From Chloroflexota bacterium (lineage in GTDB: Bacteria > Chloroflexota > UBA11872 > VXOZ01), in assembly GCA_963662335.2 (NCBI GenBank), contig CAXXVD010000002.1, positions 704,001 to 768,000 on the forward strand: a stretch of 64,000 bases of DNA, given 5' to 3'. Of this stretch, positions 1 through 64,000 are shown in pieces. Each line of letters begins with the position of its first letter. The first letter of the stretch is position 1. The translations under genes and the position numbers were made by a program. A model generated the notes under the pieces. It did no database searches and had not been told where the DNA came from. It worked only from the letters and a program-made list of their open reading frames with translations.

Positions 1-1014
1 GATGCCCACCATGTGCTCCACCAGCCCCCACGTAGCCGCGTCCCGGCTGCGCGGCAGCGTGACCAGTTCCAACGCTGCCCGGCCGGTGCCGCGCCAGAAG
101 GGTTCCGCTCGCACAAGGCTGCCCGACATCGCGATCTGGCCGGAGAGCAGCATCTCCTGGGCTTTGTTCGTGAGGTTGAGCGTGAGGTTGTCCGCGCGGT
201 AGTCCACCAACTCGAAGGGCGGCGCCACTTCATGGTTCAGGATGAGGTCCGCTTGAAACTGCAACGCGGCGATAACGCCCGGGTGCGTAACCTCCCAGTT
301 GCGGTCCTGGAAGAGCGTGCTCCCTTCCTGCCAGGCCAGGGCAAAGAACGGCGGCACGAGCGGCGCTTGCAGAAAGCCCCACACGCGCGGCGTGCCGGTG
401 GCGTCGTTGAGCGAGCGCGCCAGCGCGAGGAAGTCCGTCCAGCGCCAGGTGGCCTCCGGCAGGGGCGTGTTCGTCTGCGTGAAGAGCGCCGGGTTATAGA
501 GCAGCGTGCAGACGGCCGCGGAGAGCGGCAGCGCGTGCAGCGTTCCCCGGTACGCGCCGCTGCTCAGGACGTGGGGCCAGTAGCGTTCGGTGGAAAAGTC
601 CATGTCGCGGCGGGTGTATTCGGTCAGGGAGCGCGTCACGCCTTGTGAAGCCAGCGTCGGCAGCGCGAACTGGTCCATCCAGACCAAATCGGGCCTGGTG
701 CCCGCCGCCACCAGATTCGTCACCGCTTCCGAATACGTCTGGCCGCCGGTAGGCCGCAGCGCCACCGCCTCCACCACATGCGCCGCGGCAAAGATTGCTT
801 CTTCCAGCACTGCCCCCATGGCGCGGGTCTGGCCGCCGGAGGCGTCGGGCATGAGGAGGGTCAGCGGTGTCGCGGGCTCGGCTGTGGGCGGAGTCTGGGC
901 GGCCTCTTCCGCATCGGAATCATCCGATCTGAAAGGCCCGCACGCCTGCAACAGCGGCGCAAATGCCGCCGCAGAAACGAAGGGCGCCGCGCGAAGCAGC
1001 TTCCGTCGCGTCAC
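1..1014 (-). CDS. ABC transporter extracellular solute-binding lipoprotein, family 1 (runs off the window edge)
   Basis: Translated by hand (not in ORF track): GTG at 1014 with GGAGG at 1025-1029. Reads VTRRKLLRAAPFVSAAAFAPLLQACG (twin-Arg plus lipobox), then AAGTRPDLVW, LHALP and LLYNPALF. Confidence 0.85.
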   Translation of the reverse strand, partial: MTRRKLLRAAPFVSAAAFAPLLQACGPFRSDDSDAEEAAQTPPTAEPATPLTLLMPDASGGQTRAMGAVLEEAIFAAAHVVEAVALRPTGGQTYSEAVTNLVAAGTRPDLVWMDQFALPTLASQGVTRSLTEYTRRDMDFSTERYWPHVLSSGAYRGTLHALPLSAAVCTLLYNPALFTQTNTPLPEATWRWTDFLALARSLNDATGTPRVWGFLQAPLVPPFFALAWQEGSTLFQDRNWEVTHPGVIAALQFQADLILNHEVAPPFELVDYRADNLTLNLTNKAQEMLLSGQIAMSGSLVRAEPFWRGTGRAALELVTLPRSRDAATWGLVEHMVGI

Positions 1015-1334
1015 TGTGGCCTTGCCTCCATGCAGCCCGGGTACGCTCTTTGCGTCGCAGCGGTCTCGTTCAAACGTGCGCGGCGCACGCGCGGCAATCC
1101 GGTTGCGCGCCGCTTCCGCTCAAACCGGAGATTGCTCCATGCTCTCTAGTATGCGGGAGAAAGCTGGGAATTTCCTGAGATTCTGAGGGAAAACTGTGTA
1201 TTTGGGTGCTTAAGTCACGTCGCGTTGCACGCTTGACCGCCCAAAGCAGCGCGCTGCCCCAGGCAGGGAAGCGGCGCACTGTTCTTTCGCATTCTATCAT
1301 GCGGGCAACGGCGGGCGCAGGCCAGGCAACGCGG

Positions 1335-2597
1335 TCAAAGCTCGCGGGCGCCGATGTCGCTGCGGGAGTAGGCGTTCTCAAACGAGACGCGCGCGAGGTT
1401 GTCGTAGGCGCGGGCGCGGGCGTGGGGCACGTTGGCGGCTTGCCCGACGGTCAGCAACACCCGGCCGCCGGCGGTGACGACCGTGTCGTCTGACAAGGCG
1501 GTACCGGCGTGGAAGAGCAACGCGTCGTCATCCAGCGTATCCAGTCCCGCTATGGGATGGCCGGTGGTATAGGAACCGGGATAGCCGCCGGAAGCAAGCA
1601 CCACGCCGCAGGTAGCGGCCGGATCCCAGGTCACGTCCGTCTCCGCCAGCCTGCCATCCACCGCGGCCTGAAACACCGCAACCAGGTCGGCCTGCAAGCG
1701 CGGCAGGATGAGTTGCGCCTCCGGATCGCCGAAACGCACGTTGAACTCCACGATGCGCGGGCCGTCGTGGGTGAGCATCAGTTGCCCGTAGAGCACACCG
1801 GCGTAGGGGCGGCCTTCCTGCGCCATGAGCGTGATTGTGCGCGCCATGATGTCGTGGTGGATGTAGTCAAGGGTCTCCGGGTCCACGAACGGAGCCGGCG
1901 AATAGCCGCCCATGCCGCCGGTATTGGGGCCGGCATCGCCGTCGAACGCGCGCTTGTAGTCGCAGGCGGTGGCCAGCGGCGTGATGCGCGCGCCGTCGGC
2001 AAAGGCGAAGACCGAAATTTCCGTGCCGCGCAGGCACTCCTCGATGACGATGCGGTCGCCGGATGCGCCAAAGGCCCGGTCTGACATGATGGTGTCCAGC
2101 GCCCGCATAGCCTCCGCGCGCGAAGAGCAGACGAAGACGCCCTTGCCGGCGGTCAGGCCGTCGGGCTTGAGCACGATTTCCCGGTCCGGCGCTTGCTCGA
2201 TGTAGGCGGCCGCCGCGTTCCGCTCGTTGAAAATGGCAAAGCCGGCCGTGGGCAGGCCGTGCCGCCGCATGAACTCCTTGGCCCAGACCTTGCTCCACTC
2301 CAGTTTAGCCGCCGCCTGCGTGGGGCCGAATGCGCGCTGGCCGCAGGCTTGTAGTGCGTCAACTGCGCCGAGTGCCAGGGGGTCGTCTTGGGCCACCACC
2401 GTGAGGTCGATGGCGTTTTGCCGCACCCAGGCGACGAGAGAATCGATGTCGGTCGCCGCAATGGGCACGTTCTCTCCCAGAGCCGCCGTGCCGGCGTTAC
2501 CGGGGGCAACGAAGAGGGTCGGCTGGAGGGGACTCTGGGCGCATTTCCAGGCAATGGCGTGCTCACGTCCGCCCCCGCCGACAATCAGAATGCGCAT
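1335..2597 (-). CDS. purD: phosphoribosylamine--glycine ligase
   Basis: MRILIVGGGGREHAIAW, KPDGLTAGKGV, DYKRAFDGDAGPNTGGMG, EFNVRFGDPEAQ, TAGGRVL. Confidence 0.97.
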   Translation of the reverse strand: MRILIVGGGGREHAIAWKCAQSPLQPTLFVAPGNAGTAALGENVPIAATDIDSLVAWVRQNAIDLTVVAQDDPLALGAVDALQACGQRAFGPTQAAAKLEWSKVWAKEFMRRHGLPTAGFAIFNERNAAAAYIEQAPDREIVLKPDGLTAGKGVFVCSSRAEAMRALDTIMSDRAFGASGDRIVIEECLRGTEISVFAFADGARITPLATACDYKRAFDGDAGPNTGGMGGYSPAPFVDPETLDYIHHDIMARTITLMAQEGRPYAGVLYGQLMLTHDGPRIVEFNVRFGDPEAQLILPRLQADLVAVFQAAVDGRLAETDVTWDPAATCGVVLASGGYPGSYTTGHPIAGLDTLDDDALLFHAGTALSDDTVVTAGGRVLLTVGQAANVPHARARAYDNLARVSFENAYSRSDIGAREL

Positions 2598-2604
2598 AAC
2601 CCGC

Positions 2605-2988
2605 TTACTCCAGCGCTAGCTGACCCGCGCGAAAGTCGATGGTCAAGCGCCTGCCGCGCAGGAAGTCCAGGCCCAAGACCCCGTCAATGGCGGCGCGGGA
2701 CGGCAGCGTGTGGCAGAGCACGGGCACGTTCGTTAGCGCTTTCCCCAACGCTTCGAGCCTATCAATCTTCAGCAAGGGCACTGAAATCGCACCGCTGCCA
2801 GTGATAATGCGCGTCCGTCTATCTGACTCGGCAGGCTCGTAGCCGAGATGGAGCGCAATTTGCCGGCTAATGACCGTCCTCGTAGCGCCGGTGTCTAACC
2901 CCAGACGGACGGTTTCAGGGCGTTTGCCAAGATAGAGAGTGGCAGGAACGACGATGAGACTGCCGCGCGGATCGAAGCTGTAGGTCAT
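2605..2988 (-). CDS. retropepsin-like (clan AA) aspartic protease, copy P3
   Basis: 127 aa from ATG 2988; LDTGAT catalytic motif, TGSG flap, DGVLGLDFL; ATGA overlap with upstream small gene. Confidence 0.9.
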   Translation of the reverse strand: MTYSFDPRGSLIVVPATLYLGKRPETVRLGLDTGATRTVISRQIALHLGYEPAESDRRTRIITGSGAISVPLLKIDRLEALGKALTNVPVLCHTLPSRAAIDGVLGLDFLRGRRLTIDFRAGQLALE

Positions 2989-3236
2989 AGGAGGAATTCT
3001 ACATCGTTCGGCAACTCGCCAAAGTACCACACGGCAACGTGACTCGGTTCACGGCCCTCCTCGCGCAGACGCCTCAGCGCGCCATAGACGGCGACCCGGT
3101 CCTCATCGTGGGCGAGCACAACGCCGCGTATCACCTCGCTCATGGGTGTCAGGTCCGGTTCGCCGATCAGCACCCACTCGCCGCCATAGGCCGCTTCCAT
3201 CTCGGCGTAGGTCATGACGGTTGCTTGTGTTTTCAT
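2985..3236 (-). CDS. small DUF5678-like protein, copy A5
   Basis: 83 aa, YGGEWVLI...GVVLAHD..R..VY...DVEFLL; GAGGAG RBS; one of five paralogs. Confidence 0.8.
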   Translation of the reverse strand: MKTQATVMTYAEMEAAYGGEWVLIGEPDLTPMSEVIRGVVLAHDEDRVAVYGALRRLREEGREPSHVAVWYFGELPNDVEFLL

Positions 3237-3252
3237 AGTATGGTCGCTCCTC

Positions 3253-3288
3253 GATTGGGTTTCTGCGCGGATTCAACGGGAAACTCAT
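3253..3288 (-). pseudogene. N-terminal stub of a deleted retropepsin gene
   Basis: ATGA-coupled to the A4 stop; MSFPLNPRRNPI resembles protease N-termini MTFRFNPRAHLI and MAYSFNPRDGLI, then runs straight into the RBS of A5. Confidence 0.6.
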
Positions 3289-3536
3289 AGTAGGAATTCA
3301 ACGTCATTCGGCCTCTCACCGATGAAGTGGACGGCAATATCGCTAGGCGCGCGTCCCTGCGCTTGCAGTTGCCACAGCGCCTCGTAGACGGCGATCCGGT
3401 CCTGGTCGTGCGCAAGCACGACGCCGCGTATTATCTGAAGCATCGGCGTCAAGTCTGGATCGCCAACCAGCACCCACTCGCGGTCAAAGGCCGCTTCCAT
3501 CTCGGCGTAGGTCATAACGGTTGCTTGCGTCTTCAT
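3285..3536 (-). CDS. small DUF5678-like protein, copy A4
   Basis: 83 aa from ATG 3536 (AAGGAG RBS): MKTQATVMTYAEMEAAFDREWVLV...DVEFLL. Confidence 0.8.
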   Translation of the reverse strand: MKTQATVMTYAEMEAAFDREWVLVGDPDLTPMLQIIRGVVLAHDQDRIAVYEALWQLQAQGRAPSDIAVHFIGERPNDVEFLL

Positions 3537-3667
3537 GGTATGGCCGCTCCTTATGCGCTCCCTGCGATAGTAGCAGAGATTCTGCTCTACTGTGGGCTTG
3601 GGTGGCCCACGAGCCAGCAATGGCCCCTGGATGCCGAACGCCGCTTTTGCAGCTGCCATAGGCCCAT

Positions 3668-4051
3668 TCAATCCAGCGAAAGTAGACCCGCGCGAAAGTC
3701 GATGGTCAAGCGGCCGCCACGTAGGAAATCTAACCCTAACACGCCGTCGATGGCAGTTTGCGAAGGGAGGGTGTGGCAGAGAATGCGCGCGTCGGTTGCT
3801 TCCTTGCCGAGCGCCTCGATCTTCTCAATCTCCAGCATGGGTACGGACAAAGCGCCGCTCCCCGTGAGGATTCGGGCCCGGTCGCGCGCACGAGACGGCT
3901 CGTAGCCCAAGGAAATTGCGACTGAACTGCTTATCAGCGTGCGCGTAGCGCCGGTGTCCAGCGCCAGTCGCAAGACCTCAACACGACCGCCGCGGTAGAG
4001 CCGGGCCGGAACGACGATGAGATGGGCGCGTGGATTGAAACGGAACGTCAT
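3668..4051 (-). CDS. retropepsin-like aspartic protease, copy P2
   Basis: 127 aa; LDTGAT, TGSG, DGVLGLDFL; ATGA overlap with A3. Confidence 0.9.
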   Translation of the reverse strand: MTFRFNPRAHLIVVPARLYRGGRVEVLRLALDTGATRTLISSSVAISLGYEPSRARDRARILTGSGALSVPMLEIEKIEALGKEATDARILCHTLPSQTAIDGVLGLDFLRGGRLTIDFRAGLLSLD

Positions 4052-4299
4052 AGGAGGAAATCAACATCATCCGGCGCCTCGCCAAAGTACCACACGGCGA
4101 ATTCATTGGGCGCAATTCCGGCTTCTTGCAAGCGCCACAGCGCCTCATACACGGCTTCCCGGTTCCCGTCATGGGCGAGCACGGCGCCGCTGATGATCTC
4201 CAGCATAGGAGTGAGATCCGGCTCGCCAACCAGCACCCACTCGCCGTCGTAGGCCGCTTCCATTTCGGCGTAGGTCATGACGGTTGCTTGGGTCTTCAT
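4048..4299 (-). CDS. small DUF5678-like protein, copy A3
   Basis: 83 aa from ATG 4299 (AAGGAG RBS): MKTQATVMTYAEMEAAYDGEWVLV...DVDFLL. Confidence 0.8.
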   Translation of the reverse strand: MKTQATVMTYAEMEAAYDGEWVLVGEPDLTPMLEIISGAVLAHDGNREAVYEALWRLQEAGIAPNEFAVWYFGEAPDDVDFLL

Positions 4300-4326
4300 G
4301 GTACGGTCGCTCCTTACTTCCTCAAC

Positions 4327-4433
4327 TAGGATTGCAGCGGTTGCTGCTGTCGCCCGTAACTTCCAATTGTAGTCCAAGAATTGTGTCGGGCACGATCATA
4401 GGGCCTATGCGGAGGGTTAGTGGTTTCAGTCAA
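4327..4433 (-). pseudogene. frameshifted, truncated retropepsin remnant
   Basis: TAG-A-TTG junction mirrors TAG-A-ATG of A1/P1. Fragments MIVPDTILGLQLEVTGD and TAATAAIL align to P1 IVVPVTLYGPQREVTVE and TGATATVV in different frames. Confidence 0.65.
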
Positions 4434-4434
4434 T

Positions 4435-4671
4435 CTACAACACGAAGTGCAAGTCTGCCGGCGGCGCGCCGATGTAGAGAATTGCGACGCGACTGAGATC
4501 GCGCTGAGCTGCTTCGCGGTACACTGCTTCCCGGCTCTTGCTGTGGGCCAACACGGTGCCGCGAATTATCCCGTTCATGTCGGTGAGTTCGGGGTCGTCG
4601 ATCAGCACCCACTCGCCGTCATAGGCCGCTTCCATCTCAGCGTAAGTCATCATGGTTGATTGCGTCTTCAT
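4435..4671 (-). CDS. small DUF5678-like protein, copy A2
   Basis: 78 aa: YDGEWVLIDDP...GTVLAHSKSREAVY...DLHFVL; AAGGAG RBS. Confidence 0.8.
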   Translation of the reverse strand: MKTQSTMMTYAEMEAAYDGEWVLIDDPELTDMNGIIRGTVLAHSKSREAVYREAAQRDLSRVAILYIGAPPADLHFVL

Positions 4672-4745
4672 TCAATCGTGCTCCTTATGTCCTCGTTTGG
4701 ATGATAGCAGACAGTCCACCATTTGTGCGGCTGCCATTGGGCCAT

Positions 4746-5129
4746 TCAATCTAGCGAAAGTGCGCCTGCGCGAAAGTCGATGAGCAGCCTTCCCCCGCGC
4801 AGGAAATCCAATCCCAACACGCCGTCTATGGCAGTGCGAGGCGGTAGCGTATGGCACAGAATCGAAAAGTCGGATTCCGCTTTTCCCAAGGCGTGGACGC
4901 TCGCTAGGCTTACCTCCAGCACCGACTCTAGGCCGCTGCCAGTAGTTATCTCCGCCGGTGTTCCTTCCTCGTCTAGTTGGCATCCAACATATTCGAGCGC
5001 ACTGCGCTTGACTACTGTTGCGGTAGCTCCGGTGTCAAGAGCGAGTTCGACTGTTACTTCTCGTTGCGGCCCGTAGAGGGTGACAGGTACGACGATTAGG
5101 CCGTCGCGGGGGTTGAAAGAGTAGGCCAT
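4746..5129 (-). CDS. retropepsin-like aspartic protease, copy P1
   Basis: 127 aa; LDTGAT, TGSG, DGVLGLDFL. Confidence 0.9.
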   Translation of the reverse strand: MAYSFNPRDGLIVVPVTLYGPQREVTVELALDTGATATVVKRSALEYVGCQLDEEGTPAEITTGSGLESVLEVSLASVHALGKAESDFSILCHTLPPRTAIDGVLGLDFLRGGRLLIDFRAGALSLD

Positions 5130-5130
5130 T

Positions 5131-5367
5131 CTACAAGAGAAAGTCTACGTCTGTCGGGCGGGCGCCCATGTAGAGAATGGCCGCCCGCTTTTGGCTGCGC
5201 CTCATTGCTTCGCGGTACACGGCATCCTGGCTCTTGCTATGGAAGAGCACCGTGCCTCGGCGCACCTCATTCATCGCCGAAAGCTCGGGTTCGCCAATCA
5301 GTACCCACTCGCCGTCGTAGGCGGCTTCCATCTCAGCGTAGGTCATTACGGCCGTTTCTGTCGCCAT
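5131..5367 (-). CDS. small DUF5678-like protein, copy A1
   Basis: 78 aa from ATG 5367 with AAGGAGG RBS: MATETAVMTYAEMEAAYDGEWVLI...DVDFLL. Confidence 0.8.
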   Translation of the reverse strand: MATETAVMTYAEMEAAYDGEWVLIGEPELSAMNEVRRGTVLFHSKSQDAVYREAMRRSQKRAAILYMGARPTDVDFLL

Positions 5368-5554
5368 GGCGGATTTCCTCCTTCGTGTAGTCTCGTTAAT
5401 GCTATCAGATAGGACGCGGCGCGTGCGCGCCGGCCGCCAAAATTGGAAAGCCGTGCGCTCCGGGCGCAGATTGACTGGTCTGTGCAACACTAATAGCGCT
5501 CGCCGGATTGAGCCTGGCACACACGCGCCGCGGCCACGGGACCGGCCGCCGCTT

Positions 5555-5563
5555 TGCTATACT
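5555..5563 (+). promoter_or_regulatory. extended -10 promoter element
   Basis: TGcTATACT about 100 bp upstream of the proX-like gene. Confidence 0.4.
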
Positions 5564-5664
5564 GGCCGGGTGGAATAGCCGCGCCCGTGCGGCCCGACGC
5601 CGGTCCAAGTAACGGAACACCGGGTCCCCCCGCACCGGCTATGAAGAACAAGAGGAGACGAACC

Positions 5665-6705
5665 ATGCGCATCCAAAGCAACTTACGTGTGCTACTGGCG
5701 GCAATCGCGGCCGTTGTCTTGGCCGTGGGCTGTATGCAGGCGCCGCCGCGGGACCAGGATGAGCCGGCGGCGCAGCCGGAAGCCATCATCTTCAACGACC
5801 TCAACTGGGATAGCGCCCGCGTGCAGAACCGCATCGCGCAGTACATCGTGGAAAAGGGCTACGGCTACGCCACCGGCGTGGTGGCCGGGCCGTCGGTGCC
5901 GTTGCTGGAGGGTCTCCGGCGGGGCGAGAGCCACGTGACGATGGAAGTCTGGCTGCCAAACCAGAGTGAGGCCTGGGAAGCGGCGGTGGCGGCGGGAGAA
6001 GCGGCGGCCGTGGGCGAGAGCCTGCAAGGCATCGCGCAGGCCACGTTCATGATCCCGGCGTATCTCCAGGAAGCATATCCGGAGCTAGACAGTGTTGAGG
6101 ACTTGAAAGAGGAGCAATATCGAGCACTGTTCGCCACTGCGGAGAGCGAGGGCAAGATTCGCCTGCTAACCTGTCCGCCCGGCTGGGCCTGCGAGGCCGT
6201 GAACGCGGCGAAAGTGGCGGGCTACGGGCTGAGCGACCACGTGCAGATCGTCGTGCCGGAATCCGATGCGGCATTGAACGATGAGGTGTTTGCCCGCTAC
6301 GCGGCCGGCGAACCGTGGCTTGGCTACCTTTCCGGTGAAATGCCCGCCGCGCTCAAGTTGGACATGGTCGCGCTGCAAGAACCGCCCTACAGCGACGAGT
6401 GCTGGGCCTCGACCAAGGCCTGCGCGTATGAGGATACGACGCTGGTGATTGGGGTCGGCGCCGCCCTGCTTAGCGACGCGCCGGACGTGGTGGCCGTGCT
6501 GCAAAACTGGGACCTGAGCATCGAGCGCTACCGCGCCGTGGCGGTCTGGCAGATCGACAACGAGGCCAGTGTGGAGGAGACCGCTCTCTGGTGGCTGCAA
6601 AACAACGGTGACGTTTGGCGCGAATGGGTCACGGCGGAAGCGGCAACCGCCATCCAGGCCGCCTTGGACGCCGGCGAGCGCGCGGACGGCTGGCCGGCGG
6701 AGTAG
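5665..6705 (+). CDS. glycine betaine/proline ABC transporter substrate-binding lipoprotein (ProX/OpuAC family)
   Basis: lipobox LAVGC; DLNWDSARVQN, MEVWLPN, CPPGWAC; AGGAG RBS before ATG 5665. Confidence 0.88.
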   Translation: MRIQSNLRVLLAAIAAVVLAVGCMQAPPRDQDEPAAQPEAIIFNDLNWDSARVQNRIAQYIVEKGYGYATGVVAGPSVPLLEGLRRGESHVTMEVWLPNQSEAWEAAVAAGEAAAVGESLQGIAQATFMIPAYLQEAYPELDSVEDLKEEQYRALFATAESEGKIRLLTCPPGWACEAVNAAKVAGYGLSDHVQIVVPESDAALNDEVFARYAAGEPWLGYLSGEMPAALKLDMVALQEPPYSDECWASTKACAYEDTTLVIGVGAALLSDAPDVVAVLQNWDLSIERYRAVAVWQIDNEASVEETALWWLQNNGDVWREWVTAEAATAIQAALDAGERADGWPAE

Positions 6706-6713
6706 CCCGGCAT

Positions 6714-6748
6714 TCCCTCTCCTGGGGAGAGGGTTAGAGCGAGGGGGA
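6714..6748. repeat. REP-like hairpin (CCCTCTCC...GGAGAGGG family)
   Basis: ccctctcctggggagaggg; related copies near 31313, 43087 and 56028. Confidence 0.6.
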
Positions 6749-6767
6749 TTGAGCAGAAGCAAGCGTG

Positions 6768-6797
6768 TTGACAACATTGCTGCGCTACCGCTATAAC
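6768..6797 (+). promoter_or_regulatory. sigma70-type promoter
   Basis: TTGACA (6768-6773), 18 bp spacer, TATAAC (6792-6797), upstream of a solute-binding protein gene. Confidence 0.6.
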
Positions 6798-6842
6798 AGG
6801 GAATGACGTACAGTCTTGCCAGACCACAGGAGGGATAGCGAA

Positions 6843-8216
6843 ATGCGACAGCGTGTGACCCGACGAGGATTCTTGTATGGCGCGGCGCTGGTCGGCGGCG
6901 GCGCGCTGGCGGCGGCGTGCGGACAAGCGGCGCCGGCCGCCGAGCAGGCGGAGGCCGCCCCGGAGCAGGCCGACGCGCCCAAAGCCGAAACCGAAGCGCC
7001 CAGCGGCCCGCAAGGCGAGGCGCTCTACTGGCACCGCGGCTTCTTCGACTTCGAGCCGTGGGCCAAGGAGTTTGCGGAGCTGAACCCCGGCTTGACGCTC
7101 AACGCCGTGGGTGAAGCCGACCGCCTGAACAAATTCGTCGCGGCCGTGGCGGCGGGCAGCCCGCCCGACGCCGTGGACGTAGGCGACTGGCAGACCGTAG
7201 AGCTTGGCGTCACGGACATTTCGCAGCCGCTGAACAACTACTACAAGGCGTCCGGCGTGCTCAACCTCGCCGAGTTTTGGCCCAGCGTGCTCAGCTACCT
7301 CAACGACGCGCCCACGGGCAACATGTACGGCGCGCCCTACGCGCCCGACCTGCGCGTGATGTACATCCACGGGGACACCTATCTGGAAGTGGGACTTGAC
7401 CCGGAAAATCCCCCAACGAGTTGGGCCGACTTCGACACCGCCATCATCCAGACCACCAAGTTCGACGGCGAGACCCTGGTGCGCGCCGGCTGCCCGCCCT
7501 TCTGGGGCAGCGGCGGCACGGGCCTGTGGCTGCTGCTGCTGTGGCAGTTGGGCGGCGACGTGATGGCCGACGACTGGTCCGCGGTTACCATCAATAGCCA
7601 GGAAGCGGTGCGCGCGTTGGACTGGCTGAAGAACATCCACGAGGTGCAGGGCGGTTGGGACGCGATTGCGCAACTGCGCGGCGACGGCCTGCACCGCAAC
7701 AGCCACCTGGCCGAGGCGCGCGCCGTGCACTACTACGCCACCTTTGCCGAGCGCGGCCAGTGGTTCAAGGAGAACGCCCCGGACTTGAACTTCGGCTTCA
7801 CGCCGTGGCCCAAACCGGAAGGCGGCCTGGACGCCAACCTGGGCGGCAACCACACGGCCACGTTTGCCATCAACGCGCCGAACCCGGACGCGATGTTCGC
7901 CTATTTCGAGTACTTCTTGAGCGCCGACACCAACCTGCGCTTTGCCAAGCAGTACGACCGGGTGCCGGTGCGCGAGGCGACCACCTCCTCGCCGGATTAC
8001 ACGGAGAATGACCCGTTCCGCGAACTGATCGCCCAGCAGATGCCGTTCCGCCACTTCTACTATTCCGGGCCGGGCGGCACCGAGGCGCGCAGACACGCGG
8101 TGGGCTTCGTGCCGGACGTGATGGCGGGCACTATCACCGCGCCGGAGGCGCTGGCAGCCGCTGAAAAGTCAATCACGGAACTGCTGGCCGGCTGGAACGA
8201 ACGGCTGGGCCGGTAG
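6843..8216 (+). CDS. ABC transporter extracellular solute-binding lipoprotein, family 1
   Basis: TRRGFL twin-Arg, LAAACG lipobox, AAGSPPD, GLDPENPPTSW. Confidence 0.88.
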   Translation: MRQRVTRRGFLYGAALVGGGALAAACGQAAPAAEQAEAAPEQADAPKAETEAPSGPQGEALYWHRGFFDFEPWAKEFAELNPGLTLNAVGEADRLNKFVAAVAAGSPPDAVDVGDWQTVELGVTDISQPLNNYYKASGVLNLAEFWPSVLSYLNDAPTGNMYGAPYAPDLRVMYIHGDTYLEVGLDPENPPTSWADFDTAIIQTTKFDGETLVRAGCPPFWGSGGTGLWLLLLWQLGGDVMADDWSAVTINSQEAVRALDWLKNIHEVQGGWDAIAQLRGDGLHRNSHLAEARAVHYYATFAERGQWFKENAPDLNFGFTPWPKPEGGLDANLGGNHTATFAINAPNPDAMFAYFEYFLSADTNLRFAKQYDRVPVREATTSSPDYTENDPFRELIAQQMPFRHFYYSGPGGTEARRHAVGFVPDVMAGTITAPEALAAAEKSITELLAGWNERLGR

Positions 8217-8266
8217 CGACCGGGCCGGACGTTCGTCTGCGGCCAAAGCGCGCGTAGAACAGAACC

Positions 8267-8423
8267 GTAGGGGCAGCCCTTGTGGCTGCCCCTATTGCAC
8301 TAGGCCTTGTGCCAGGAATCCAAGAGGGCAGCCACAAGGGCTGCCCCTACTTCACTAGGCCTTGTGCCAAGGCGCCAAGACGGGCAGCCACAAGGGCTGC
8401 CCCTACCGCACTGCACTAGGCCT
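8267..8423. repeat. GTAG-type REP-like palindromes with ~56 bp tandem duplication
   Basis: gtaggggcagcccttgtggctgcccct followed by two inverted copies gggcagccacaagggctgcccctac, each preceded by cactaggccttgtgcca. Confidence 0.8.
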
Positions 8424-8431
8424 GTCGCGCG

Positions 8432-8848
8432 CTATGAGAACGACACGCACGCGGCGCCCACCGCGCGCAGCACCGTTTCCTGGCCGAAGCGGGTCTCGTA
8501 TGCCTGCGAAATCTCGTCGGTCAAGCGCATGCCTTCTTCACCGGGCGGCGCGAGTATGATCAGCACCTTAGTGCGCTCGCGTTGGACGACGCCGGCGGAG
8601 TCCCGCCACTGGCCGGCGCCGTCGACCACGGTCAGCCCATCGGGAAATCTGGGCGTGACCGTGTCCGCCAGGAAGGCGGCCCAGGCTTCGTCGCTCACCA
8701 CCTCCACGCCGGCGCTGCTGCGCCCGAAGAAGAGCCGGTATTCGGTAAAGGCGTCCGTGCCCTCCGGGCAGGCGGACACCGGGTACGCGCCGCACCCCGC
8801 GAGCAGGAAGACGGCGATCAACACCAGGGCGGATTGCAATGTACGCAC
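8432..8848 (-). CDS. DUF3574 family lipoprotein
   Basis: LLAGC lipobox; LFFGRS, VSDEAWAAFL..VTPRFPDGLTV.D..GQWR; start uncertain (8848 or 8890). Confidence 0.8.
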   Translation of the reverse strand: MRTLQSALVLIAVFLLAGCGAYPVSACPEGTDAFTEYRLFFGRSSAGVEVVSDEAWAAFLADTVTPRFPDGLTVVDGAGQWRDSAGVVQRERTKVLIILAPPGEEGMRLTDEISQAYETRFGQETVLRAVGAACVSFS

Positions 8849-9072
8849 AAGCCATTCTCCAATGCATTCGCTGCCGGCTCGGTCCGACACTGGGGCACAA
8901 TCACCGACCGTAGGACGGTTCTAGACGCGCATCGTGCCCGGTATCGCGGGCGCGCGGTTCACAAAGCGCGCATGAAATTCCGTAGTGACCGCAGGCGGCC
9001 GGGCGTATCGCCGCGACGCTGTTCGATTCCCTAATACGAAAGTCCGCAATTGTGCCTGCACACAGTATACTA

Positions 9073-9160
9073 CGGCTTCAGCCGCCGCCTTCGGCTCCAG
9101 CCGCCGCCTTCGGCTCCAGCCGCCGCCTTCGGCTCCAGCCGCCGCCTTCGGCTCTAGCCG
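9073..9160. repeat. 19-bp tandem repeat, about 4.5 copies
   Basis: unit CAGCCGCCGCCTTCGGCTC. Confidence 0.9.
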
Positions 9161-9295
9161 ACGCACGCGGGCGCGGTCGGTTAGGCTATAATGACGCCGT
9201 CAGGGATGGCGGCAGCGGCGCGCGCGAGCCGAACCGGCCGTCGCGATCGCATCGATTGGCAGATAGAGATTTACGCCTGAGGGGAACCGGCGACA

Positions 9296-11050
9296 ATGGC
9301 CGTAGCCGAACAGAGCGTCCCACTGAGCGCCGTCGTCGTGCGTGTGTTCAGCCCCGAATTCCTATCCAGTCTCATCGACCGTGTCCTGGCGCATCGCGCC
9401 CGGGCGTCCGGCGGCGTGCGCAAGGGACTGGACGCGGCAATCGACGAGAGCATCGAGTTGCGCGGCTTTAGCAAGCATCCCAGCAAGGCGCAGCCGGCGC
9501 GGCTCAAGGAGCCCCTGGTCGTGCAGGTGATGAAAGGCAACGACAGGCTTACCGGCGAGGTGCTGCGGACGTGGGCGGAATCGCACAAGGAACTGCAGGC
9601 GCGCGTGGAGGGCCACTTGAAGAGCCTGGGCGCGCCGGTGGACGGCCCCAACCGGCGGGACGGCGTCTTCAACGCCATCTGGACGCGGGCGGAGTGGAGT
9701 GAAGCGGTTGGCACGCTCTCCGATGTAGACCCCAGTATCGATTCTGACGACGTCGGCATGATGGTGTGCTACGTGTCCGGCATGGCAGTAGCGCCCGCGG
9801 TGACGTCTCCCTTGCTCTCCTCCTGCCTCGACCGACTGGAGGAACTGCCGGCCAGCGCCCCGGATTGGGAAGAGATCGACGCCTTCGTACGCAGTGTCCG
9901 GGAGTTGGAGAAGGACGTTGCTATCGAACGGGCCGAGTTCTTCGCCGAGAGATTTCACGATACCCTCGACAACATACAGACGAACTTCGCGGACGAATTG
10001 GAGTACTTGGAAGTGGACGTCGGCGCGTGGGCGGGACAGGCCGCCGGTAGCTCGGTCGCCGTCGTCGTCGCGTTGGACGTGGTGGAGGAGTTAAGGCTCA
10101 GCCTCTTGGAATACTGCAACATTCGCCCGCAAGCCGCGACCAAGAAGGAAGAGGAGACGCGGGCCAAGGCGCGGGCGGAGCGCGAGGCAGCCATCTTCGC
10201 GCTCGTCGCCAAGTGGGAACGCACACTTGCAAACGCTGAAGCAAACGGCAATAGCGAAGCCGCCGGGACTGCCGGCCAGAACGATGCGCCGGCAGACGCG
10301 GAGGCTGGCGCAACGAACGGCCAAGACGCCGCGGCCCAGAGCGCGCCGGCGCCGCAAACGCGGGAAGAACAGGAAGAGCACGAGGCCCTGCGCGCCGACC
10401 TGGAGCGGCTGGAAGGCGAGCGCGGGTGGTTCCGGGATGAGATCGACCGGCTGCAAACGGAGCGGGACCGGCTGGCCCAGGCGAACACGGGTCTGGCAGC
10501 GGAGAAAGAGTCGCTGGGCGCCGAGATCGGCGATTTGCGGGCCAAGTTCGCGCAGAGCCGGGACCTGGGCAAGTATTGGCGGCGCTTCTACACGGCGTTC
10601 GCACAGGTGGGCAACGTCGATGAGGCGGTTGCGCGCGCGGAGGAACTCTTCCCCAAGCAACTGCTGTTCGCGCTCAATTCCAAGTCGAACAGAGATATCC
10701 CGTTCCAGAAGCCGGCCGAGGCGCTGGCCGCATTTGTGTGGCTTGCCACGGACTACCATCACGTGCGCTGGGTGAAGCCCGGCGAGGATCCGGGCTTCGA
10801 CGAACGCCTGCGGAAATTCTGTCCCGGCTGGAAGTACCGGCCGCATCAGTCGAACGTTACCAAGCAACAGTTCGCGGATTGGTACACGACCAGGTACGAG
10901 GGCCGGCCCTACGAAATCGGCGAGCACTTGACCAAGGGCAACAGCCGCAACCCGCAGAATACGATCCGGATCGCGTTCGCCTGGGACGACGAACGCAGCC
11001 AGGTAGTCGTGGGCTACGTGGGCCTGCACCAGCGGAACCGCGGCTCCTGA
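9296..11050 (+). CDS. hypothetical coiled-coil protein with putative RelE-like C-terminal domain
   Basis: 584 aa; heptad stretch LRADLERLEGERGWFRDEIDRLQTERDRLAQ; C-terminal HLTKGNSRNPQNTIRIAFAWDDERSQVVVGYVGLH; TATAAT at 9187-9192. Confidence 0.75.
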   Translation: MAVAEQSVPLSAVVVRVFSPEFLSSLIDRVLAHRARASGGVRKGLDAAIDESIELRGFSKHPSKAQPARLKEPLVVQVMKGNDRLTGEVLRTWAESHKELQARVEGHLKSLGAPVDGPNRRDGVFNAIWTRAEWSEAVGTLSDVDPSIDSDDVGMMVCYVSGMAVAPAVTSPLLSSCLDRLEELPASAPDWEEIDAFVRSVRELEKDVAIERAEFFAERFHDTLDNIQTNFADELEYLEVDVGAWAGQAAGSSVAVVVALDVVEELRLSLLEYCNIRPQAATKKEEETRAKARAEREAAIFALVAKWERTLANAEANGNSEAAGTAGQNDAPADAEAGATNGQDAAAQSAPAPQTREEQEEHEALRADLERLEGERGWFRDEIDRLQTERDRLAQANTGLAAEKESLGAEIGDLRAKFAQSRDLGKYWRRFYTAFAQVGNVDEAVARAEELFPKQLLFALNSKSNRDIPFQKPAEALAAFVWLATDYHHVRWVKPGEDPGFDERLRKFCPGWKYRPHQSNVTKQQFADWYTTRYEGRPYEIGEHLTKGNSRNPQNTIRIAFAWDDERSQVVVGYVGLHQRNRGS

Positions 11051-11218
11051 AACGGGTTGCGCGGGCGCGAACGGCGCCGAGCCGGGTCACGCGCAGGCCG
11101 TTCGCGCTACGAGAGATAGAGCGGCGGAGCGCGTCAATCCCGTGACACGGGGCGGGAATGACGGTTAGGTGCTTGACCAGGCGGTTTGTAGCGCGGCCAA
11201 TAGGAGAGAGCGACCCGT

Positions 11219-13174
11219 ATGTCAGCGCAGTCCGGCGGCAGTTCCGCCGTGCCTGAGCCACGAATCTTCGATGATTCCAGCGTTTGGATCCGGGGCATCA
11301 CCCGCGCCTGGCAGATGTTGCCGCCGGTGGACGTGCGCGCCGCCATTACGCCCAGCGTGGTCGAGGCGGGCAGCGGCCACACCTTCGTCTTGACCCTCAC
11401 TGTGGGCCCCGGGCTCACATTGGCCGCGGGCGCGCACGTGACGGTGGAAATCCCGGAGTGCTGGGACTGCCATCTGGGCAACTGCTTTCGCCGCGGCGTG
11501 CGCACGCTGGGCAACCGCGGCCAGGTGCAAGCCGGCTACGGCGCGTACGTGGACGCGGCGTGTTCGAATCCCGACGTGCAACTCGCTTACGCCGCTTCCT
11601 GGGGCCGCCATCTGGATCTTCTCGACATTGTAGTGCAGGCAGGCGCGCTGCAGCCGGGCGACGAGGTCAATGTGACCATGGGCGCGCCGGACGGCAACCT
11701 GTTGCAGGCGCAGAAGTTCGCCCAGACCGCCGTGTTCAGCATTGCCGTGGACGTGGACGGCAGCGGCGCATACCGGCAAATCGCCGCGTTCCCGACCGTG
11801 CAGGTGATTGGCGCGCAGGCGGCGGACCGCTTCCGCGTCTTTGCGCCGGCCGTCGTCCGGCCGGGCGAGACGTTCGACGTGCGGGTGCTGCCGGTGGACA
11901 TCTACAGCTTCAATCCGGCGAGCGGCTACGCGGGCGAGGCGCGGGTCTTTGCATCGGACGGCCTTGCGACCCAAGAGCGCGTGCGCATAGACAGTGCCGC
12001 GCAGCCACATGGTGAAACACTGACCGTTACCGCGTCTGCGACGAAGTCGGCCAAGACGAGCGGCGCACACACCCTCAGCGTCTTCGATCCCCAGGCGGGA
12101 ATATCCGGCAAGAGCAATCCCATCGGCGTCGGCTTTCTGCCGGACCGGGGTATCTACTTTGGCGAGATGCACAGCCAAATGTGGCACAGCATGGGCACCG
12201 GGACCACGGCGGAGTTCTTCACCTGGGGACGTGACGTAGCCGGCCTGGACTTCTGCGCGCCCGCCAATCACTACAACTGGCGTTTCGAGGTCACGGACGA
12301 CATTTGGCAGGACCTCGTGGCCGACTGCAACCGCTTCAACACGCCCGGCCGCTTTGTGACCCTGGTCAGCTACGAGTGGGGCGGCGTGAGCGGCAGCGGG
12401 CACAAGAACATCTACTACCGGGGCGACAGCGGCCCGTTCCACTATTGGTACCGGCGCCAGCACCGCAATCCCGACGCGCTCTGGGAAGACATGGCGGAGC
12501 GCGGCCTAGAGGCGCTCACCGTGCCCCACCATCCCAAGGCGGCCGGCGGCGTGGACTGGCGCTTCCGCAACGACCGCTACCAACGGCTGGTGGAGATTTG
12601 TTCCAAGTGGGACGTTGCGGAAGAGGCCGGGCCGCGCAGCGTGCAGGCGGCGTTGGCAATGGGACACCGCCTGGGCTTCGTGGGCGGCACCGACAGCCAC
12701 TACGGCCTGGCCAATCAGGGCAGTTACCACGTGAACGACGGCAACGGCCTGGCCTGCGTCGTGGCGCCGGCGCTGACGCGCGAGGCCATCTGGCAGGCGC
12801 TCTCCGACCGCCGCTGCTACGCCACCACCGGCGACCGCATCCTACTGGACTTCACCAGCGACGGCCGGCCCATGGGCAGCGACATCACCGCCGACCTAGA
12901 GGGTGTCGGCCCGCGCCGCCTGCGGATGCGCGCGGCGGGCACGGCGCCGATAACGCGCGTGGAAGTCATCCGCAACAATCAGCCGGTCTTCAGCGCCGAC
13001 CCGCATAGCGACGTGTGGGAAGATGAGTGGACCGACACCGCCGACCTGTCCGCCGCCGCCTTCGCGCCCACGTTCCCGGACGACCGCCCGTTCGTCTACT
13101 ACTACCTGCGTGTGTTCCAGGCCAACCGCCAACGCGCCTGGAGCAGCCCGGTCTGGTACACCCAAACGGAGTGA
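11219..13174 (+). CDS. DUF3604/PHP-fold (CehA/McbA-like) metallohydrolase
   Basis: YFGEMHSQ, LVSYEW..GHKNIYY, VPHHP, LGFVGGTDSH, RRCYATTG, YYYLRV.Q....AWSSP. Confidence 0.8.
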   Translation: MSAQSGGSSAVPEPRIFDDSSVWIRGITRAWQMLPPVDVRAAITPSVVEAGSGHTFVLTLTVGPGLTLAAGAHVTVEIPECWDCHLGNCFRRGVRTLGNRGQVQAGYGAYVDAACSNPDVQLAYAASWGRHLDLLDIVVQAGALQPGDEVNVTMGAPDGNLLQAQKFAQTAVFSIAVDVDGSGAYRQIAAFPTVQVIGAQAADRFRVFAPAVVRPGETFDVRVLPVDIYSFNPASGYAGEARVFASDGLATQERVRIDSAAQPHGETLTVTASATKSAKTSGAHTLSVFDPQAGISGKSNPIGVGFLPDRGIYFGEMHSQMWHSMGTGTTAEFFTWGRDVAGLDFCAPANHYNWRFEVTDDIWQDLVADCNRFNTPGRFVTLVSYEWGGVSGSGHKNIYYRGDSGPFHYWYRRQHRNPDALWEDMAERGLEALTVPHHPKAAGGVDWRFRNDRYQRLVEICSKWDVAEEAGPRSVQAALAMGHRLGFVGGTDSHYGLANQGSYHVNDGNGLACVVAPALTREAIWQALSDRRCYATTGDRILLDFTSDGRPMGSDITADLEGVGPRRLRMRAAGTAPITRVEVIRNNQPVFSADPHSDVWEDEWTDTADLSAAAFAPTFPDDRPFVYYYLRVFQANRQRAWSSPVWYTQTE

Positions 13175-13240
13175 GCGCACATGTTGGCTTTGCAGCGAGC
13201 GTTTACTCATTGAACGCGAAGTTACTAGAGGGCACAGTGT

Positions 13241-14122
13241 ATGAGCCGGCGAGCGTTGCGCAAGCAGCTAATCGTGGCCATCGAGGCGGGGGACATGTCC
13301 CGTGTGGCCGAAATCGCCGCAATTGATGCCGGTATCGTCAACGCGGCGAATGCCCACGGCCACGTGCCGTTGGGCGCGGCCATCGGCACGGGCTGCCTGG
13401 AGCGCGTGAAGTTGCTTGTTGCCCTGGGCGCGGATCCGCGCCATGCCTACCACGGGCGGACTCTGCTGGACGCGGCGGCGTATGGCGGCCACGCGGACAT
13501 TCTCCGGTATCTCATTGCAATCGGCCTCCGGCCTACTATCCAACACGCCGCGGCCATTGGCGACATTCCCTTGCTGGAGCGGCTGCTCGGCGCAACGCCG
13601 GCGCTGCGCGAGCCGGCGGCGGCCGGCGGCCGCTGGCGGCTCGCGCCGCTGCACGCGGCGGCAATAGGGGGCAGCCGGGCCGCCGTAGCGTACTTGCTGG
13701 CGCGCGGCGTGCCCGTTGACGCGGAGAACCACAACGGCCACACCGCGTTGGCTCTCTGCGTGGAGCATCCAACGGCGGAAGTCCGCGCGGCCATTGCGCA
13801 ACTGCTGCTTGCCGGCGGCGCGGACGCCAATGCCAAAGGCGGTCATCACAGCGGTACGGTGCTCCACCGGGCAGTCGTAAACGGTGACTCTGACGTGGCG
13901 CGCCTGCTGCTGGAACACGGGGCTGACCCAGACCGCCAAGATTGGTCGGGCAAGACGCCGCTCCACCATGCGGTTGCCAGGAATCGCCACCTGGTTGCGC
14001 TGTTGCTGGCGCACGCGCCGGACCTGGCGTTGCAGTCCCGCGACGGAGAGACGGCCGCGCAGTACGCGCGGCGCTTGCGCAAGCGGGCGAGCGTGCGCTT
14101 GCTGGAAGAGGCGCGCGCCTGA
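13241..14122 (+). CDS. ankyrin repeat protein
   Basis: repeated PLH.AA / GTVLHRAV / GKTPLHHAV and LLL..GAD.N motifs. Confidence 0.92.
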   Translation: MSRRALRKQLIVAIEAGDMSRVAEIAAIDAGIVNAANAHGHVPLGAAIGTGCLERVKLLVALGADPRHAYHGRTLLDAAAYGGHADILRYLIAIGLRPTIQHAAAIGDIPLLERLLGATPALREPAAAGGRWRLAPLHAAAIGGSRAAVAYLLARGVPVDAENHNGHTALALCVEHPTAEVRAAIAQLLLAGGADANAKGGHHSGTVLHRAVVNGDSDVARLLLEHGADPDRQDWSGKTPLHHAVARNRHLVALLLAHAPDLALQSRDGETAAQYARRLRKRASVRLLEEARA

Positions 14123-14301
14123 CCGCGCCGCGAACGAATGCGCGTCCCGCGTGCGGCCGCGGGCGCACACCGGGCGCCGGAGACTCCTTCGAGGCGCGGC
14201 GAGCGCTTTCGCCGCGCGGGGCGGTGTGGTAGAATGCGCGTGGTCGTTCGGACCGTATTCCGCCGCTCGTTGTTCCCGCTGGCATTGGAGTGTAGATTGG
14301 C

Positions 14302-14994
14302 GTGGAGATTACCTGGTACGGCAACGGATGTTTCCGCTTGCGCAGCCAGTCAGGGACGGTAATCACCGACCCATATCCGCCCACCCCCGCGCTCCGCCTC
14401 CCCAAGCTCACCGCCGACATCGTCACCCTGAGCGAAGCCGCGCTGCGGGACGCCGCGCAGCACATCGCCCCGCGCAAAGACCGCGGCCCCATGCTCCTCT
14501 CCGGGCCGGGCGAGTACGAGATCGGCGGCGCCTTCATCTGGGGTGTGCCCATGAACGGCCGCGGCGAGAGTCCCGCGGCCGGTGCGCCGCCCACGGCCCA
14601 GCGGCCGGTCACCGCCTTCGTCTTCGAGATGGATGGGGTGACGATTTGCCACCTGGGACTGCCGGAACAGACGCCCTCCGCGGCGCAGATCGAGGCGCTC
14701 GGCGACGTGGATCTGCTGCTCCTGCCGGTGGGCGGGCCGGGGCGAATTGGCGTACAGGCGGTGTCTGACCTGGCCAGCGAACTGGAGCCGAAGGCGCTAT
14801 TGCCCATGTACTACAGCCTGCCGGACGCTCCCAACGAGCGCTTCCACGGACTGGAGCGGCTGGCCCGCGAACTTGGGCAGAAGGAGTTGCCGCAACCGGA
14901 AGCCACGTTCAATACCCGCCGCCGGGGCGGAATGGGCCAGAACACGTTGGCGGTGCTCGAGTGCCGTGCGCAGACGGGGGCGAAAGCGGGTTAG
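14302..14994 (+). CDS. MBL-fold (lactamase B3-like) protein with degenerate metal ligands
   Basis: ITWYGNGCFRL, ITDPY, GPGEYEIGG, CHLG, DLLLLPVGG, PMYY. Confidence 0.8.
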   Translation: MEITWYGNGCFRLRSQSGTVITDPYPPTPALRLPKLTADIVTLSEAALRDAAQHIAPRKDRGPMLLSGPGEYEIGGAFIWGVPMNGRGESPAAGAPPTAQRPVTAFVFEMDGVTICHLGLPEQTPSAAQIEALGDVDLLLLPVGGPGRIGVQAVSDLASELEPKALLPMYYSLPDAPNERFHGLERLARELGQKELPQPEATFNTRRRGGMGQNTLAVLECRAQTGAKAG

Positions 14995-15019
14995 GCGTTG
15001 GCCGGGAGTGAGTGAATTG

Positions 15020-16756
15020 ATGACGGAAACCAGGCGCGGGCAGAGAAAGCACATCTTCGTTACCGGCGGCGTCGTCTCCTCAGTGGGCAAAGGCGTGGCC
15101 GTGGCCGCCATCGGACGTCTGCTCAAGAGCCGGGGCATTCGCGTCTCCATTCAGAAGCTCGACCCCTACTTCAACGTTGACCCCGGCACCATGAGTCCCT
15201 ACCAGCACGGCGAGGTGTTCGTGACAGAAGACGGCGCGGAGACCGACCTGGACTTGGGCCACTACGAGCGCTTCATCGACGAGCACCTCACGCGCGAGAG
15301 CAACGTGACCGCGGGCCAGGTGTTCGAGCACGTGATCGAGAAGGAGCGGCGCGGCGACTTTCTCGGCGGCACCGTGCAGATGATCCCCCACGTGACGGGC
15401 GAGATTCGCGAACGCATCTTGCGCGTGGGGGAGGCCTCCGACGCCGAGGTGGTGATCGTGGAAGTGGGCGGCACGGTCGGTGACATCGAGAGCCAGCCGT
15501 TCATCGAGAGCATCCGCCAACTGCGGCGTAACCTGGGACGGGAGAACGTGTTCTACATCCACGTCACCCTGCTGCCGCACATCGCTTCCACCGGCGAACT
15601 CAAGACGAAACCCACCCAGCACAGCGTGCAGGAACTGCGGCGGCTGGGCATTCAACCGGACATGATCATCTGCCGCTCCGACGACGAAATGCCGCCGGAA
15701 CTGCGGGAGAAGATCGCGCTCTTCTGCGACGTGGACGAACCGGCGGTGATTCCGCTGGTGACGTTTTCCTCCATCTACGAAGTGCCGTTGTACTTAGAGA
15801 AGATTGGCGTCGGCGCGGTGCTGGCGCAGGCGTTGCGCTTAGCGGAGCGGACGCCGGACCTGGCGGTCTGGGAAGAGATCGTGGCGCACGTAAATGGGGA
15901 AGAGAACCGGCCGTTGCGCGTGGCCGTCGTGGGCAAGTACACCCAGTTGCCGGACGCCTACCTAAGCGTGGTGGAGGCGCTGCGGCACGCCTGCATCGCC
16001 CAGCGGGGGCGCCTGGACCTGAAGTGGGTGAACGCCGAGGACGTGGAAGCCGATGGGCCGGAGGCCCACCTGAACGACGCGCGCGGCATCGTGGTGCCGG
16101 GCGGCTTCGGGCCGCGCGGCATCGAGGGCAAGATTGCGGCGGCGCGCTTCGCGCGCGAAAAGAAGATTCCCTACCTGGGCCTCTGCCTCGGTTTGCAAGT
16201 TGCCGTTATCGAGTTCGCCCGCGCGGTGATGGGCGCGGCGGCCAACAGCACCGAGTTCGATCCGGGGACGCCGCTGCCGGTGATAGACCAGATGGAGAGC
16301 CAGCGCGGCATTACCCAGAAAGGCGGCACCATGCGGCTGGGCGCGTATCCCTGCGCACTGGAACCCGGCACGTTGGCGGCTGAGGCGTACGGCGAATCCC
16401 TGGTGCACGAGCGCCACCGCCACCGCTGGGAGGTGAACGACCGCTACAAAGACGTCTTGGCAGAGCACGGCTTCCGCGTGAGCGGCGTCTGGCCGGAAGG
16501 CGGCCTGGCCGAAATCATGGAGCGCACGGACCACCCGTTCTTCCTGGGCAGCCAGTTCCACCCGGAGTTCAAGTCCCGCCCCAACCGCCCCCACCCGCTC
16601 TTCGCGGCCTTCGTCCAGGCGGCCAAGCGGGTGCACCTGGAAGGCGACCAGGAAGCGCTGCCCATCGGCGCGAGCGATGAGATGCCCGCCCCGCCACCGG
16701 AACTCGACCCAGAGGGCGAGGAGTATCCCGTTCCCAGCGGGCGGTTTCAAGGGTAG
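15020..16756 (+). CDS. pyrG: CTP synthase
   Basis: [54 protein letters not shown]. Confidence 0.98.
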
Positions 16757-16782
16757 TCTCAAAAGGCATAGCGAGGCAGGAG

Positions 16783-17808
16783 ATGGATAAACTTGGCGTA
16801 GCCGTTATCGGTCTTGGCGTCGGGCGCAGTCACTTGCGCGCGTATCGGCAGATACCCGGTGTGCGGCCGGTGATCGTGTGTGATACGGATGAGGAGCGCT
16901 TGGCGGAGGCGCGGCAGGAGTGCGACGGAATAGCGACAACGCGCGACGTGGACGCGGCGGTTAGTCGCGACGACGTGCACGTGGTTTCGATCTGCACGCC
17001 GGACCACCTGCATTACGAGCACTGCCTGGCGGCGCTGGCGCACGGCAAGCACATCCTGTGCGAGAAGCCCATGACCGTCAGCGAGCCGCACGCCTGGGAC
17101 CTCGTGCGGCGGGTCGCGGAAGCGGACGTGCGCTTCGGCGTGGGCAACGTGAACCGTTTCGTACCGCAATTTGCGGCGCTCAGCCAGTTTGTGCGGGAGG
17201 GACGGCTGGGCGAACTCTTCTTCGTGGAAAGCGACTATATTCACGACATGCGCAACGTCTACAAGCGCACGCCGTGGCGGGCCGATAGCACGAATCCCCA
17301 GAACGCCTGGTACGGCGGCGGGGTGCATCCCATGGACCTGGTGCGCTGGGTGGCCGGCGACGTGGCGGAGATTACGCTCTACGCCAATAAGTGCGCCAGC
17401 GCGCCGGAATTTCCCCTGCCGGACACCTACATCAGCATCCTGAAGTTTGAGAACGGCTGCCTGGGCAAAGTGTGGGAGACCTCCGCCATCCGCCGCGTGC
17501 CGGGGCACGTGGTGAACTTCAACGCCTACGGCGCGGAAGGCACCATGCTTACCAATACGCTGGAGATGGAAGCGAAACTCTGGCTGAACTGGGGCGTGGC
17601 GGGACAGGCCGATGCCCAGATTTTGCCCTTCCGGCGCACTATCGGCCATCCGGTGTTGGACGAACTCACGCACCTGGTGGATTGCATCCGCAGCGGCGCG
17701 ACGCCGCTGGTAGACGCGCTGGAAGGCGCCAAGACCGTGGCCACCCTGGCCGCGGGCCTGCGCTCGCTGGAGAGCGGCAAGCCGGAGCAAGTGAATTCCG
17801 GGCCGTGA
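16783..17808 (+). CDS. Gfo/Idh/MocA family oxidoreductase
   Basis: VIGLGVG, ICTPDHLH, GKHILCEKP, GVHPMD. Confidence 0.92.
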   Translation: MDKLGVAVIGLGVGRSHLRAYRQIPGVRPVIVCDTDEERLAEARQECDGIATTRDVDAAVSRDDVHVVSICTPDHLHYEHCLAALAHGKHILCEKPMTVSEPHAWDLVRRVAEADVRFGVGNVNRFVPQFAALSQFVREGRLGELFFVESDYIHDMRNVYKRTPWRADSTNPQNAWYGGGVHPMDLVRWVAGDVAEITLYANKCASAPEFPLPDTYISILKFENGCLGKVWETSAIRRVPGHVVNFNAYGAEGTMLTNTLEMEAKLWLNWGVAGQADAQILPFRRTIGHPVLDELTHLVDCIRSGATPLVDALEGAKTVATLAAGLRSLESGKPEQVNSGP

Positions 17809-17836
17809 TTTTGTTTTCGTGAAGGGGCGCAAACAG

Positions 17837-17868
17837 GTGTAGGGGCACGACATGTCGTGCCCCTACAC
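17837..17868. repeat. GTAG-type REP-like perfect palindrome between convergent genes
   Basis: gtgtaggggcacgacatgtcgtgcccctacac; same core at 44751 and 54676, variant near 19234. Confidence 0.85.
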
Positions 17869-17901
17869 AATTGCCCGTTACTAGAGGTGTTGCCCTAACG
17901 G

Positions 17902-19185
17902 CTAGACCAGCGTCTGGGTGGCCACCTTCCACAGCGCCTGTGCCACGTCGGCGCAGTCGGCCTCGGTGTAGTTGGGCGCGATGGCGATGAGCACGGCGCG
18001 GGCCATGATGGCTTCCGTGCGCGGACAGAGGCCGGGGCCGTAGGTTTGGGTGAGCGCGCCCACCGCCGGCCGGTAGTTTTGCAGCGCCTCGCTGGTGTAG
18101 ACCGGCTTGCCGCCGTAGACGTGCCGCGCCGGGATGCCCTCCGCGCGCAGCGCCCGCACGAACGGCCCGGTGTGGGCCGGATCGTCCAGCAGCAGGCCGA
18201 GGGCCACACCGGCCACGCCGTTGGGATCAGGCAAGTGGCGCGGCGTCACGCCGGGCAGTCCTTGGATCTCCGCTTTGATAATGTCGTGGGCGCGCCGCAT
18301 GTGGGCGATGATGCCCGGCAACTTGCGCATCTGCGCCAGCGCCAGCGCCCCGGCCAGTTCGCCCATGCGGTAGACCTCGCCCGGAAAGGCGTCGAGTTGG
18401 GCGGGCGGGTAGACGGTGAGGTCGCCCATGGTGTCGTCCGGCGCGCTCGTTTCGACGGCGTGGCGGCCAAAACGATAATTGCCGTGGTCGTGGTAGCGCA
18501 CGGCGCGCTCGAACATTGCCGGGTCGCTGGTGGTGACGATGCCGCCCTCGCCCGCGGTGATGATCTTGTTCACCTGCAGGCTGAACGCGCCCACGTCGCC
18601 CCACGCGCCGATGGGCTTCTGCTTGTACGCCGTGCCGGCCGATTGCGCGCAATCCTCGAGCACGCCCAGGCCGTGCCGCCGCGCGACGTCCATGATGTCG
18701 TCCATTGCCGCGGCCACGCCGCTGGTGTGCACCGGCATGATGGCGCGGGTGCGGGAGGTGATGCGATTCTCAATGTCGTCGGCAGCGAGCGTGAGGGATT
18801 CGTCAACGTCGGCGAAGACCGGAATCGCGTGGTGCGCCGCGACCGTGCCGGGCGAGGCAATGAAGGTGAGCGCCGGCACGATGACCTCATCGCCGGGCGC
18901 GATGTCCAGCGCCTTCAGACCGACTTTCAGGGCGGCGGTGCCGGAGGTCACGCCCAGCGCGTAGGACGTGCCCATCATGCGCGCCGCTTCGCGCTCCAGG
19001 GCCGCTACTTTGTCCGGCTCGTTGACGCCGTAGAAGCGGAACGGCGCGCGCTTTTCCAGCACTTCGAGGACGAGTTCACGCTCCTCGTCGCCGATGAGCC
19101 GCGCGCCGGGATAGCCGGTCTCCAACGGCGTCTTGCGCACCGGCTCGCCGCCGTCTACTGCCAGGCGCTCGATTGTCGTTGCCAT
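17902..19185 (-). CDS. DegT/DnrJ/EryC1/StrS PLP-dependent aminotransferase
   Basis: TSGTAAL, GDEVIVP, EDCAQS, FSLQVNKIITAGEGG. Confidence 0.92.
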   Translation of the reverse strand: MATTIERLAVDGGEPVRKTPLETGYPGARLIGDEERELVLEVLEKRAPFRFYGVNEPDKVAALEREAARMMGTSYALGVTSGTAALKVGLKALDIAPGDEVIVPALTFIASPGTVAAHHAIPVFADVDESLTLAADDIENRITSRTRAIMPVHTSGVAAAMDDIMDVARRHGLGVLEDCAQSAGTAYKQKPIGAWGDVGAFSLQVNKIITAGEGGIVTTSDPAMFERAVRYHDHGNYRFGRHAVETSAPDDTMGDLTVYPPAQLDAFPGEVYRMGELAGALALAQMRKLPGIIAHMRRAHDIIKAEIQGLPGVTPRHLPDPNGVAGVALGLLLDDPAHTGPFVRALRAEGIPARHVYGGKPVYTSEALQNYRPAVGALTQTYGPGLCPRTEAIMARAVLIAIAPNYTEADCADVAQALWKVATQTLV

Positions 19186-19359
19186 GGTCTGATTCTCCTG
19201 TCCGTCGGTTGCAGGAACCGCTATGTTTTCACCGTAGAGCCACGATATATCGTGCCTCTACACCGCTTTCTGATCCAGCTTCTCCCCTTCCCCACCTGGA
19301 TTCCGGCGGAAGCCGGAGTGACGCACTCGCCTACCGACTAGATTGAGAAAGGGAGAGAC

Positions 19360-20214
19360 CTACCGCTTCTTCGTATGCAGATGCTTTTCCTTCAAGATAA
19401 CCTTCTCCGCCGTGCCGCCCATGATGGCCGTGCGCTTTTCCTCGCTCATCGGGAAATTGCGCAGGAACTCGACCTGCGGCAGCGGTTGCCAGGGGTGGAG
19501 GTAGTCGGTGCCGAGCATCAGCTTCTGCCAGTTGCGGTCGATGAAACCGGGCGTAAAGTCCGGGTCGCGGGAGATGGCGTTGAAGCCGGAACCGGCGGAG
19601 AGGTCGCCGTACATGTTGGGATATTCCTGCAGGAGGCGTTCCGTGCTGCCGCCGGGCGTCACCTTGCCCGGGGGATAGCCGATGCGGCTGGCGCGTTTGA
19701 AGTCCGCGGAAATTTCCGCCCACCACGCCGGGCCGTGGCCCATGAAGACGGTGTTCGGGCACTGTTTCAGCACGCGCTCCATGCCCGGTTGGCCGTCCTC
19801 GTCGGTGCAGAGGTTCAGGTCCAGGTGCAGCATAACCGGCAGGTCGAACTCGCCGGCCATTGAGAAGAGTTCGATGGCGCGCGGGTCGTCGATCGCCAGG
19901 CCGTTCTTGTGCTCGCCAAAGCCCATGATGCCGCGCGCGACCATCCGCTCCAGCAGCATGCGTTTGTTCACGGCAGCCCGCGGATCGATGACGCCAAACG
20001 GGATGAACCGCTCCGGAAACCGCTTCCAGTCTTCCAACGCCTCCGCCGTGAGGAAGTACTCCGGAAAGGACTCCGGACTTTCCAGCGGCAGCAGCACGGA
20101 CATGTCCACGCCCATCTTGTCCATGCGGTTCACCATCTGTTCCGCCGTCATGGTGAGGGCGTTGCCCATGCTCCAGCGTCCGCGGCACGTGTGCGTGTGT
20201 ACGTCGATAACCAT
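19360..20214 (-). CDS. amidohydrolase family 2 protein
   Basis: MVIDVHTH, GFGEHK, PVMLH, FMGHG, MLGTDY; GGAGG RBS. Confidence 0.85.
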   Translation of the reverse strand: MVIDVHTHTCRGRWSMGNALTMTAEQMVNRMDKMGVDMSVLLPLESPESFPEYFLTAEALEDWKRFPERFIPFGVIDPRAAVNKRMLLERMVARGIMGFGEHKNGLAIDDPRAIELFSMAGEFDLPVMLHLDLNLCTDEDGQPGMERVLKQCPNTVFMGHGPAWWAEISADFKRASRIGYPPGKVTPGGSTERLLQEYPNMYGDLSAGSGFNAISRDPDFTPGFIDRNWQKLMLGTDYLHPWQPLPQVEFLRNFPMSEEKRTAIMGGTAEKVILKEKHLHTKKR

Positions 20215-20330
20215 AGTGTGCGTGTACCTCCCGGTGGTCTGACTGCGTGCTCCCTGAAAGCGGTTGTTGACGTTGTTAGGAGTATACCGTATCCGGCACA
20301 ATGGCAGGGGCGTGAAACCTGGCGAGGAGA

Positions 20331-21413
20331 ATGCACATCGTGAACAAATTCGTTCTACCAACCCCGGCGCTCTGTATCGACATGGCGGCGGTCGGCCACA
20401 ACCTGCGCGCGATGCAGGACTTCGCCGACGGGGCCGGCGTGGACCTGCGCCCCCACGCCAAGACCCACAAGCACCCGTTCTTTGCGCACATGCAACTCGC
20501 CCAGGGCGCAGTGGGCGTCTGCGTGGCGAAACTGAGCGAAGCGGCGGTGATGGTGCAGGGCGGCGTCAAGGACATTCTCGTCACCAATGAAATCGCCGAT
20601 CCGCGCAAGTTGCGCCAACTGGCGGCCTTGGCGCACTACGCCACAATCACGCTGGCGGTGGATAGCCTGCCGTGCGCCGCGGACGCCGCGCGCGCCGCCA
20701 TGGACGCGGGCAGCACGCTGCGGCTGCTCATCGAGGTGGATAGCGGCTCGGAACGCTGCGGCACGGCGCCCGGCGAACCGACACTGGAACTGGCGCGGGG
20801 CATCATGGAACTGGAAAGCGTGGAATTCGCCGGCGTGATGGGCTATGAGGGCCACTGCATGTTCATCGAAGACGCGGACGAGCGCCGGCGGATGGCGCAG
20901 GCGGACCAGGAAAAGCTGGTAGGGAGCGCCGAACTCATCCGCGCCAGCGGCATCCCGGTGCAGACGGTCTCCGCCGCCGGCACCGGCACCTACGACGTTA
21001 CCGGCCGCTACCCCGGCATCACCGAGATCCAGCCGGGTTCCTACATCTTCATGGACGGGCGCTACCGCCCGCTGCGGCCGGAGTTTCGCTGCGCGCTCTC
21101 GGTGGTCTGCACGGTGATCAGCCGTCCCACGCCGGAGCGGGTGGTGGTGGACGTGGGCATGAAGTCGCTGACTAACGATTTCGGGATGCCGGACGTGCTG
21201 AGCATTCCCAATTGCGAGTTCTACCGCGAAGGCGAGGAAAACGCCTGCATCCGCCTAGCCGACACCAACCACCCTATCCGCCCCGGCGACCCGGTGGAAC
21301 TCCTGCCCATGCACGGCGATACGACGATTGCCGTGCACGATGAGTACCACCTCTGCCACGGCGAGGAGGTGGTGATGACGCTGCCGATACTGGGACGGGG
21401 GAAGTTTATCTGA
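20331..21413 (+). CDS. DSD1/D-threonine aldolase-like PLP enzyme (alanine racemase fold)
   Basis: TPALCID, RPHAKTHK, MGYEGH, GTGTY, EIQPGSYIFMD. Confidence 0.88.
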   Translation: MHIVNKFVLPTPALCIDMAAVGHNLRAMQDFADGAGVDLRPHAKTHKHPFFAHMQLAQGAVGVCVAKLSEAAVMVQGGVKDILVTNEIADPRKLRQLAALAHYATITLAVDSLPCAADAARAAMDAGSTLRLLIEVDSGSERCGTAPGEPTLELARGIMELESVEFAGVMGYEGHCMFIEDADERRRMAQADQEKLVGSAELIRASGIPVQTVSAAGTGTYDVTGRYPGITEIQPGSYIFMDGRYRPLRPEFRCALSVVCTVISRPTPERVVVDVGMKSLTNDFGMPDVLSIPNCEFYREGEENACIRLADTNHPIRPGDPVELLPMHGDTTIAVHDEYHLCHGEEVVMTLPILGRGKFI

Positions 21414-21552
21414 TGTGCTGGACAAACGGCGTAAGCCTGAGAATTCCTTGCCTGATTGGAGGTTAGATGCGTAGCTAACGCCTAAGGGGTGTGCAAAGAG
21501 CCGTATGGTAGAATAGTACTATCAAAGCGTGTATTGGCAAGGGGATAGCATC

Positions 21553-22017
21553 ATGGAGCACGACGCCAGAAGCGTGGCGAACGAATTGCTTCGCCGAGCC
21601 AAAGACGACGGCAGCCCGATAACCCACTTGAAGGTCATGAAGTTGGTCTACTTCTGCCATGCGTGGATGCTGGGCCTCTATCATGAACCGCTGCAATTTC
21701 AACCGGTTGAAGCATGGCGGTACGGCCCAGTGGTGCGAGACGTGTACCGCAGTCTACGGCGGTATGGCGGCGAGCCGATCAACCGCCCGATCAGCATTGC
21801 GGATGAAGAGTACACCCCTACCCAGAAGGATCTCATGGATCAAGTCTGGGAAGTCTACGGCAAATACACCGCCAGACAGTTGTCCGCCATAACCCATGCT
21901 CCTGGGACGCCATGGCACCAGGTCTGGCATCAATGGGGAAAGAGCGCCGTCATACCCGATCCTATGATTGAGGACTATTACGCAGACCTCTATGAGCAAT
22001 CGACAAGAGAGCCATGA
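21553..22017 (+). CDS. Panacea (DUF4065/SocA/GepA-like) antitoxin
   Basis: SVANELL, ITHLKVMKLVYFCHAW, EAWRYGPVV, LSAITHAPGTPW. Confidence 0.9.
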   Translation: MEHDARSVANELLRRAKDDGSPITHLKVMKLVYFCHAWMLGLYHEPLQFQPVEAWRYGPVVRDVYRSLRRYGGEPINRPISIADEEYTPTQKDLMDQVWEVYGKYTARQLSAITHAPGTPWHQVWHQWGKSAVIPDPMIEDYYADLYEQSTREP

Positions 22018-22376
22018 GCAGACAGGTCCCGGATGCGCGGCAGCCGCCAACGGAAACCGACGAGCCTCGCGCGGAAGAGGATTCCTTTGGTAGAGGTTCG
22101 ATCGAGGAAAGACTGGAAGCCGGCGAATTCCGGCGCTCGGAGAGACTGAGAGACGCGCTAAACGACGGCATCGTCTACGTCGCGCTCGTAGCGCCGTACT
22201 TCCTCGCAATAATCGGCGCAGTGCTCATGGTTGTGATGCTGTGGCATTACATTGGCCGTGAAGAATGGGCGTGGATGACGCCGCAGCAAGTTGACAAGGT
22301 GGAAGCGGTGTTCGGCGGCGGCATTCTGTCGGCGCTCTTCATCATGCTTAGAGACTATGTTGGTCGGAGAAAGTAG
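22014..22376 (+). CDS. two-TM membrane protein, putative Panacea-cognate toxin
   Basis: ATGA overlap with the Panacea gene; charged N-terminus followed by two hydrophobic segments. Confidence 0.7.
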   Translation: MSRQVPDARQPPTETDEPRAEEDSFGRGSIEERLEAGEFRRSERLRDALNDGIVYVALVAPYFLAIIGAVLMVVMLWHYIGREEWAWMTPQQVDKVEAVFGGGILSALFIMLRDYVGRRK

Positions 22377-22542
22377 CCCGCGGGCGTTAACTACCATGGC
22401 CAGCGCTCTGGTTCTTGCTTGCTTCTGCTAGCGGCTGAATCCTCATATCGGTATTGTCTTTAGAAGCGTCCCATCGTTCGGGTGTTGCTTGCGTTCAATT
22501 GGCCCTTGATGTCTGAGGTGACAATCATATGTGAGGTACATC

Positions 22543-22767
22543 ATGGGTGAAGTGCCCACGTATAGAGAAATCCAGGAATGCGCTGCTCAAGAGCTTTGCA
22601 TTAAACTATCCTCTGTCAAGACATGCTGCATTGCGAAGGTAATGCGTGAGTTGGGTCTACCCATGCGAAGCGCTTGGAATTCTAGTCCAGACAGAGATGC
22701 TTTAAGGTGCCCACCCCGCTACATTGAGGCGATAAGGAGCTGCATCGTAGCTCGGCTCGGGTCGTGA
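22543..22767 (+). CDS. small hypothetical protein (TY.EIQ / KTC.IA / CPP motif family)
   Basis: PTYREIQECAAQELCIKLSSVKTCCIAKVMRELGLPMRSAWN...RCPPRYIEAI; GAGG RBS. Confidence 0.6.
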   Translation: MGEVPTYREIQECAAQELCIKLSSVKTCCIAKVMRELGLPMRSAWNSSPDRDALRCPPRYIEAIRSCIVARLGS

Positions 22768-22976
22768 AGTCGACACATAGTAGTGTTTACGGTGTGCCTT
22801 CTTGGAGACATTCTTGGAACTCGAATGACTTACTGCTCAAACTCAAAGCAATAGATCGGGAATTCGAGTAGTAACTAACAGGTAATTGTTGTACTTTAAC
22901 TTGAAAAATGACACAAAATGTGGTATAAGGTGTGCAAGAGTATAAGTCGAGAGTAACAACTCCAAAGTGAGGCGAT

Positions 22977-24020
22977 TTGGTGGTACGAAACGTACAGTCC
23001 CTTCTTCGTCGACCAGTGACTGCCGCCATTCTTTCTGCCGATGCTGTCCATGGCGCGCTGGAGCGGCCTTTCCGCAAGCCGGCAATCGCTGAAGGCACTG
23101 GTACCGGTATCGTCAAAATCGAAGGTCTTACTCCTGCGGCTGAGGCGCCCGAGGTTCAGCAGTACATCCGCGCCGGTGCTTTGCAGTTCTGGGTAGCAGG
23201 CACGTTTGCGAACAATTGGCTTAGCAACCTTGATTTCAATTCGCTGCCGGCTAATCTGATCGACTATTACCAACGCGCAGGCACGCGCGGCGAGTATCGG
23301 GGCTTAGCAGGAGCGGAGGCGGTATGGGGGACGATTCCGCACTCTATACGCATGGCTGGGCCGGGAGCGCTGCAGGAATTTCGCAGCGGACGCGACTGGA
23401 GCCACATTGTGCCGCGGAGCCTGGGAGGGAGTGATAGCGCCAGCAACGGCATCTTCGAAGAGAGGAGTATCAACCAGGCCAGAGGCGCAGCGACGATGAC
23501 GAGCGAGGAGATTGGCCTGGCGCGGCAGGCGCTGCAAACTGAGGCAGTTCGCCATGCGGTAACGCAAACAGCTTCGGTCATGGTTTCTGCGGCCCTCGCT
23601 GCAGCCGTGGTAGAGGGCGTTTTCGCCCTAATGGAGGAAGGCTTACGCTTCTACGATGGAGAGATAAGCAGGGCCGAAATGCATTCGCGGGTGTGGAAGC
23701 GTTTAAGAAAGCGAGTTGCGCTCGCTGTTGTCATTTCGGGGCTTGTCGCAGGAATGGCAATTGTCTTTCCTTGGTTCACGCCGATATTAGGCGCTTTGGC
23801 GATACCAATGGCCGTAGCAAGCTTCGTTTTGTTGGGACATCGATTCTATAGCTTGAGCATGGAATGGAAGCAGAGAATGGGACTTGAGCCGGTTTTGACA
23901 GCTTGGCATCAAACCAAGGATATTCCTGATAGGGCATGGCAAGAGGCAAAGATTGTTTCGATCGAGACATGGCAAGGCGCAAATGGACTTTCAAAGCGGA
24001 CAGTGGAGTGGGTTGGATGA
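22977..24020 (+). CDS. hypothetical protein with HNH-like motif and C-terminal TM hairpin
   Basis: DWSHIVPRSLGGSDSASNGIFEERSINQARG; hydrophobic segment near residues 247-287; start uncertain. Confidence 0.65.
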   Translation: MVVRNVQSLLRRPVTAAILSADAVHGALERPFRKPAIAEGTGTGIVKIEGLTPAAEAPEVQQYIRAGALQFWVAGTFANNWLSNLDFNSLPANLIDYYQRAGTRGEYRGLAGAEAVWGTIPHSIRMAGPGALQEFRSGRDWSHIVPRSLGGSDSASNGIFEERSINQARGAATMTSEEIGLARQALQTEAVRHAVTQTASVMVSAALAAAVVEGVFALMEEGLRFYDGEISRAEMHSRVWKRLRKRVALAVVISGLVAGMAIVFPWFTPILGALAIPMAVASFVLLGHRFYSLSMEWKQRMGLEPVLTAWHQTKDIPDRAWQEAKIVSIETWQGANGLSKRTVEWVG

Positions 24021-24042
24021 GCCAGCGCGAAAGCGTACGCGA

Positions 24043-24639
24043 GTGACGATTCAGAACGGTCATCTGCCCGTGGTTGTTGGCATCACCGCCGCCAGCGGTG
24101 CGGCGTTGACCGAGCGCTGCGTGACGTGGCTGGCGGCGCACGGTGTGCCGCTCTACGTCACGTGCAGCAACAACGGCCGGCTGGTCTGGCGGCAGGAATT
24201 GGACGAGACGCTGGAAGACGCCGCCGCGCGCTGGCGGGAACAGGGCGACGTGACGCTGGTGGACGTGGGTGACGAGGCGGCCTTGATTGCCAGCGGCAGC
24301 CTGCTCACGGCCGGCATGATCATCGTGCCGTGCAGCACCGGCTCGGCGGCGGCCATTGCCAACGGCGTCTGCACGAACGTGCTGCACCGCGCGGCGGAAG
24401 TGACCCTCAAGGAGAAGCGCCCGCTGGTGCTGGTCCCGCGCGAATCGCCCCTCTCGGCCATCCACCTCGAATCCTGGCTCAAGCTCGCCCGGCTGGGCGT
24501 CGCCATCGTGCCGCCCATGCTCACCTTCTACAACCACCCCCAGAACATCCAGGACATGGTGGACTTCAGCGCTGGCCGGGCGCTGACGCTGCTGGGCTTT
24601 CCAGACGCCCTGCCGGAGCGCCTGCGCTACCGGCGGTAA
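24043..24639 (+). CDS. ubiX: flavin prenyltransferase
   Basis: VVGITAASGA, IASGS, IVPCS, RAAEVTLKEKRPLVLVPRESP, FYNHP. Confidence 0.92.
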   Translation: MTIQNGHLPVVVGITAASGAALTERCVTWLAAHGVPLYVTCSNNGRLVWRQELDETLEDAAARWREQGDVTLVDVGDEAALIASGSLLTAGMIIVPCSTGSAAAIANGVCTNVLHRAAEVTLKEKRPLVLVPRESPLSAIHLESWLKLARLGVAIVPPMLTFYNHPQNIQDMVDFSAGRALTLLGFPDALPERLRYRR

Positions 24640-24797
24640 CACGTGTGGCGCAAGCCTTTGGGGCGAAAGATAGGCCGGGCGCGCGATTCTCCTCGCAGCC
24701 ATGCGACCTAATGCGGCCAACGACACATTTGTGCTTTCGTTCACAAGTGCGGTATCCTGCACGCATATCTACGCAGTCAAAAGGAGGATTGGGCAAC

Positions 24798-25796
24798 GTG
24801 GGTCTCACACGAAGAACACTACTGCGCGGCGCGGCGGCCGGCGCGCTGGCGCTCCCGATTCTGGCGGCCTGCGGCCAGGTTACGGTAACGACGGACGAGG
24901 CGGAAGCGCCGGCGGCCCCGGCTGAACCGGCAAAGATTCGCATCGGCGACCTGCCGCTCATCGACATGCTGCCGGTCTACGTGGCGGAACAGGAAGGCCT
25001 GTTCCCCGAAAACCTGGAAGTGGAACTGGTGCCGTTTTCCAGCGCCCTTGAGCGCGACACGGCCTATACCTCCAAGCAGGTTGACGGCGTGCTCAACGAC
25101 TTCGTCTCCGCCACCGCCCTGAACCGCGACCAGGACTTCACCCGCAACGTGCGCGTGATTCTGCGCTCCACGCCGCAACTCTCGCTGTTTGCGCTCCTGG
25201 CGAGCAAAGAATCCGACATCGAGAAGATCGAGGACGTCAAGGGCAAGCAGATCGCCATCTCGCCGAACACCATCATCGAGTACGTGCTGGACCGCATGCT
25301 CGGCACGGTGGGCATGGGGCATGACGACGTGGAGAAACTGGCCGTGCCCAGCATTCCGCTGCGCCTGGAGATGCTGAACCAGAGCAACGTGACCGCCGCC
25401 GTGCTGCCGGAGCCGCTGGTCAGCTTCAGCATGTTGCAGGGCGGCTCGCGCCTGATTCGGGATGACGCCGAGACGCAATTCGGCGCGTCGCTGCTCTCCT
25501 TCCGCAGCGACGTCATCGCCAACCACGAGGACGTCGTGCGCGGCTTCATGGACGGCTTCGAGGCCGGCGTCAACCGCATCAACGCCAACCCGGGCGCCTA
25601 CCAGGACCTGATGGAAGCGCGCGGCCGCATTCCGCCGCCGCTGTTTGGCACGTTTTCCGTGCCCACGTTCCCCGCCGCTGCGGTGGTGCCGCAGGCGGAA
25701 TTCGAGGCGGTGGGCGAGTGGGCGGTGGAGCGCGGCCTGCTGCAAGCGGCGATACCCTACGAAAACCTGGTGGATACGCGCTTCTTGCCGGGATAG
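24798..25796 (+). CDS. NitT/TauT/SsuA-type ABC substrate-binding lipoprotein
   Basis: AAGGAGG RBS and GTG start; TRRTLL twin-Arg, LAACG lipobox; PVYVAEQEGLF, KGKQIAIS, AAVLPEP. Confidence 0.85.
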   Translation: MGLTRRTLLRGAAAGALALPILAACGQVTVTTDEAEAPAAPAEPAKIRIGDLPLIDMLPVYVAEQEGLFPENLEVELVPFSSALERDTAYTSKQVDGVLNDFVSATALNRDQDFTRNVRVILRSTPQLSLFALLASKESDIEKIEDVKGKQIAISPNTIIEYVLDRMLGTVGMGHDDVEKLAVPSIPLRLEMLNQSNVTAAVLPEPLVSFSMLQGGSRLIRDDAETQFGASLLSFRSDVIANHEDVVRGFMDGFEAGVNRINANPGAYQDLMEARGRIPPPLFGTFSVPTFPAAAVVPQAEFEAVGEWAVERGLLQAAIPYENLVDTRFLPG

Positions 25797-25906
25797 CCGC
25801 CGCTGCCGGGACGCGCGGCAATGGATGCCTGCCTGTGGCGACGAGGCTAGCACTGAGCGCCAGTTGTGAGCATGGTTCGAGGCCGTTGTATGACCGGAGC
25901 GAGTGA

Positions 25907-26722
25907 ATGAGCGTGCAGCCCCAGGCCGCGCCACAGGCGAGAGTTGCCGAGACCGGGGCCGCTGCCGTCACGCCCCGCGCGGAACTGCGTGAAGTTACCT
26001 TCGCCTACCGCCCCGGCCAGCCCATCTTTGGCGGGTTTTCCTGGCAAATCGCGCCCGGCGAGGCCTGGGCCGTCATCGGCCCCTCCGGCTGCGGCAAGTC
26101 CACGCTGCTCTACCTGCTCACCGGCCTGCGCCAACCTGAGGGGGGCAGCGTGCGGGTGGACGGCAGCCAGGTGGGCGCGCCGCGCCCCAGCAGCGCGACG
26201 GGCTTGATCTTGCAAGACTACGGCCTGCTGCCGTGGGCGACGGTGTGGGACAACGTGCGGCTCGGCCTGCAATTGCGCGGCGCGCCGCGGGCGCGGCAGG
26301 AGGAACAAGTAACCTACTGGCTGGAGCGGCTCGACATCGCGGCGCTGCGCGACCATTATCCGGCGCAACTCTCCGGCGGCCAACGGCAGCGCGCGGCGAT
26401 CGCGCGCACGCTCGTCTTCCAGCCGAACCTGCTGCTGATGGACGAGCCGTTCAACTCGCTCGACGCCCTCACCCGCGAGCGCTTGCAGCACGTGGTGCTG
26501 GAGTTGATCGTGGAGCACGGCCTCACCACGGTGCTGGTGACCCACAGCATCGAGGAAGCGGTTTTCCTCGGCCAACGGGTGCTGGTGCTCACGCAACCGC
26601 CGGCCGCGAGCGCGCACGTCTTCGAAAACCGCCACGACGCCCCCCACGCCTACCGGGCGGAGCCGGCCTTTCTGACCCAGTGCACGGCGTTGCGGGGGCT
26701 GCTGGCCGGGTCTGGCGAATAG
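25907..26722 (+). CDS. NitT/TauT-type ABC ATP-binding protein
   Basis: GPSGCGKST, LLPW.TV..NV, LSGGQRQR, LLLMDEPF, VTHSIEEA. Confidence 0.93.
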   Translation: MSVQPQAAPQARVAETGAAAVTPRAELREVTFAYRPGQPIFGGFSWQIAPGEAWAVIGPSGCGKSTLLYLLTGLRQPEGGSVRVDGSQVGAPRPSSATGLILQDYGLLPWATVWDNVRLGLQLRGAPRARQEEQVTYWLERLDIAALRDHYPAQLSGGQRQRAAIARTLVFQPNLLLMDEPFNSLDALTRERLQHVVLELIVEHGLTTVLVTHSIEEAVFLGQRVLVLTQPPAASAHVFENRHDAPHAYRAEPAFLTQCTALRGLLAGSGE

Positions 26723-26744
26723 GAGTAGGCCGCGTCCGCACTAC

Positions 26745-27557
26745 ATGAGCACGATTCCGCACTACATCATGAGCAAGGATAACCCGCAGCTCAAACGGGC
26801 GCGGGCGCTGCTGCAATCGGCGCGGCGGCGGCGAGAGGAACGGGCGTTCGTCGTGGAAGGCGTGCGCCTGGTGGAGGAGGCCCTGGCCGCCGGGCGCGTG
26901 ACGACGCTCTACGCCTGTCCCGAGTTGCTGTCCGCCCACGCCCGCACGCGGGCCTTCCTGGACGGCGTGCCCGCTGCGGGCGGCTTCAACCTCATCCACG
27001 TTGCGCCGGACATCTTTGGCGGCTTGACGGATACCGCCGCGCCCCAGGGTGTGGCGGCGGTGTGCGCCATGCCGGAAGAAAGCGCGCTCGCGCCCACCGC
27101 TACCCTGGCGGTGCTGCTGGACGGCGTACAAGACCCGGGAAATGCGGGCATGATCGTGCGCGCCGCCGCGGCCGCCAACGCCGACGGCGTGCTCTTTGGC
27201 CCCGGCAGCGTCGACCCATACAATCCCAAGACGCTGCGCGGGGCCATGGGCGCGCACTTTCGCACCACGCTGCTCGATCTCCGCAACGAGGATGAGGCGC
27301 GCGCGGCCGCGGGCATGTTTCCGCAACGGGTCGCGGCGGCGGCGCGGGACGGCGCCCGCTACGATACGCTCGCTTGGACCGCGCCGACCCTGCTGATCGT
27401 CGGCGCGGAAGCCCACGGCCCCGGCGACCTCGGCAGCAGCCTGCAAACCGCTGCCGCGTCGATTCCGCTTGCCAGAGGAGTCGAGTCCCTCAACGTAGGC
27501 ATGGCCGCGGGCATCCTGCTCTTCGAGGCCGTCCGCCAGCGGCAGACCGCCACGTAG
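26745..27557 (+). CDS. TrmH/SpoU family RNA methyltransferase
   Basis: VEGVRLVEEAL, DGVQDPGNAGMIVR, GAEAHG, ESLNVGMAAGILLFE. Confidence 0.93.
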   Translation: MSTIPHYIMSKDNPQLKRARALLQSARRRREERAFVVEGVRLVEEALAAGRVTTLYACPELLSAHARTRAFLDGVPAAGGFNLIHVAPDIFGGLTDTAAPQGVAAVCAMPEESALAPTATLAVLLDGVQDPGNAGMIVRAAAAANADGVLFGPGSVDPYNPKTLRGAMGAHFRTTLLDLRNEDEARAAAGMFPQRVAAAARDGARYDTLAWTAPTLLIVGAEAHGPGDLGSSLQTAAASIPLARGVESLNVGMAAGILLFEAVRQRQTAT

Positions 27558-27605
27558 CCCAAAACGGCGCAATGCCGTCATTGCTCTGAAAGTAGCGAGA
27601 ACGAG

Positions 27606-27725
27606 CCGTTCGCCCTGAGCGTCGTCGAAGGGTGAACGGCGGATTGAGGGTGTAGCAACTCCGAACGCACATCTTTCCGTTCATACTTCGACAAGGGCTT
27701 CGCGCAGCCCTCAGCACGAACGGAA
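27606..27725. repeat. REP-like inverted pair (GTTCGCCCTGAGC / CTCAGCACGAACGG family)
   Basis: related copies at 52957-53031 and 61492-61612. Confidence 0.65.
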
Positions 27726-27817
27726 AGATGTGCGTTCGTTCTCATTCCCTCGTGTAGCCGGCGGGCGGCCATGGCGCTATTTTCAGAGTAGTGACGGTCG
27801 GGAGGACGATTGTGCCT

Positions 27818-28016
27818 GTCATTCCGAGCGCAGCGAGGAATCTAGAGTCGCTACGTCTATCTACCCGCCGGCCGCAGCCGCATAGATTCCTCACTCCGCT
27901 GCGCTTCGTGCGGAATGACAGTGGGTGGCGCTGCGCTTCGTGCGGAATGACGGTGGGCGGCGCTGCGGTTCGTGCGGAATGACGGTGGGTGTCGCTACGC
28001 TCCGTTCGGAATGACA
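27818..28016. repeat. GTCATTCCG...GGAATGAC REP-like element with right arm repeated four times (32 bp period)
   Basis: unit cgctgcgcttcgtgcggaatgac(a/g)gtggg.gg at 27897, 27929, 27961 and 27993. Confidence 0.85.
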
Positions 28017-28035
28017 TTTACGTGCCGGGCACTGG

Positions 28036-29037
28036 TCAAGCATCGATGTGGGCAGCGTGCGCATCATCAGGGGCGAAAGAGGCGAGCACCGCGTCCCAGG
28101 CCGTCTCCGATGCCAGCACGCCCAGCACGTACTCGTTCAGGCCCGTTTCCTGGGGAATCTCGTGCGTGGTCACGGCGTAGAGCACGTCGCCGTCGGAGAT
28201 GGTGTGCAGCGGCTCGATGGCGCGCGCCATGGACGTGTGGACGTGGCGGGCCAGTTGGCGCTGCGACCAGCCGCCGAGGCTCTGGTTCGTGACGACGACG
28301 GTGAGAGTCGTGTTGCCGTGCGGCGGCAGACCGGCGTCGGCCACCCGCGCCCGCTCGCCCGTGCGCGGATCGAGAGAGCCCCGCGCCACGCGCCCCTGGC
28401 GGTCGACGATTGCGCCTACCGCGTTCACTACCGTGAAGACGGCCACTTTCACGCCGTCCATTTCGCGGAACGCGCCGCCCTGCCCGGCAGACTCGCTCCG
28501 AAACGGCTGCTGCAGCCACTTGCCCACGGTCGCCGAGCGGCCGGCGCCGCGCGGACCGAGCGGAAAGACGCCCGGACGGGCCGCCCGCAACGCCGCGCGT
28601 CCCAGCGCCTTGTCCGGGTAGACGGCGTTGTCACGCGGGCCGAAATCGTAGATGATCGCGCCGGAGACCAGGGCGATGTTGCCCCAATGCGGCGAGTATT
28701 CTCGCTGGGCGAGCAATTCCGCCGCCACGCCCGCGGCCGCCTCCAGGCCGTAGAATGAGCCGCCGGCCAGGCAGACGGCGTCCAGGCGGCCCTCGCCGTT
28801 CTGCAGCGCCTCGGTGTAGAGCGTGGCGTGCGCGCCGCCGCGAATGTCCACGGCCCCGGTGGCCCCGTGAGCGAAACTGAACACCGTGCAGCCGGTAGGG
28901 CCTGCCGCGTACTCGGCAACGCCGATTTCCAGATGTGGAAAGTCGAACGTGAGCGCCGGGCCGCTGAATTCGGTCTGGGGCGTGAGCGCGAGCGTGTCGT
29001 TGGAGGGCGGCGGCTCACCCGTCTGCGAATCTGCCAT
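28036..29037 (-). CDS. P1/S58 (DmpA-like) peptidase
   Basis: TGCTVF, VDIRGGA, LAGGSFYGL, GAGRSATVGK, VVNAVG, GNTT, DGDVLYA. Confidence 0.85.
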   Translation of the reverse strand: MADSQTGEPPPSNDTLALTPQTEFSGPALTFDFPHLEIGVAEYAAGPTGCTVFSFAHGATGAVDIRGGAHATLYTEALQNGEGRLDAVCLAGGSFYGLEAAAGVAAELLAQREYSPHWGNIALVSGAIIYDFGPRDNAVYPDKALGRAALRAARPGVFPLGPRGAGRSATVGKWLQQPFRSESAGQGGAFREMDGVKVAVFTVVNAVGAIVDRQGRVARGSLDPRTGERARVADAGLPPHGNTTLTVVVTNQSLGGWSQRQLARHVHTSMARAIEPLHTISDGDVLYAVTTHEIPQETGLNEYVLGVLASETAWDAVLASFAPDDAHAAHIDA

Positions 29038-29122
29038 CCGTTACTTTCCTTTTACGCCCACCCGCCGGATGCGGCGGCGCGCGTCTCGTTCTGCAATGCG
29101 CGTGGAGGGCGCGCGCAGGCGC

Positions 29123-30238
29123 TTATTCCGCCGCGAACCGATCCGGAGAATAGGGTTCAAGCGGCGCGAGGTCGCCGCTGCGGAGCGCAGCGCACATCAG
29201 GCGCGCGGTGGCCGGGGCCTGCAAGATGCCGTTGCGGTGGTGGCCGGCGGCGATCCACAGTCCCGGACGGCTGGCGACCGGTCCGAGCAGGGGCAATCCA
29301 TCGGGCGGCGCGGGCCGCAAGCCCGCGCTCAAGTGGCTGATTCGCGCGTCCTTCAGATCGGGCGCGATCCTGCGCAGGATCCTGTAGAGGGATGCCACGC
29401 CACTAGCGGTGTTCTCGCGCGCAAACCCGGCGACTTCCTCCGTGGCCCCCACGACGATGCGGCCGTCCTGTTTGGGCGCCAGGTAGCCGCCCGCGCCAAA
29501 GACGACCCGCCGCAGCGGACGGTCGTAGGTTTCCAGCACCATCACCTGGCCGCGGATTGGCCGCAGGGGCAGCGCAAGTCCCAGGTGGTCGCCGAGCAGG
29601 CGGCTCCACGCGCCGGCGGCAATGACGACCTGGTCCGCGCGCGCCGGGCCGGCGGGAGTCTGCACGCCGGTAACGCGGTCGCCGTCCGTGAGAAAGCCGT
29701 GGATCGGCGTGTATTCGTGCAGTTGCACGCCCTGGGCGACGGCCGCCAGCGCGAGGGCGTGCATGAGTTGCGGCGCGTACACGTGGGCGTCGTCCGGGAA
29801 GAGCAGTCCGCCGCGCGCTTTGGCCGAAAGCAGCGGCTCGATTTCGCGCGCGGCCGCGGCGTCGAGCCAGGCCACGCGCTGCCCCTGCACGGCAAGTTCC
29901 CGGGCCCGGTGTTCCAGGAAGAGCGCCTGCGTGTCGCCAAAGACGACGGTGAGCGCGCCGGACCGGGTGTACGTGGCGTCCAGGCCGGTGGCGGCTTCCA
30001 GTTCAGCCGCAAAGTCGGGATAGAGCCGGGCCGACTGCGCGCCCAGGCTGGCAGACCCGCCCCTGCTCGGCCCTTCCACGCCGGAACCGAGAATGCCGGC
30101 CGCGGCGATGCGCGCCTGGCCGCCCACGCGCTCTTGCTCGAACACGGCCACGCTCACGCCGGCCTTGGCCAGTTCGTAGGCCAACGCGCAGCCGATGATG
30201 CCGCCGCCGACAATGGCGACGTCAGTGGAATTGGACAT
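29123..30238 (-). CDS. thiO: glycine oxidase
   Basis: IVGGGIIG, AAAGIL, PIRGQ, GLRP, GHHRNGILQAP; thiamine gene cluster context. Confidence 0.9.
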   Translation of the reverse strand: MSNSTDVAIVGGGIIGCALAYELAKAGVSVAVFEQERVGGQARIAAAGILGSGVEGPSRGGSASLGAQSARLYPDFAAELEAATGLDATYTRSGALTVVFGDTQALFLEHRARELAVQGQRVAWLDAAAAREIEPLLSAKARGGLLFPDDAHVYAPQLMHALALAAVAQGVQLHEYTPIHGFLTDGDRVTGVQTPAGPARADQVVIAAGAWSRLLGDHLGLALPLRPIRGQVMVLETYDRPLRRVVFGAGGYLAPKQDGRIVVGATEEVAGFARENTASGVASLYRILRRIAPDLKDARISHLSAGLRPAPPDGLPLLGPVASRPGLWIAAGHHRNGILQAPATARLMCAALRSGDLAPLEPYSPDRFAAE

Positions 30239-30286
30239 CGTATCCTTGCCCTCACCTCTACCGTAAGGATAGCACGACGGAATCCG

Positions 30287-30565
30287 TCATTGCTTTACAT
30301 GCGCGCAGGCCGCGCCGCCGCCGACCATGCGGACGATCTCCACCGCGTCGCCCGCGCGCAGGACCACGTCCGGGTGCGCGGCGCGGCGGATTACCTGGCG
30401 GTTCACGGCAACGGCCACGTACCGCGCCGGCACGTTATTCTCCGCCAGGAATACGGCCAGTGTCGTGCCGGCGGGCAGGCGGCGGGTCTCCCCGTTCACC
30501 GTCACGCGGACGTGGGCCGGCGCGGCGTCTTGGGCGACCTCAGCCGCCTCTTCTTTCGCGTTCAT
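30287..30565 (-). CDS. thiS: sulfur carrier protein
   Basis: VTVNGE, VAVAVN, GDAVEIVRMVGGG followed by a short extension AACAHVKQ. Confidence 0.88.
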   Translation of the reverse strand: MNAKEEAAEVAQDAAPAHVRVTVNGETRRLPAGTTLAVFLAENNVPARYVAVAVNRQVIRRAAHPDVVLRAGDAVEIVRMVGGGAACAHVKQ

Positions 30566-31278
30566 TGGGCTTGCGCCTGTGAGTGTGCGGCGAGCGCTTC
30601 CCTGAGCGCCCGCGCCGCGGCGGTCGTATCCGGGGCCGCGAGCAGGGCGCTGATTACCGCCACGCCGTGCGCGCCGGCCGCCATCACGTCCGCCGCGTTG
30701 CGCGCCGTGATGCCGCCGACGCCGATTACGGGAATTTCAATTTTCGCCCGCGCGCCGCGCACCAGCTGCGGGCCGGCCGGCGCGCGCCCCGGCTTGGAGT
30801 CCGTGGCGTAGAGCGTGCCGACGTGCACGTAGTCCGCGCCTTGCAGCGCAGCCAGCACGGCGCGCCTCACGCTGTGCACTGAACACCCCAGCAGCATGTC
30901 CTCCCCCACCAACTCACGGGCAGACTCTACCGGCAGGCCGTTGGCCGGCAGGTGCACGCCGTCCGCCCCCACGGCCAGGGCAACGTCCACGCGGTCGTTG
31001 ACGATGAAGAGCGCGCGGCCTTGAGTGACGCGCCGAAGATTTGAAGCCATATGCCAGAGTTCGCCCGCGGGCAATCCCTTTTCCCGCAATTGCACCACGT
31101 TCACGCCACCGTCGAGGCCCGCACGCACGCGCTCCAAGAGCAGCCGCACAGACTCCGGCTTCGCCAATTCGCGCCTGCTAAGACCCGTGACTGCCGGGAC
31201 TGCCGGCAGCGCGCTCTCGTCCGGCGGCTCCAGGCGCGTGATGAGCGTGAGGCAGGGATATGGCAGTTGGGGTTTCAT
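30562..31278 (-). CDS. thiE: thiamine phosphate synthase
   Basis: VVQLREK, FIVNDRVDVALAVGADGVHL, TDSKPG, GGITARN. Confidence 0.92.
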   Translation of the reverse strand: MKPQLPYPCLTLITRLEPPDESALPAVPAVTGLSRRELAKPESVRLLLERVRAGLDGGVNVVQLREKGLPAGELWHMASNLRRVTQGRALFIVNDRVDVALAVGADGVHLPANGLPVESARELVGEDMLLGCSVHSVRRAVLAALQGADYVHVGTLYATDSKPGRAPAGPQLVRGARAKIEIPVIGVGGITARNAADVMAAGAHGVAVISALLAAPDTTAAARALREALAAHSQAQAQ

Positions 31279-31341
31279 GCTGGGTGGAAGTGCGTGCGCT
31301 CGCGCCGTTTCGCCCTCACCCTAGCCCTCTCCCCCAGGATA

Positions 31342-31521
31342 GGCTAACAGGGTGTATGCAAATGTCATTCCGAGCGCAGCGTCGAACCCTGTTCGCGGAA
31401 TCTAAAGATGCTGATTTTGCGCCGCAGTGCGCTAGATTCCTCACTCCGCTGCGCTGCGTTCGGAATGACAGGTGAAGCCGATTACAAGTGAAGTCGATTA
31501 TAGAATACATACCTCTCAGCC
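31342..31521 (-). mobile_element. ~180 bp MITE-like element nested in a REP hairpin (copy 1)
   Basis: imperfect terminal inverted repeats GGCTAACAGG / CCTCTCAGCC; reverse-complement homolog of 55863-56025. Confidence 0.55.
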
Positions 31522-31578
31522 CAGGAGAGGGAACACGAGATTGGGGCATGGCCGCGCGCCATGATGGGTCTCACGGGA

Positions 31579-32355
31579 CTATGCGTGGACGACGCCCGCC
31601 ACTGGGCTGCTGGGGCTGGCGAACTTCTGCTGCGCGATGCGTCCGGCCAGATAGGCCTTGCGGCCGGCCTCCACGCCCAGGCGGAAGCCTTCCGCCATGA
31701 GCGCCGGGTCTGCCGCGCGGGCGATGGCCGTGTTGATGAGCACGGCGTCGGCGCCGATTTCCAGCGAGAGCGCCGCTTCCGACGGCACGCCCAAGCCGGC
31801 GTCCACTACCACCGGCACGTTGGCCCGCTCGACGATGAGTTCGATCTCTTCCCGCGTAAAGATGCCCTGGCCGGAGCCGATCGGCGAACCGAGCGGCATC
31901 ACGGTGGCGCAGCCCACGTCTTCCAGGCGGCGCGCCAGAATCGGGTCGGCGTGGATGTAGGGCAGCACGACGAACCCGTCTTTCACCAGGGCCTCGGCGG
32001 CCAGGAGCGTATCCACCGGGTCCGGCAGGAGCGAATCCGGGTCCGGCTGCACCTCCAGCTTGACCCAGTCCGAGCCGGTCAGTTCGCGGGCCAGTTGGGA
32101 GGTGACGATCGCCTCGTCCGCGTCGCGGGCGCCGGCCGTGTTCGGCAGGATTGTATAGTGTTCCCAGTCGATGTGGTCCAGAATCGTCTTTTGGGTGGGG
32201 TTGCTGAGGTCGAGCCGCCGTATCGCGACCGTGATGATCTCCGCGCCGGAAGCCGCGATCGCCTGGAGCATTTCGTCCGGCGTGCGGTACTTGCCGGTGC
32301 CGATCATCAGCCGCGAGCGAAACTGCTTGCCCGCAATCACAAGCGTGTCTGCCAT
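31579..32355 (-). CDS. thiG: thiazole synthase
   Basis: [45 protein letters not shown]. Confidence 0.97.
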
Positions 32356-32566
32356 TGCCGTTGCCTTCCGCCAAGGCGCTTTACCGCGCCGCTCCCGTTG
32401 AGGGTGGCACGGCGCAATAGAAGCCGGTGAGTCGCGTCCAGTATACCACGCCGCGCGGGGCACAGCGAGCGCGACCGGCGCGGCGGCGGCCGGTGGGCAG
32501 CGGTGGCGGAGTGGAGTATGCTGAATTGAAGAATGTCTCAGCATCGCTGTCAGGGGAGCAACCATC

Positions 32567-33178
32567 ATGGAGAAACCGGCGGACACCGCGCATCCCATTC
32601 ACGACCTGCTCCGGCGGCGGTGGAGTCCCCGCGCCTTTGGGGCGCGCGGCGTGACGGCGGCGCAATTGGCCAGCCTGTTCGAGGCGGCGCGTTGGGCGCC
32701 GTCGTCGTTCAACGGCCAGCCCTGGCACTACATCGTCGCCACGCGGGACGACCGGGCGGCGTTCGCCCGGCTGCTCGACTGCTTGCGGCCGCAAAACATC
32801 CGGTGGGCGCAGCACGCGCCGGTGCTCATCTTGGCGGTGGCGCAGTTGTCCATGTCGGCGGAGCGCGGGCTTAACCGCCACGCGCTGCACGACGTGGGCC
32901 TGGCGAACGAGAATCTCGCGCTGCAAGCCGTGGCCCTCGGCCTGGTGGCGCACCAGATGGCCGGCTTCTTCCCGGACAAGGCGCGCGCGAACTACGGCAT
33001 CCCGGAGGGGTACGAGGCGATTACGGCGATTGCGGTGGGCTATCCGGGCGACCCGGAGGACTTGCCGCCGGAAATCAAGGCGCGGGAACTCCAACCCCGC
33101 GAGCGCCGGCCGCTCAGCGCGTTCGTGTTCTCAGACGCCTGGGGCCGGCAGTGGACGGCAGAGAGGGATGGGCGCTGA
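32567..33178 (+). CDS. nitroreductase family protein
   Basis: [30 protein letters not shown]. Confidence 0.92.
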
Positions 33179-33288
33179 CAACGAGAATTGCCTGATTTGC
33201 TAAGCGCAATGCCCTTGGGCGCATTTGCCATTCGGGCCAAGAGGCGGGGGACGAGCCCCCGCGCTAGGATGCCGGCCGCGCGCCGCGC

Positions 33289-34470
33289 TCAATGGTGGAA
33301 CAGCCGCAGGTTGGCGAACGTCATCACCATGCCGTAGTCGTCGGCCGCCTGGATGACTTCGTCGTCGCGGTTGGAGCCGCCGGTTTGCGCCACGTAACGC
33401 ACCCCGCTGCGGGAGGCGCGGTCCACGCTGTCGCGGAACGGGAAGAAGGCGTCGGAACTCAGCGCCACGCCCTGGAGCGTATCCAGCCATTGGCGCTTCT
33501 CGCCGGCCGTCAGGCGCGTGGGCGGCGCGGTGAACGCTTCCAGCCACGCCCGCGTCTCCGCCGGCGTGAGTTCATCCAGCAGGAAGCGGTCGATGGCGTT
33601 GTTGCGCTCGGCGCGCGCTAGTTTTGGCCGCAGGGGCAGCCCCAACACGGCGGGATGTTGCCGCAGGTACCAGAGATCCGCCTTGGCCGCGGCCAGGCGC
33701 GTGCAGTGGATGCGGGATTGCTGGCCCGCGCCCAGGCCGATCACCTGTCCGTCGTAGGCCAGGCAGACGGAGTTCGACTGCGTATACTTGACCGCCAGCG
33801 TGGCCACCAGCAGGTCGCGCACGGCCGCGGCGGGCAATTCCGTATTGGTCGTGACGATGTCGGCAAAGAGTTCCGGGCCGGGCACGCGGTCGTTGCGGCG
33901 CTGCTCGAACGTGACGCCAAAGACCTCCCGCCGTTCCAGCAGCGGCGGCGCGTAGGCCGGATCGACCTGCAGCACCAGATAGGCGCCGCCCTTCTTGGGC
34001 CGCAGCATCGCCAGCGCCTCCGGTTCGTAGCCGGGGGCGATGACGCCGTCTGAGACTTCGCGGCGGAGCAGTCGCGCCGTCGGGGCGTCCACCACGTCGC
34101 TGAGCGCGGCCATGTCGCCGAACGACGAGACGCTGTCGCCGCCCCGCGCGCGCGCATAGGCCGCCGCCAGGGGCGAAAGCGCTACCGTGCCCACGGCGTA
34201 GGCCTGGTGCAAGGCGTCACTGAGCGGGACGCCCACCGCGGCCCCGGCCGGGCTGACGTGCTTAAACGAGGCCGCCGCCGGCAACTCCAGCGTCTCCTGA
34301 AGCTCTTTCACCAGTTGCCAGGCGTTGAGCGCGTCCAGCAGATTGACGTAGCCCGGCGCGCCGTTGAGCACGGTGAACGGCAGGGCGCCGCTGCCCTCCG
34401 CGCGCAGCGCGCGCGCCGGCGTCTGGTGCGGATTCACGCCGTACCGCAGGGGGAGATCGTAGCCGCTCAT
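33289..34470 (-). CDS. purH: AICAR transformylase (PurH transformylase domain only)
   Basis: LRYGVNPHQ, FKHVSPAGAA, KYTQSNSV, GAGQQSRIHC, SDAFFPF, RLFHH; no N-terminal IMP cyclohydrolase domain. Confidence 0.88.
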   Translation of the reverse strand: MSGYDLPLRYGVNPHQTPARALRAEGSGALPFTVLNGAPGYVNLLDALNAWQLVKELQETLELPAAASFKHVSPAGAAVGVPLSDALHQAYAVGTVALSPLAAAYARARGGDSVSSFGDMAALSDVVDAPTARLLRREVSDGVIAPGYEPEALAMLRPKKGGAYLVLQVDPAYAPPLLERREVFGVTFEQRRNDRVPGPELFADIVTTNTELPAAAVRDLLVATLAVKYTQSNSVCLAYDGQVIGLGAGQQSRIHCTRLAAAKADLWYLRQHPAVLGLPLRPKLARAERNNAIDRFLLDELTPAETRAWLEAFTAPPTRLTAGEKRQWLDTLQGVALSSDAFFPFRDSVDRASRSGVRYVAQTGGSNRDDEVIQAADDYGMVMTFANLRLFHH

Positions 34471-34688
34471 CGCACTGTCGGTCCTTCCAGGGATGTGGGA
34501 TGTCTTTCCACTTTGCCGCCGGGCAGCCGTTGTAAAGGTGAACGGGATGCGGAACGGCGAGCGATTCTTGCGCGCTCCGCTATGCTTCCGCGCTGCCACA
34601 CGCCTGCGCTGAGCTTGCCGAATTGCCCGGCGCGAATGGAGAAGCTCCAATCTTCCCGCGCTTGCGCAAGACTCCCGCACACGTAAGC

Positions 34689-37571
34689 CTACTCGACGAC
34701 GGTCACGCTTATTTGCGGCGTGGTCGCCAGATTGTAGGTGCCGTCGTGGGCAACGGCCTTATCGTAGGCCACCACCAGGATCGTATGGACGCCGGTGGCG
34801 CCGAGCGGGTTCCATTCTACCTCGAACGGCGGCGTGCGGCGCTCGGCGATCTTCTTGCCGTCCACGTAGAACTCCACCCGATCGAGCATCTGGTCCGAGG
34901 CCAGCGCCTGGATGCGGACGATGCCCGGCGGCAGTTGCGCGCCCTCGCGCGGGGTGAGCAGCGTCACCTGCGGCGGCGTGTTGTCAACCGTCACGCGCGC
35001 CCGCGCTTCCTGCTGGCGTCCGTTGACGTCCTGGGCGACAACGCGCACGGTAAAGACGCCGTTCAAGTGTAGGGGGCTTGCCGTATCCCAGGGCATGATC
35101 ACGTCGTTCGCCACCGGTTGCGTGCGCTGCCCAATCAACTCCCAACTCGCCGGTTCCGGCCCAAACCCGTACTCGACCCGGAACCACGCCAGGCCCGGCA
35201 GCAGCACGTTGCCGCGGATTTCCAGGATGCTGCGCACCGGACGATCGGGTTGCGGCCAGGATAGCGCCACCGGCGCCACCGGCACGGGAATGTGCGCCTC
35301 GGTGGGCGGCTGCGGGATTTCCTCCTGCTGGAACCAGTCCTGCTCATCCGGCGGCGCGATGAAGTACACCCGCTCCTCCACCTGGTCGGGCGGCGTCTGC
35401 GGCGCGGCCAGCAAGCCGCTCTCCTTGTGTATCTGGAACGGCACGAAGAAGGTGTCCTCCTCCGTGGGCTCCGTGCCCGCAATGAACAATTCCATGTAGG
35501 TGCCGCCGCAGTAGGGGGTTGGCTGGTAGCCCGCCACCAGCCCGCAGAGCGTTGCCAGCGCCTCCTGCTCGCGGGTGTCGTCGCAGTAGGGCGTGGCCAA
35601 CATGCCGGTGGCGCGGCAGACCTCCACTTCCACCAGGCCGGCCGGCCGCGGGAACTCTTCCTCCGGCAAAGCCAGCAACGCCAACGCCGCTTCCATAAAG
35701 GAGTTCCAGATCGGCCCGGCGCCGCTCAGGCCGGTCGTGTCCTTCATGGGACGGCCGTCCGAGTTGCCCACCCACACGCCGGTCACCAGGTTGGGCGTAT
35801 AGCCCAGCGTCCAGTTGTCCTTGGAGTCGTCGGTGGTGCCGGTCTTCGCGGCGGCCGGACGTGAAAGCTTGAGATCGCTATCCGCCCCGAACATGGGGAT
35901 GCGGGCCTCGTTATCGGAGAGGATGCTGGTGATCTGGTAGGCGATCTGTGGGGAGAGCGCCTGTGTTCCCGGCGGCGGTTCATAGGCGTAGAGCACGTTG
36001 CCGGCGGAATCGGTGACGCGCAGGATGGCTTCCGGCGCGCGGTAGAGGCCATTGGTAGCAAAGACGCTGTAGGCGCTGGCCAGATCCAGCAGCCGCACCT
36101 CCGCGCCGCCCAGCACCACCGCGGGCCCGTAGTACGTCTCGTCGGCAAAGCTGGTGATGCCCAAGCGCCGGGCCATGGCGATGCCGTCGATCACGCCCAC
36201 GTGCTGCACCGTCTTGACCGCCGGGATATTGTAGGAGTTCGCCAGCGCCGCGCGCACCGGGGCCGGGCCGTGGAACTTCTCGTCATAGTTTTGCGGCGAA
36301 TAGACCGGCGAGCCGGGAATATGGACGTTGTGCGGCACGTCCCAGATGAGCGTGGCGGGCGTCCAGCCCCGCTCGAACGCGGCCGCGTAGAAGAGCGGTT
36401 TGATCGCCGACCCGGGCTGCCGCAGCGAGGTGGTGACGTTCACCTGCCCGTCGATCGAGCGATCGCCGTAGTCCACGCTGCCGAGCATGGCCAGGACCTC
36501 GCCGGTCTTGGGGTCGAGCGCGATGAGGGCGGCGTTGCTGGCGTCGTGGGCGGCCAGCCGCGTGATGTGTTCCCGCGCCACGCGCTCCGCCAGCGCCTGC
36601 AACTCGAGGTCGAGGGTGGTGGTGACGTGCAGGCCGCCGCGGAAGAGCGTGTCGGGGCCGTAGCGCTCCTCCAGCAGCGTGCGCACGTAGAAGACGAAGT
36701 GCGGCGCGCGCAAGGGCTGGCTCTGCTCGTTGTAGTCAAGTTCGGTCGCATAGGCGTCGGCGGCTTCCTGCTGCGAGATGAAGCCGTTTTCCACCATCTG
36801 GTTCAGCACGTAGCGTTGGCGGATCTTGGCGCCTTCCACGTTCACGAACGGGTTCAGGCGGCTCGGCCCCTGCACGATGCCGGCCAGCATCGCCGCTTCC
36901 GGCAGGGTAAGGTCCTGCGCCGGCTTGTCGAAGTAGACGACCGAGGCGGCTTCGATGCCGTACGCCAGGTTGCCAAAGGCGATCAGGTTCAAGTAGAGCG
37001 CCAGGATTTCGTCCTTGCTGAAACGCTCGGCGATCTGCACGGCCAGCAGCAGTTCTCTGAGCTTGCGCTCCACGCTGAATTCGGGCGTGAGAAAGACGGC
37101 GCGGGCGAGTTGCTGGGTGATCGTGCTGCCGCCGCCGGCAAAGTTGCCGGTCACCACGCCCAGCACGGCGCGGGCAATGCCGCGCACGTCGTAGCCCGGA
37201 TTCGTGTAGAAATTGCGGTCCTCGGCGGCGATGATGGCCTGCTTCATCACGGACGGGATCTGGTCGTAGGAGAGCACGGTGCGCTGCCCCTCGGTCGGGT
37301 CGTTGACGGTGTAGAGCAGCGCGCCGTTGCGGTCGTAGATCTTGCTGCTCTGGTGCACGGGCAAGGTCTGAAGCTGCGTGGGATCGGGCAGGTCCTGCGC
37401 CAGATAGAGGTAGACGCCGCCAACCGCGGCCCCCACCGCGGCGGTGGCAACGAACGCCAGACCGAAGAAGAGCCCGGCCAAGATGAGAAAGAAGCTGAAT
37501 ACGGAGAACGAGCGCCCGCGACTCTGCCGGCTCCTGCGCCGGCGCCGCCGGGCTAAGGTGGAGGTTGCCAA
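34689..37571 (-). CDS. class A penicillin-binding protein (PBP1A family) with C-terminal Ig-like domains
   Basis: AAEDRNFY, GGSTITQQLAR, RKLRE, RQPGSAIKP, SYNIPAV, KTGTT. Confidence 0.93.
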   Translation of the reverse strand: MATSTLARRRRRRSRQSRGRSFSVFSFFLILAGLFFGLAFVATAAVGAAVGGVYLYLAQDLPDPTQLQTLPVHQSSKIYDRNGALLYTVNDPTEGQRTVLSYDQIPSVMKQAIIAAEDRNFYTNPGYDVRGIARAVLGVVTGNFAGGGSTITQQLARAVFLTPEFSVERKLRELLLAVQIAERFSKDEILALYLNLIAFGNLAYGIEAASVVYFDKPAQDLTLPEAAMLAGIVQGPSRLNPFVNVEGAKIRQRYVLNQMVENGFISQQEAADAYATELDYNEQSQPLRAPHFVFYVRTLLEERYGPDTLFRGGLHVTTTLDLELQALAERVAREHITRLAAHDASNAALIALDPKTGEVLAMLGSVDYGDRSIDGQVNVTTSLRQPGSAIKPLFYAAAFERGWTPATLIWDVPHNVHIPGSPVYSPQNYDEKFHGPAPVRAALANSYNIPAVKTVQHVGVIDGIAMARRLGITSFADETYYGPAVVLGGAEVRLLDLASAYSVFATNGLYRAPEAILRVTDSAGNVLYAYEPPPGTQALSPQIAYQITSILSDNEARIPMFGADSDLKLSRPAAAKTGTTDDSKDNWTLGYTPNLVTGVWVGNSDGRPMKDTTGLSGAGPIWNSFMEAALALLALPEEEFPRPAGLVEVEVCRATGMLATPYCDDTREQEALATLCGLVAGYQPTPYCGGTYMELFIAGTEPTEEDTFFVPFQIHKESGLLAAPQTPPDQVEERVYFIAPPDEQDWFQQEEIPQPPTEAHIPVPVAPVALSWPQPDRPVRSILEIRGNVLLPGLAWFRVEYGFGPEPASWELIGQRTQPVANDVIMPWDTASPLHLNGVFTVRVVAQDVNGRQQEARARVTVDNTPPQVTLLTPREGAQLPPGIVRIQALASDQMLDRVEFYVDGKKIAERRTPPFEVEWNPLGATGVHTILVVAYDKAVAHDGTYNLATTPQISVTVVE

Positions 37572-37757
37572 GAGCGCGAATCCTCGATGCGTGCGTGAGT
37601 TATGCTGCGTCCTTTTAACTGTACCACCACCTGCGCGTTGGCGCGGCGGACAGCGGCCGCCGGCATACGCAACAAAAAAAGTGCAGACTACGCGCGTAAC
37701 GTAGTATCATAGGCGGAAGAGCGCAGTCTCCGGTAGTTGGGGGAAGGCAGGCAGGCC

Positions 37758-38630
37758 ATGCGCAGCACACAGCGGCCTTGGTGGGACCCAAGCGGCTGGA
37801 CGCAGCCGCGGGCGCTCCGGCGCGAGGAGTGGGCGACCGGCACGGACCTGGAGAGCATGCTGCTGGTGGGCGACCGGCGCATCCCGCTCATTGCCGGCTT
37901 CATCGCCGGCGCGGGCGTCTTTGCCGGCCTCTTCGCCGTCATCATGATCCTGATCGCCATCTGGCCGCTCATGGTGATGATCTTTACGTTCAATCTCGTT
38001 GGGTTCGTCTCCCTCGTTCTCTCTCACACCTTCGGCTGGGTTTCCATTCTCATGGCGCTCTGGCCGGCCTTGTTCGTCGGCGGCCTCCTGGGCACGGCCA
38101 AGGCGCGCCTCAACGTGCGCCGCGCGGAACGCCGCCTGCTCCCCGTGCCCCTGCACTCCGTCTGGGACTCCCTGCCCGGCATATTGCTCAGCGTCATCGG
38201 CGTGCCGCTGCTCTTCCTGGGACTGGCGTTTTGGAAAGAGATGCCCTTCATGGTCGGGTACCTCTTGATACCCTGGCTGCTCTCCGGCCTGGTCTACGAC
38301 CAGTACTGGAACGGCTGGTTCGCCGGCATGATGCAGTCGTGGGTGGGCTCGGCGGTCTGGTTCCGCCGGACGCACAGTCTCTCCTACGTGCTGCACAGCG
38401 ATAGCGACCTCTTTGGCTGCATCTTCGGCGATCTGGCCGTGAGCGCGGACGGGCACACGGCCCACATACAGGGGTGGTTCCAGACGACCGAGCAGGTGAA
38501 GCGGGCGCGCCAGGTCGCGCGCCGCGTGGTCGGCATCCGCCGCGTTGAAGTCGAAACGCTGCCGTGGGAGATGCGCGATGACATCTGGGACGAATACACC
38601 GCAACCGTCGACCAGTCTCTCGTAGTCTAA
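37758..38630 (+). CDS. multi-TM membrane protein with C-terminal BON-like domain (paralog 1)
   Basis: several hydrophobic segments; DGHTAHIQGWFQTTEQVKRARQVARRVVGIRRVEV. Confidence 0.7.
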   Translation: MRSTQRPWWDPSGWTQPRALRREEWATGTDLESMLLVGDRRIPLIAGFIAGAGVFAGLFAVIMILIAIWPLMVMIFTFNLVGFVSLVLSHTFGWVSILMALWPALFVGGLLGTAKARLNVRRAERRLLPVPLHSVWDSLPGILLSVIGVPLLFLGLAFWKEMPFMVGYLLIPWLLSGLVYDQYWNGWFAGMMQSWVGSAVWFRRTHSLSYVLHSDSDLFGCIFGDLAVSADGHTAHIQGWFQTTEQVKRARQVARRVVGIRRVEVETLPWEMRDDIWDEYTATVDQSLVV

Positions 38631-39652
38631 TGGCACAGCCAAACAGCTACGGAGGCGCCGGCGACGATAAGCGCTTCCTTTCGCGCCGCGAGATCATTTC
38701 CGCCACGGTAGCGGACGCCTTGGTGATGATCGCCGGCATCCGCGTCACGCTCCTGTCCGGCTTCATTGCCGGCGCGCTTGCGCCGATGGCGTTTATCATA
38801 CCGGTGGGGCTTGCCGTCGGCCTGTGGCCCATCTTCAATTCGTTCATGGTGGCGCTCATGGCCGGCGCGTTGCTCTTTGCGATCGTGCTCACGCCGCTGG
38901 TCATCGTCTCCGGCTTCTGGGAACGGCTGCGCGCGCTCAAGATCATCGAGATTGCCGCGGCGCTCATCATCCTCATCGTCGTCATCGTGGGCGTGCTTAC
39001 GGTCCGGACTGCCGACCCGCAAAACGCGATCACCCTCGGCACGCTCTTTTCCGGCCTACTCACGACCGTGGCGCTGACGCTCAATCTCATGCCCGTCATC
39101 ATCGCCGCGGGACTGCTGGGCGCGGTCATGGGACTCCTGCGCCGTCTCCAGGCCCACCGCGAAATCTATTGGCGCATCGTCATTGGGCCGATCGTCTCCG
39201 TCTACTTTGGCCCGCATCAAGTCCTGTCCGGCATTGCGGTGCCCGTGGGCATCGTTGCTGCGCTGGCCGCGGCCATCCCCAACGGCTATGCCTTCGCCTT
39301 GAGCGCGTTTCCCTTGTTGTTCTTCTCGGGCGTACTCTTTGGGATGTACTGGGATATCGTCCACAAGTTCGTCCTGGGCAAGATTACCGGGCGCGCGGCC
39401 TGGTTCCGCAAGAGCGTCGCGGTCGCCAAAGTGCTGGAAGATGACTCGTTCCTGTTTGGAATCCGCTTCGAGTCGGTGGCGGTTGACCCGGATACCGGCG
39501 TGGCGCAAATCCGCGCGGAGTTTCGCGACCCCGATCAGGTCTACCGCGCCCGCCAGGTCTGCCTGCGGGTTTCGGGCATTACCGAAGCCGAGGTAACGGA
39601 CACCAGCGATCCTGCGCAGCGCGCCGGCAAGGCCGGCGACTACTACTTTTGA
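38630..39652 (+). CDS. multi-TM membrane protein with C-terminal BON-like domain (paralog 2)
   Basis: TAATG coupling to paralog 1; DTGVAQIRAEFRDPDQVYRARQVCLRVSGITEAEV. Confidence 0.7.
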   Translation: MAQPNSYGGAGDDKRFLSRREIISATVADALVMIAGIRVTLLSGFIAGALAPMAFIIPVGLAVGLWPIFNSFMVALMAGALLFAIVLTPLVIVSGFWERLRALKIIEIAAALIILIVVIVGVLTVRTADPQNAITLGTLFSGLLTTVALTLNLMPVIIAAGLLGAVMGLLRRLQAHREIYWRIVIGPIVSVYFGPHQVLSGIAVPVGIVAALAAAIPNGYAFALSAFPLLFFSGVLFGMYWDIVHKFVLGKITGRAAWFRKSVAVAKVLEDDSFLFGIRFESVAVDPDTGVAQIRAEFRDPDQVYRARQVCLRVSGITEAEVTDTSDPAQRAGKAGDYYF

Positions 39653-39682
39653 GAGACGGAACGGCAGGCGGGAAGCAAACCC

Positions 39683-40519
39683 ATGCGCATCGACGCGCAC
39701 CAACACTACTGGAAGCTGAGCCGCGGCGACTACGGCTGGCTCACGCCGGACATGGGCGTGCTGTATCAAGACTATTTGCCCGCCGACCTGAAGCCCGCGC
39801 TCGACCGGCATTACATAGACAAGACGATTGTCGTGCAGGCCGCGCCGACCGTCGCTGAGACGGACTTCATGCTCTCGCTGGCCGCTGAAGACGAGACCGT
39901 GGGCGGCGTGGTCGGCTGGCTCGACATGGCCGACCCCGGCTTTCCGCGCCTGTTCGAGCGCTATCGCCGGAATCCCGCCTTCGTGGGCCTCCGCCCCATG
40001 CTGCACGACCTGGCCGACGACGCCTGGGTGACGCAACCGCTCGTGCTGGACAATCTCAGACTCCTGTCGGCGCACGACTTTCCCTTCGACTTCCTCGTGC
40101 GCCCCCAGCACCTGCCGCACGTGCTCCGGACGCTGGAACACGTGCCGCATATACGCGCGGTGATCGACCACATCGCCAAGCCGGAGATCGCGGCGAGGAA
40201 GTGGGAGCCGTGGGCGTCGTTGCTGGCGGAGATCGCGCGGCACGAGAACGTCTCCTGCAAGGTTTCAGGCATGGTGACCGAGGCCGACCACGCCCAGTGG
40301 ACGCCGGACGACCTGAAACCATATGTGGAACACACCCTTGCGTGCTTTGGGCCGGAGCGTCTGCTATACGGCAGCGACTGGCCGGTCTGCCTCCTGGCGG
40401 CGCGCTACGATGCCGTGATCGGCGCCTTGACGGAAATCCTCGCGCCGCTTCTGGATCAGGCGAACATGGCGCAGGTCTTCGGCGGCAACGCCGCGCGTTT
40501 CTACGGGATTAGCCCCTAG
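39683..40519 (+). CDS. amidohydrolase, L-fuconolactonase-like
   Basis: IDAHQHYW, VVQAA, VIDHIAKP, CKVSGMVTEA, YGSDWPV. Confidence 0.88.
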   Translation: MRIDAHQHYWKLSRGDYGWLTPDMGVLYQDYLPADLKPALDRHYIDKTIVVQAAPTVAETDFMLSLAAEDETVGGVVGWLDMADPGFPRLFERYRRNPAFVGLRPMLHDLADDAWVTQPLVLDNLRLLSAHDFPFDFLVRPQHLPHVLRTLEHVPHIRAVIDHIAKPEIAARKWEPWASLLAEIARHENVSCKVSGMVTEADHAQWTPDDLKPYVEHTLACFGPERLLYGSDWPVCLLAARYDAVIGALTEILAPLLDQANMAQVFGGNAARFYGISP

Positions 40520-40552
40520 GCTGGGGACTGCCAGGCAAGCGGCGCGCCTTTC

Positions 40553-40746
40553 CGTCATTCCCGCGCACGCGGGAATCCATCTTGAGCGCCCACGGAGAGG
40601 ATGGATTCCCGCGTGCGCGGGAATGACGGTCAGCAGCCGTCTCTGCGGTAATGACGGTCAGCAGCCGCTTTTGCGGTAATGACGGTCAACAACCGCCTTT
40701 GCGGTAATGACGGTCAGCAGCCGCCTTTGCGGGAGTGACCGTCAGC
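40553..40746. repeat. ATTCCC-N8-GGGAAT inverted pair followed by a 28-bp tandem repeat (four copies)
   Basis: attcccgcgcacgcgggaat and its inverse; unit aatgacggtcagcagccgcttttgcggt at 40622, 40650, 40678 and 40706. Confidence 0.85.
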
Positions 40747-40844
40747 CGGCCTGCCAGCGGCGCTGGTAGCATAGCAAAAGCCCGCAACGATGAATTTCCG
40801 CACATCGTTACGGGCTTTGTAGAGCTTCCGGTCGAACGGTGCCT

Positions 40845-41504
40845 TTACGCCATCGGATGCATCGAGAGCGCCAGCGACGACTCGATGTTCCAGACCACTT
40901 GCGAGACCGCCTGGCCGATCAGGTCCAGCTTGCGCACCTGTTCGATGCGCGCGGCCGCTTGCCTCAATTCCTGTTTGGAGAGCAGCGTGCGGAAGATGCC
41001 GCAGGCGTCCGCCAGTCCGATGATGACGATGTCGCGCGGGCCGGGGATCACGTCGCTGAAGAGCACTTCCATAATCCGCAGCTTCACTTCCCGTTCGGCC
41101 TTGCCGTCGATCACCGGGTACCGCCGCGCCCGAAACACCCAGAGGAAGCGATCGGCGCGGCTCTCCAGAATGCCGTGCGTGATGAGCCGCTTCATGGCTT
41201 TGTCGCGGATGGCGTAGGCGTTCTCAGCCGTGTGCTCGATCCAATGGGCGATGTCGTGGACGTCAGTCGATTCCGCGATGGCGGCCAGCGTTGGATCCAG
41301 CAAGTCGTCACCGATGGGCGTCGGATCCAGCAGCATGAGCCGCTTGGGGTCGGTATCGACCCGGTTCTCCAACGCAATGTCCATCAACACGGCGCCGGCC
41401 AGGGCATACCGCAGCGACCACTCCGGGATGTGTGCGAACTCCCCACTCTCATCATCGAGCAAGAGGAGCATGATTTCTTCGGCGAAACGCAACATTTTCC
41501 TCAT
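40845..41504 (-). CDS. GPP34 (GOLPH3/Vps74-like) family protein
   Basis: FAEEIMLLLLDDESG, LAGAVLMDIALENRV, FLWVFRARRYP. Confidence 0.85.
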   Translation of the reverse strand: MRKMLRFAEEIMLLLLDDESGEFAHIPEWSLRYALAGAVLMDIALENRVDTDPKRLMLLDPTPIGDDLLDPTLAAIAESTDVHDIAHWIEHTAENAYAIRDKAMKRLITHGILESRADRFLWVFRARRYPVIDGKAEREVKLRIMEVLFSDVIPGPRDIVIIGLADACGIFRTLLSKQELRQAAARIEQVRKLDLIGQAVSQVVWNIESSLALSMHPMA

Positions 41505-41703
41505 CCTTACCGTTCAGCGAACTCTAGACCTATCGTATTCGGTGACACGCGCCTTGTCAACACACACTCGCACAGATTGTACCTTAAAGCGCGGCCGCAG
41601 CCAGGCAGCGGGCGCGCTGGCATTTCCGTTTGGCATTTGGGTGCGCTATACTTGCGTCGATAGCGGGCACATGCGGAGAAGGCGTACACAAGGAGTGACG
41701 CGC

Positions 41704-43062
41704 GTGAGTACATCACTGCAAGCCGGCGCGGCCACGGCGAACATCACGCCCTGGCTGGGCATCGAAGTGCCGGGGAGCCATCGCACACGCTACGCCGCGG
41801 ACGTAGACGACGAACTCCTGGCGAAGGCGCTGGTAATCGACAACGGCGAGACCCGGCTGGCGCTGGTCACGTGCGACCTGATCGTGATGCCCCAGGGCAT
41901 GGCGGACGCCGCCAAAGAGCGCATCGCCGAACGCTGCGGCATTCCGCCTGAAAACGTCATGATCAACGCCACCCATACGCATACCGCGGCCGGCATCGCC
42001 GACCTGCTCGGCACCAACGAGGACGCAGAGTACGTCGCCTGGGCGCCGCTGAAGATTGCCGACGCCGTGGCGGTGGCTACCCAGCGCATGGAGCCCGCCC
42101 GCGTCGGCTTTGCCACGGCCCACGAGGACCGCATCTCGTTCAATCGCCGCTGGCACATGCGCGACGGCACCGTGCGCATGAACCCGGGCGCGGACAATCC
42201 CGACAAGGTCAAGCCCACCTACCCGATCGACCCCGAAGTCACCATGCTCTACGTGGAAGGGGCCGGCGGCCGGCCCATCGCGGCCGTTTCCAATTTCGTG
42301 CTGCACTACGTGGGCACCGACAACGGCCTGGCCATCTCCGCGGACTACTTTGGGCATTTCCACCGGCTTATCCAACGCTACCTCGACCCCCAGTGCGTTG
42401 GCATGCTCTGGAACGGAACGTCGGGCGACATCAACAACCAAGACTACAGCGGCCAGCGCAAATGGACCGCCAGCGGCCATAAGCAAGCCATCAAGATGGC
42501 GAACGTGCTCGCCGGCCATCTCATCACCGAGATTCAACTGATGGAGATGCACGATACGCTCGAAATGGGCGCGGCGGTGGACACGTTCGACTTCCAACGC
42601 AAAGACATCACGGCGGAAGACCTGGCCATGGCGGAAAAGATCCTGGCCGTGCCGCCGGGCACCTACACCGATTACGATTCCGGGCCGTTTAGCTGGGTGG
42701 TCGGCCAAACGCTGCCGCATGGCCTTTCGGATGTCTATGCCGCCGAGTGCCAGCGCCTGGCGGAGATGCCGCTGACCCACACCGCGCCGGTGCAGGCGCT
42801 GCGGCTCGGCGACGCGGCGATCGTCGCGCTGCCCGGCGAGATCTTCGTGGAGTTCGGCCTGGACATTAAGGCGCAGTCGCCGGCCGCGCCGCAGTTCGTC
42901 GTAAGCCTGGCCAACGGCTACATCGGCTACGTCTGCACGGACAAAGCCCTGACCGAGCACGGCGGCTACGAGACCTGGGCCGGCTATTCGTCCCTGGGCG
43001 GCGTGGGCACCGGGCCGGCAATGCAGCAATGCGCGCTGGACGTGCTCGGCCGGCTGTTCTAA
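41704..43062 (+). CDS. neutral/alkaline ceramidase-like hydrolase
   Basis: ANITP, LLAKALV, INATHTH, FNRR, ISADY, PGEIF, LANGYIGY, GGYE. Confidence 0.8.
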   Translation: MSTSLQAGAATANITPWLGIEVPGSHRTRYAADVDDELLAKALVIDNGETRLALVTCDLIVMPQGMADAAKERIAERCGIPPENVMINATHTHTAAGIADLLGTNEDAEYVAWAPLKIADAVAVATQRMEPARVGFATAHEDRISFNRRWHMRDGTVRMNPGADNPDKVKPTYPIDPEVTMLYVEGAGGRPIAAVSNFVLHYVGTDNGLAISADYFGHFHRLIQRYLDPQCVGMLWNGTSGDINNQDYSGQRKWTASGHKQAIKMANVLAGHLITEIQLMEMHDTLEMGAAVDTFDFQRKDITAEDLAMAEKILAVPPGTYTDYDSGPFSWVVGQTLPHGLSDVYAAECQRLAEMPLTHTAPVQALRLGDAAIVALPGEIFVEFGLDIKAQSPAAPQFVVSLANGYIGYVCTDKALTEHGGYETWAGYSSLGGVGTGPAMQQCALDVLGRLF

Positions 43063-43149
43063 GCGTGCGGGTGCGCGCCTTCTGTCCCCTCTCCCCGACG
43101 GAGAGGGCGAGGGTGAAGGGTAATGCTGTCACATCGAACAGAGAGACGG

Positions 43150-43535
43150 CAAAACCAGCGTCCGAGACTTCTGGTAGCGCAGGTTTGTAACCTGCGAAGT
43201 TGTTAGGTCATTGCTTTGCAGGTTAGTACTAATGGCCTCGGCGGGGGACAAGCCCCATTGCTGTCGCATTAAACAGGGAGGCAGCAAAACCAGCGTCCGA
43301 GACTTCTGGTAGCGCAGGTTTGTAACCTGCGAAGTTGTTAGGTCAATCCTTTGCAGGTTAGTTCTAATGGCCTCGGCGGGGGAGAAGCCCCATTGCTGTC
43401 GCATTAAACAGGGAGGCAGCAAAACTCGCGACCAAGATCTCCGGTAGCGCAGGTTTGTAACCTGCGAAGTTGTTAGGTCAATCCTTTGCAGGTTAGTTCT
43501 AATGGCCTCGGCGGGGGACAAGCCCCCGCGCTACG
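43150..43535. repeat. 135-bp tandem triplication of a composite REP-like unit
   Basis: ggtagcgcaggtttgtaacctgcgaagttgttaggtca at 43173, 43308 and 43443, each followed by ggcggggga(c/g)aagcccc. Confidence 0.9.
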
Positions 43536-43602
43536 TTAATGCGACAACATTAGGGTGAGGGCCACACTCGCTGTCAAGCTAGGCAAAGAGGAGCACGCAA
43601 GC

Positions 43603-44691
43603 ATGAGCGAAAGCAAAATTCGCATCGCCGTCATTGGCTGCGGCGGCATCAGCACCGGCCACATCAACGCCTACGCCCGCATGAGCGAAGCCTGCGAGTT
43701 GGCCTACTGCGTGGACGTGGACGAGGAGAAAGCGAAGGCCGAGGCCGAGCGCACCGGCGCCAGGTGGGCCACGGACTATCTTTCGGTCCTCGATGAAGTG
43801 GACGCCGTGGACATCTGCACACCGCCCCATCTCCACGCCGAGATGAGCCTGGCCGCCATGCGCCGCGGCAAGCACGTGCTCACCGAAAAGGTCATGGCCA
43901 CCACGCTGGAAGACGCCGACGAGATGATCCGCGTGGCCGACGAGCAGAACGTCAAGCTCATGGTGGCCTACGTCACGCGCTACCAACCCATCTGGCAGAA
44001 GCTCAACCAACTGGTTGCCGGCGGCGACTACGGCCAGCCCTACATGGCGCAGGTGCGCACGGAAGACAACATGGCGAATCCCGCCGGCTGGCGCAAGTCG
44101 TGGAAGACCTTTCCCATGGGCTGCCTGCTCAGCCACGGCTGCCACTACGTCGACCAGATGATCTGGAACATGGGCGACGTCGTGCAAGCCACGTGCCTGA
44201 GCGACGACCGCTTTCGCAAGGAAACCCTGGGCCGCGAGGATACCGCCGTTTCCATCTACCGCTTTGCCAGCGGCGCGTTGGGCAACTACGTGGCGTCCTG
44301 GGGCACCAAGCACAGCGATTGCCACCTGCGCTTCGCGATCTACCTGGAGGGCGGGGAGCTAATTCTCAGCTACGACCCGGACGGCGTCCGCCGCCTGAAC
44401 CTCTGGCAAGCGGGCGATAAGGAAGGCACGCTGCTCGTGGAGGACGACCCCAGCAAGGCCGACCTGATGGACGCCTTCAGCGCCCGCAAGAACTTTGCCG
44501 GCGAGTGCGAGCACTTCATCGACTGCATCGTGAACGACAAGACGCCGCTTACCGACGGCGTGGAGTCCAAGAAGTCGATGGAAGCCATCATCGCCGCCTA
44601 CCACGGCGAGGACTACGGCATGATCGCCGACCTGCCCCTGGAAAACGTGCGGCCGCAGATGGTCTGGCGCAGGACGGACGAGGTCTGGTAG
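43603..44691 (+). CDS. Gfo/Idh/MocA family oxidoreductase
   Basis: VIGCGGIS, ICTPPHLH, GKHVLTEK, GCHYVD. Confidence 0.92.
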   Translation: MSESKIRIAVIGCGGISTGHINAYARMSEACELAYCVDVDEEKAKAEAERTGARWATDYLSVLDEVDAVDICTPPHLHAEMSLAAMRRGKHVLTEKVMATTLEDADEMIRVADEQNVKLMVAYVTRYQPIWQKLNQLVAGGDYGQPYMAQVRTEDNMANPAGWRKSWKTFPMGCLLSHGCHYVDQMIWNMGDVVQATCLSDDRFRKETLGREDTAVSIYRFASGALGNYVASWGTKHSDCHLRFAIYLEGGELILSYDPDGVRRLNLWQAGDKEGTLLVEDDPSKADLMDAFSARKNFAGECEHFIDCIVNDKTPLTDGVESKKSMEAIIAAYHGEDYGMIADLPLENVRPQMVWRRTDEVW

Positions 44692-44745
44692 CCCACGAAG
44701 CGCGCTAGCGGCGGTTCGCGAGGCCCGCCGCCAAAGAGCATTGCC

Positions 44746-44783
44746 AACGGGTAGGGGCACGACATGTCGTGCCCCTACCCGTT
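44746..44783. repeat. GTAG-type REP-like palindrome
   Basis: aacgggtaggggcacgacatgtcgtgcccctacccgtt. Confidence 0.85.
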
Positions 44784-44930
44784 TGACAATTCCAGGCCAA
44801 AGTGGACTTGAATGCCCAAAGAGATGCTATCTTGCCGTGCGGCGCGTGCCCGGTAACATTTGACAACCACCCCAAAGCAACAGCAGAATGACACGAGACG
44901 ATTAACGCTTGTGCGAGAAAGGGGCCACTT

Positions 44931-46493
44931 ATGGGTGAGATAGCGGGATTGAGCCTATGGTTCATCATCGTCTCGATCATCTACGTGCTTGTGCTGATCG
45001 GCATCGCCATCCACCGCTACAGTCAACGGCAAGAGATGGCGGATCACGTGCTCGGCGGCAGGCGGATGGGCCCCATTTCCTCGGGCATTAGCGCCGGTTC
45101 GTCATTGGAACGCGGGTGGGCGCTGTTCATCCTGCCCGCCGTCGCCTTCGAAGCCGGGTTCGCGGCGCTGGGTGTCGGGCTGGCCGTCGTGATTGGCATC
45201 TGGGGCGCTTGGAAAGTCATCGCCCCCCGGCTCTACCGTTTCACCATCGCGGCCCAAAACGCCCTCACCATCCCGGACTTCCTGGAGCAGCGCTTCAACG
45301 AGAAGACCGGTCTCCTGCGGTCGGCGGCGGCGCTCTTTACGGTCATCTTCGTTTCCTTCTACGTCAGCGCAGGTCTGATTGCCGGCGGCAATCTGCTCCA
45401 TTCCGTGCTTGGCCTCGACTTCCGCGTAGGAGGAACGATAACGCTCCTGGTTGTGCTGTCGTACATCTTCCTGGGCGGCTACGTCGTGGTTGTCAGGACA
45501 GACGTCTTCCAGGGCCTCCTGATGGTCGGCGGCGTCTTCATCATGTCGTTCGCGATGTTCTTCGCCGCGAATAACACCCTCGAAAGCCTGGGCGGCGCTT
45601 TCAGTGATGCCGTGGATCTGTTTACCGGCGGTGACAGTGCGGAAATTGGCCTGCCGGAGGCCGCGAGCATTCCGATTATCATCGTTTCCCTGCTGATGAT
45701 GGTCGCCTGGGCGCAGGGCGCGTTTGGCGCGCAGCGGCTGATGCAGCGCTTCATGGCGGTGGAGAGTGAGGCGGCGATGCCGGGCAGCCGCAGGATTAGC
45801 ACCGCGTGGATGTTCGTCCTCTTGGCTGCGAGCATCGTGCTTGGTCTGGTGGCCAACGCCGCCTTTGCGCAGGAGGGCATAGACGTCGACCTCGCCATGG
45901 ACGAGGGCCGGCACAAGGGCATTCACCTCTTCTTCCTGGCCGCCGACACCTTCTTGCCTCCGATTCTCGGCGCACTGGGTTTGAGCGCCGTTACCGCCGC
46001 CGTCATGAGCACCATGGACTCGCAGTTGCTCCTGGCTTCGGGTGTCGCCACCTCTGACTTGCCGCTCATTCGGGGCTTTGCCAACCGCAGGCGCTTCGAG
46101 TACGCGTGGGGCGCTTACGCCAGGGTCTGGATCGGCCGTTTCATGCTGGTCGTCATCGGCCTCATCTCATTGCTCCTGGCCTTGACGATCCCCAACTCCG
46201 TCTGGGATATGATCTCGTATGCCTGGCTGGGCATGGGCGGGACTTTCGGGCCGCTCATCGTGCTGGCGTTGTATTGGCGGCGGTTCAACGTCTGGGGCGC
46301 GTGGGCGGCGCTGCTCGCGGGCGGGGTTACGTCCATTGTCTTCGCGGCGTTGGACATGCCTGTCATATTGCTCGCCGTCGCCATGCTCGCCGTTGGGCCT
46401 CTTGCCGTCGTCGTGAGCCTGCTCACCGGCAAGCCCTCCGGCCAGGTCGTCGCGCTCTTCGACCGGTTGCTTGGCAAGTCTGAAGCCGGTTGA
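44931..46493 (+). CDS. sodium:solute symporter (PutP-like), paralog 1
   Basis: LGGRRMGP, ALTIPDFLEQRF, RTDVFQG, QRFMA, AAVMSTMDSQLL, LYWRR. Confidence 0.88.
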   Translation: MGEIAGLSLWFIIVSIIYVLVLIGIAIHRYSQRQEMADHVLGGRRMGPISSGISAGSSLERGWALFILPAVAFEAGFAALGVGLAVVIGIWGAWKVIAPRLYRFTIAAQNALTIPDFLEQRFNEKTGLLRSAAALFTVIFVSFYVSAGLIAGGNLLHSVLGLDFRVGGTITLLVVLSYIFLGGYVVVVRTDVFQGLLMVGGVFIMSFAMFFAANNTLESLGGAFSDAVDLFTGGDSAEIGLPEAASIPIIIVSLLMMVAWAQGAFGAQRLMQRFMAVESEAAMPGSRRISTAWMFVLLAASIVLGLVANAAFAQEGIDVDLAMDEGRHKGIHLFFLAADTFLPPILGALGLSAVTAAVMSTMDSQLLLASGVATSDLPLIRGFANRRRFEYAWGAYARVWIGRFMLVVIGLISLLLALTIPNSVWDMISYAWLGMGGTFGPLIVLALYWRRFNVWGAWAALLAGGVTSIVFAALDMPVILLAVAMLAVGPLAVVVSLLTGKPSGQVVALFDRLLGKSEAG

Positions 46494-46621
46494 GACCCGA
46501 GACAATATCGCGGTCCGCCGCTGGCGCGCACCAGCGCGCTCTCGCGTAGCGGGTAGCCGGCCGCGCGCCGGCCGCTCCGGCGCGGTAGGGGCGGTTCGCG
46601 AACCACAGTTGTCGCATTAGC

Positions 46622-46713
46622 GTAGCGCGGGGGCTTGTCCCCCGCCGGAGCCATTCAAACTGGCGCGACAAGGATTGACCTTACAGGTTCGCAGGTTACA
46701 AACCTGCGCTACC
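46622..46713. repeat. composite REP-like unit (inverted relative to the 43150-43535 unit)
   Basis: gtagcgcgggggcttgtcccccgcc ... cgcaggttacaaacctgcgctacc. Confidence 0.75.
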
Positions 46714-46822
46714 GGAGATGTGAGGCATGGTTCGCATCGCCATTTGAGTTTAGTGCGACAGCATTGGTTTGCGAACCGCCCTTACACCGAGATTGAGGGA
46801 GCCTCCCTTGGGCGATAGCGCC

Positions 46823-48082
46823 TCATACGAGCGGGTCCAGAATACTCTCGTAGCCGGGCACGAAGAGCCGCTGGTACGTGCGTTCGGCTTGAAAGTCGGT
46901 CATGGTGGCGATATAGTCGCAGGCCACGCGCCGGCGCTCCGTATCATCACGCGCCGCGGCAAAGCGGTCTTGGAACTCCAGCGGGTACATCGCCGCGTTT
47001 TCTTCTGCCTGAAAGACGCCAAACAGCCGGTCCACCATGTGGTGGGCGCGGTGGGCGAGCGTCGTCACCCGCGGTTCCGCGAACACCAACACGAACGCCA
47101 CCTGCTTCAGCACTTCGCAGCGCCGCTCCTGGGCCTCGGGCACCATGAGGCCGTAGCGGTATCGTTCCGATTGGCTTGCCGTCCATCCCAGTCGCGGCGC
47201 GCCCTGGGCGCAGCGCACGAATTCATCGATGAGGCGCGAGGTCAAGTCCTTTAGCGCCGCCCGCGCGCGCCGCGGCGTCGGCAGGCCTTCCAGTGCAAGC
47301 AAACGCGCCGCCAACCAGTCGAGTTCGCCCACCACTTCATCAGCCGGCCAGGCGCGCCCGCGTTCTTCCGCCCCCTCCTGTACCCGCTGGATGACGGCCT
47401 CTTGATTCGCGGGCCGCCGCAAGTGTTGCACCGTGATCATCCCCACGTGAATGCCATCCTCCAAGTCGTGCGCCGAGTAGGCCACGTCGTCGGCCCAATT
47501 CATGATCTGGCATTCGAAAGACCGCTCCTCCGCCGAGCCGTATTCGCAGACCCACTCGAGGAGAGGCGCGTCGTCCGCATAGCAGGACTTGCTCGATGTG
47601 GGTCGTGAACCGTGAATAGCCTTGTACTTGAGCAGCCCATCCAGCACCCCTCGCGATAGATTGAGCCCCGCATAGCGGTCGGACTTGACCTCCAGCCGGG
47701 TCAAGACGCGCAGATTCTGGGCGTTGGCCTCGAAACTGCCGTGTTCCGCCATGCGCGCGCGCAAGACCTGTTCGCCGTAGTGGCCGAACGGCGGGTGGCC
47801 GATGTCGTGGGCCAGGCAAATCCCCTCAACCAACGTCGGATCGACGCCCAGCCGCAACGCCAGCGCCTTGCCGATCTGCGCCACTTCCAAAGAGTGTGTA
47901 AGCCGCGTGCGGAAGAAGTCGCCGTAGCGCACGCCGAACACCTGCGTCTTGCCCTGCAAGCGGCGAAAAGCGGCGCTGTGGACGATGCGCGCGCGGTCGC
48001 GCTCGAACTCCCCTCGTTCGTCATCGACCTTGGCAGCCTCAGGGTGGAGGCGCTCGCGGTCTTGCGGTGTATAGCGAATCAC
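46823..48082 (-). CDS. dgt: deoxyguanosinetriphosphate triphosphohydrolase (dGTPase)
   Basis: RDRARIVHSAAFRRLQGKTQVF, RTRLTHSLEVAQ, HDIGHPPFGHYGE, ADDVAYSAHDLEDG; start approximate. Confidence 0.93.
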   Translation of the reverse strand: MIRYTPQDRERLHPEAAKVDDERGEFERDRARIVHSAAFRRLQGKTQVFGVRYGDFFRTRLTHSLEVAQIGKALALRLGVDPTLVEGICLAHDIGHPPFGHYGEQVLRARMAEHGSFEANAQNLRVLTRLEVKSDRYAGLNLSRGVLDGLLKYKAIHGSRPTSSKSCYADDAPLLEWVCEYGSAEERSFECQIMNWADDVAYSAHDLEDGIHVGMITVQHLRRPANQEAVIQRVQEGAEERGRAWPADEVVGELDWLAARLLALEGLPTPRRARAALKDLTSRLIDEFVRCAQGAPRLGWTASQSERYRYGLMVPEAQERRCEVLKQVAFVLVFAEPRVTTLAHRAHHMVDRLFGVFQAEENAAMYPLEFQDRFAAARDDTERRRVACDYIATMTDFQAERTYQRLFVPGYESILDPLV

Positions 48083-48353
48083 GTCATTTGACCACTCGCG
48101 GGCAGATGGCGCGCGCTGCACGCGCCATTGGCCCCGCCTCGCCTCATGCGTCTCTTGCTATTACGTCTACCATAGTCCGAAGACGCACCCCCCACAAGCG
48201 CCGCCGCCGGCCTCGCCACTTCACGCGCGCTCTCTGAAGAGAGTTGCCGTACGCCAATTGCGTTCGTCTCGCAGTTTGACAATTTCGTTGCCACCTTGTA
48301 GTCTTTAGGCACGCTTTCGCGGTACACCGTAGTACACAGAGAGAAGGCCCGCC

Positions 48354-49898
48354 ATGTCACAGCTCGACCAGTCACTCCTCATCTTGTTCATCGTCTATGT
48401 CCTCGCGGTGATCGGCATATCGCTCTACCGCACCAACCGGGCGCAAGAGATGGCGGACCACGTGCTCGCGGGCCGGCGCGTGGGCGCAATTACCACCGGC
48501 CTGAGCGCCAGTTCCTCACTGGAGCGGGGTTGGGCGATTTTCGTCCTGCCCGCGCTCGCAATCGGGTTCCGCTTCATGGTCATAGGCATGGCGATCGCCA
48601 TAATCCTGGGCCTGTGGGCGTCTTGGAAGTTGCTCGGGCCCCGGCTGCGCCGCTTTACCTTCGCGGCCCAGAACTCGCTCACCCTGCCGGAATTCCTGGA
48701 GCGGCGCTTCGATGACCACACCGGCGTTTTGCGTCTGCTGGCAGCCGTTTTGACCCTCGTGTTCGTGCTCTTCTACGTGAGCGCCGGCATCATGGCCGGC
48801 GGCATTCTTTTCAATATCGCATTCGGCGTGAGCAATGCCGTTGGCGGCCTCATGACAATACTCGTGGTCCTGGCCTACATCTTCATTGGCGGCTACCTGG
48901 TGGTCGCGCGCACCGATGTCTTTCAGGGCATAGTCACAGTGCTTGGCGTGGCCATCCTGGCAGTTGCCGTCTATGTAGTTGCCGACAACCCGACTGCGGG
49001 AATCGCAGACTTCTCCGGCGATGCCCTGTTCGACATTACCGGGATAAACAACGCGGTCATCTTCTTGCTTCTCATTCCTTTCATGGTGGCCATGGCCCAA
49101 GGCGCATTTGGCGCGCAGAGGCTCTTGCAGCGCTTCATGGCGGCCGAAAGTGAAGGGATAATGGATACCAGCCGCAGGCTGAGCCTTGCCTGGATCTTCA
49201 TCATCTTTGCGTTCAGCATCATTCTCGGCCTCTTTGCCGGGAACGCCGTGGCCGAAGGGGGCGCCGACCTCGGTCTATCCGGTGAAGCGGCGCTTGAGAT
49301 GTCGCCTATGGATAGTGAGCGGGGCATTCAGTTCTTCTACTGGTTGGCAGAACTCATCGATAATCCCATCCTTGGCGCCATTGCCCTCACCGCCGTCATC
49401 GCCGCGGTGATGAGCACGATCGACTCGCAGGCGCTCATCGGCGCCAGTGTGGCCGCCTCCGACCTGCCGCTTGTGCGACAGTATGCGCAGCGCAAGCGTT
49501 TCGAGTTCGTGTTGGGCGCTTACATGCGCGTCTGGATCGGCCGCCTGATGTTGATTCTCATCTCGCTTGTCGCTTGGCTGCTGGCCATGCTCTCCCCCAA
49601 CTCAGTCGTCACCTTTCTCCTGTACGCTTGGCTGGGCATGGGCTGCACCTTCGGGCCGGTGGTCCTCCTGTCGCTCTATTGGCGCCGCTTCAACATCTAT
49701 GGCGCGATGACCGGGCTTATCGCAGGGGGACTGTTGACGATCGGTTGCGCACTCTTGGGATTTGGGTTCATCGATCTTGGCCTGTATTCGCTCGGCGTAT
49801 TGCCGCTTACCGTGCTGGTCACCCTGGTTACCAAGGCGCCGTCCGCCGCAGTGGAAGAGTTGTTCGACCAGGGCATAGCCAAGACCGAGGCTGCGTAG
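48354..49898 (+). CDS. sodium:solute symporter (PutP-like), paralog 2
   Basis: LAGRRVG, SLTLPEFLERRF, RTDVFQG, QRFMA, AAVMSTIDSQ, LYWRR. Confidence 0.88.
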   Translation: MSQLDQSLLILFIVYVLAVIGISLYRTNRAQEMADHVLAGRRVGAITTGLSASSSLERGWAIFVLPALAIGFRFMVIGMAIAIILGLWASWKLLGPRLRRFTFAAQNSLTLPEFLERRFDDHTGVLRLLAAVLTLVFVLFYVSAGIMAGGILFNIAFGVSNAVGGLMTILVVLAYIFIGGYLVVARTDVFQGIVTVLGVAILAVAVYVVADNPTAGIADFSGDALFDITGINNAVIFLLLIPFMVAMAQGAFGAQRLLQRFMAAESEGIMDTSRRLSLAWIFIIFAFSIILGLFAGNAVAEGGADLGLSGEAALEMSPMDSERGIQFFYWLAELIDNPILGAIALTAVIAAVMSTIDSQALIGASVAASDLPLVRQYAQRKRFEFVLGAYMRVWIGRLMLILISLVAWLLAMLSPNSVVTFLLYAWLGMGCTFGPVVLLSLYWRRFNIYGAMTGLIAGGLLTIGCALLGFGFIDLGLYSLGVLPLTVLVTLVTKAPSAAVEELFDQGIAKTEAA

Positions 49899-50165
49899 AC
49901 CCGCTCCGGGATCATGCCCCGCGAGCGCATGACGGTCTTCCTGAGCGAAGCGCACCCTTTCACAGCTAGCGGCTAGTATCGAGGGCGCTCCGGGTTCTAC
50001 CGGGAGCGCCCTTCCCTATAGCCGGTTGCCAGTGGGCTGCGTGCTCGATAATCCCCGTCACGCTCTTTCTCTTGATCACAGAGGCTTCCATCTCGTCCGG
50101 TCTGCTATTGTATGCACAGTTAACCGGCGTCACGTGGAACTCAACACGCAGCAGCGAGAGAGCAC

Positions 50166-51086
50166 ATGCAAACCAATGCCGCAAGACCTACCGCGAACAT
50201 CTCGTGGAAGCAGGAAGTAGCGCAAGCGCCGTGGACGAAACGCGACTCCATGGGCGCGGCCGTCTTTCACGATAGGATGTGGCTCTTTGGCGGCTTCATT
50301 CCCACGCGGGTCAATGACGTCTGGACGTCTGCCGACGGCCTCGCCTGGGAAGAAGTCACGCCCGCCGCGCCGTGGCCCACGCGCAACCTGCCCTGCACGC
50401 TGGTCTACGACGACAAGGTCTGGCTCTTTGGCGGCGCGGAAAAGCCCGCCGTTGCCTACAATGACGTATGGTGTTCGGCGGACGGCCACGCCTGGACCGC
50501 CGCCACGCTGAGCGCCCCGTGGGCCGGGCGCGCCGCCGCTTCCGCGCTGGTCTACGACGGCAGGATGTGGCTCTTTGGCGGCTTCGACATTGGCACGTTC
50601 CACCACTTCAACGACGTGTGGACGTCTACCGACGGCGCGCATTGGGACCTGGTGACGGAATACGCGCCGTGGAGCGCCCGCTCCATGCAGACCTCGCTGG
50701 TCTTCGACGGCAAGATGTGGCTCATGGGCGGCGGCGTGTACAACGACAATTACCCCAGCAACACCGTGGTCGACCACGGCGACGTCTGGTGCTCCACCGA
50801 CGGCGCGTCGTGGGAAATGGTGACGCCGGCCGCCGCGTGGCCGGAGCGGCGCTTCCACGCCGCCGCGGTCTATGACGAGAAGATGTGGGTCATCGGCGGC
50901 TACCACGACGGCAACCGCAACGACGTCTGGTTCTCAGCCGACGGAGCCAACTGGATAGAGGCAATTGGCGACCCGATTTGGCCAATCCGCCACGCGCCGG
51001 TATGCCTCGCCTACCGCGGCAAGCTGTGGGTGATCGGCGGCTTTGGCGACACCCTCTATAACGACGTGTGGTCGTACCGGCGGTAG
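50166..51086 (+). CDS. Kelch-like beta-propeller repeat protein
   Basis: six repeats of APW..R.....V(F/Y).GK(M/V)W..GG....NDVW.S.DG..W. Confidence 0.85.
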   Translation: MQTNAARPTANISWKQEVAQAPWTKRDSMGAAVFHDRMWLFGGFIPTRVNDVWTSADGLAWEEVTPAAPWPTRNLPCTLVYDDKVWLFGGAEKPAVAYNDVWCSADGHAWTAATLSAPWAGRAAASALVYDGRMWLFGGFDIGTFHHFNDVWTSTDGAHWDLVTEYAPWSARSMQTSLVFDGKMWLMGGGVYNDNYPSNTVVDHGDVWCSTDGASWEMVTPAAAWPERRFHAAAVYDEKMWVIGGYHDGNRNDVWFSADGANWIEAIGDPIWPIRHAPVCLAYRGKLWVIGGFGDTLYNDVWSYRR

Positions 51087-51091
51087 CGCGC

Positions 51092-52702
51092 ATGAAGATC
51101 ACCGCCGGTCCCTATCTGCAGAACGTTGCGCAAGACGCCGTCACCGTCATGTGGCACACCGGCGAACCCGCCACGTCGGTTGTGGAGTACGAACGGAGCG
51201 CGCGGCTCGGTTGGAGCGCCTACGAAGGCCGGCCGGAACCCACCTACCCCTGCCGCAGCGCAGACCGCGAACCGCGCACGCTCCACGCCGTGCGCCTCAC
51301 CGGCCTGGAGACGGAACAGGCCTACTTCTATCGGGTTAGCTCTTCCTCGCCTGGCGGAACGTCAGTTATGTCCGCGGGCGCGAGCTTTCGCACTGCCGTC
51401 CGCGAAAACTCGCCCTTCTCGTTTGCCACCTACGGCGACAGCCTGCGCGTCCATGAAGCGCATAGGCAAAATGCTGATCTTGCCCGCGCGTATCGCGCCG
51501 ACATCTGCGTCGGCGCGGGCGACCACGCGCAGGATGAGATTGCGAGATTTGAGGATTTCTTCAACTGCGCGGAGAACCTGCTGCCCTACACGCCGTGGTT
51601 CGCGGCCATGGGCAACCACGACTCGCCCAACGAGGGCTACTTCCGCTACTTCAACTATCCAGAACCCCACTACTGGTACTCGTTCAACTACGGCGCGGCG
51701 CACTTCACCGTGCTCAACAGCAACATGGACTACCGGCCCGGCTCGGAGCAATGGCGCTGGCTAGAACACGACCTCCAAACCTTTCAAAACGCACGCTGGA
51801 AGTTCGTCGTCTTCCATCATCCGCCCTATTGCTCGAACAACTGCGAGATTCCCGCCACCCGCGCGCTTTGCCCGCTGTTCGAACGCTACGGTGTGGACAT
51901 CGTCTACACCGCCCACGCCACCATCTACGAGCGCTTCCATCCGCTGCGCGGCGGGCAATACGACAGCGAAAACGGCGTAATCTACTTCGTCTCCGGCGGC
52001 GGCGGCTACGACATGCGCCTTGCGCCCAGCGAACTCTGGGACCACCTGCATCCCGTCTCCGCGTTGGCCAGACCCACGAACCACATTCTGCAGACGAGCG
52101 TAGCGCCGGACGAATGCGAGGTACACGCCATTGATTCAGAGGGCTACCGGTTCGACACCCTCAGGCTGCATAAACCGGCGGCCCCGCGCGTCCCGCTGCC
52201 CGCCGCCAGCCCCCAGTTGCCGTACCCCGCCCTGCCGCCTGACGGCACGGTGGTGGCCGGCCTGGCGGAGGGCGCATCGCGCTGGGTGCTGCCGCGCAGC
52301 CAGTTCGCGCGCGACACGGCGGTGGCGCGCGGCAGCCAGGAGAGCATCCGCTGGCGCAATCAGGGTGACCAACCGGTCGTCCCGGCCATTCGCCGCGTGC
52401 TCAAGGATGACGGCAAACTGCTGGCGGCAACCGCCGGCAGACGCTATGCGCTTGCGGCCTGGGTGCGCACGGCGGACGTGCGCGGCGGTATGACCGTATC
52501 TCTGGAATGGAGCGGCGACATGGGGTTCATCGGCCGCGTATGCTCAGACCCGGTTAGCGGAACGCAAGACTGGACGCGCCTTGAAGTCGCCACACCCGTC
52601 TTGCCTCCCTATGTCTACACTTGCCGGGTCGTGCTCTCCGCCTTGCCGGGAACGCGGGGAACCGCCTGGTTCGATGATGTCGCGGTGGCGGAGATTGGAT
52701 AG
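51092..52702 (+). CDS. purple acid phosphatase-like metallophosphoesterase with FN3-like N-domain and CBM-like C-domain
   Basis: GPYLQ, YGDS, GAGDH, MGNHD, FHHPPY, YER; C-terminal VSGTQDW...GTAWFDDV. Confidence 0.82.
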   Translation: MKITAGPYLQNVAQDAVTVMWHTGEPATSVVEYERSARLGWSAYEGRPEPTYPCRSADREPRTLHAVRLTGLETEQAYFYRVSSSSPGGTSVMSAGASFRTAVRENSPFSFATYGDSLRVHEAHRQNADLARAYRADICVGAGDHAQDEIARFEDFFNCAENLLPYTPWFAAMGNHDSPNEGYFRYFNYPEPHYWYSFNYGAAHFTVLNSNMDYRPGSEQWRWLEHDLQTFQNARWKFVVFHHPPYCSNNCEIPATRALCPLFERYGVDIVYTAHATIYERFHPLRGGQYDSENGVIYFVSGGGGYDMRLAPSELWDHLHPVSALARPTNHILQTSVAPDECEVHAIDSEGYRFDTLRLHKPAAPRVPLPAASPQLPYPALPPDGTVVAGLAEGASRWVLPRSQFARDTAVARGSQESIRWRNQGDQPVVPAIRRVLKDDGKLLAATAGRRYALAAWVRTADVRGGMTVSLEWSGDMGFIGRVCSDPVSGTQDWTRLEVATPVLPPYVYTCRVVLSALPGTRGTAWFDDVAVAEIG

Positions 52703-52741
52703 CATCCCGTTAACGCCGGGTGTTTGGTCCTGTGCGCCAAG

Positions 52742-53031
52742 AGGGGGGGCAAGCCCCCGCGCTACGTCTATGCGACGGCTCTATGGCGATGCGAACCGCG
52801 CCTCGCACCTCCGGTAGCGCAGGTTTGCAACCTGCGAGGCTGTAGGGGAATTTCATGGCGTGCGATCTTTCCTCTTGCTCTGTCGGGGGACAAGCCCCCG
52901 CGCTACTTTGAACACCACTGGGGACAAGCCTTTGCGCCGTCCACCCCCGCGCGCGCTTCGACAGGCTCAGCGCGAACGGAGACTTGTCAGGCTCAGCGCG
53001 AACGGAGATTTGACAGGCTCAGCGCGAACGG
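52742..53031. repeat. cluster of REP-like palindromes including a 26-bp tandem repeat (three copies)
   Basis: caagcccccgcgctac twice, gtagcgcaggtttgcaacctgcg, and caggctcagcgcgaacgg at about 52962, 52988 and 53014. Confidence 0.8.
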
Positions 53032-53078
53032 CAAGATGAAGCATCGAAACCGAGAGAGATGAGCCGAAACCCGCGATA

Positions 53079-53107
53079 TTGACGCTGAAATTGCCTTGTG
53101 CCATACT
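53079..53107 (+). promoter_or_regulatory. sigma70-type promoter
   Basis: TTGACG, 17 bp spacer, CATACT with TG extension, upstream of a solute-binding protein gene. Confidence 0.45.
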
Positions 53108-53238
53108 ACTGCTCAGCGAGCAAGAGCGATTAGAGGGGGAAAGGAGGCGATTCCGCCCCACGGGCGCGAGTACCCAAACAGTGTAGTCCAATTGCGCGCC
53201 ACTTCGCGGAGAAGTGGCCATTCTTAGGAGTAGAGACG

Positions 53239-54624
53239 ATGCAAGAGAAGCGACACGTCTTTTCCCGCCGCGGGTTCTTGGCGGGCGCGGGCGGCCTTGG
53301 CGGCGCGGTCTTCTTGGCGGCGTGCGGCGCGGTGCCGGTCGCGGATGGCGGCATGGCCGAAGAACAGCCGGAGCCGGAAGCCGAAGAACAGCCCGAGCCG
53401 GAAGTCAAGCTGATGCGGATCGACGAGACGTTCGTCGAATCCGACGGCCGCTATCAGGCTTTTCGCAACACCTTGGAGCAGGCCGAGGAAGCGCTGGGCA
53501 TCACGACCGAGATCGTGCCCGGCGAGTACAGCACGATCTGGGAACGGCGGCAGACGAACCACGCGGCCGGCCAGGCCGACGTGGACCTCTCCATCAACCA
53601 GATCAACTGGTACGGCTACGGCGGCTTGCGGGGCATCTTCCCGGACCACATCCCCTACTTCCAGCGCGATAAGATCCCGTTGGAAGACTACTTCCAGGCC
53701 GACCTGCGCTCGTGGACCTGGCAGAACAAGCTCTACGCCGTGCCTATGCAGTCCGGCGGCGAGGTGGTGCTCTTTAACAAGGAGTACTTCGACGAAGCCG
53801 GCCTGAACTACCCCGGCGGTGATTGGACCTACGACGACCTGCTCTCCATGGCCGAGCGGCTTCACAAGCCGGACGACGGCCGCTGGGCGCTGCAAGTGGG
53901 CCAGAATAGCCTCTGGTACATGGGCGGCACCTTCCTGCTCAACTTCGGCGGGTCCATCATGAACGAGAACGACACCAAGGCGCTCTACGGTGAGGACCCA
54001 TTGTCCCTGCGCGGCGCCCAGTTCAACGTGGATCTGCACATCAAGCACCAGTACACACCCTCCGGCGAAGACATCCAGAAGGTTACTGGCGGTAGGTCCG
54101 GTATCGGCATTCTCGAGGTGAGAGCCCTTGCCATGGAGTTCAACGGCATGTTCCGCTACAACGCCGCCAAGAAACACTTGGAGGACGCGCTGGACATTGC
54201 CATGCCGCCGCGGGACCAGCGCCAGACGGCTACCCTGGTTGGGAATGGCTACTCTCTGATGACCCTCTCGCCGAACCAGGAGACTGCTTGGAGCTTCCTC
54301 AAGTACATCCACAGCGATGAGGGCGCTGAGCAAACCGACTACTTCGGCTTCATCGCCTGGCCGCCGATTATCCGGCATGGCCTGTTCCCGAAGTGGGCTG
54401 CGCGCTATGAAGGCACGCAGGTAGAACAGGTTGTGAACGGTTGGGCCGCCGGCGGCCGCCCGTTCCCGCGCGTGCTGGAATTCAGCGAGGCCTTTGGCCC
54501 GTCCAATGCGCCCTGGTATGAGGCCCTGCGCGGTGAAATCACCGTGGCCGAGGGTCTGCGCCAGTCCGCCGACATCCTCAACGAGGTCCTGGATCGCCGC
54601 CCCGAGGAGTATCGGGAGGCGTAA
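53239..54624 (+). CDS. ABC transporter extracellular solute-binding lipoprotein, family 1
   Basis: SRRGFL twin-Arg, LAACG lipobox, LYAVP, FNKEYFDEAGL, WTYDD. Confidence 0.88.
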   Translation: MQEKRHVFSRRGFLAGAGGLGGAVFLAACGAVPVADGGMAEEQPEPEAEEQPEPEVKLMRIDETFVESDGRYQAFRNTLEQAEEALGITTEIVPGEYSTIWERRQTNHAAGQADVDLSINQINWYGYGGLRGIFPDHIPYFQRDKIPLEDYFQADLRSWTWQNKLYAVPMQSGGEVVLFNKEYFDEAGLNYPGGDWTYDDLLSMAERLHKPDDGRWALQVGQNSLWYMGGTFLLNFGGSIMNENDTKALYGEDPLSLRGAQFNVDLHIKHQYTPSGEDIQKVTGGRSGIGILEVRALAMEFNGMFRYNAAKKHLEDALDIAMPPRDQRQTATLVGNGYSLMTLSPNQETAWSFLKYIHSDEGAEQTDYFGFIAWPPIIRHGLFPKWAARYEGTQVEQVVNGWAAGGRPFPRVLEFSEAFGPSNAPWYEALRGEITVAEGLRQSADILNEVLDRRPEEYREA

Positions 54625-54674
54625 GCTCGACCTATTGGGAATGCGAGATTGATCTCCTTGCTTGGAGAAGTGAA

Positions 54675-54704
54675 CGTAGGGGCACGACGTGTCGTGCCCC
54701 TACG
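54675..54704. repeat. GTAG-type REP-like palindrome
   Basis: cgtaggggcacgacgtgtcgtgcccctacg. Confidence 0.8.
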
Positions 54705-54883
54705 GGCGTTAATGACTGGCGCGCGTACAGGGGCCGTGTCTGCCCGCGCGTTTCCGGTGCGCGCGTATTTCCAATGCGCCCGCGCCGGTATATAATCGCA
54801 GTGGCTGAACACGCCGGGCGCGGGGGCGCTGCCGCCGCGCGCCGGTGTGAAGGAAAATCGACTTCGTGAACGAGGAGCGCGCT

Positions 54884-55798
54884 ATGGCTGTATCGAACAA
54901 GGTCTACTTCTCCTATTTCGTCGATTGCGAGCCGCTGGCGGCCAAGTCGCCCCGCTGCGGCGGGCCGCAATCGTGGGCCGTGAGCGAGCGCACCGTGCGC
55001 GCCATCCGGCAGTCCTTCGAGGCGCACGGCTTGCTGCCCGCAGTCACCTTCAACCTCACGCCCGAAGCGGCCAAAGCCCACGCCGGCATGATGCGCGAGT
55101 GGCACGCCGAGGGCGTAAACATCGGCATCCAGCCCAACGTGCCCGGCTTTCGCTATCCCAAGTACGAGAACGACCTGGGCGAATACGACGAGGACACCCA
55201 GCGGCAGATCATTGCCGAGGCAACGGAGGATTTCGAGAACGCGCTGGGGTTCAGGACGGACACCTATTGCGCGTGTTGCGGCTCCAAGAGCCCCGTCACG
55301 CTGCGCCTGCTCTACGAGGCCGGCTACCGGCAGTACATCGCGCCCGCGCCGGGGCGTTACTTTCCCGACCGCCCGGACCGCACTACGGAAGGGGACTATC
55401 CCTTTCCCCATTGGGGCAGCACGCAGCACCACGTGCTGGGCGGCGCATTGCCGATCTGCGTCGTCTCGTGCAGCGGCGAGATGACCGGCGGCCGCGGCGC
55501 GCGCCCCCGCGACCTGCGCTCGGAAGAGCCGGTGAACGCGGCATCGCGCGAACTCTACCGCACGATCATAGACTGGAACCTGGAACTCTCCGGCCTCCTG
55601 CAAACGCCGGTGCGCGCCATCATCGGCGCTACCCACAACTCGGAAAAGGTCAACATCCCCAACGTGGATTACGTCTTGGACTACATCCAGGAAGCCACGG
55701 CGCGCGAGGGCCTGGAGCTAATTCCGGCCTCGTTCCCCATGATACGGTCGGCGCTGGCGGAGGCCTTGCCGCTCTCGCAAGCGACACTGCCGGCCTAG
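54884..55798 (+). CDS. polysaccharide deacetylase/NodB-like fold protein (divergent)
   Basis: YFVDCE, VTFNLTP, QRQIIAEATEDFENALGFR, LYEAGY; GAGGAG RBS. Confidence 0.6.
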   Translation: MAVSNKVYFSYFVDCEPLAAKSPRCGGPQSWAVSERTVRAIRQSFEAHGLLPAVTFNLTPEAAKAHAGMMREWHAEGVNIGIQPNVPGFRYPKYENDLGEYDEDTQRQIIAEATEDFENALGFRTDTYCACCGSKSPVTLRLLYEAGYRQYIAPAPGRYFPDRPDRTTEGDYPFPHWGSTQHHVLGGALPICVVSCSGEMTGGRGARPRDLRSEEPVNAASRELYRTIIDWNLELSGLLQTPVRAIIGATHNSEKVNIPNVDYVLDYIQEATAREGLELIPASFPMIRSALAEALPLSQATLPA

Positions 55799-55862
55799 GG
55801 CAGATTCCAGATTGAGGTAGGGGAAATCAACGCTCCCAATACTTCCCCTTTCCACGGGAAGA

Positions 55863-56025
55863 GGCTGACAGGTGTAGGTATTCTATAATGGACTTCACGT
55901 GTCATTCCGAACGGAGCGTAGCGGAGTGTCGAACCCTGTTCGCGGAATCTAAAGCACAGCCCTGCAAAATCAGCATCTTTAGATTCCTCGCTACGCTCGG
56001 AATGACATTTGCCTACCCCTGTCAG
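55863..56025 (+). mobile_element. ~165 bp MITE-like element nested in a REP hairpin (copy 2)
   Basis: CTGACAGG...CCTGTCAG terminal inverted repeat; reverse-complement homolog of 31342-31521. Confidence 0.55.
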
Positions 56026-56088
56026 ATGGGGAGAGGGCTAGGGTGAGGGTGAAGGCGTAGAATCGAAGCAGAAGCGGAGGCAGAACCC

Positions 56089-57252
56089 ATGGCAACCACC
56101 ATAGACCGGGCGACCGCAGCCGAACTCCAAGCGGAATCCACCGAGGCGGAAGCCATCGCGCCGGAGTTGCGCATCGTCGAATGGCAGAACGAGCAAATCG
56201 TGCGCGGCGCGTACCCGTTCCGCTACCAGGCGCCGGACGCCATGTTGAAAGAGTTGCGCGAACGCTACCGCCTGGACGACGTGATCGCATCCGGCCAGAC
56301 CGAGTTCGACCAGGTCTTGCTGCTGCGCGAGTGGGTGCACACCCGCTGGAAGCACGGCTGGTCGCGGGAGCCGGGACCCTACAACGCGCTTGACATCCTG
56401 GCCGCCGTGGAAGCGGGCCACGACTTCAACTGCGGCTACTTTGCCGTCACGCTCATGCAGTGCCTCTTGTCGCTCGGCTTCGTCGCCCGCAATCTGAGCA
56501 TCTGCAAGCCCGCCAGCGAGTGGATGGCTGAGGACGAGGGCAACATCGGCCACTCGCTCGTCGAGTACTGGTCGCACCAGTTCCACAAGTGGATTCTGCT
56601 CGACCCGGACCTGAACGTGCACTACGAGCGCGGCGGCGCGCCGCTCAGCATCCTGGAAATCCACGACGCCTGGGTCACCCGCCGCTGGGATGAAGTGACG
56701 ATGCTGACCGGGCCGACGCCGTTTCGGGTTACGGACAAGGCCATTTCCGGGGCCGCCACCACTTTCGCCAACCTGGATAACCAGAATGCCGAAATGCAGA
56801 TCTTCGGCTGGCACAACGTGGGCGACTACTACAGCCACGTCACGCTGCCCATGCGCAATACCACGCACTCCAGCCGGGAGCACGCGCCCACGCTGCACTG
56901 GGTGGACGCCCACACGCCGCCGCGCCTGGTGTCGTATAACGGCGTGACCGGCGGGACGTTTACGAGCAACGTGAACGATCTCTACTGGTCGGTGGACCAG
57001 GTGCAGATCGACCTGGCGGTCGACGCGGCGGCCTGGGAGCGGCGGGAGGCCCACTTGTCCGTCTCGCTCGACCACAGCATGCCGAATCTCGACCGGCTGC
57101 TGGTGCGCCTGGACGATGAAGAGTGGCGCGCGAGCGCCCCGGAATTCACCTGGCGTTTGCGCCCAGGCAAGAACCAGATCATGGCCAAGGGCGTGAACCG
57201 CTTCGGGCGGGAAGGCCACGTGAGCCGCATATTGCTGCGCTTCAATCCGTAA
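56089..57252 (+). CDS. transglutaminase-like (Cys-His-Asp) domain protein
   Basis: FNCGYFA, GHSLVEYWS, KWILLDPD. Confidence 0.78.
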   Translation: MATTIDRATAAELQAESTEAEAIAPELRIVEWQNEQIVRGAYPFRYQAPDAMLKELRERYRLDDVIASGQTEFDQVLLLREWVHTRWKHGWSREPGPYNALDILAAVEAGHDFNCGYFAVTLMQCLLSLGFVARNLSICKPASEWMAEDEGNIGHSLVEYWSHQFHKWILLDPDLNVHYERGGAPLSILEIHDAWVTRRWDEVTMLTGPTPFRVTDKAISGAATTFANLDNQNAEMQIFGWHNVGDYYSHVTLPMRNTTHSSREHAPTLHWVDAHTPPRLVSYNGVTGGTFTSNVNDLYWSVDQVQIDLAVDAAAWERREAHLSVSLDHSMPNLDRLLVRLDDEEWRASAPEFTWRLRPGKNQIMAKGVNRFGREGHVSRILLRFNP

Positions 57253-57278
57253 CCCCTACTACACGTAACGAACAGGAG

Positions 57279-58796
57279 ATGCCCGTGAACGTATCGGCAG
57301 CCCAGGGAAACTTGCTCGAACATGACGCGGACCTCGTCGTCGTCAACCTCTTCGAAGGTGTCACCGCGCCCGGCGGGGCCACCGGGGCCGTAGACCGCGC
57401 TCTGAGCGGTCAGATCAGCGACGCAATCGCCGCCGGCGACTTCGAGGGCAAGTTGCACGAAACCCTCTATCTCTATACCGGCGGTGCGCTCGCGGCGCGG
57501 CGCGCGCTGCTCATCGGCCTGGGCAAGCAGGAAGACTTCACGCTTGACCGCGCCCGCCAGGTGGCGGGCAAGGCGGCGCGGACGGCGCGGGACATGGGGG
57601 CGAAGCGGGTAGCCAGCATCGTGCACGGGGCCGGCGTCGGCGGCCTGGAACCGCTGGCCGCCGCCCGCGCCGCCGCCGAGGGCGCCACGCTTGGCCTCTA
57701 CCGCTACACGCGCTACTCGTCAGATGAAGACGCGAAGGAACTGGACGCTGTTACGTATGTCGAAGCGGACGCCGCCAAGATCGACGCCATCGCCGCCGGC
57801 GTCAGCGAGGGCGTCGCCATTGGCGAAGCGCAGAACTACGTGCGCGATCTGGCCACCACGCCCGGCAGCGACCTGCCGCCGGCCGCGCTGGCCGAGTCCG
57901 CCGCCGCCATGGCGCAGGAGTTTGGCTTGCGGTGCACAATTCTCGGGCCGGAGGAGATCGCCGCCGAAAACATGAACGTCATCTTGGGCGTCTCCCGGGG
58001 CAGCGACCAACCCTGCCGTTTCATCATCCTGGAATACACGCCGGCGGAGGAGACCGACCAGACCGTCGTGCTGGCGGGCAAGGGCATTACGTTCGACACC
58101 GGCGGCCTGAACCTCAAGCCCGGCGATTCCATGCGCCACATGGAGAGCGACATGGCCGGCGGCGCCGGCGTGCTCGGCGCGATGCGGCTGGTGGGGCATT
58201 TCAAACCGCCGGTGCGCGTGGTTGGCTTGGTGCCCGCGTCGGAGAACATGCCCGGCGGCAATGCTTTCAAGCCCGGCGACATCCTGCGCGCCGCCAACGG
58301 CAAGACCATCGAAATCGACAACACCGACGCCGAGGGCCGGCTGGTGCTGGCGGACGCGCTCTGCTACGCCCAGCGCTACAATCCCTCGGCCATCATCGAC
58401 ATTGCCACGCTCACCGGCGCGGTCATCATTGCCCTGGGCCAGCACGCCGCGGGCCTGATGGCGAACCATGCCGGCCTGGCGCAACGGGTCATTGCGGCGG
58501 GTGAAACGACCGGCGAGCGCGTCTGGGAACTGCCGCTGTGGCCGGAGTACGAAGAACAGGTGAAGAGCGACCTGGCCGACGTCAAGAACACCGGCGGCCG
58601 CGCGGCCGGCAGCATCACCGGCGCGGCGCTGCTCAAGAAGTTTGTTGACGAAAAGCCCTGGGTGCACCTGGACGTGGCCGGCGTAGACTACACCGACCTG
58701 GACCGGCCGTACATCCCCAAAGGCAGCAGCGGCTTCGGCGCGCGGTTGCTCTTCCAGGTGGTGCGCGACTGGGGCGAGGGGCTCGAATCGGACTAG
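57279..58796 (+). CDS. pepA: leucyl aminopeptidase (M17)
   Basis: GKGITFDTGG, DMAGG, NTDAEGRLVLAD, DIATLTGA, WVHLDVAG. Confidence 0.95.
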   Translation: MPVNVSAAQGNLLEHDADLVVVNLFEGVTAPGGATGAVDRALSGQISDAIAAGDFEGKLHETLYLYTGGALAARRALLIGLGKQEDFTLDRARQVAGKAARTARDMGAKRVASIVHGAGVGGLEPLAAARAAAEGATLGLYRYTRYSSDEDAKELDAVTYVEADAAKIDAIAAGVSEGVAIGEAQNYVRDLATTPGSDLPPAALAESAAAMAQEFGLRCTILGPEEIAAENMNVILGVSRGSDQPCRFIILEYTPAEETDQTVVLAGKGITFDTGGLNLKPGDSMRHMESDMAGGAGVLGAMRLVGHFKPPVRVVGLVPASENMPGGNAFKPGDILRAANGKTIEIDNTDAEGRLVLADALCYAQRYNPSAIIDIATLTGAVIIALGQHAAGLMANHAGLAQRVIAAGETTGERVWELPLWPEYEEQVKSDLADVKNTGGRAAGSITGAALLKKFVDEKPWVHLDVAGVDYTDLDRPYIPKGSSGFGARLLFQVVRDWGEGLESD

Positions 58797-58822
58797 GCGC
58801 GATTGCCAAGCGCAGCGGCCTC

Positions 58823-58923
58823 CGTCATTCCCGCGAACGCGGGAATCCATCTTTGCGGGCCTACCGGTGGATTCTGGCTGTGGCGGGCATCCCGAAAGAC
58901 TCCCGCGTTTGCGGGAATGACGG
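58823..58923. repeat. ATTCCC-N8-GGGAAT-type inverted repeat pair
   Basis: gtcattcccgcgaacgcgggaatcc ... ctcccgcgtttgcgggaatgac; another copy near 62422-62448. Confidence 0.75.
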
Positions 58924-58974
58924 TCAGGCAGCGCGCCGCGCCAGGATTACGGCTCAGGCCGTCGCGCCGCCCTA

Positions 58975-58983
58975 TGCTATAAT
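58975..58983 (+). promoter_or_regulatory. extended -10 promoter element
   Basis: TGcTATAAT about 50 bp upstream of the clpC-like gene. Confidence 0.5.
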
Positions 58984-59034
58984 GCCCTCGTAGCGGAAAC
59001 CCGATTCCCTCCCAGTTCCAGAAGAAATCCGGTT

Positions 59035-61482
59035 GTGGATGTCGATCGTCTAACGGACATGGCCAGGCAGGCGCTGGCCTTGGCGCGCAACGAGGCGCTC
59101 TTCTTCCAACACGAACAGGTGCGGCCCGAGCACATCCTGCTCGCGCTCGTGGCCCTGCCCGAGTGTCTCGCGGCGCGGCTGCTGCGTGAGCTTGGGCTCG
59201 ACCTGCACGTGATCGTGCGCGAGATTGTGGCGGCGATCGACTTCGGCAAGACCCGTGAAACGTCCGCCAACCCCCGGTTCTCCGCCGCGGTCGCGCGCGT
59301 GCTGGAACTCGCCGAGGCCGAGTCCAAGGCGCTCTCCGCGGAATATACCGGCACCGAGCACGTGCTCCTCGGCCTGCTCATCGAAGAAGAAGGGCTGGCC
59401 TCCCACATCCTCATCAACCGTCTGGGCGTGCAGGTGGACGTGATCCGGCAGGTGGCCGCCCGCTGGGCGCGCAAGAGTCCGGAAATCGGCCGGCAGCGCG
59501 GCCGGGAGCGTTCGCGGCGCCAGGAACGCTCCTCCATACTGACGCAGTATGGGCGGGACCTCACCCAACTGGCCCGCCAGCAGGAACTCGACCCGGTCAT
59601 CGGCCGCCACCAGGAGACCGAGCGCATGTGCGAGGTCCTGCTGCGCCGCCGCAAGAACAACCCGGTGCTCGTCGGGCCGGCCGGTGTCGGCAAGACCGCG
59701 GTCGTCGAGGGTCTGGCCGAACGCATCGTCTCCAAGGAAGCGCCCACCATCATGCACGAGGCGCGCGTCGTGCAACTGGACCTGGCCGGTCTCATTGCCG
59801 GCACCAAGTTTCGCGGCGAGTTCGAGGAACGCCTGAAGCGGCTGCTCGAAGAGGTCCGGAAGAGCGAAAACCTGATCCTCTTCGTTGACGAAGTGCACAT
59901 GATGCTGGGCGCCGGGTCCGCGGCCGGCGCGATGGACGCCGCCAACATGCTCAAGCCCGCGCTCGCCCGCGGCGACCTGCGCCTGATCGGCGCGACCACG
60001 TGGGAAGAATACCGCCGCTACATCGAGCGCGACGGCGGCCTGGTGCGGCGCTTTCAACCGGTGCCGGTCGAAGAGCCGGCCTTCGAGGAAACGGTGGCCA
60101 TCCTGTCCGGCATTCGCCGCGTCTACGAGACCTACCACGGCGTGACCGTGACCGACGAAGCGCTGGTAAGCTCGGTGCGGCTCGCCCAGCGCTACTTGCC
60201 CGCGCGCTTCTTCCCCGATAAGTCGATCGACCTCATCGACGAGGCCGCCGCCCGCGTCAAAGTGGCGCGCCTGACGCCGCCGTCCGAGACGCGTAAGCTC
60301 AAGCACCGGCTGGAGTTGCTGCAAAAGGAAGCAAAAGCGGCCCGGGAAGAGGGCAACTACGATTGGATAACGCGCGTTAACAGCGAAATAGAGAGCCTGC
60401 ACATGCAGTTGCGCGACATCGAGACCGGCTGGCGGCGCAAACTGGCGGAGCAGAAGGCCGAAATCGGCGAGAAGGAGATCGCCGCCGTTATCGCCCAGTG
60501 GACGGGGATTCCCAGCAGCACGGTCGATACGGACGAAGCGCGGCGCCTCCTGCGGATGGAAGCGGCGATCGCCGAGCGCATCGTGGGACAGCCGGAGCCA
60601 ACGCGCGAAGTGGCGCAGGCGCTCAGACGGGCGCTCGCCGGCGTCAAGGACCCCACTCGTCCCATTGGCTCCTTCCTCTTCGTCGGCGGCCCCGGCGTGG
60701 GCAAGACGGAACTGGCCAAGGCCATTGCCGAGTTCGCGCTCGGCGATGAGAAGCAGATCGTCCGCATCGACATGTCGGAGTACGATGAGTACCACACCGT
60801 CTCGCGCCTCATCGGCTCGCCGCCGGGCTACGTGGGCTACGATGAAGCGGGACAGCTTACGGAGGCGGTGCGGCGGCGGGCGTACGCCGTCATCTTGCTC
60901 GACGACATCGACAAAGCGCATCCCGCCGTGCTCGACGCCCTCTTGCAGGTCCTCGACCACGGCCAACTCACCGACGGCCAGGGACGCGCCGTGAGCTTCC
61001 GCAACGCAATCTTGATCTTCACGTCCAACTTCTTCGACGATGATCCGGAGCGCGCCGGCATCGGCTTCAACGCCCATGACACGGTGGTAGACTACCAGCG
61101 CATCAAGCAGGCCGCGCTCAAGACGCTCGAGCGCAACCTGCGGCCTGAGTTCCTGAACCGCGTGGACACCGTCTGCGCGTTCCGTCCGCTGGAACCGGAC
61201 GACATTCACGCGATCGCCGAGCGACTGGTGGCGGAGTGCGCGGCGCGCCTGGCGGATGAGGGCGTTACCCTGGCGGTGGCTGACGACGTCGTCGCACACC
61301 TGGCAAAGCGCTGCGGCGCGGCGCAGGGCGCGCGGCCCTTGCGCCGCCTCGTCACCGCGCTGCTGGAAGACCCGCTCACCGATCTGCGCCTCCGGCACGA
61401 TGGGCAAACACACTGGCTGGTGGCGCTCAACGCGGCCGGCGACGACGTCGTGATCGAGCCGGCTGAGGTCGCGATTGGCTGA
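59035..61482 (+). CDS. clpC: ATP-dependent Clp protease ATP-binding subunit (ClpC-like)
   Basis: Clp-N repeats ([14 protein letters not shown]), [41 protein letters not shown] loop. Confidence 0.85.
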
Positions 61483-61491
61483 CCGGCTCTG

Positions 61492-61612
61492 CCGTTCGCC
61501 CTGAGCCTGTCGCAGGGCGAGACTGCACGGACCGGCGAGCCACGTTGTGCTTCGACAAGCTCAGCACGAACTGCCATGTGGCTGTTCCGTTCGCCCTGAG
61601 CCTGTCGAAGGG
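61492..61612. repeat. REP-like cluster (GTTCGCCCTGAGCCTGTCG family)
   Basis: two direct copies flanking one inverted copy ttcgacaagctcagcacgaac. Confidence 0.7.
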
Positions 61613-61652
61613 CGAGCCTGCGCAGCGCGAAGTGTGCGTGAGAAGAAGTCTA

Positions 61653-62348
61653 GTGCGGGATCTGATCCACCGCCTGTTCGATCTGCTGCTGCCGCAGCGG
61701 TGCGTGAGTTGCGGCGTCCTGGGCGAGAACTTCTGCCCGCCGTGCATTGCGCAAATCACCGCCTCGCCGGCCCTGCACTGCGCGCTCTGCACGGCCGCCG
61801 TGGCCCGCCCCTTCACGCTTTGCCAAGGCTGCCGGCGCACCTATCCCCGGCTGCGGGGCATCGTCTCCGTAGGCGCGTTTGGCGGCCCGCTGCGTCACGC
61901 AATACACCACTTCAAGTACCGCAGCCGCACCAGCTTGGCGCAGGAGCTAGGCACGTTGCTGAGCCAAACCGTCATCGAGGCGGAGATGCCTCCGTGCGCC
62001 ACGATCGTGCCGGTGCCGCTCCATCCCAAACGAGAGACGGCGCGCGGCTTCAATCAAGCGGCGCTGGTGGCGGGGGAAGTAAGCCGGCGGCTGCACGCGT
62101 CCCTGGACCGCGAAGGCATTGCGCGCGTTGTCGATACACCGCCGCAGGTGGGATTGTCGCGGGCGCAACGCCTGCGCAACGTCGCCAATGCGTTCGCGGC
62201 GCGGCCCGGCGCCTACAGCAACGGCGGCGTGCTGCTCATCGACGACGTCGCGACCACCGGGGCGACTCTGGTAACGTGCGCCCGGCAGATCACGCGTGAG
62301 GGCGGCGCGCCCTGGGTATGGGGCGCGGTGCTGGCGCGGGACCGCTGA
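61653..62348 (+). CDS. comF: ComF family protein (double zinc ribbon plus PRTase)
   Basis: CVSC, CPPC, CALC, CQGC; VPVPLH, RGFNQ, LIDDVATTGATL; start approximate. Confidence 0.88.
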   Translation: MRDLIHRLFDLLLPQRCVSCGVLGENFCPPCIAQITASPALHCALCTAAVARPFTLCQGCRRTYPRLRGIVSVGAFGGPLRHAIHHFKYRSRTSLAQELGTLLSQTVIEAEMPPCATIVPVPLHPKRETARGFNQAALVAGEVSRRLHASLDREGIARVVDTPPQVGLSRAQRLRNVANAFAARPGAYSNGGVLLIDDVATTGATLVTCARQITREGGAPWVWGAVLARDR

Positions 62349-62497
62349 GCGTTTGCAGGCGATTAAGTTTGCAGTCTTGGCTAGGAGGTGGGGGACAAGC
62401 CCCCGCGCTACGGCTACATCCGTCATTCCCGCGCACGCGGGAATCCATCCGCGCCGCAGCGAGATTAGCCGTACGCGTTGAGGAACAAGCCACCGCG

Positions 62498-62911
62498 CTA
62501 TAGAAAACGGGCGCTTCCCGCCCTGGGCTGCGCGCGTTGCCAGCGGCGCAGCGCGCGGTCGGCGATGTCAGCCACCGCGGCGGGCAGCCTGAGAATCTCG
62601 TCCACGCCGTTCCAGTCCCAGCGGGTGCGCGTGCGCGGTTCCACGAGCAGCACGATTGTCAAAGACACGCGGGCCATGGCCTTGATGCGCGCACACTCCT
62701 CGTACACGTGGGGATAGATAAACGCTTCGTCGAGCGCCAGCACGTACCCACTCCCCGGCGCGCCTTCCGCCTCCGCTGAGAGGAAGCGCGTCAAGTCTTC
62801 CAGGCCGCGGACCGTATGAACGACCGCGCCGCGCGTTTGCAGTTCCACTGCCAGCCTCATGCGTAGCTGTGGATTTGCGATTGCCACGATGATGTCAACT
62901 TGCCCCACCAT
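62498..62911 (-). CDS. hypothetical protein, atypical receiver-like domain
   Basis: alternating beta/alpha pattern DIIVAI, VLALDE, IVLLV, GVDEILRLP. Confidence 0.55.
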   Translation of the reverse strand: MVGQVDIIVAIANPQLRMRLAVELQTRGAVVHTVRGLEDLTRFLSAEAEGAPGSGYVLALDEAFIYPHVYEECARIKAMARVSLTIVLLVEPRTRTRWDWNGVDEILRLPAAVADIADRALRRWQRAQPRAGSARFL

Positions 62912-62942
62912 TCTCTTGCGCTCACCCTGTTAGCAATACCTG

Positions 62943-64000
62943 CTATAGCCGTCTCGGCGCGCCGCGCCGCAAAGGCCGCAACCGCCGCAGCCGCGCGAGC
63001 CGGCGGGCGCGAGCAAGCAGGTCCACCGGCCGGCGAGCCTGAAGCGCCGCCGGCATTCGCAGCCGCGGCAGGCGCGCCGCGCGCACGAACGAGCCGAAGA
63101 TGCTGAGTTCGTACCACGTGAAGCGCAGGCGGCGCACGCCCACGTCGGCCACGAAGAGCAGCAGCGCGAACACCACGAGCGGCTGCCAGAACGGGCGGTA
63201 ATATCCTTCCGGCGGCGGCCGGTCGTGGCGAAAGGCCTCGTCCGCGCTCGTAAGCGCCTGTCCGCCGGTGGCCGCCGCAAGCCGCCGCAGCAGCCGGTAG
63301 TTGGTCTCGAAGCTCAAGAATTCGGCCGCCACCGGCACCACCGCGCCGGTAATCTGCTCCACCACGGGCGTATCGCCGTCGTACTGCGTAATGCGCAGCG
63401 CGTACACGCCGGCCTTGTCCGTCGTAAGCGTGCCTCCGTACCGTCCCGGCGCCGTCTGGGGCAACACCAAAGAGAACGCCCGTTGTTCCGGCCCGGCCAC
63501 CTCTACCTGCGTGGTGAGCAAGTTGCGCGCGTTGCCCTGCTCGTCCACCGAGTCCACCGCCACCGTTACGTCGCTGCCGTCCACGCGCACCTGCGTCGCC
63601 AGCCGCGGGTTGAGCGGACTCGGCATCGTCCAGCGCACCATTTGCGCCCAGAAGCGTTGATTCTGGGGCCACTCGCCCCAGTCCGCCGCCCAGTCCTGCC
63701 CCGCGTCGCTGGTCCAGGCCACGGCGCGGCCCAGGCCGTACTGCCACTGCGCCAGAATGACCTCGCTGGTATCGGAAAGCAGCGGCGTTTCGGCGGCCGG
63801 TTTCGCCTCCGTGCGCACAAACGCGGAGAGATTGGGCAAGGAAGCCGGCAGGATTGCGCGCAGGATGGGGCTGGCGGTTACCACCCGCGGCTGGAAGAGC
63901 CGGCTCATGACGAGCGAGCGGCTGGCGCGTTGGCTCTCTTTCGTCACCACTTGCGGGATGTTTTCCGGCACGTCGGCGTAGTAGTAGCGGCCGTCGCCCT
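62943..64000 (-). CDS. C-terminal part of a VWA/glutamine-amidotransferase-like membrane protein (starts beyond the window)
   Basis: GRYYY....IPQ, ILAQWQYGLGRAVAWTSD, QTAPGRY, LAAATGG, LLFVADVGVRRL. Confidence 0.75.
   Translation of the reverse strand, partial: GDGRYYYADVPENIPQVVTKESQRASRSLVMSRLFQPRVVTASPILRAILPASLPNLSAFVRTEAKPAAETPLLSDTSEVILAQWQYGLGRAVAWTSDAGQDWAADWGEWPQNQRFWAQMVRWTMPSPLNPRLATQVRVDGSDVTVAVDSVDEQGNARNLLTTQVEVAGPEQRAFSLVLPQTAPGRYGGTLTTDKAGVYALRITQYDGDTPVVEQITGAVVPVAAEFLSFETNYRLLRRLAAATGGQALTSADEAFRHDRPPPEGYYRPFWQPLVVFALLLFVADVGVRRLRFTWYELSIFGSFVRAARLPRLRMPAALQARRPVDLLARARRLARLRRLRPLRRGAPRRL

Follow-up and report, generated by a model that had tools for sequence, protein, structure and literature searches.

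Gene organization of the array

The array occupies positions 2605–5367 on the minus strand of the 64,000-nucleotide stretch of Chloroflexota DNA that was analysed (the window). It comprises five paralogous genes for proteins of 78 or 83 aa (A1–A5) and three genes for 127-aa retropepsin-like aspartic proteases (P1–P3), arranged along that strand in the order A1-P1-A2-A3-P2-A4-A5-P3. All eight genes were found on the strand, in the places and in the order given in the initial annotation, and each protease gene is coupled to the small gene upstream as described there. A1 (5131–5367; 78 aa, acidic, pI 5.02) is joined to P1 (4746–5129) by TAG-A-ATG, whereas A3 (4048–4299; 83 aa) and A5 (2985–3236; 83 aa) overlap P2 (3668–4051) and P3 (2605–2988), respectively, by ATGA. 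A2 (4435–4671; 78 aa) and A4 (3285–3536; 83 aa) are intact orphans; no protease gene stands behind A2.

Directly behind A4, a feature not included in the initial annotation was identified, namely the 24-nt start of a fourth protease gene (3265–3288, minus strand). Its ATGA overlaps the A4 stop codon, and its codons read MSFPLNPR, comparable with the protease starts MSFPFNPRG and MSFPFDPRG of two related loci (L007 and L005), before the sequence runs out of frame into the leader of A5. Because a protease start with a deleted body lies at the stop of A4, this gene was formerly paired. The last gene of the array, P3, stops 7 nt before the start of purD (1335–2597), which lies immediately downstream in the same orientation and is likewise the neighbour in 14 related Chloroflexota loci; no terminator-like site was found within positions 1200–5700. 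The GC3 values of the array (0.67–0.70) are lower than those of the flanking genes (0.80–0.89).

In all eight paralogue comparisons, dN/dS was 0.18–0.30 (0.23 for A2 against A1 and 0.21 for A4 against A3) and dS was 0.7–2.4, and the DNA copies are 64–78% identical over 218–300 nt. Together with the Pfam scores of the three proteases given below, these figures speak for more than chance. The paralogues are of long standing and, taken overall, subject to purifying selection. They fall in lineages that are common to other species, and these lineages have diverged together with their own partners (5/5 type-78 pairs and 12/12 type-83 pairs); P1 belongs to the type-78 lineage and P2 to the type-83 lineage. 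The earlier description of the module as diversifying is not supported gene-wide, given the purifying selection and the lineages found in other species; only the predicted protease-binding interface of A varies more than the remainder of the protein.

The small partner proteins

The two previously proposed subtypes of A, A1/A2 and A3–A5, are distinguished both by length (78 and 83 aa) and by a 5-residue indel. A2, A3, A4, and A5 share 65, 54, 51, and 56% identity with A1, respectively. Among the A proteins of the related loci, all are acidic (43/43; pI 4.05–6.06), and in 36 of the 43 the C-terminus is a hydrophobic tripeptide whose position is fixed. Folded alone, A gives a confident globular model (pLDDT 91.9); its tail reaches a pLDDT of only 64, compared with 89–97 in the first seven 10-residue blocks. 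A3 was the first row in both the structure model and the complex model. Neither a solved nor a viral structural analogue of the A model was found (no match to solved structures at E up to 0.001), and the modelled fold is one not seen before. Searches of Pfam and NCBIfam detected no DNA-binding domain of the HTH, RHH, AbrB, or Phd type in A. In three wider relatives, RelB-like or Phd pieces are present at the N-terminus; these may represent merged gene calls.

The initial annotation had called these proteins DUF5678-like. None of the window's A proteins attains the Pfam cut-off for DUF5678 (PF18929; 23.2 bits), the sole match being A2 (12.6 bits, E 0.12), but the core of A aligns with a canonical DUF5678 member (hhalign probability 66%, E 5.7e-5), so that the label holds as distant homology and not as formal membership. 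Among 30 representatives of the A superfamily, three pass the Pfam cut-off and eight more match at E < 0.01, and in one related locus (L041) a canonical DUF5678 gene lies immediately upstream of an A–P pair. A distant homology between A and DUF5678 is likely. The shared core consists of an EWV strand, a G-x-V strand, and a helix, to which A adds a hairpin extension of 11 residues and a C-terminal tail that is conserved; the 49-position Pfam model has neither. The term DUF5678 was found in one paper, which judging from its title concerns a plant–pathogen interaction. In all, the partner family comprises 576 representatives at E up to 0.001. We know of no established function for DUF5678.

The retropepsin-like proteases

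As initially annotated, the motifs DTGAT, TGSG, and DGVLGLDFL are intact in P1, P2, and P3. P1 is 56% identical to both P2 and P3, and P2 and P3 are 66% identical to one another. All three proteins exceed the Pfam gathering cut-offs for Asp_protease_2 and gag-asp_proteas (24.3 and 28.2 bits, respectively; E 1e-8 to 1e-13), scoring 51.8 and 47.9 bits (P3), 40.6 and 42.6 bits (P2), and 36.0 and 37.2 bits (P1). None reaches the cut-off of the NCBIfam model TIGR02281 (clan_AA_DTGA; 57.95 bits), for which the best score was 35.6 bits (P3). The closest solved relatives by profile match are the retropepsin domain of Ddi1 (4z2z/2i1a, E 6.5e-6) and the rickettsial ApRick (5c9d, E 1e-4).

In the intact proteases of the related loci, the catalytic Asp (D32) is invariant (43/43), conservation is at least 90% at T33 and G34, and the LLGLDFL block is kept; some proteins deviate from D-T-G, having DTA (L026, L045, and L046), DTD (L025), or DLG (L052). 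The isoelectric point of P exceeds 7 in 25 of 43 proteins, which are hence not uniformly basic. No 19-residue stretch of any array protein has a mean Kyte–Doolittle hydropathy above 1.09, indicating that none contains a membrane or signal-like segment, in line with the signal peptides reported absent before. The 127-aa protease family is large: of the 8000 candidates scored, at least 2539 clusters belong to it at an E threshold of 1e-5.

Distribution and genomic context of the pair

Of 54 related loci, 41 have a protease gene directly behind the A match; two of the 54 are cut by contig ends, leaving 52 that could be assessed. By record title, these loci include Chloroflexota (15), Cyanobacteria (17), Armatimonadota (9), Binatia (5), Deltaproteobacteria/Syntrophaceae (4), Planctomycetota (2), and Bryobacteraceae (1). 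The A-then-P order spans at least seven phyla, usually with a 4-nt gene overlap, and every P match in these loci (48 ORFs, 47 genes) sits behind an A. This co-occurrence bears out the gene pairing that had been proposed from the window alone: by sequence, A and P form a pair that is coupled in translation and conserved from phylum to phylum.

Decay of the pair is one-sided, with P broken or lost and A intact, a count that is biased because the loci were located through A. P is broken in five loci (L008, L029, L030, L031, and L054), intact A without P occurs in 10, and protease remnants were found in L016 and behind A4 of the window. In one locus (L014), the body of A is kept with an altered C-terminus, P is absent, and its slot is filled by an OLD/AriA/GajA-like ATPase gene (E 2e-24). 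Close relatives carry between zero and three pairs per site. In the window, the orphans A2 and A4 would be antitoxin-like genes that have outlasted their proteases.

All 15 Chloroflexota loci occupy one syntenic site in the order SBP, module, purD, and in Armatimonadota the module has a PAPS-reductase gene on one side and an HD-domain gene on the other. At these sites, the module has been retained vertically for long near housekeeping genes and its mobility is not obvious. Among the 39 loci outside Chloroflexota, 19 have toxin–antitoxin (TA), restriction, or mobile-element domains within two genes; those encountered include ParE, PIN, HigB, Gp49/HTH_37, HI1420 antidote, XisH/XisI, Uma2, MmeI, integrase, and transposase, and in L035 the pair separates a ParE gene from the gene of a type I specificity subunit. 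The neighbours of these 39 loci include a phage-type integrase or transposase in three cases (L017, L042, and L028) and no reverse transcriptase; neither reverse transcriptase nor integrase genes adjoin the array of the window. In tblastn searches of phage and plasmid collections, A3 and P2 of the window had no matches in either; in the plasmid collection, A of L018 had no match and its P had one weak match.

Predicted complex of A and P

A 2:2 model (two P and two A) gave an ipSAE of 0.91 in 3/3 runs, compared with 0.01 for the best of three controls, with a partner pLDDT of at least 90 and at least 98% of contacts common to the runs. This score, which is a confidence value of the model, supports direct binding of A to P. 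Of 80 solved complexes, 58 reach the score mark, as do two of 110 mismatched pairs; these counts apply only roughly here because the job used its own alignments and a 2:2 composition. The predicted interface involves residues 24, 27, 29, 31–35, 47–58 (partly), 65–71, and 75–83 of A and residues 22–28, D32, 34–37, 59–65, 79–82, and 95–104 of P. In the model, the C-terminal residues 75–83 of A contact the catalytic Asp32, residues 34–37, and the flap of P, consistent with the earlier suggestion that the partner acts through its C-terminal strand. Residue 81 of the first A copy touches T36 of the second P copy, and a single A contacting both P copies fits a P dimer.

Covariation points to the same surface. 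The column pair A67–P25 is the strongest covarying A–P pair of all 83 × 127 and also the top predicted contact, and the mean MI-APC over the 22 listed contacts that are variable is 0.073, a value attained by 20 of 5000 random sets; this test is not independent of the complex score because the same alignments were given to the predictor.

Comparison with known systems

The layout proposed earlier as TA-like was recovered here, i.e. two small, co-directional genes coupled by ATGA or TAG-A-ATG junctions, with the gene for an acidic protein upstream of and overlapping that of the enzyme, as also seen in most of the 41 related pairs. The module further resembles type II TA systems in its paralogous cognate pairs, orphan antitoxin-like genes, and TA-rich neighbourhoods. 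Another likeness is the tight complex that is predicted, where the flexible C-terminus of A lies over the active site of P; the tails of antitoxins such as MazE or Phd cover the active site of the toxin. The module differs from most type II systems in that no DNA-binding domain was detected in A and in having been held vertically for long in two phyla.

The initial annotation had regarded the pair as an undescribed system. A pair of a small protein and a retropepsin is, however, already among the 145 PADLOC phage-defence candidates, as PDC-M08 (A and B); Payne et al. (bioRxiv 10.1101/2024.01.29.577857) arrived at these candidates through ‘guilt-by-embedding’ within BREX, DISARM, and type I restriction systems. 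What stands is that no characterised function of the A–P pair was found in the literature. The PDC-M08B profiles (93–128 positions), for which PADLOC provides no curated cut-off, match P1, P2, and P3 along almost the full profile length (E 1.1e-13, 7.5e-11, and 1.5e-10, respectively) and also match 6/6 tested P proteins from other phyla. With its 86 positions, the PDC-M08A profile is similar in length to the partner; none of the five A proteins of the window matches it at E up to 1, and weak matches were obtained for two of 58 and seven of 150 wider A relatives (best E 4.5e-6). The related locus next to a type I specificity gene (L035) adds to the likeness, whereas multi-pair arrays and a stable site beside purD belong to the locus studied here. 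The main text of Payne et al. gives no description of PDC-M08, and no use of the term was found in the literature. Because PDC-M08 is only a candidate system, PADLOC membership is uninformative on function. No retropepsin described as a TA toxin or phage-defence effector was found in the literature.

P shares a single-domain retropepsin fold and a D-T/S-G catalytic loop with the protease domain of eukaryotic Ddi1, APRc/ApRick, RimB, and Rlo. Like RimB of Pseudomonas, it is small and cytoplasmic and would act with a partner protein; characterised bacterial retropepsins are described as working together with partner proteins (PMC11957791). In contrast to Ddi1, P has no ubiquitin-like or UBA domains, and unlike APRc and the secreted Rlo enzymes, it has no membrane or export segment by hydropathy. 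No rimA or rimK neighbours were found in the window or scanned loci, and the A partner family has no counterpart in any of these systems.

Possible function of the module

On balance, and with modest confidence, we favour a reading of this locus as an array of type II TA-like modules, candidates for phage defence, in which a retropepsin effector is kept inactive by a tail-plug partner. Each module would be an operon of two genes, the leading one for the small acidic A and the second, coupled to it in translation, for P, a retropepsin-like protease that has a single domain and resides in the cytoplasm. P would dimerise as retropepsins do, and two A proteins would dock on the dimer, strand 65–71 of A pairing with strand 24–26 of P. 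The otherwise disordered hydrophobic tail of A (75–83, ending in P-x-D-V-D-F-L-L-COOH) would then cover the catalytic loop and the flap and keep P inactive, in the manner of an antitoxin tail or of a propeptide acting in trans. Once A is lost, degraded, or displaced, P would become free to cleave proteins of the cell or of a phage. The binding and its geometry are in silico predictions, and inhibition, toxicity, a trigger, a substrate, and any role in defence are inferred.

A rather unlikely alternative is that P is a housekeeping regulatory protease and A its dedicated adaptor, chaperone, or trans-acting propeptide for substrate delivery or gating, like RimB in RimABK, with no toxicity or role in conflict. 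The stable site 7 nt from purD with no terminator found, the conserved Armatimonadota context, the purifying selection on all paralogues, and the partner proteins used by known bacterial retropepsins (PMC11957791) are all compatible with such a role, and the predicted tight binding would suit an adaptor as well as an inhibitor. Against this, the neighbours differ between phyla, so that no common pathway emerges; the GC3 of the array is below that of the flanking genes; TA, restriction, or mobile genes surround about half of the non-Chloroflexota loci; and the variable number of pairs per site, with P often broken or deleted and A kept, is unusual for a housekeeping enzyme.

It is improbable that A is instead a substrate or precursor, which P would mature or destroy by cutting A or a longer form of it, the modelled complex being an enzyme–product state. 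The position of the tail at the catalytic loop in the model and the hydrophobic tripeptide, which resembles the P-side product of a cleavage, could be read in this way; however, the tail ends at a natural stop codon, leaving no scissile bond beyond it, and A is predicted to be a confidently folded globular domain and not a leader–core peptide. The A1/P1 and A3/P2 junctions differ in frame relation, which argues against a programmed frameshift polyprotein, and no A–P fusion occurred among seven longer-protein matches, although this is weak evidence. Decay or domestication of a retroelement, leaving a gag–protease remnant with no present function, is extremely improbable: gag-asp_proteas is among the best Pfam names, but no reverse transcriptase was seen beside the array or near the 39 scanned loci outside Chloroflexota, dN/dS is low, the catalytic Asp is invariant, and conservation of the A–P pair extends over at least seven phyla.

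A broader form of the TA-like reading, which we put forward tentatively, is that the pairs constitute a large cross-phylum family of conflict modules with a retrovirus-type aspartic protease as effector. The free hydrophobic C-terminus of the novel-fold partner would plug the catalytic cleft like a bound cleavage product, and the arrays would store several non-interchangeable protease/plug pairs and spare plugs. If so, retropepsins would join the bacterial toxins and abortive-infection effectors, and the module would be a prokaryotic relative of the retroviral/Ddi1 protease-gating logic. To our knowledge, few bacterial retropepsins have been characterised. Confirmation would provide a mechanism for PDC-M08, add a protease class to bacterial conflict systems, and offer a natural protein inhibitor design for retropepsins; a new protease–adaptor pair would be defined all the same if P proved to be a housekeeping enzyme. 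A lacking its nine C-terminal residues is predicted to unleash the protease. The pair is small, about 210 residues in total, and its defined complex is predicted with high confidence.

Organization of the gene array

The array comprises eight genes on the minus strand (positions 2605–5367 of the window) in the order A1-P1-A2-A3-P2-A4-A5-P3, where A denotes a small partner protein and P a retropepsin-like aspartic protease. A1 (5131–5367) and A2 (4435–4671) encode proteins of 78 aa; A3 (4048–4299), A4 (3285–3536), and A5 (2985–3236) encode proteins of 83 aa; and P1 (4746–5129), P2 (3668–4051), and P3 (2605–2988) each encode a protein of 127 aa. ATGA overlaps are found at the A3/P2 and A5/P3 junctions, and A1 and P1 are connected by TAG-A-ATG. 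The coordinates and junctions thus agree with the genes, order, and overlaps described in the initial annotation, which overlooked one additional feature, a remnant of a fourth protease gene located after A4 (3265–3288, minus strand). This remnant begins with an ATGA overlapping the A4 stop codon, continues with codons for MSFPLNPR, which resembles the protease starts MSFPFNPRG and MSFPFDPRG of related loci, and then loses the frame as it enters the leader of A5; the deletion extends to ~20 nt ahead of the ribosome-binding site of A5. A4 has therefore lost its protease by deletion.

A1–A5 share 31 invariant columns, and a five-residue indel divides A1 and A2 from A3–A5. P1–P3 share 61 invariant columns, including those of the DTGAT, TGSG, and DGVLGLDFL motifs. 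No membrane-like or signal-like hydrophobic stretch was detected in any array protein (maximum 19-residue hydropathy, 1.09), consistent with the proteases having been described as free of signal peptides. A retrovirus-style polyprotein produced by programmed frameshifting was rejected, as the frame offset differs between A1/P1 and A3/P2 and no canonical slippery heptamer was seen.

The DNA copies in the array are only 64–78% identical. All eight paralogue comparisons, including those with the orphans A2 and A4, yielded dS values of 0.7–2.4 and dN/dS values of 0.18–0.30, indicating that the array genes are old and selected, being neither fresh tandem duplicates nor chance ORFs; at these dN/dS values, the paralogues do not bear out the term 'diversifying' that had been applied to the module. 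The A and P trees, which were constructed by a quick method with two outgroup pairs included and sequences from other phyla excluded, each divide into a type-78 lineage (A1, A2, and P1) and a type-83 lineage (A3–A5, P2, and P3), named after the lengths of the A proteins, with SH-aLRT values of 87–96. Each A type is followed by its own P type (5/5 for type-78 and 12/12 for type-83). The window copies cluster with orthologues of other species and not with one another, and recent tandem duplication was rejected on the basis of this clustering and the dS values. The GC3 of the array genes is 0.67–0.70 versus 0.80–0.89 in the flanking genes.

The protease and partner families

The P proteins exceed the gathering scores of the Pfam families Asp_protease_2 and gag-asp_proteas and fall short of the curated cut-offs that NCBIfam sets for clan AA subfamilies. 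Among solved structures, a profile of 43 P relatives matched the retropepsin domain of Ddi1 (E 6.5e-6), the rickettsial protease ApRick (E 1e-4), Ddi2, and ASPRV1. Among 8000 candidates scored, 2539 clusters belonged to the family at E ≤1e-5; nearly all of them are exactly 127 aa long, and their source names are limited to 'predicted aspartyl protease' and 'retropepsin-like aspartic protease'. Forty-three intact P proteins were aligned, leaving aside the five broken copies, the first copy of L005, which has a C-terminal extension, and the L012 copy (near-identical to that of L011). D32 occurs in every one of them, and conservation is at least 90% at T33 and G34, the exceptions being DTA (loci L026, L045, and L046), DTD (L025), and DLG (L052). 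The pI exceeds 7 in 25 of these 43 proteins.

No Pfam, NCBIfam, or PADLOC profile was matched above threshold by A1–A5, whose 69 close homologues are all named merely as hypothetical proteins of Chloroflexi MAGs. In a library clustered at 50%, the family contains 576 representatives (E ≤0.001). The A consensus, MxxVLTxxEIExRFDxEWVLxxDPE...GxVLxHSKDRDEVY...PxDxxxxL, spans ~75 residues. The DUF5678 cut-off was passed by 3 of 30 family representatives (8 more had E <0.01), and the A profile matched a canonical DUF5678 protein with a probability of 66% (E 5.7e-5). The label 'DUF5678-like' is therefore valid only in the sense of distant homology, no A protein of the window lying above the Pfam threshold. 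DUF5678 itself is named, in the accessible full texts, in work on plant–pathogen interaction.

A model of A3 based on a 58-row alignment (mean pLDDT 91.9, pTM 0.79) shows a strand-helix-strand-strand-helix-strand arrangement, with a pLDDT of 64 for the final block of residues. No match was obtained with this model by Foldseek against the PDB and viral models at E ≤0.001; a sequence-profile search of the PDB returned only spurious nanobody matches, and the ESM Atlas only unnamed 'hypothetical protein' clusters. All 43 aligned A proteins are acidic (pI 4.05–6.06) and 36 terminate in a hydrophobic tripeptide, while those of Armatimonadota run three residues longer with ...VLLNIWA-like tails. A RiPP precursor reading of the small genes was rejected; its sole hint was a sub-threshold FxSxx-COOH match (E 0.04), and A is confidently folded. 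The seven longer A matches comprise five DUF6331-A fusions, one hydrolase fusion, and one 191-aa protein without a Pfam domain, and include no A-P fusion, which is weak evidence. The DUF6331 forms (metagenome clusters P0103 and P0226–P0229; 183–188 aa) carry an N-terminal DUF6331 and a C-terminal A domain, and three other A relatives (P0102, P0138, and P0221) have RelB-like or Phd N-terminal pieces; these forms may be genuine fusions or result from the merging of gene calls.

Distribution of the gene pair

Scanning a genome collection with a nine-row A alignment, which covers A proteins carrying [YF][DG]GEWVL[VI][GDA], returned 54 loci. By record title, with three lineages verified, they include 15 in Chloroflexota, 17 in Cyanobacteria, 9 in Armatimonadota, 5 in Binatia, 4 in Deltaproteobacteria/Syntrophaceae, 2 in Planctomycetota, and 1 in Bryobacteraceae. 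HMMs of both families were run against all ORFs of these loci. At 41 of the 54 loci, A is directly followed by a protease gene (full length at 36 and broken at 5, namely L008, L029, L030, L031, and L054), so the two families do co-occur in other genomes. Of the 13 loci without a following protease, two end at a contig edge (L015 and L024), L016 retains a C-terminal protease remnant, and L014 has an ATPase gene in the protease position. In L040 and L053, A is directly followed by the HD-domain gene that normally comes after the protease, and the remaining loci contain solitary A genes. An A lies ahead of every P match (48 ORFs representing 47 genes), with no lone P in this A-ascertained sample; the asymmetry of decay, in which P is lost and A kept, is biased in the same way, the loci having been found through A.

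For each of the 39 loci outside Chloroflexota, the two predicted genes flanking the module on either side were scanned (145 proteins in all). Domains of toxin-antitoxin, restriction, or mobile-element type were present at 19 of these loci: DUF6036 (L016), integrase and patatin (L017), RHH (L018 and L054), Gp49/HTH_37 (L019), HI1420 antidote (L022 and L033), XisH/XisI (L027 and L033), transposase (L028), ParE (L035 and L043), a type I specificity subunit (L035), PIN (L036, L051, and L053), DUF5678 and HigB (L041), an integrase fragment (L042), an MmeI-type enzyme (L047), and Uma2 (L049 and L050). The other 20 loci have housekeeping neighbours, and in Armatimonadota the module repeatedly sits between a PAPS reductase gene on one side and, on the other, genes for an HD-domain protein and then a GTPase. 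In L041, a canonical DUF5678 gene (34–264; 33.4 bits) lies directly upstream of the A-P pair and a HigB-like toxin gene lies downstream; the DUF5678 gene gave no PADLOC match. In tblastn searches, A3 and P2 of the window against phage and plasmid collections and the A protein of L018 against plasmids found nothing, and the P protein of L018 gave one weak match on a Methylobacterium megaplasmid (E 7e-4).

The site upstream of purD in Chloroflexota

The solute-binding-protein gene of the window (6816–8216) is matched in all 15 Chloroflexota loci, purD in 14, and the OpuAC gene in 5; L015 stops at the A gene, ahead of the purD position. This site contains one pair in L001, L003, L006–L009, and L011–L013 (with a broken protease in L008), two pairs in L002, L005, and L010, and two pairs with an orphan A in L004, the set in the window being the largest. 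In L014, a 688-aa OLD/AriA/GajA-like ABC ATPase (4275–6338; PADLOC Old, E 2e-24; AriA, E 5e-22) occupies the protease slot at the same site upstream of purD and is preceded by an A with an altered C-terminus. The site therefore behaves like a small variable defence spot.

The stop codon of P3 lies 7 nt from the purD start, and this spacing is repeated in most related loci. A scan that is uninformative for this phylum found no terminator-like site in 1200–5700, so the array could be co-transcribed with purD. The promoter scan, equally uninformative for this phylum, gave two promoter-like sites, no more than shuffled sequences yield. A 20-nt inverted repeat (5412–5431/5516–5535; 85% complementary, 84 nt apart) is present in the divergent A1–OpuAC intergenic region and could be an operator-like or regulatory site upstream of A1.

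Predicted A-P complex

A 2:2 complex was modelled from two P chains (43-row alignment with P2 in the first row) and two A chains as the partner (43 cognate rows in the same order, with A3 in the first row). The ipSAE was 0.91 in all three runs, and the highest value among three controls was 0.01; the runs had at least 98% of contacts in common, and the partner pLDDT was at least 90. Of 80 solved complexes, 58 attain the mark of the tool, as do 2 of 110 mismatched pairs, rates that are approximate here given our own alignments and the 2:2 design. The model thus supports binding of A to P in silico. To our knowledge, there is no solved complex of a retropepsin with a protein partner that could explain the prediction by memory.

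The predicted interface involves A residues 24, 27, 29, 31–35, 47–48, 51, 54–55, 58, 65–71, and 75–83 and P residues 1, 3, 9–11, 15–17, 22–28, 30, D32, 34–37, 39, 43, 46–47, 59–65 (flap region), 79–82, 91, 95, 97–100, 102, and 104. The lowest-error contacts are those of A 65–70 with P 24–26, and residue 81 of one A copy contacts T36 of the other P copy. In this arrangement, the catalytic loops of a P dimer are spanned by the A tail, a segment of low confidence when A is modelled alone. The A67–P25 pair, the top predicted contact, is also the strongest covarying A-P pair of all 83 × 127, and the mean MI-APC of the 22 listed contacts with variable columns (0.073) was attained in 20 of 5000 random sets; this check used the paired alignments of the complex model and is not independent of it, and relatedness inflates the scores. 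Within A, interface columns vary more than the other columns (1.84 versus 1.45 bits), which is not the case for P (1.82 versus 1.83). Outside the predicted interface, A3 has an invariant His at residue 43 (window ~4171–4173), conserved along with E20 and W21 and lying in an H-S-x-D-R-D motif; this residue may mark a second binding or sensing surface.

Relationship to known systems and possible function

The PADLOC profiles of PDC-M08B, the protease component of a phage-defence candidate consisting of a small protein and a retropepsin, matched P1–P3 (E 1e-10 to 1e-13) and all six P proteins tested from other phyla. The PDC-M08A profile matched none of the five A proteins of the window and 2 of 58 and 7 of 150 wider A relatives (best E 4.5e-6). 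The PDC systems are 145 candidates selected because homologues had been found inside BREX, DISARM, or type I restriction systems, and the accessible main text of their source does not mention PDC-M08 (bioRxiv 10.1101/2024.01.29.577857). A full-text literature search found no description of PDC-M08 and no retropepsin-like protein linked to anti-phage activity or conflict systems. In the accessible texts, retropepsins and toxin-antitoxin systems were mentioned together in work that lists an aspartic protease of ~100 aa close to type III CRISPR loci of Sulfolobales, and the characterized bacterial retropepsins encountered were APRc, the Rlo enzymes, and RimB. The module is filed as a putative toxin-antitoxin-like, candidate-defence pair related to PDC-M08. 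The interpretation in the initial annotation was largely right, except that it regarded as undescribed a module that was already partly listed and took it to be diversifying.

We consider it probable, by a cautious estimate, that the array consists of type II toxin-antitoxin-like modules, in which a retropepsin-like effector would be kept in check by A, and this reading makes the module a defence candidate. A would hold P inactive with its C-terminal tail, positioned across the active site; the toxicity of P, its substrate, and the trigger of its release are conjectural parts of the same scheme. The gene architecture, conservation, intact catalytic motif, cognate paralogue lineages, one-sided decay, and genomic context are read directly from the sequences, and binding and its geometry come from in silico modelling. 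Several observations count against a toxin-antitoxin-like function: A has no DNA-binding domain; in two phyla, the module shows prolonged vertical retention next to housekeeping genes; it did not appear in the phage and plasmid collections searched, apart from the weak plasmid match of the L018 protease; a few P proteins have a non-canonical motif; and ascertainment through A biases the asymmetry of decay. The main alternative is a non-toxic regulatory protease with a dedicated adaptor or with a propeptide supplied in trans. RimB, a small retropepsin of the bacterial cytoplasm that acts together with partner proteins, provides a precedent according to the accessible text of PMC11957791, and we regard this alternative as rather unlikely. 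That A is instead a substrate or precursor of P seems improbable, and an origin of the array as a retroelement remnant highly improbable. Under the toxin-antitoxin-like reading, both the effector class and the partner fold would be without characterized precedent in toxin-antitoxin-like or candidate-defence systems, and the proposed mechanism is sharp and cheaply testable in a large family.

Other features of the window

A SocA/Panacea-domain antitoxin-like gene (21529–22017, plus strand; E 1.3e-19) shares 4 nt with an ORF of 120 aa (22014–22376) that has no family match, and the two likely form a second toxin-antitoxin pair (21529–22376, plus strand). The GC content falls to 0.54 in a low-GC stretch at 22001–24000, and a further ORF with low GC3 is located at 22896–23273. 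An ankyrin-repeat protein, unusual for bacteria, is encoded at 13241–14122 (plus strand; Ank_2, E 8.6e-36) among ABC-transporter and metabolic genes.
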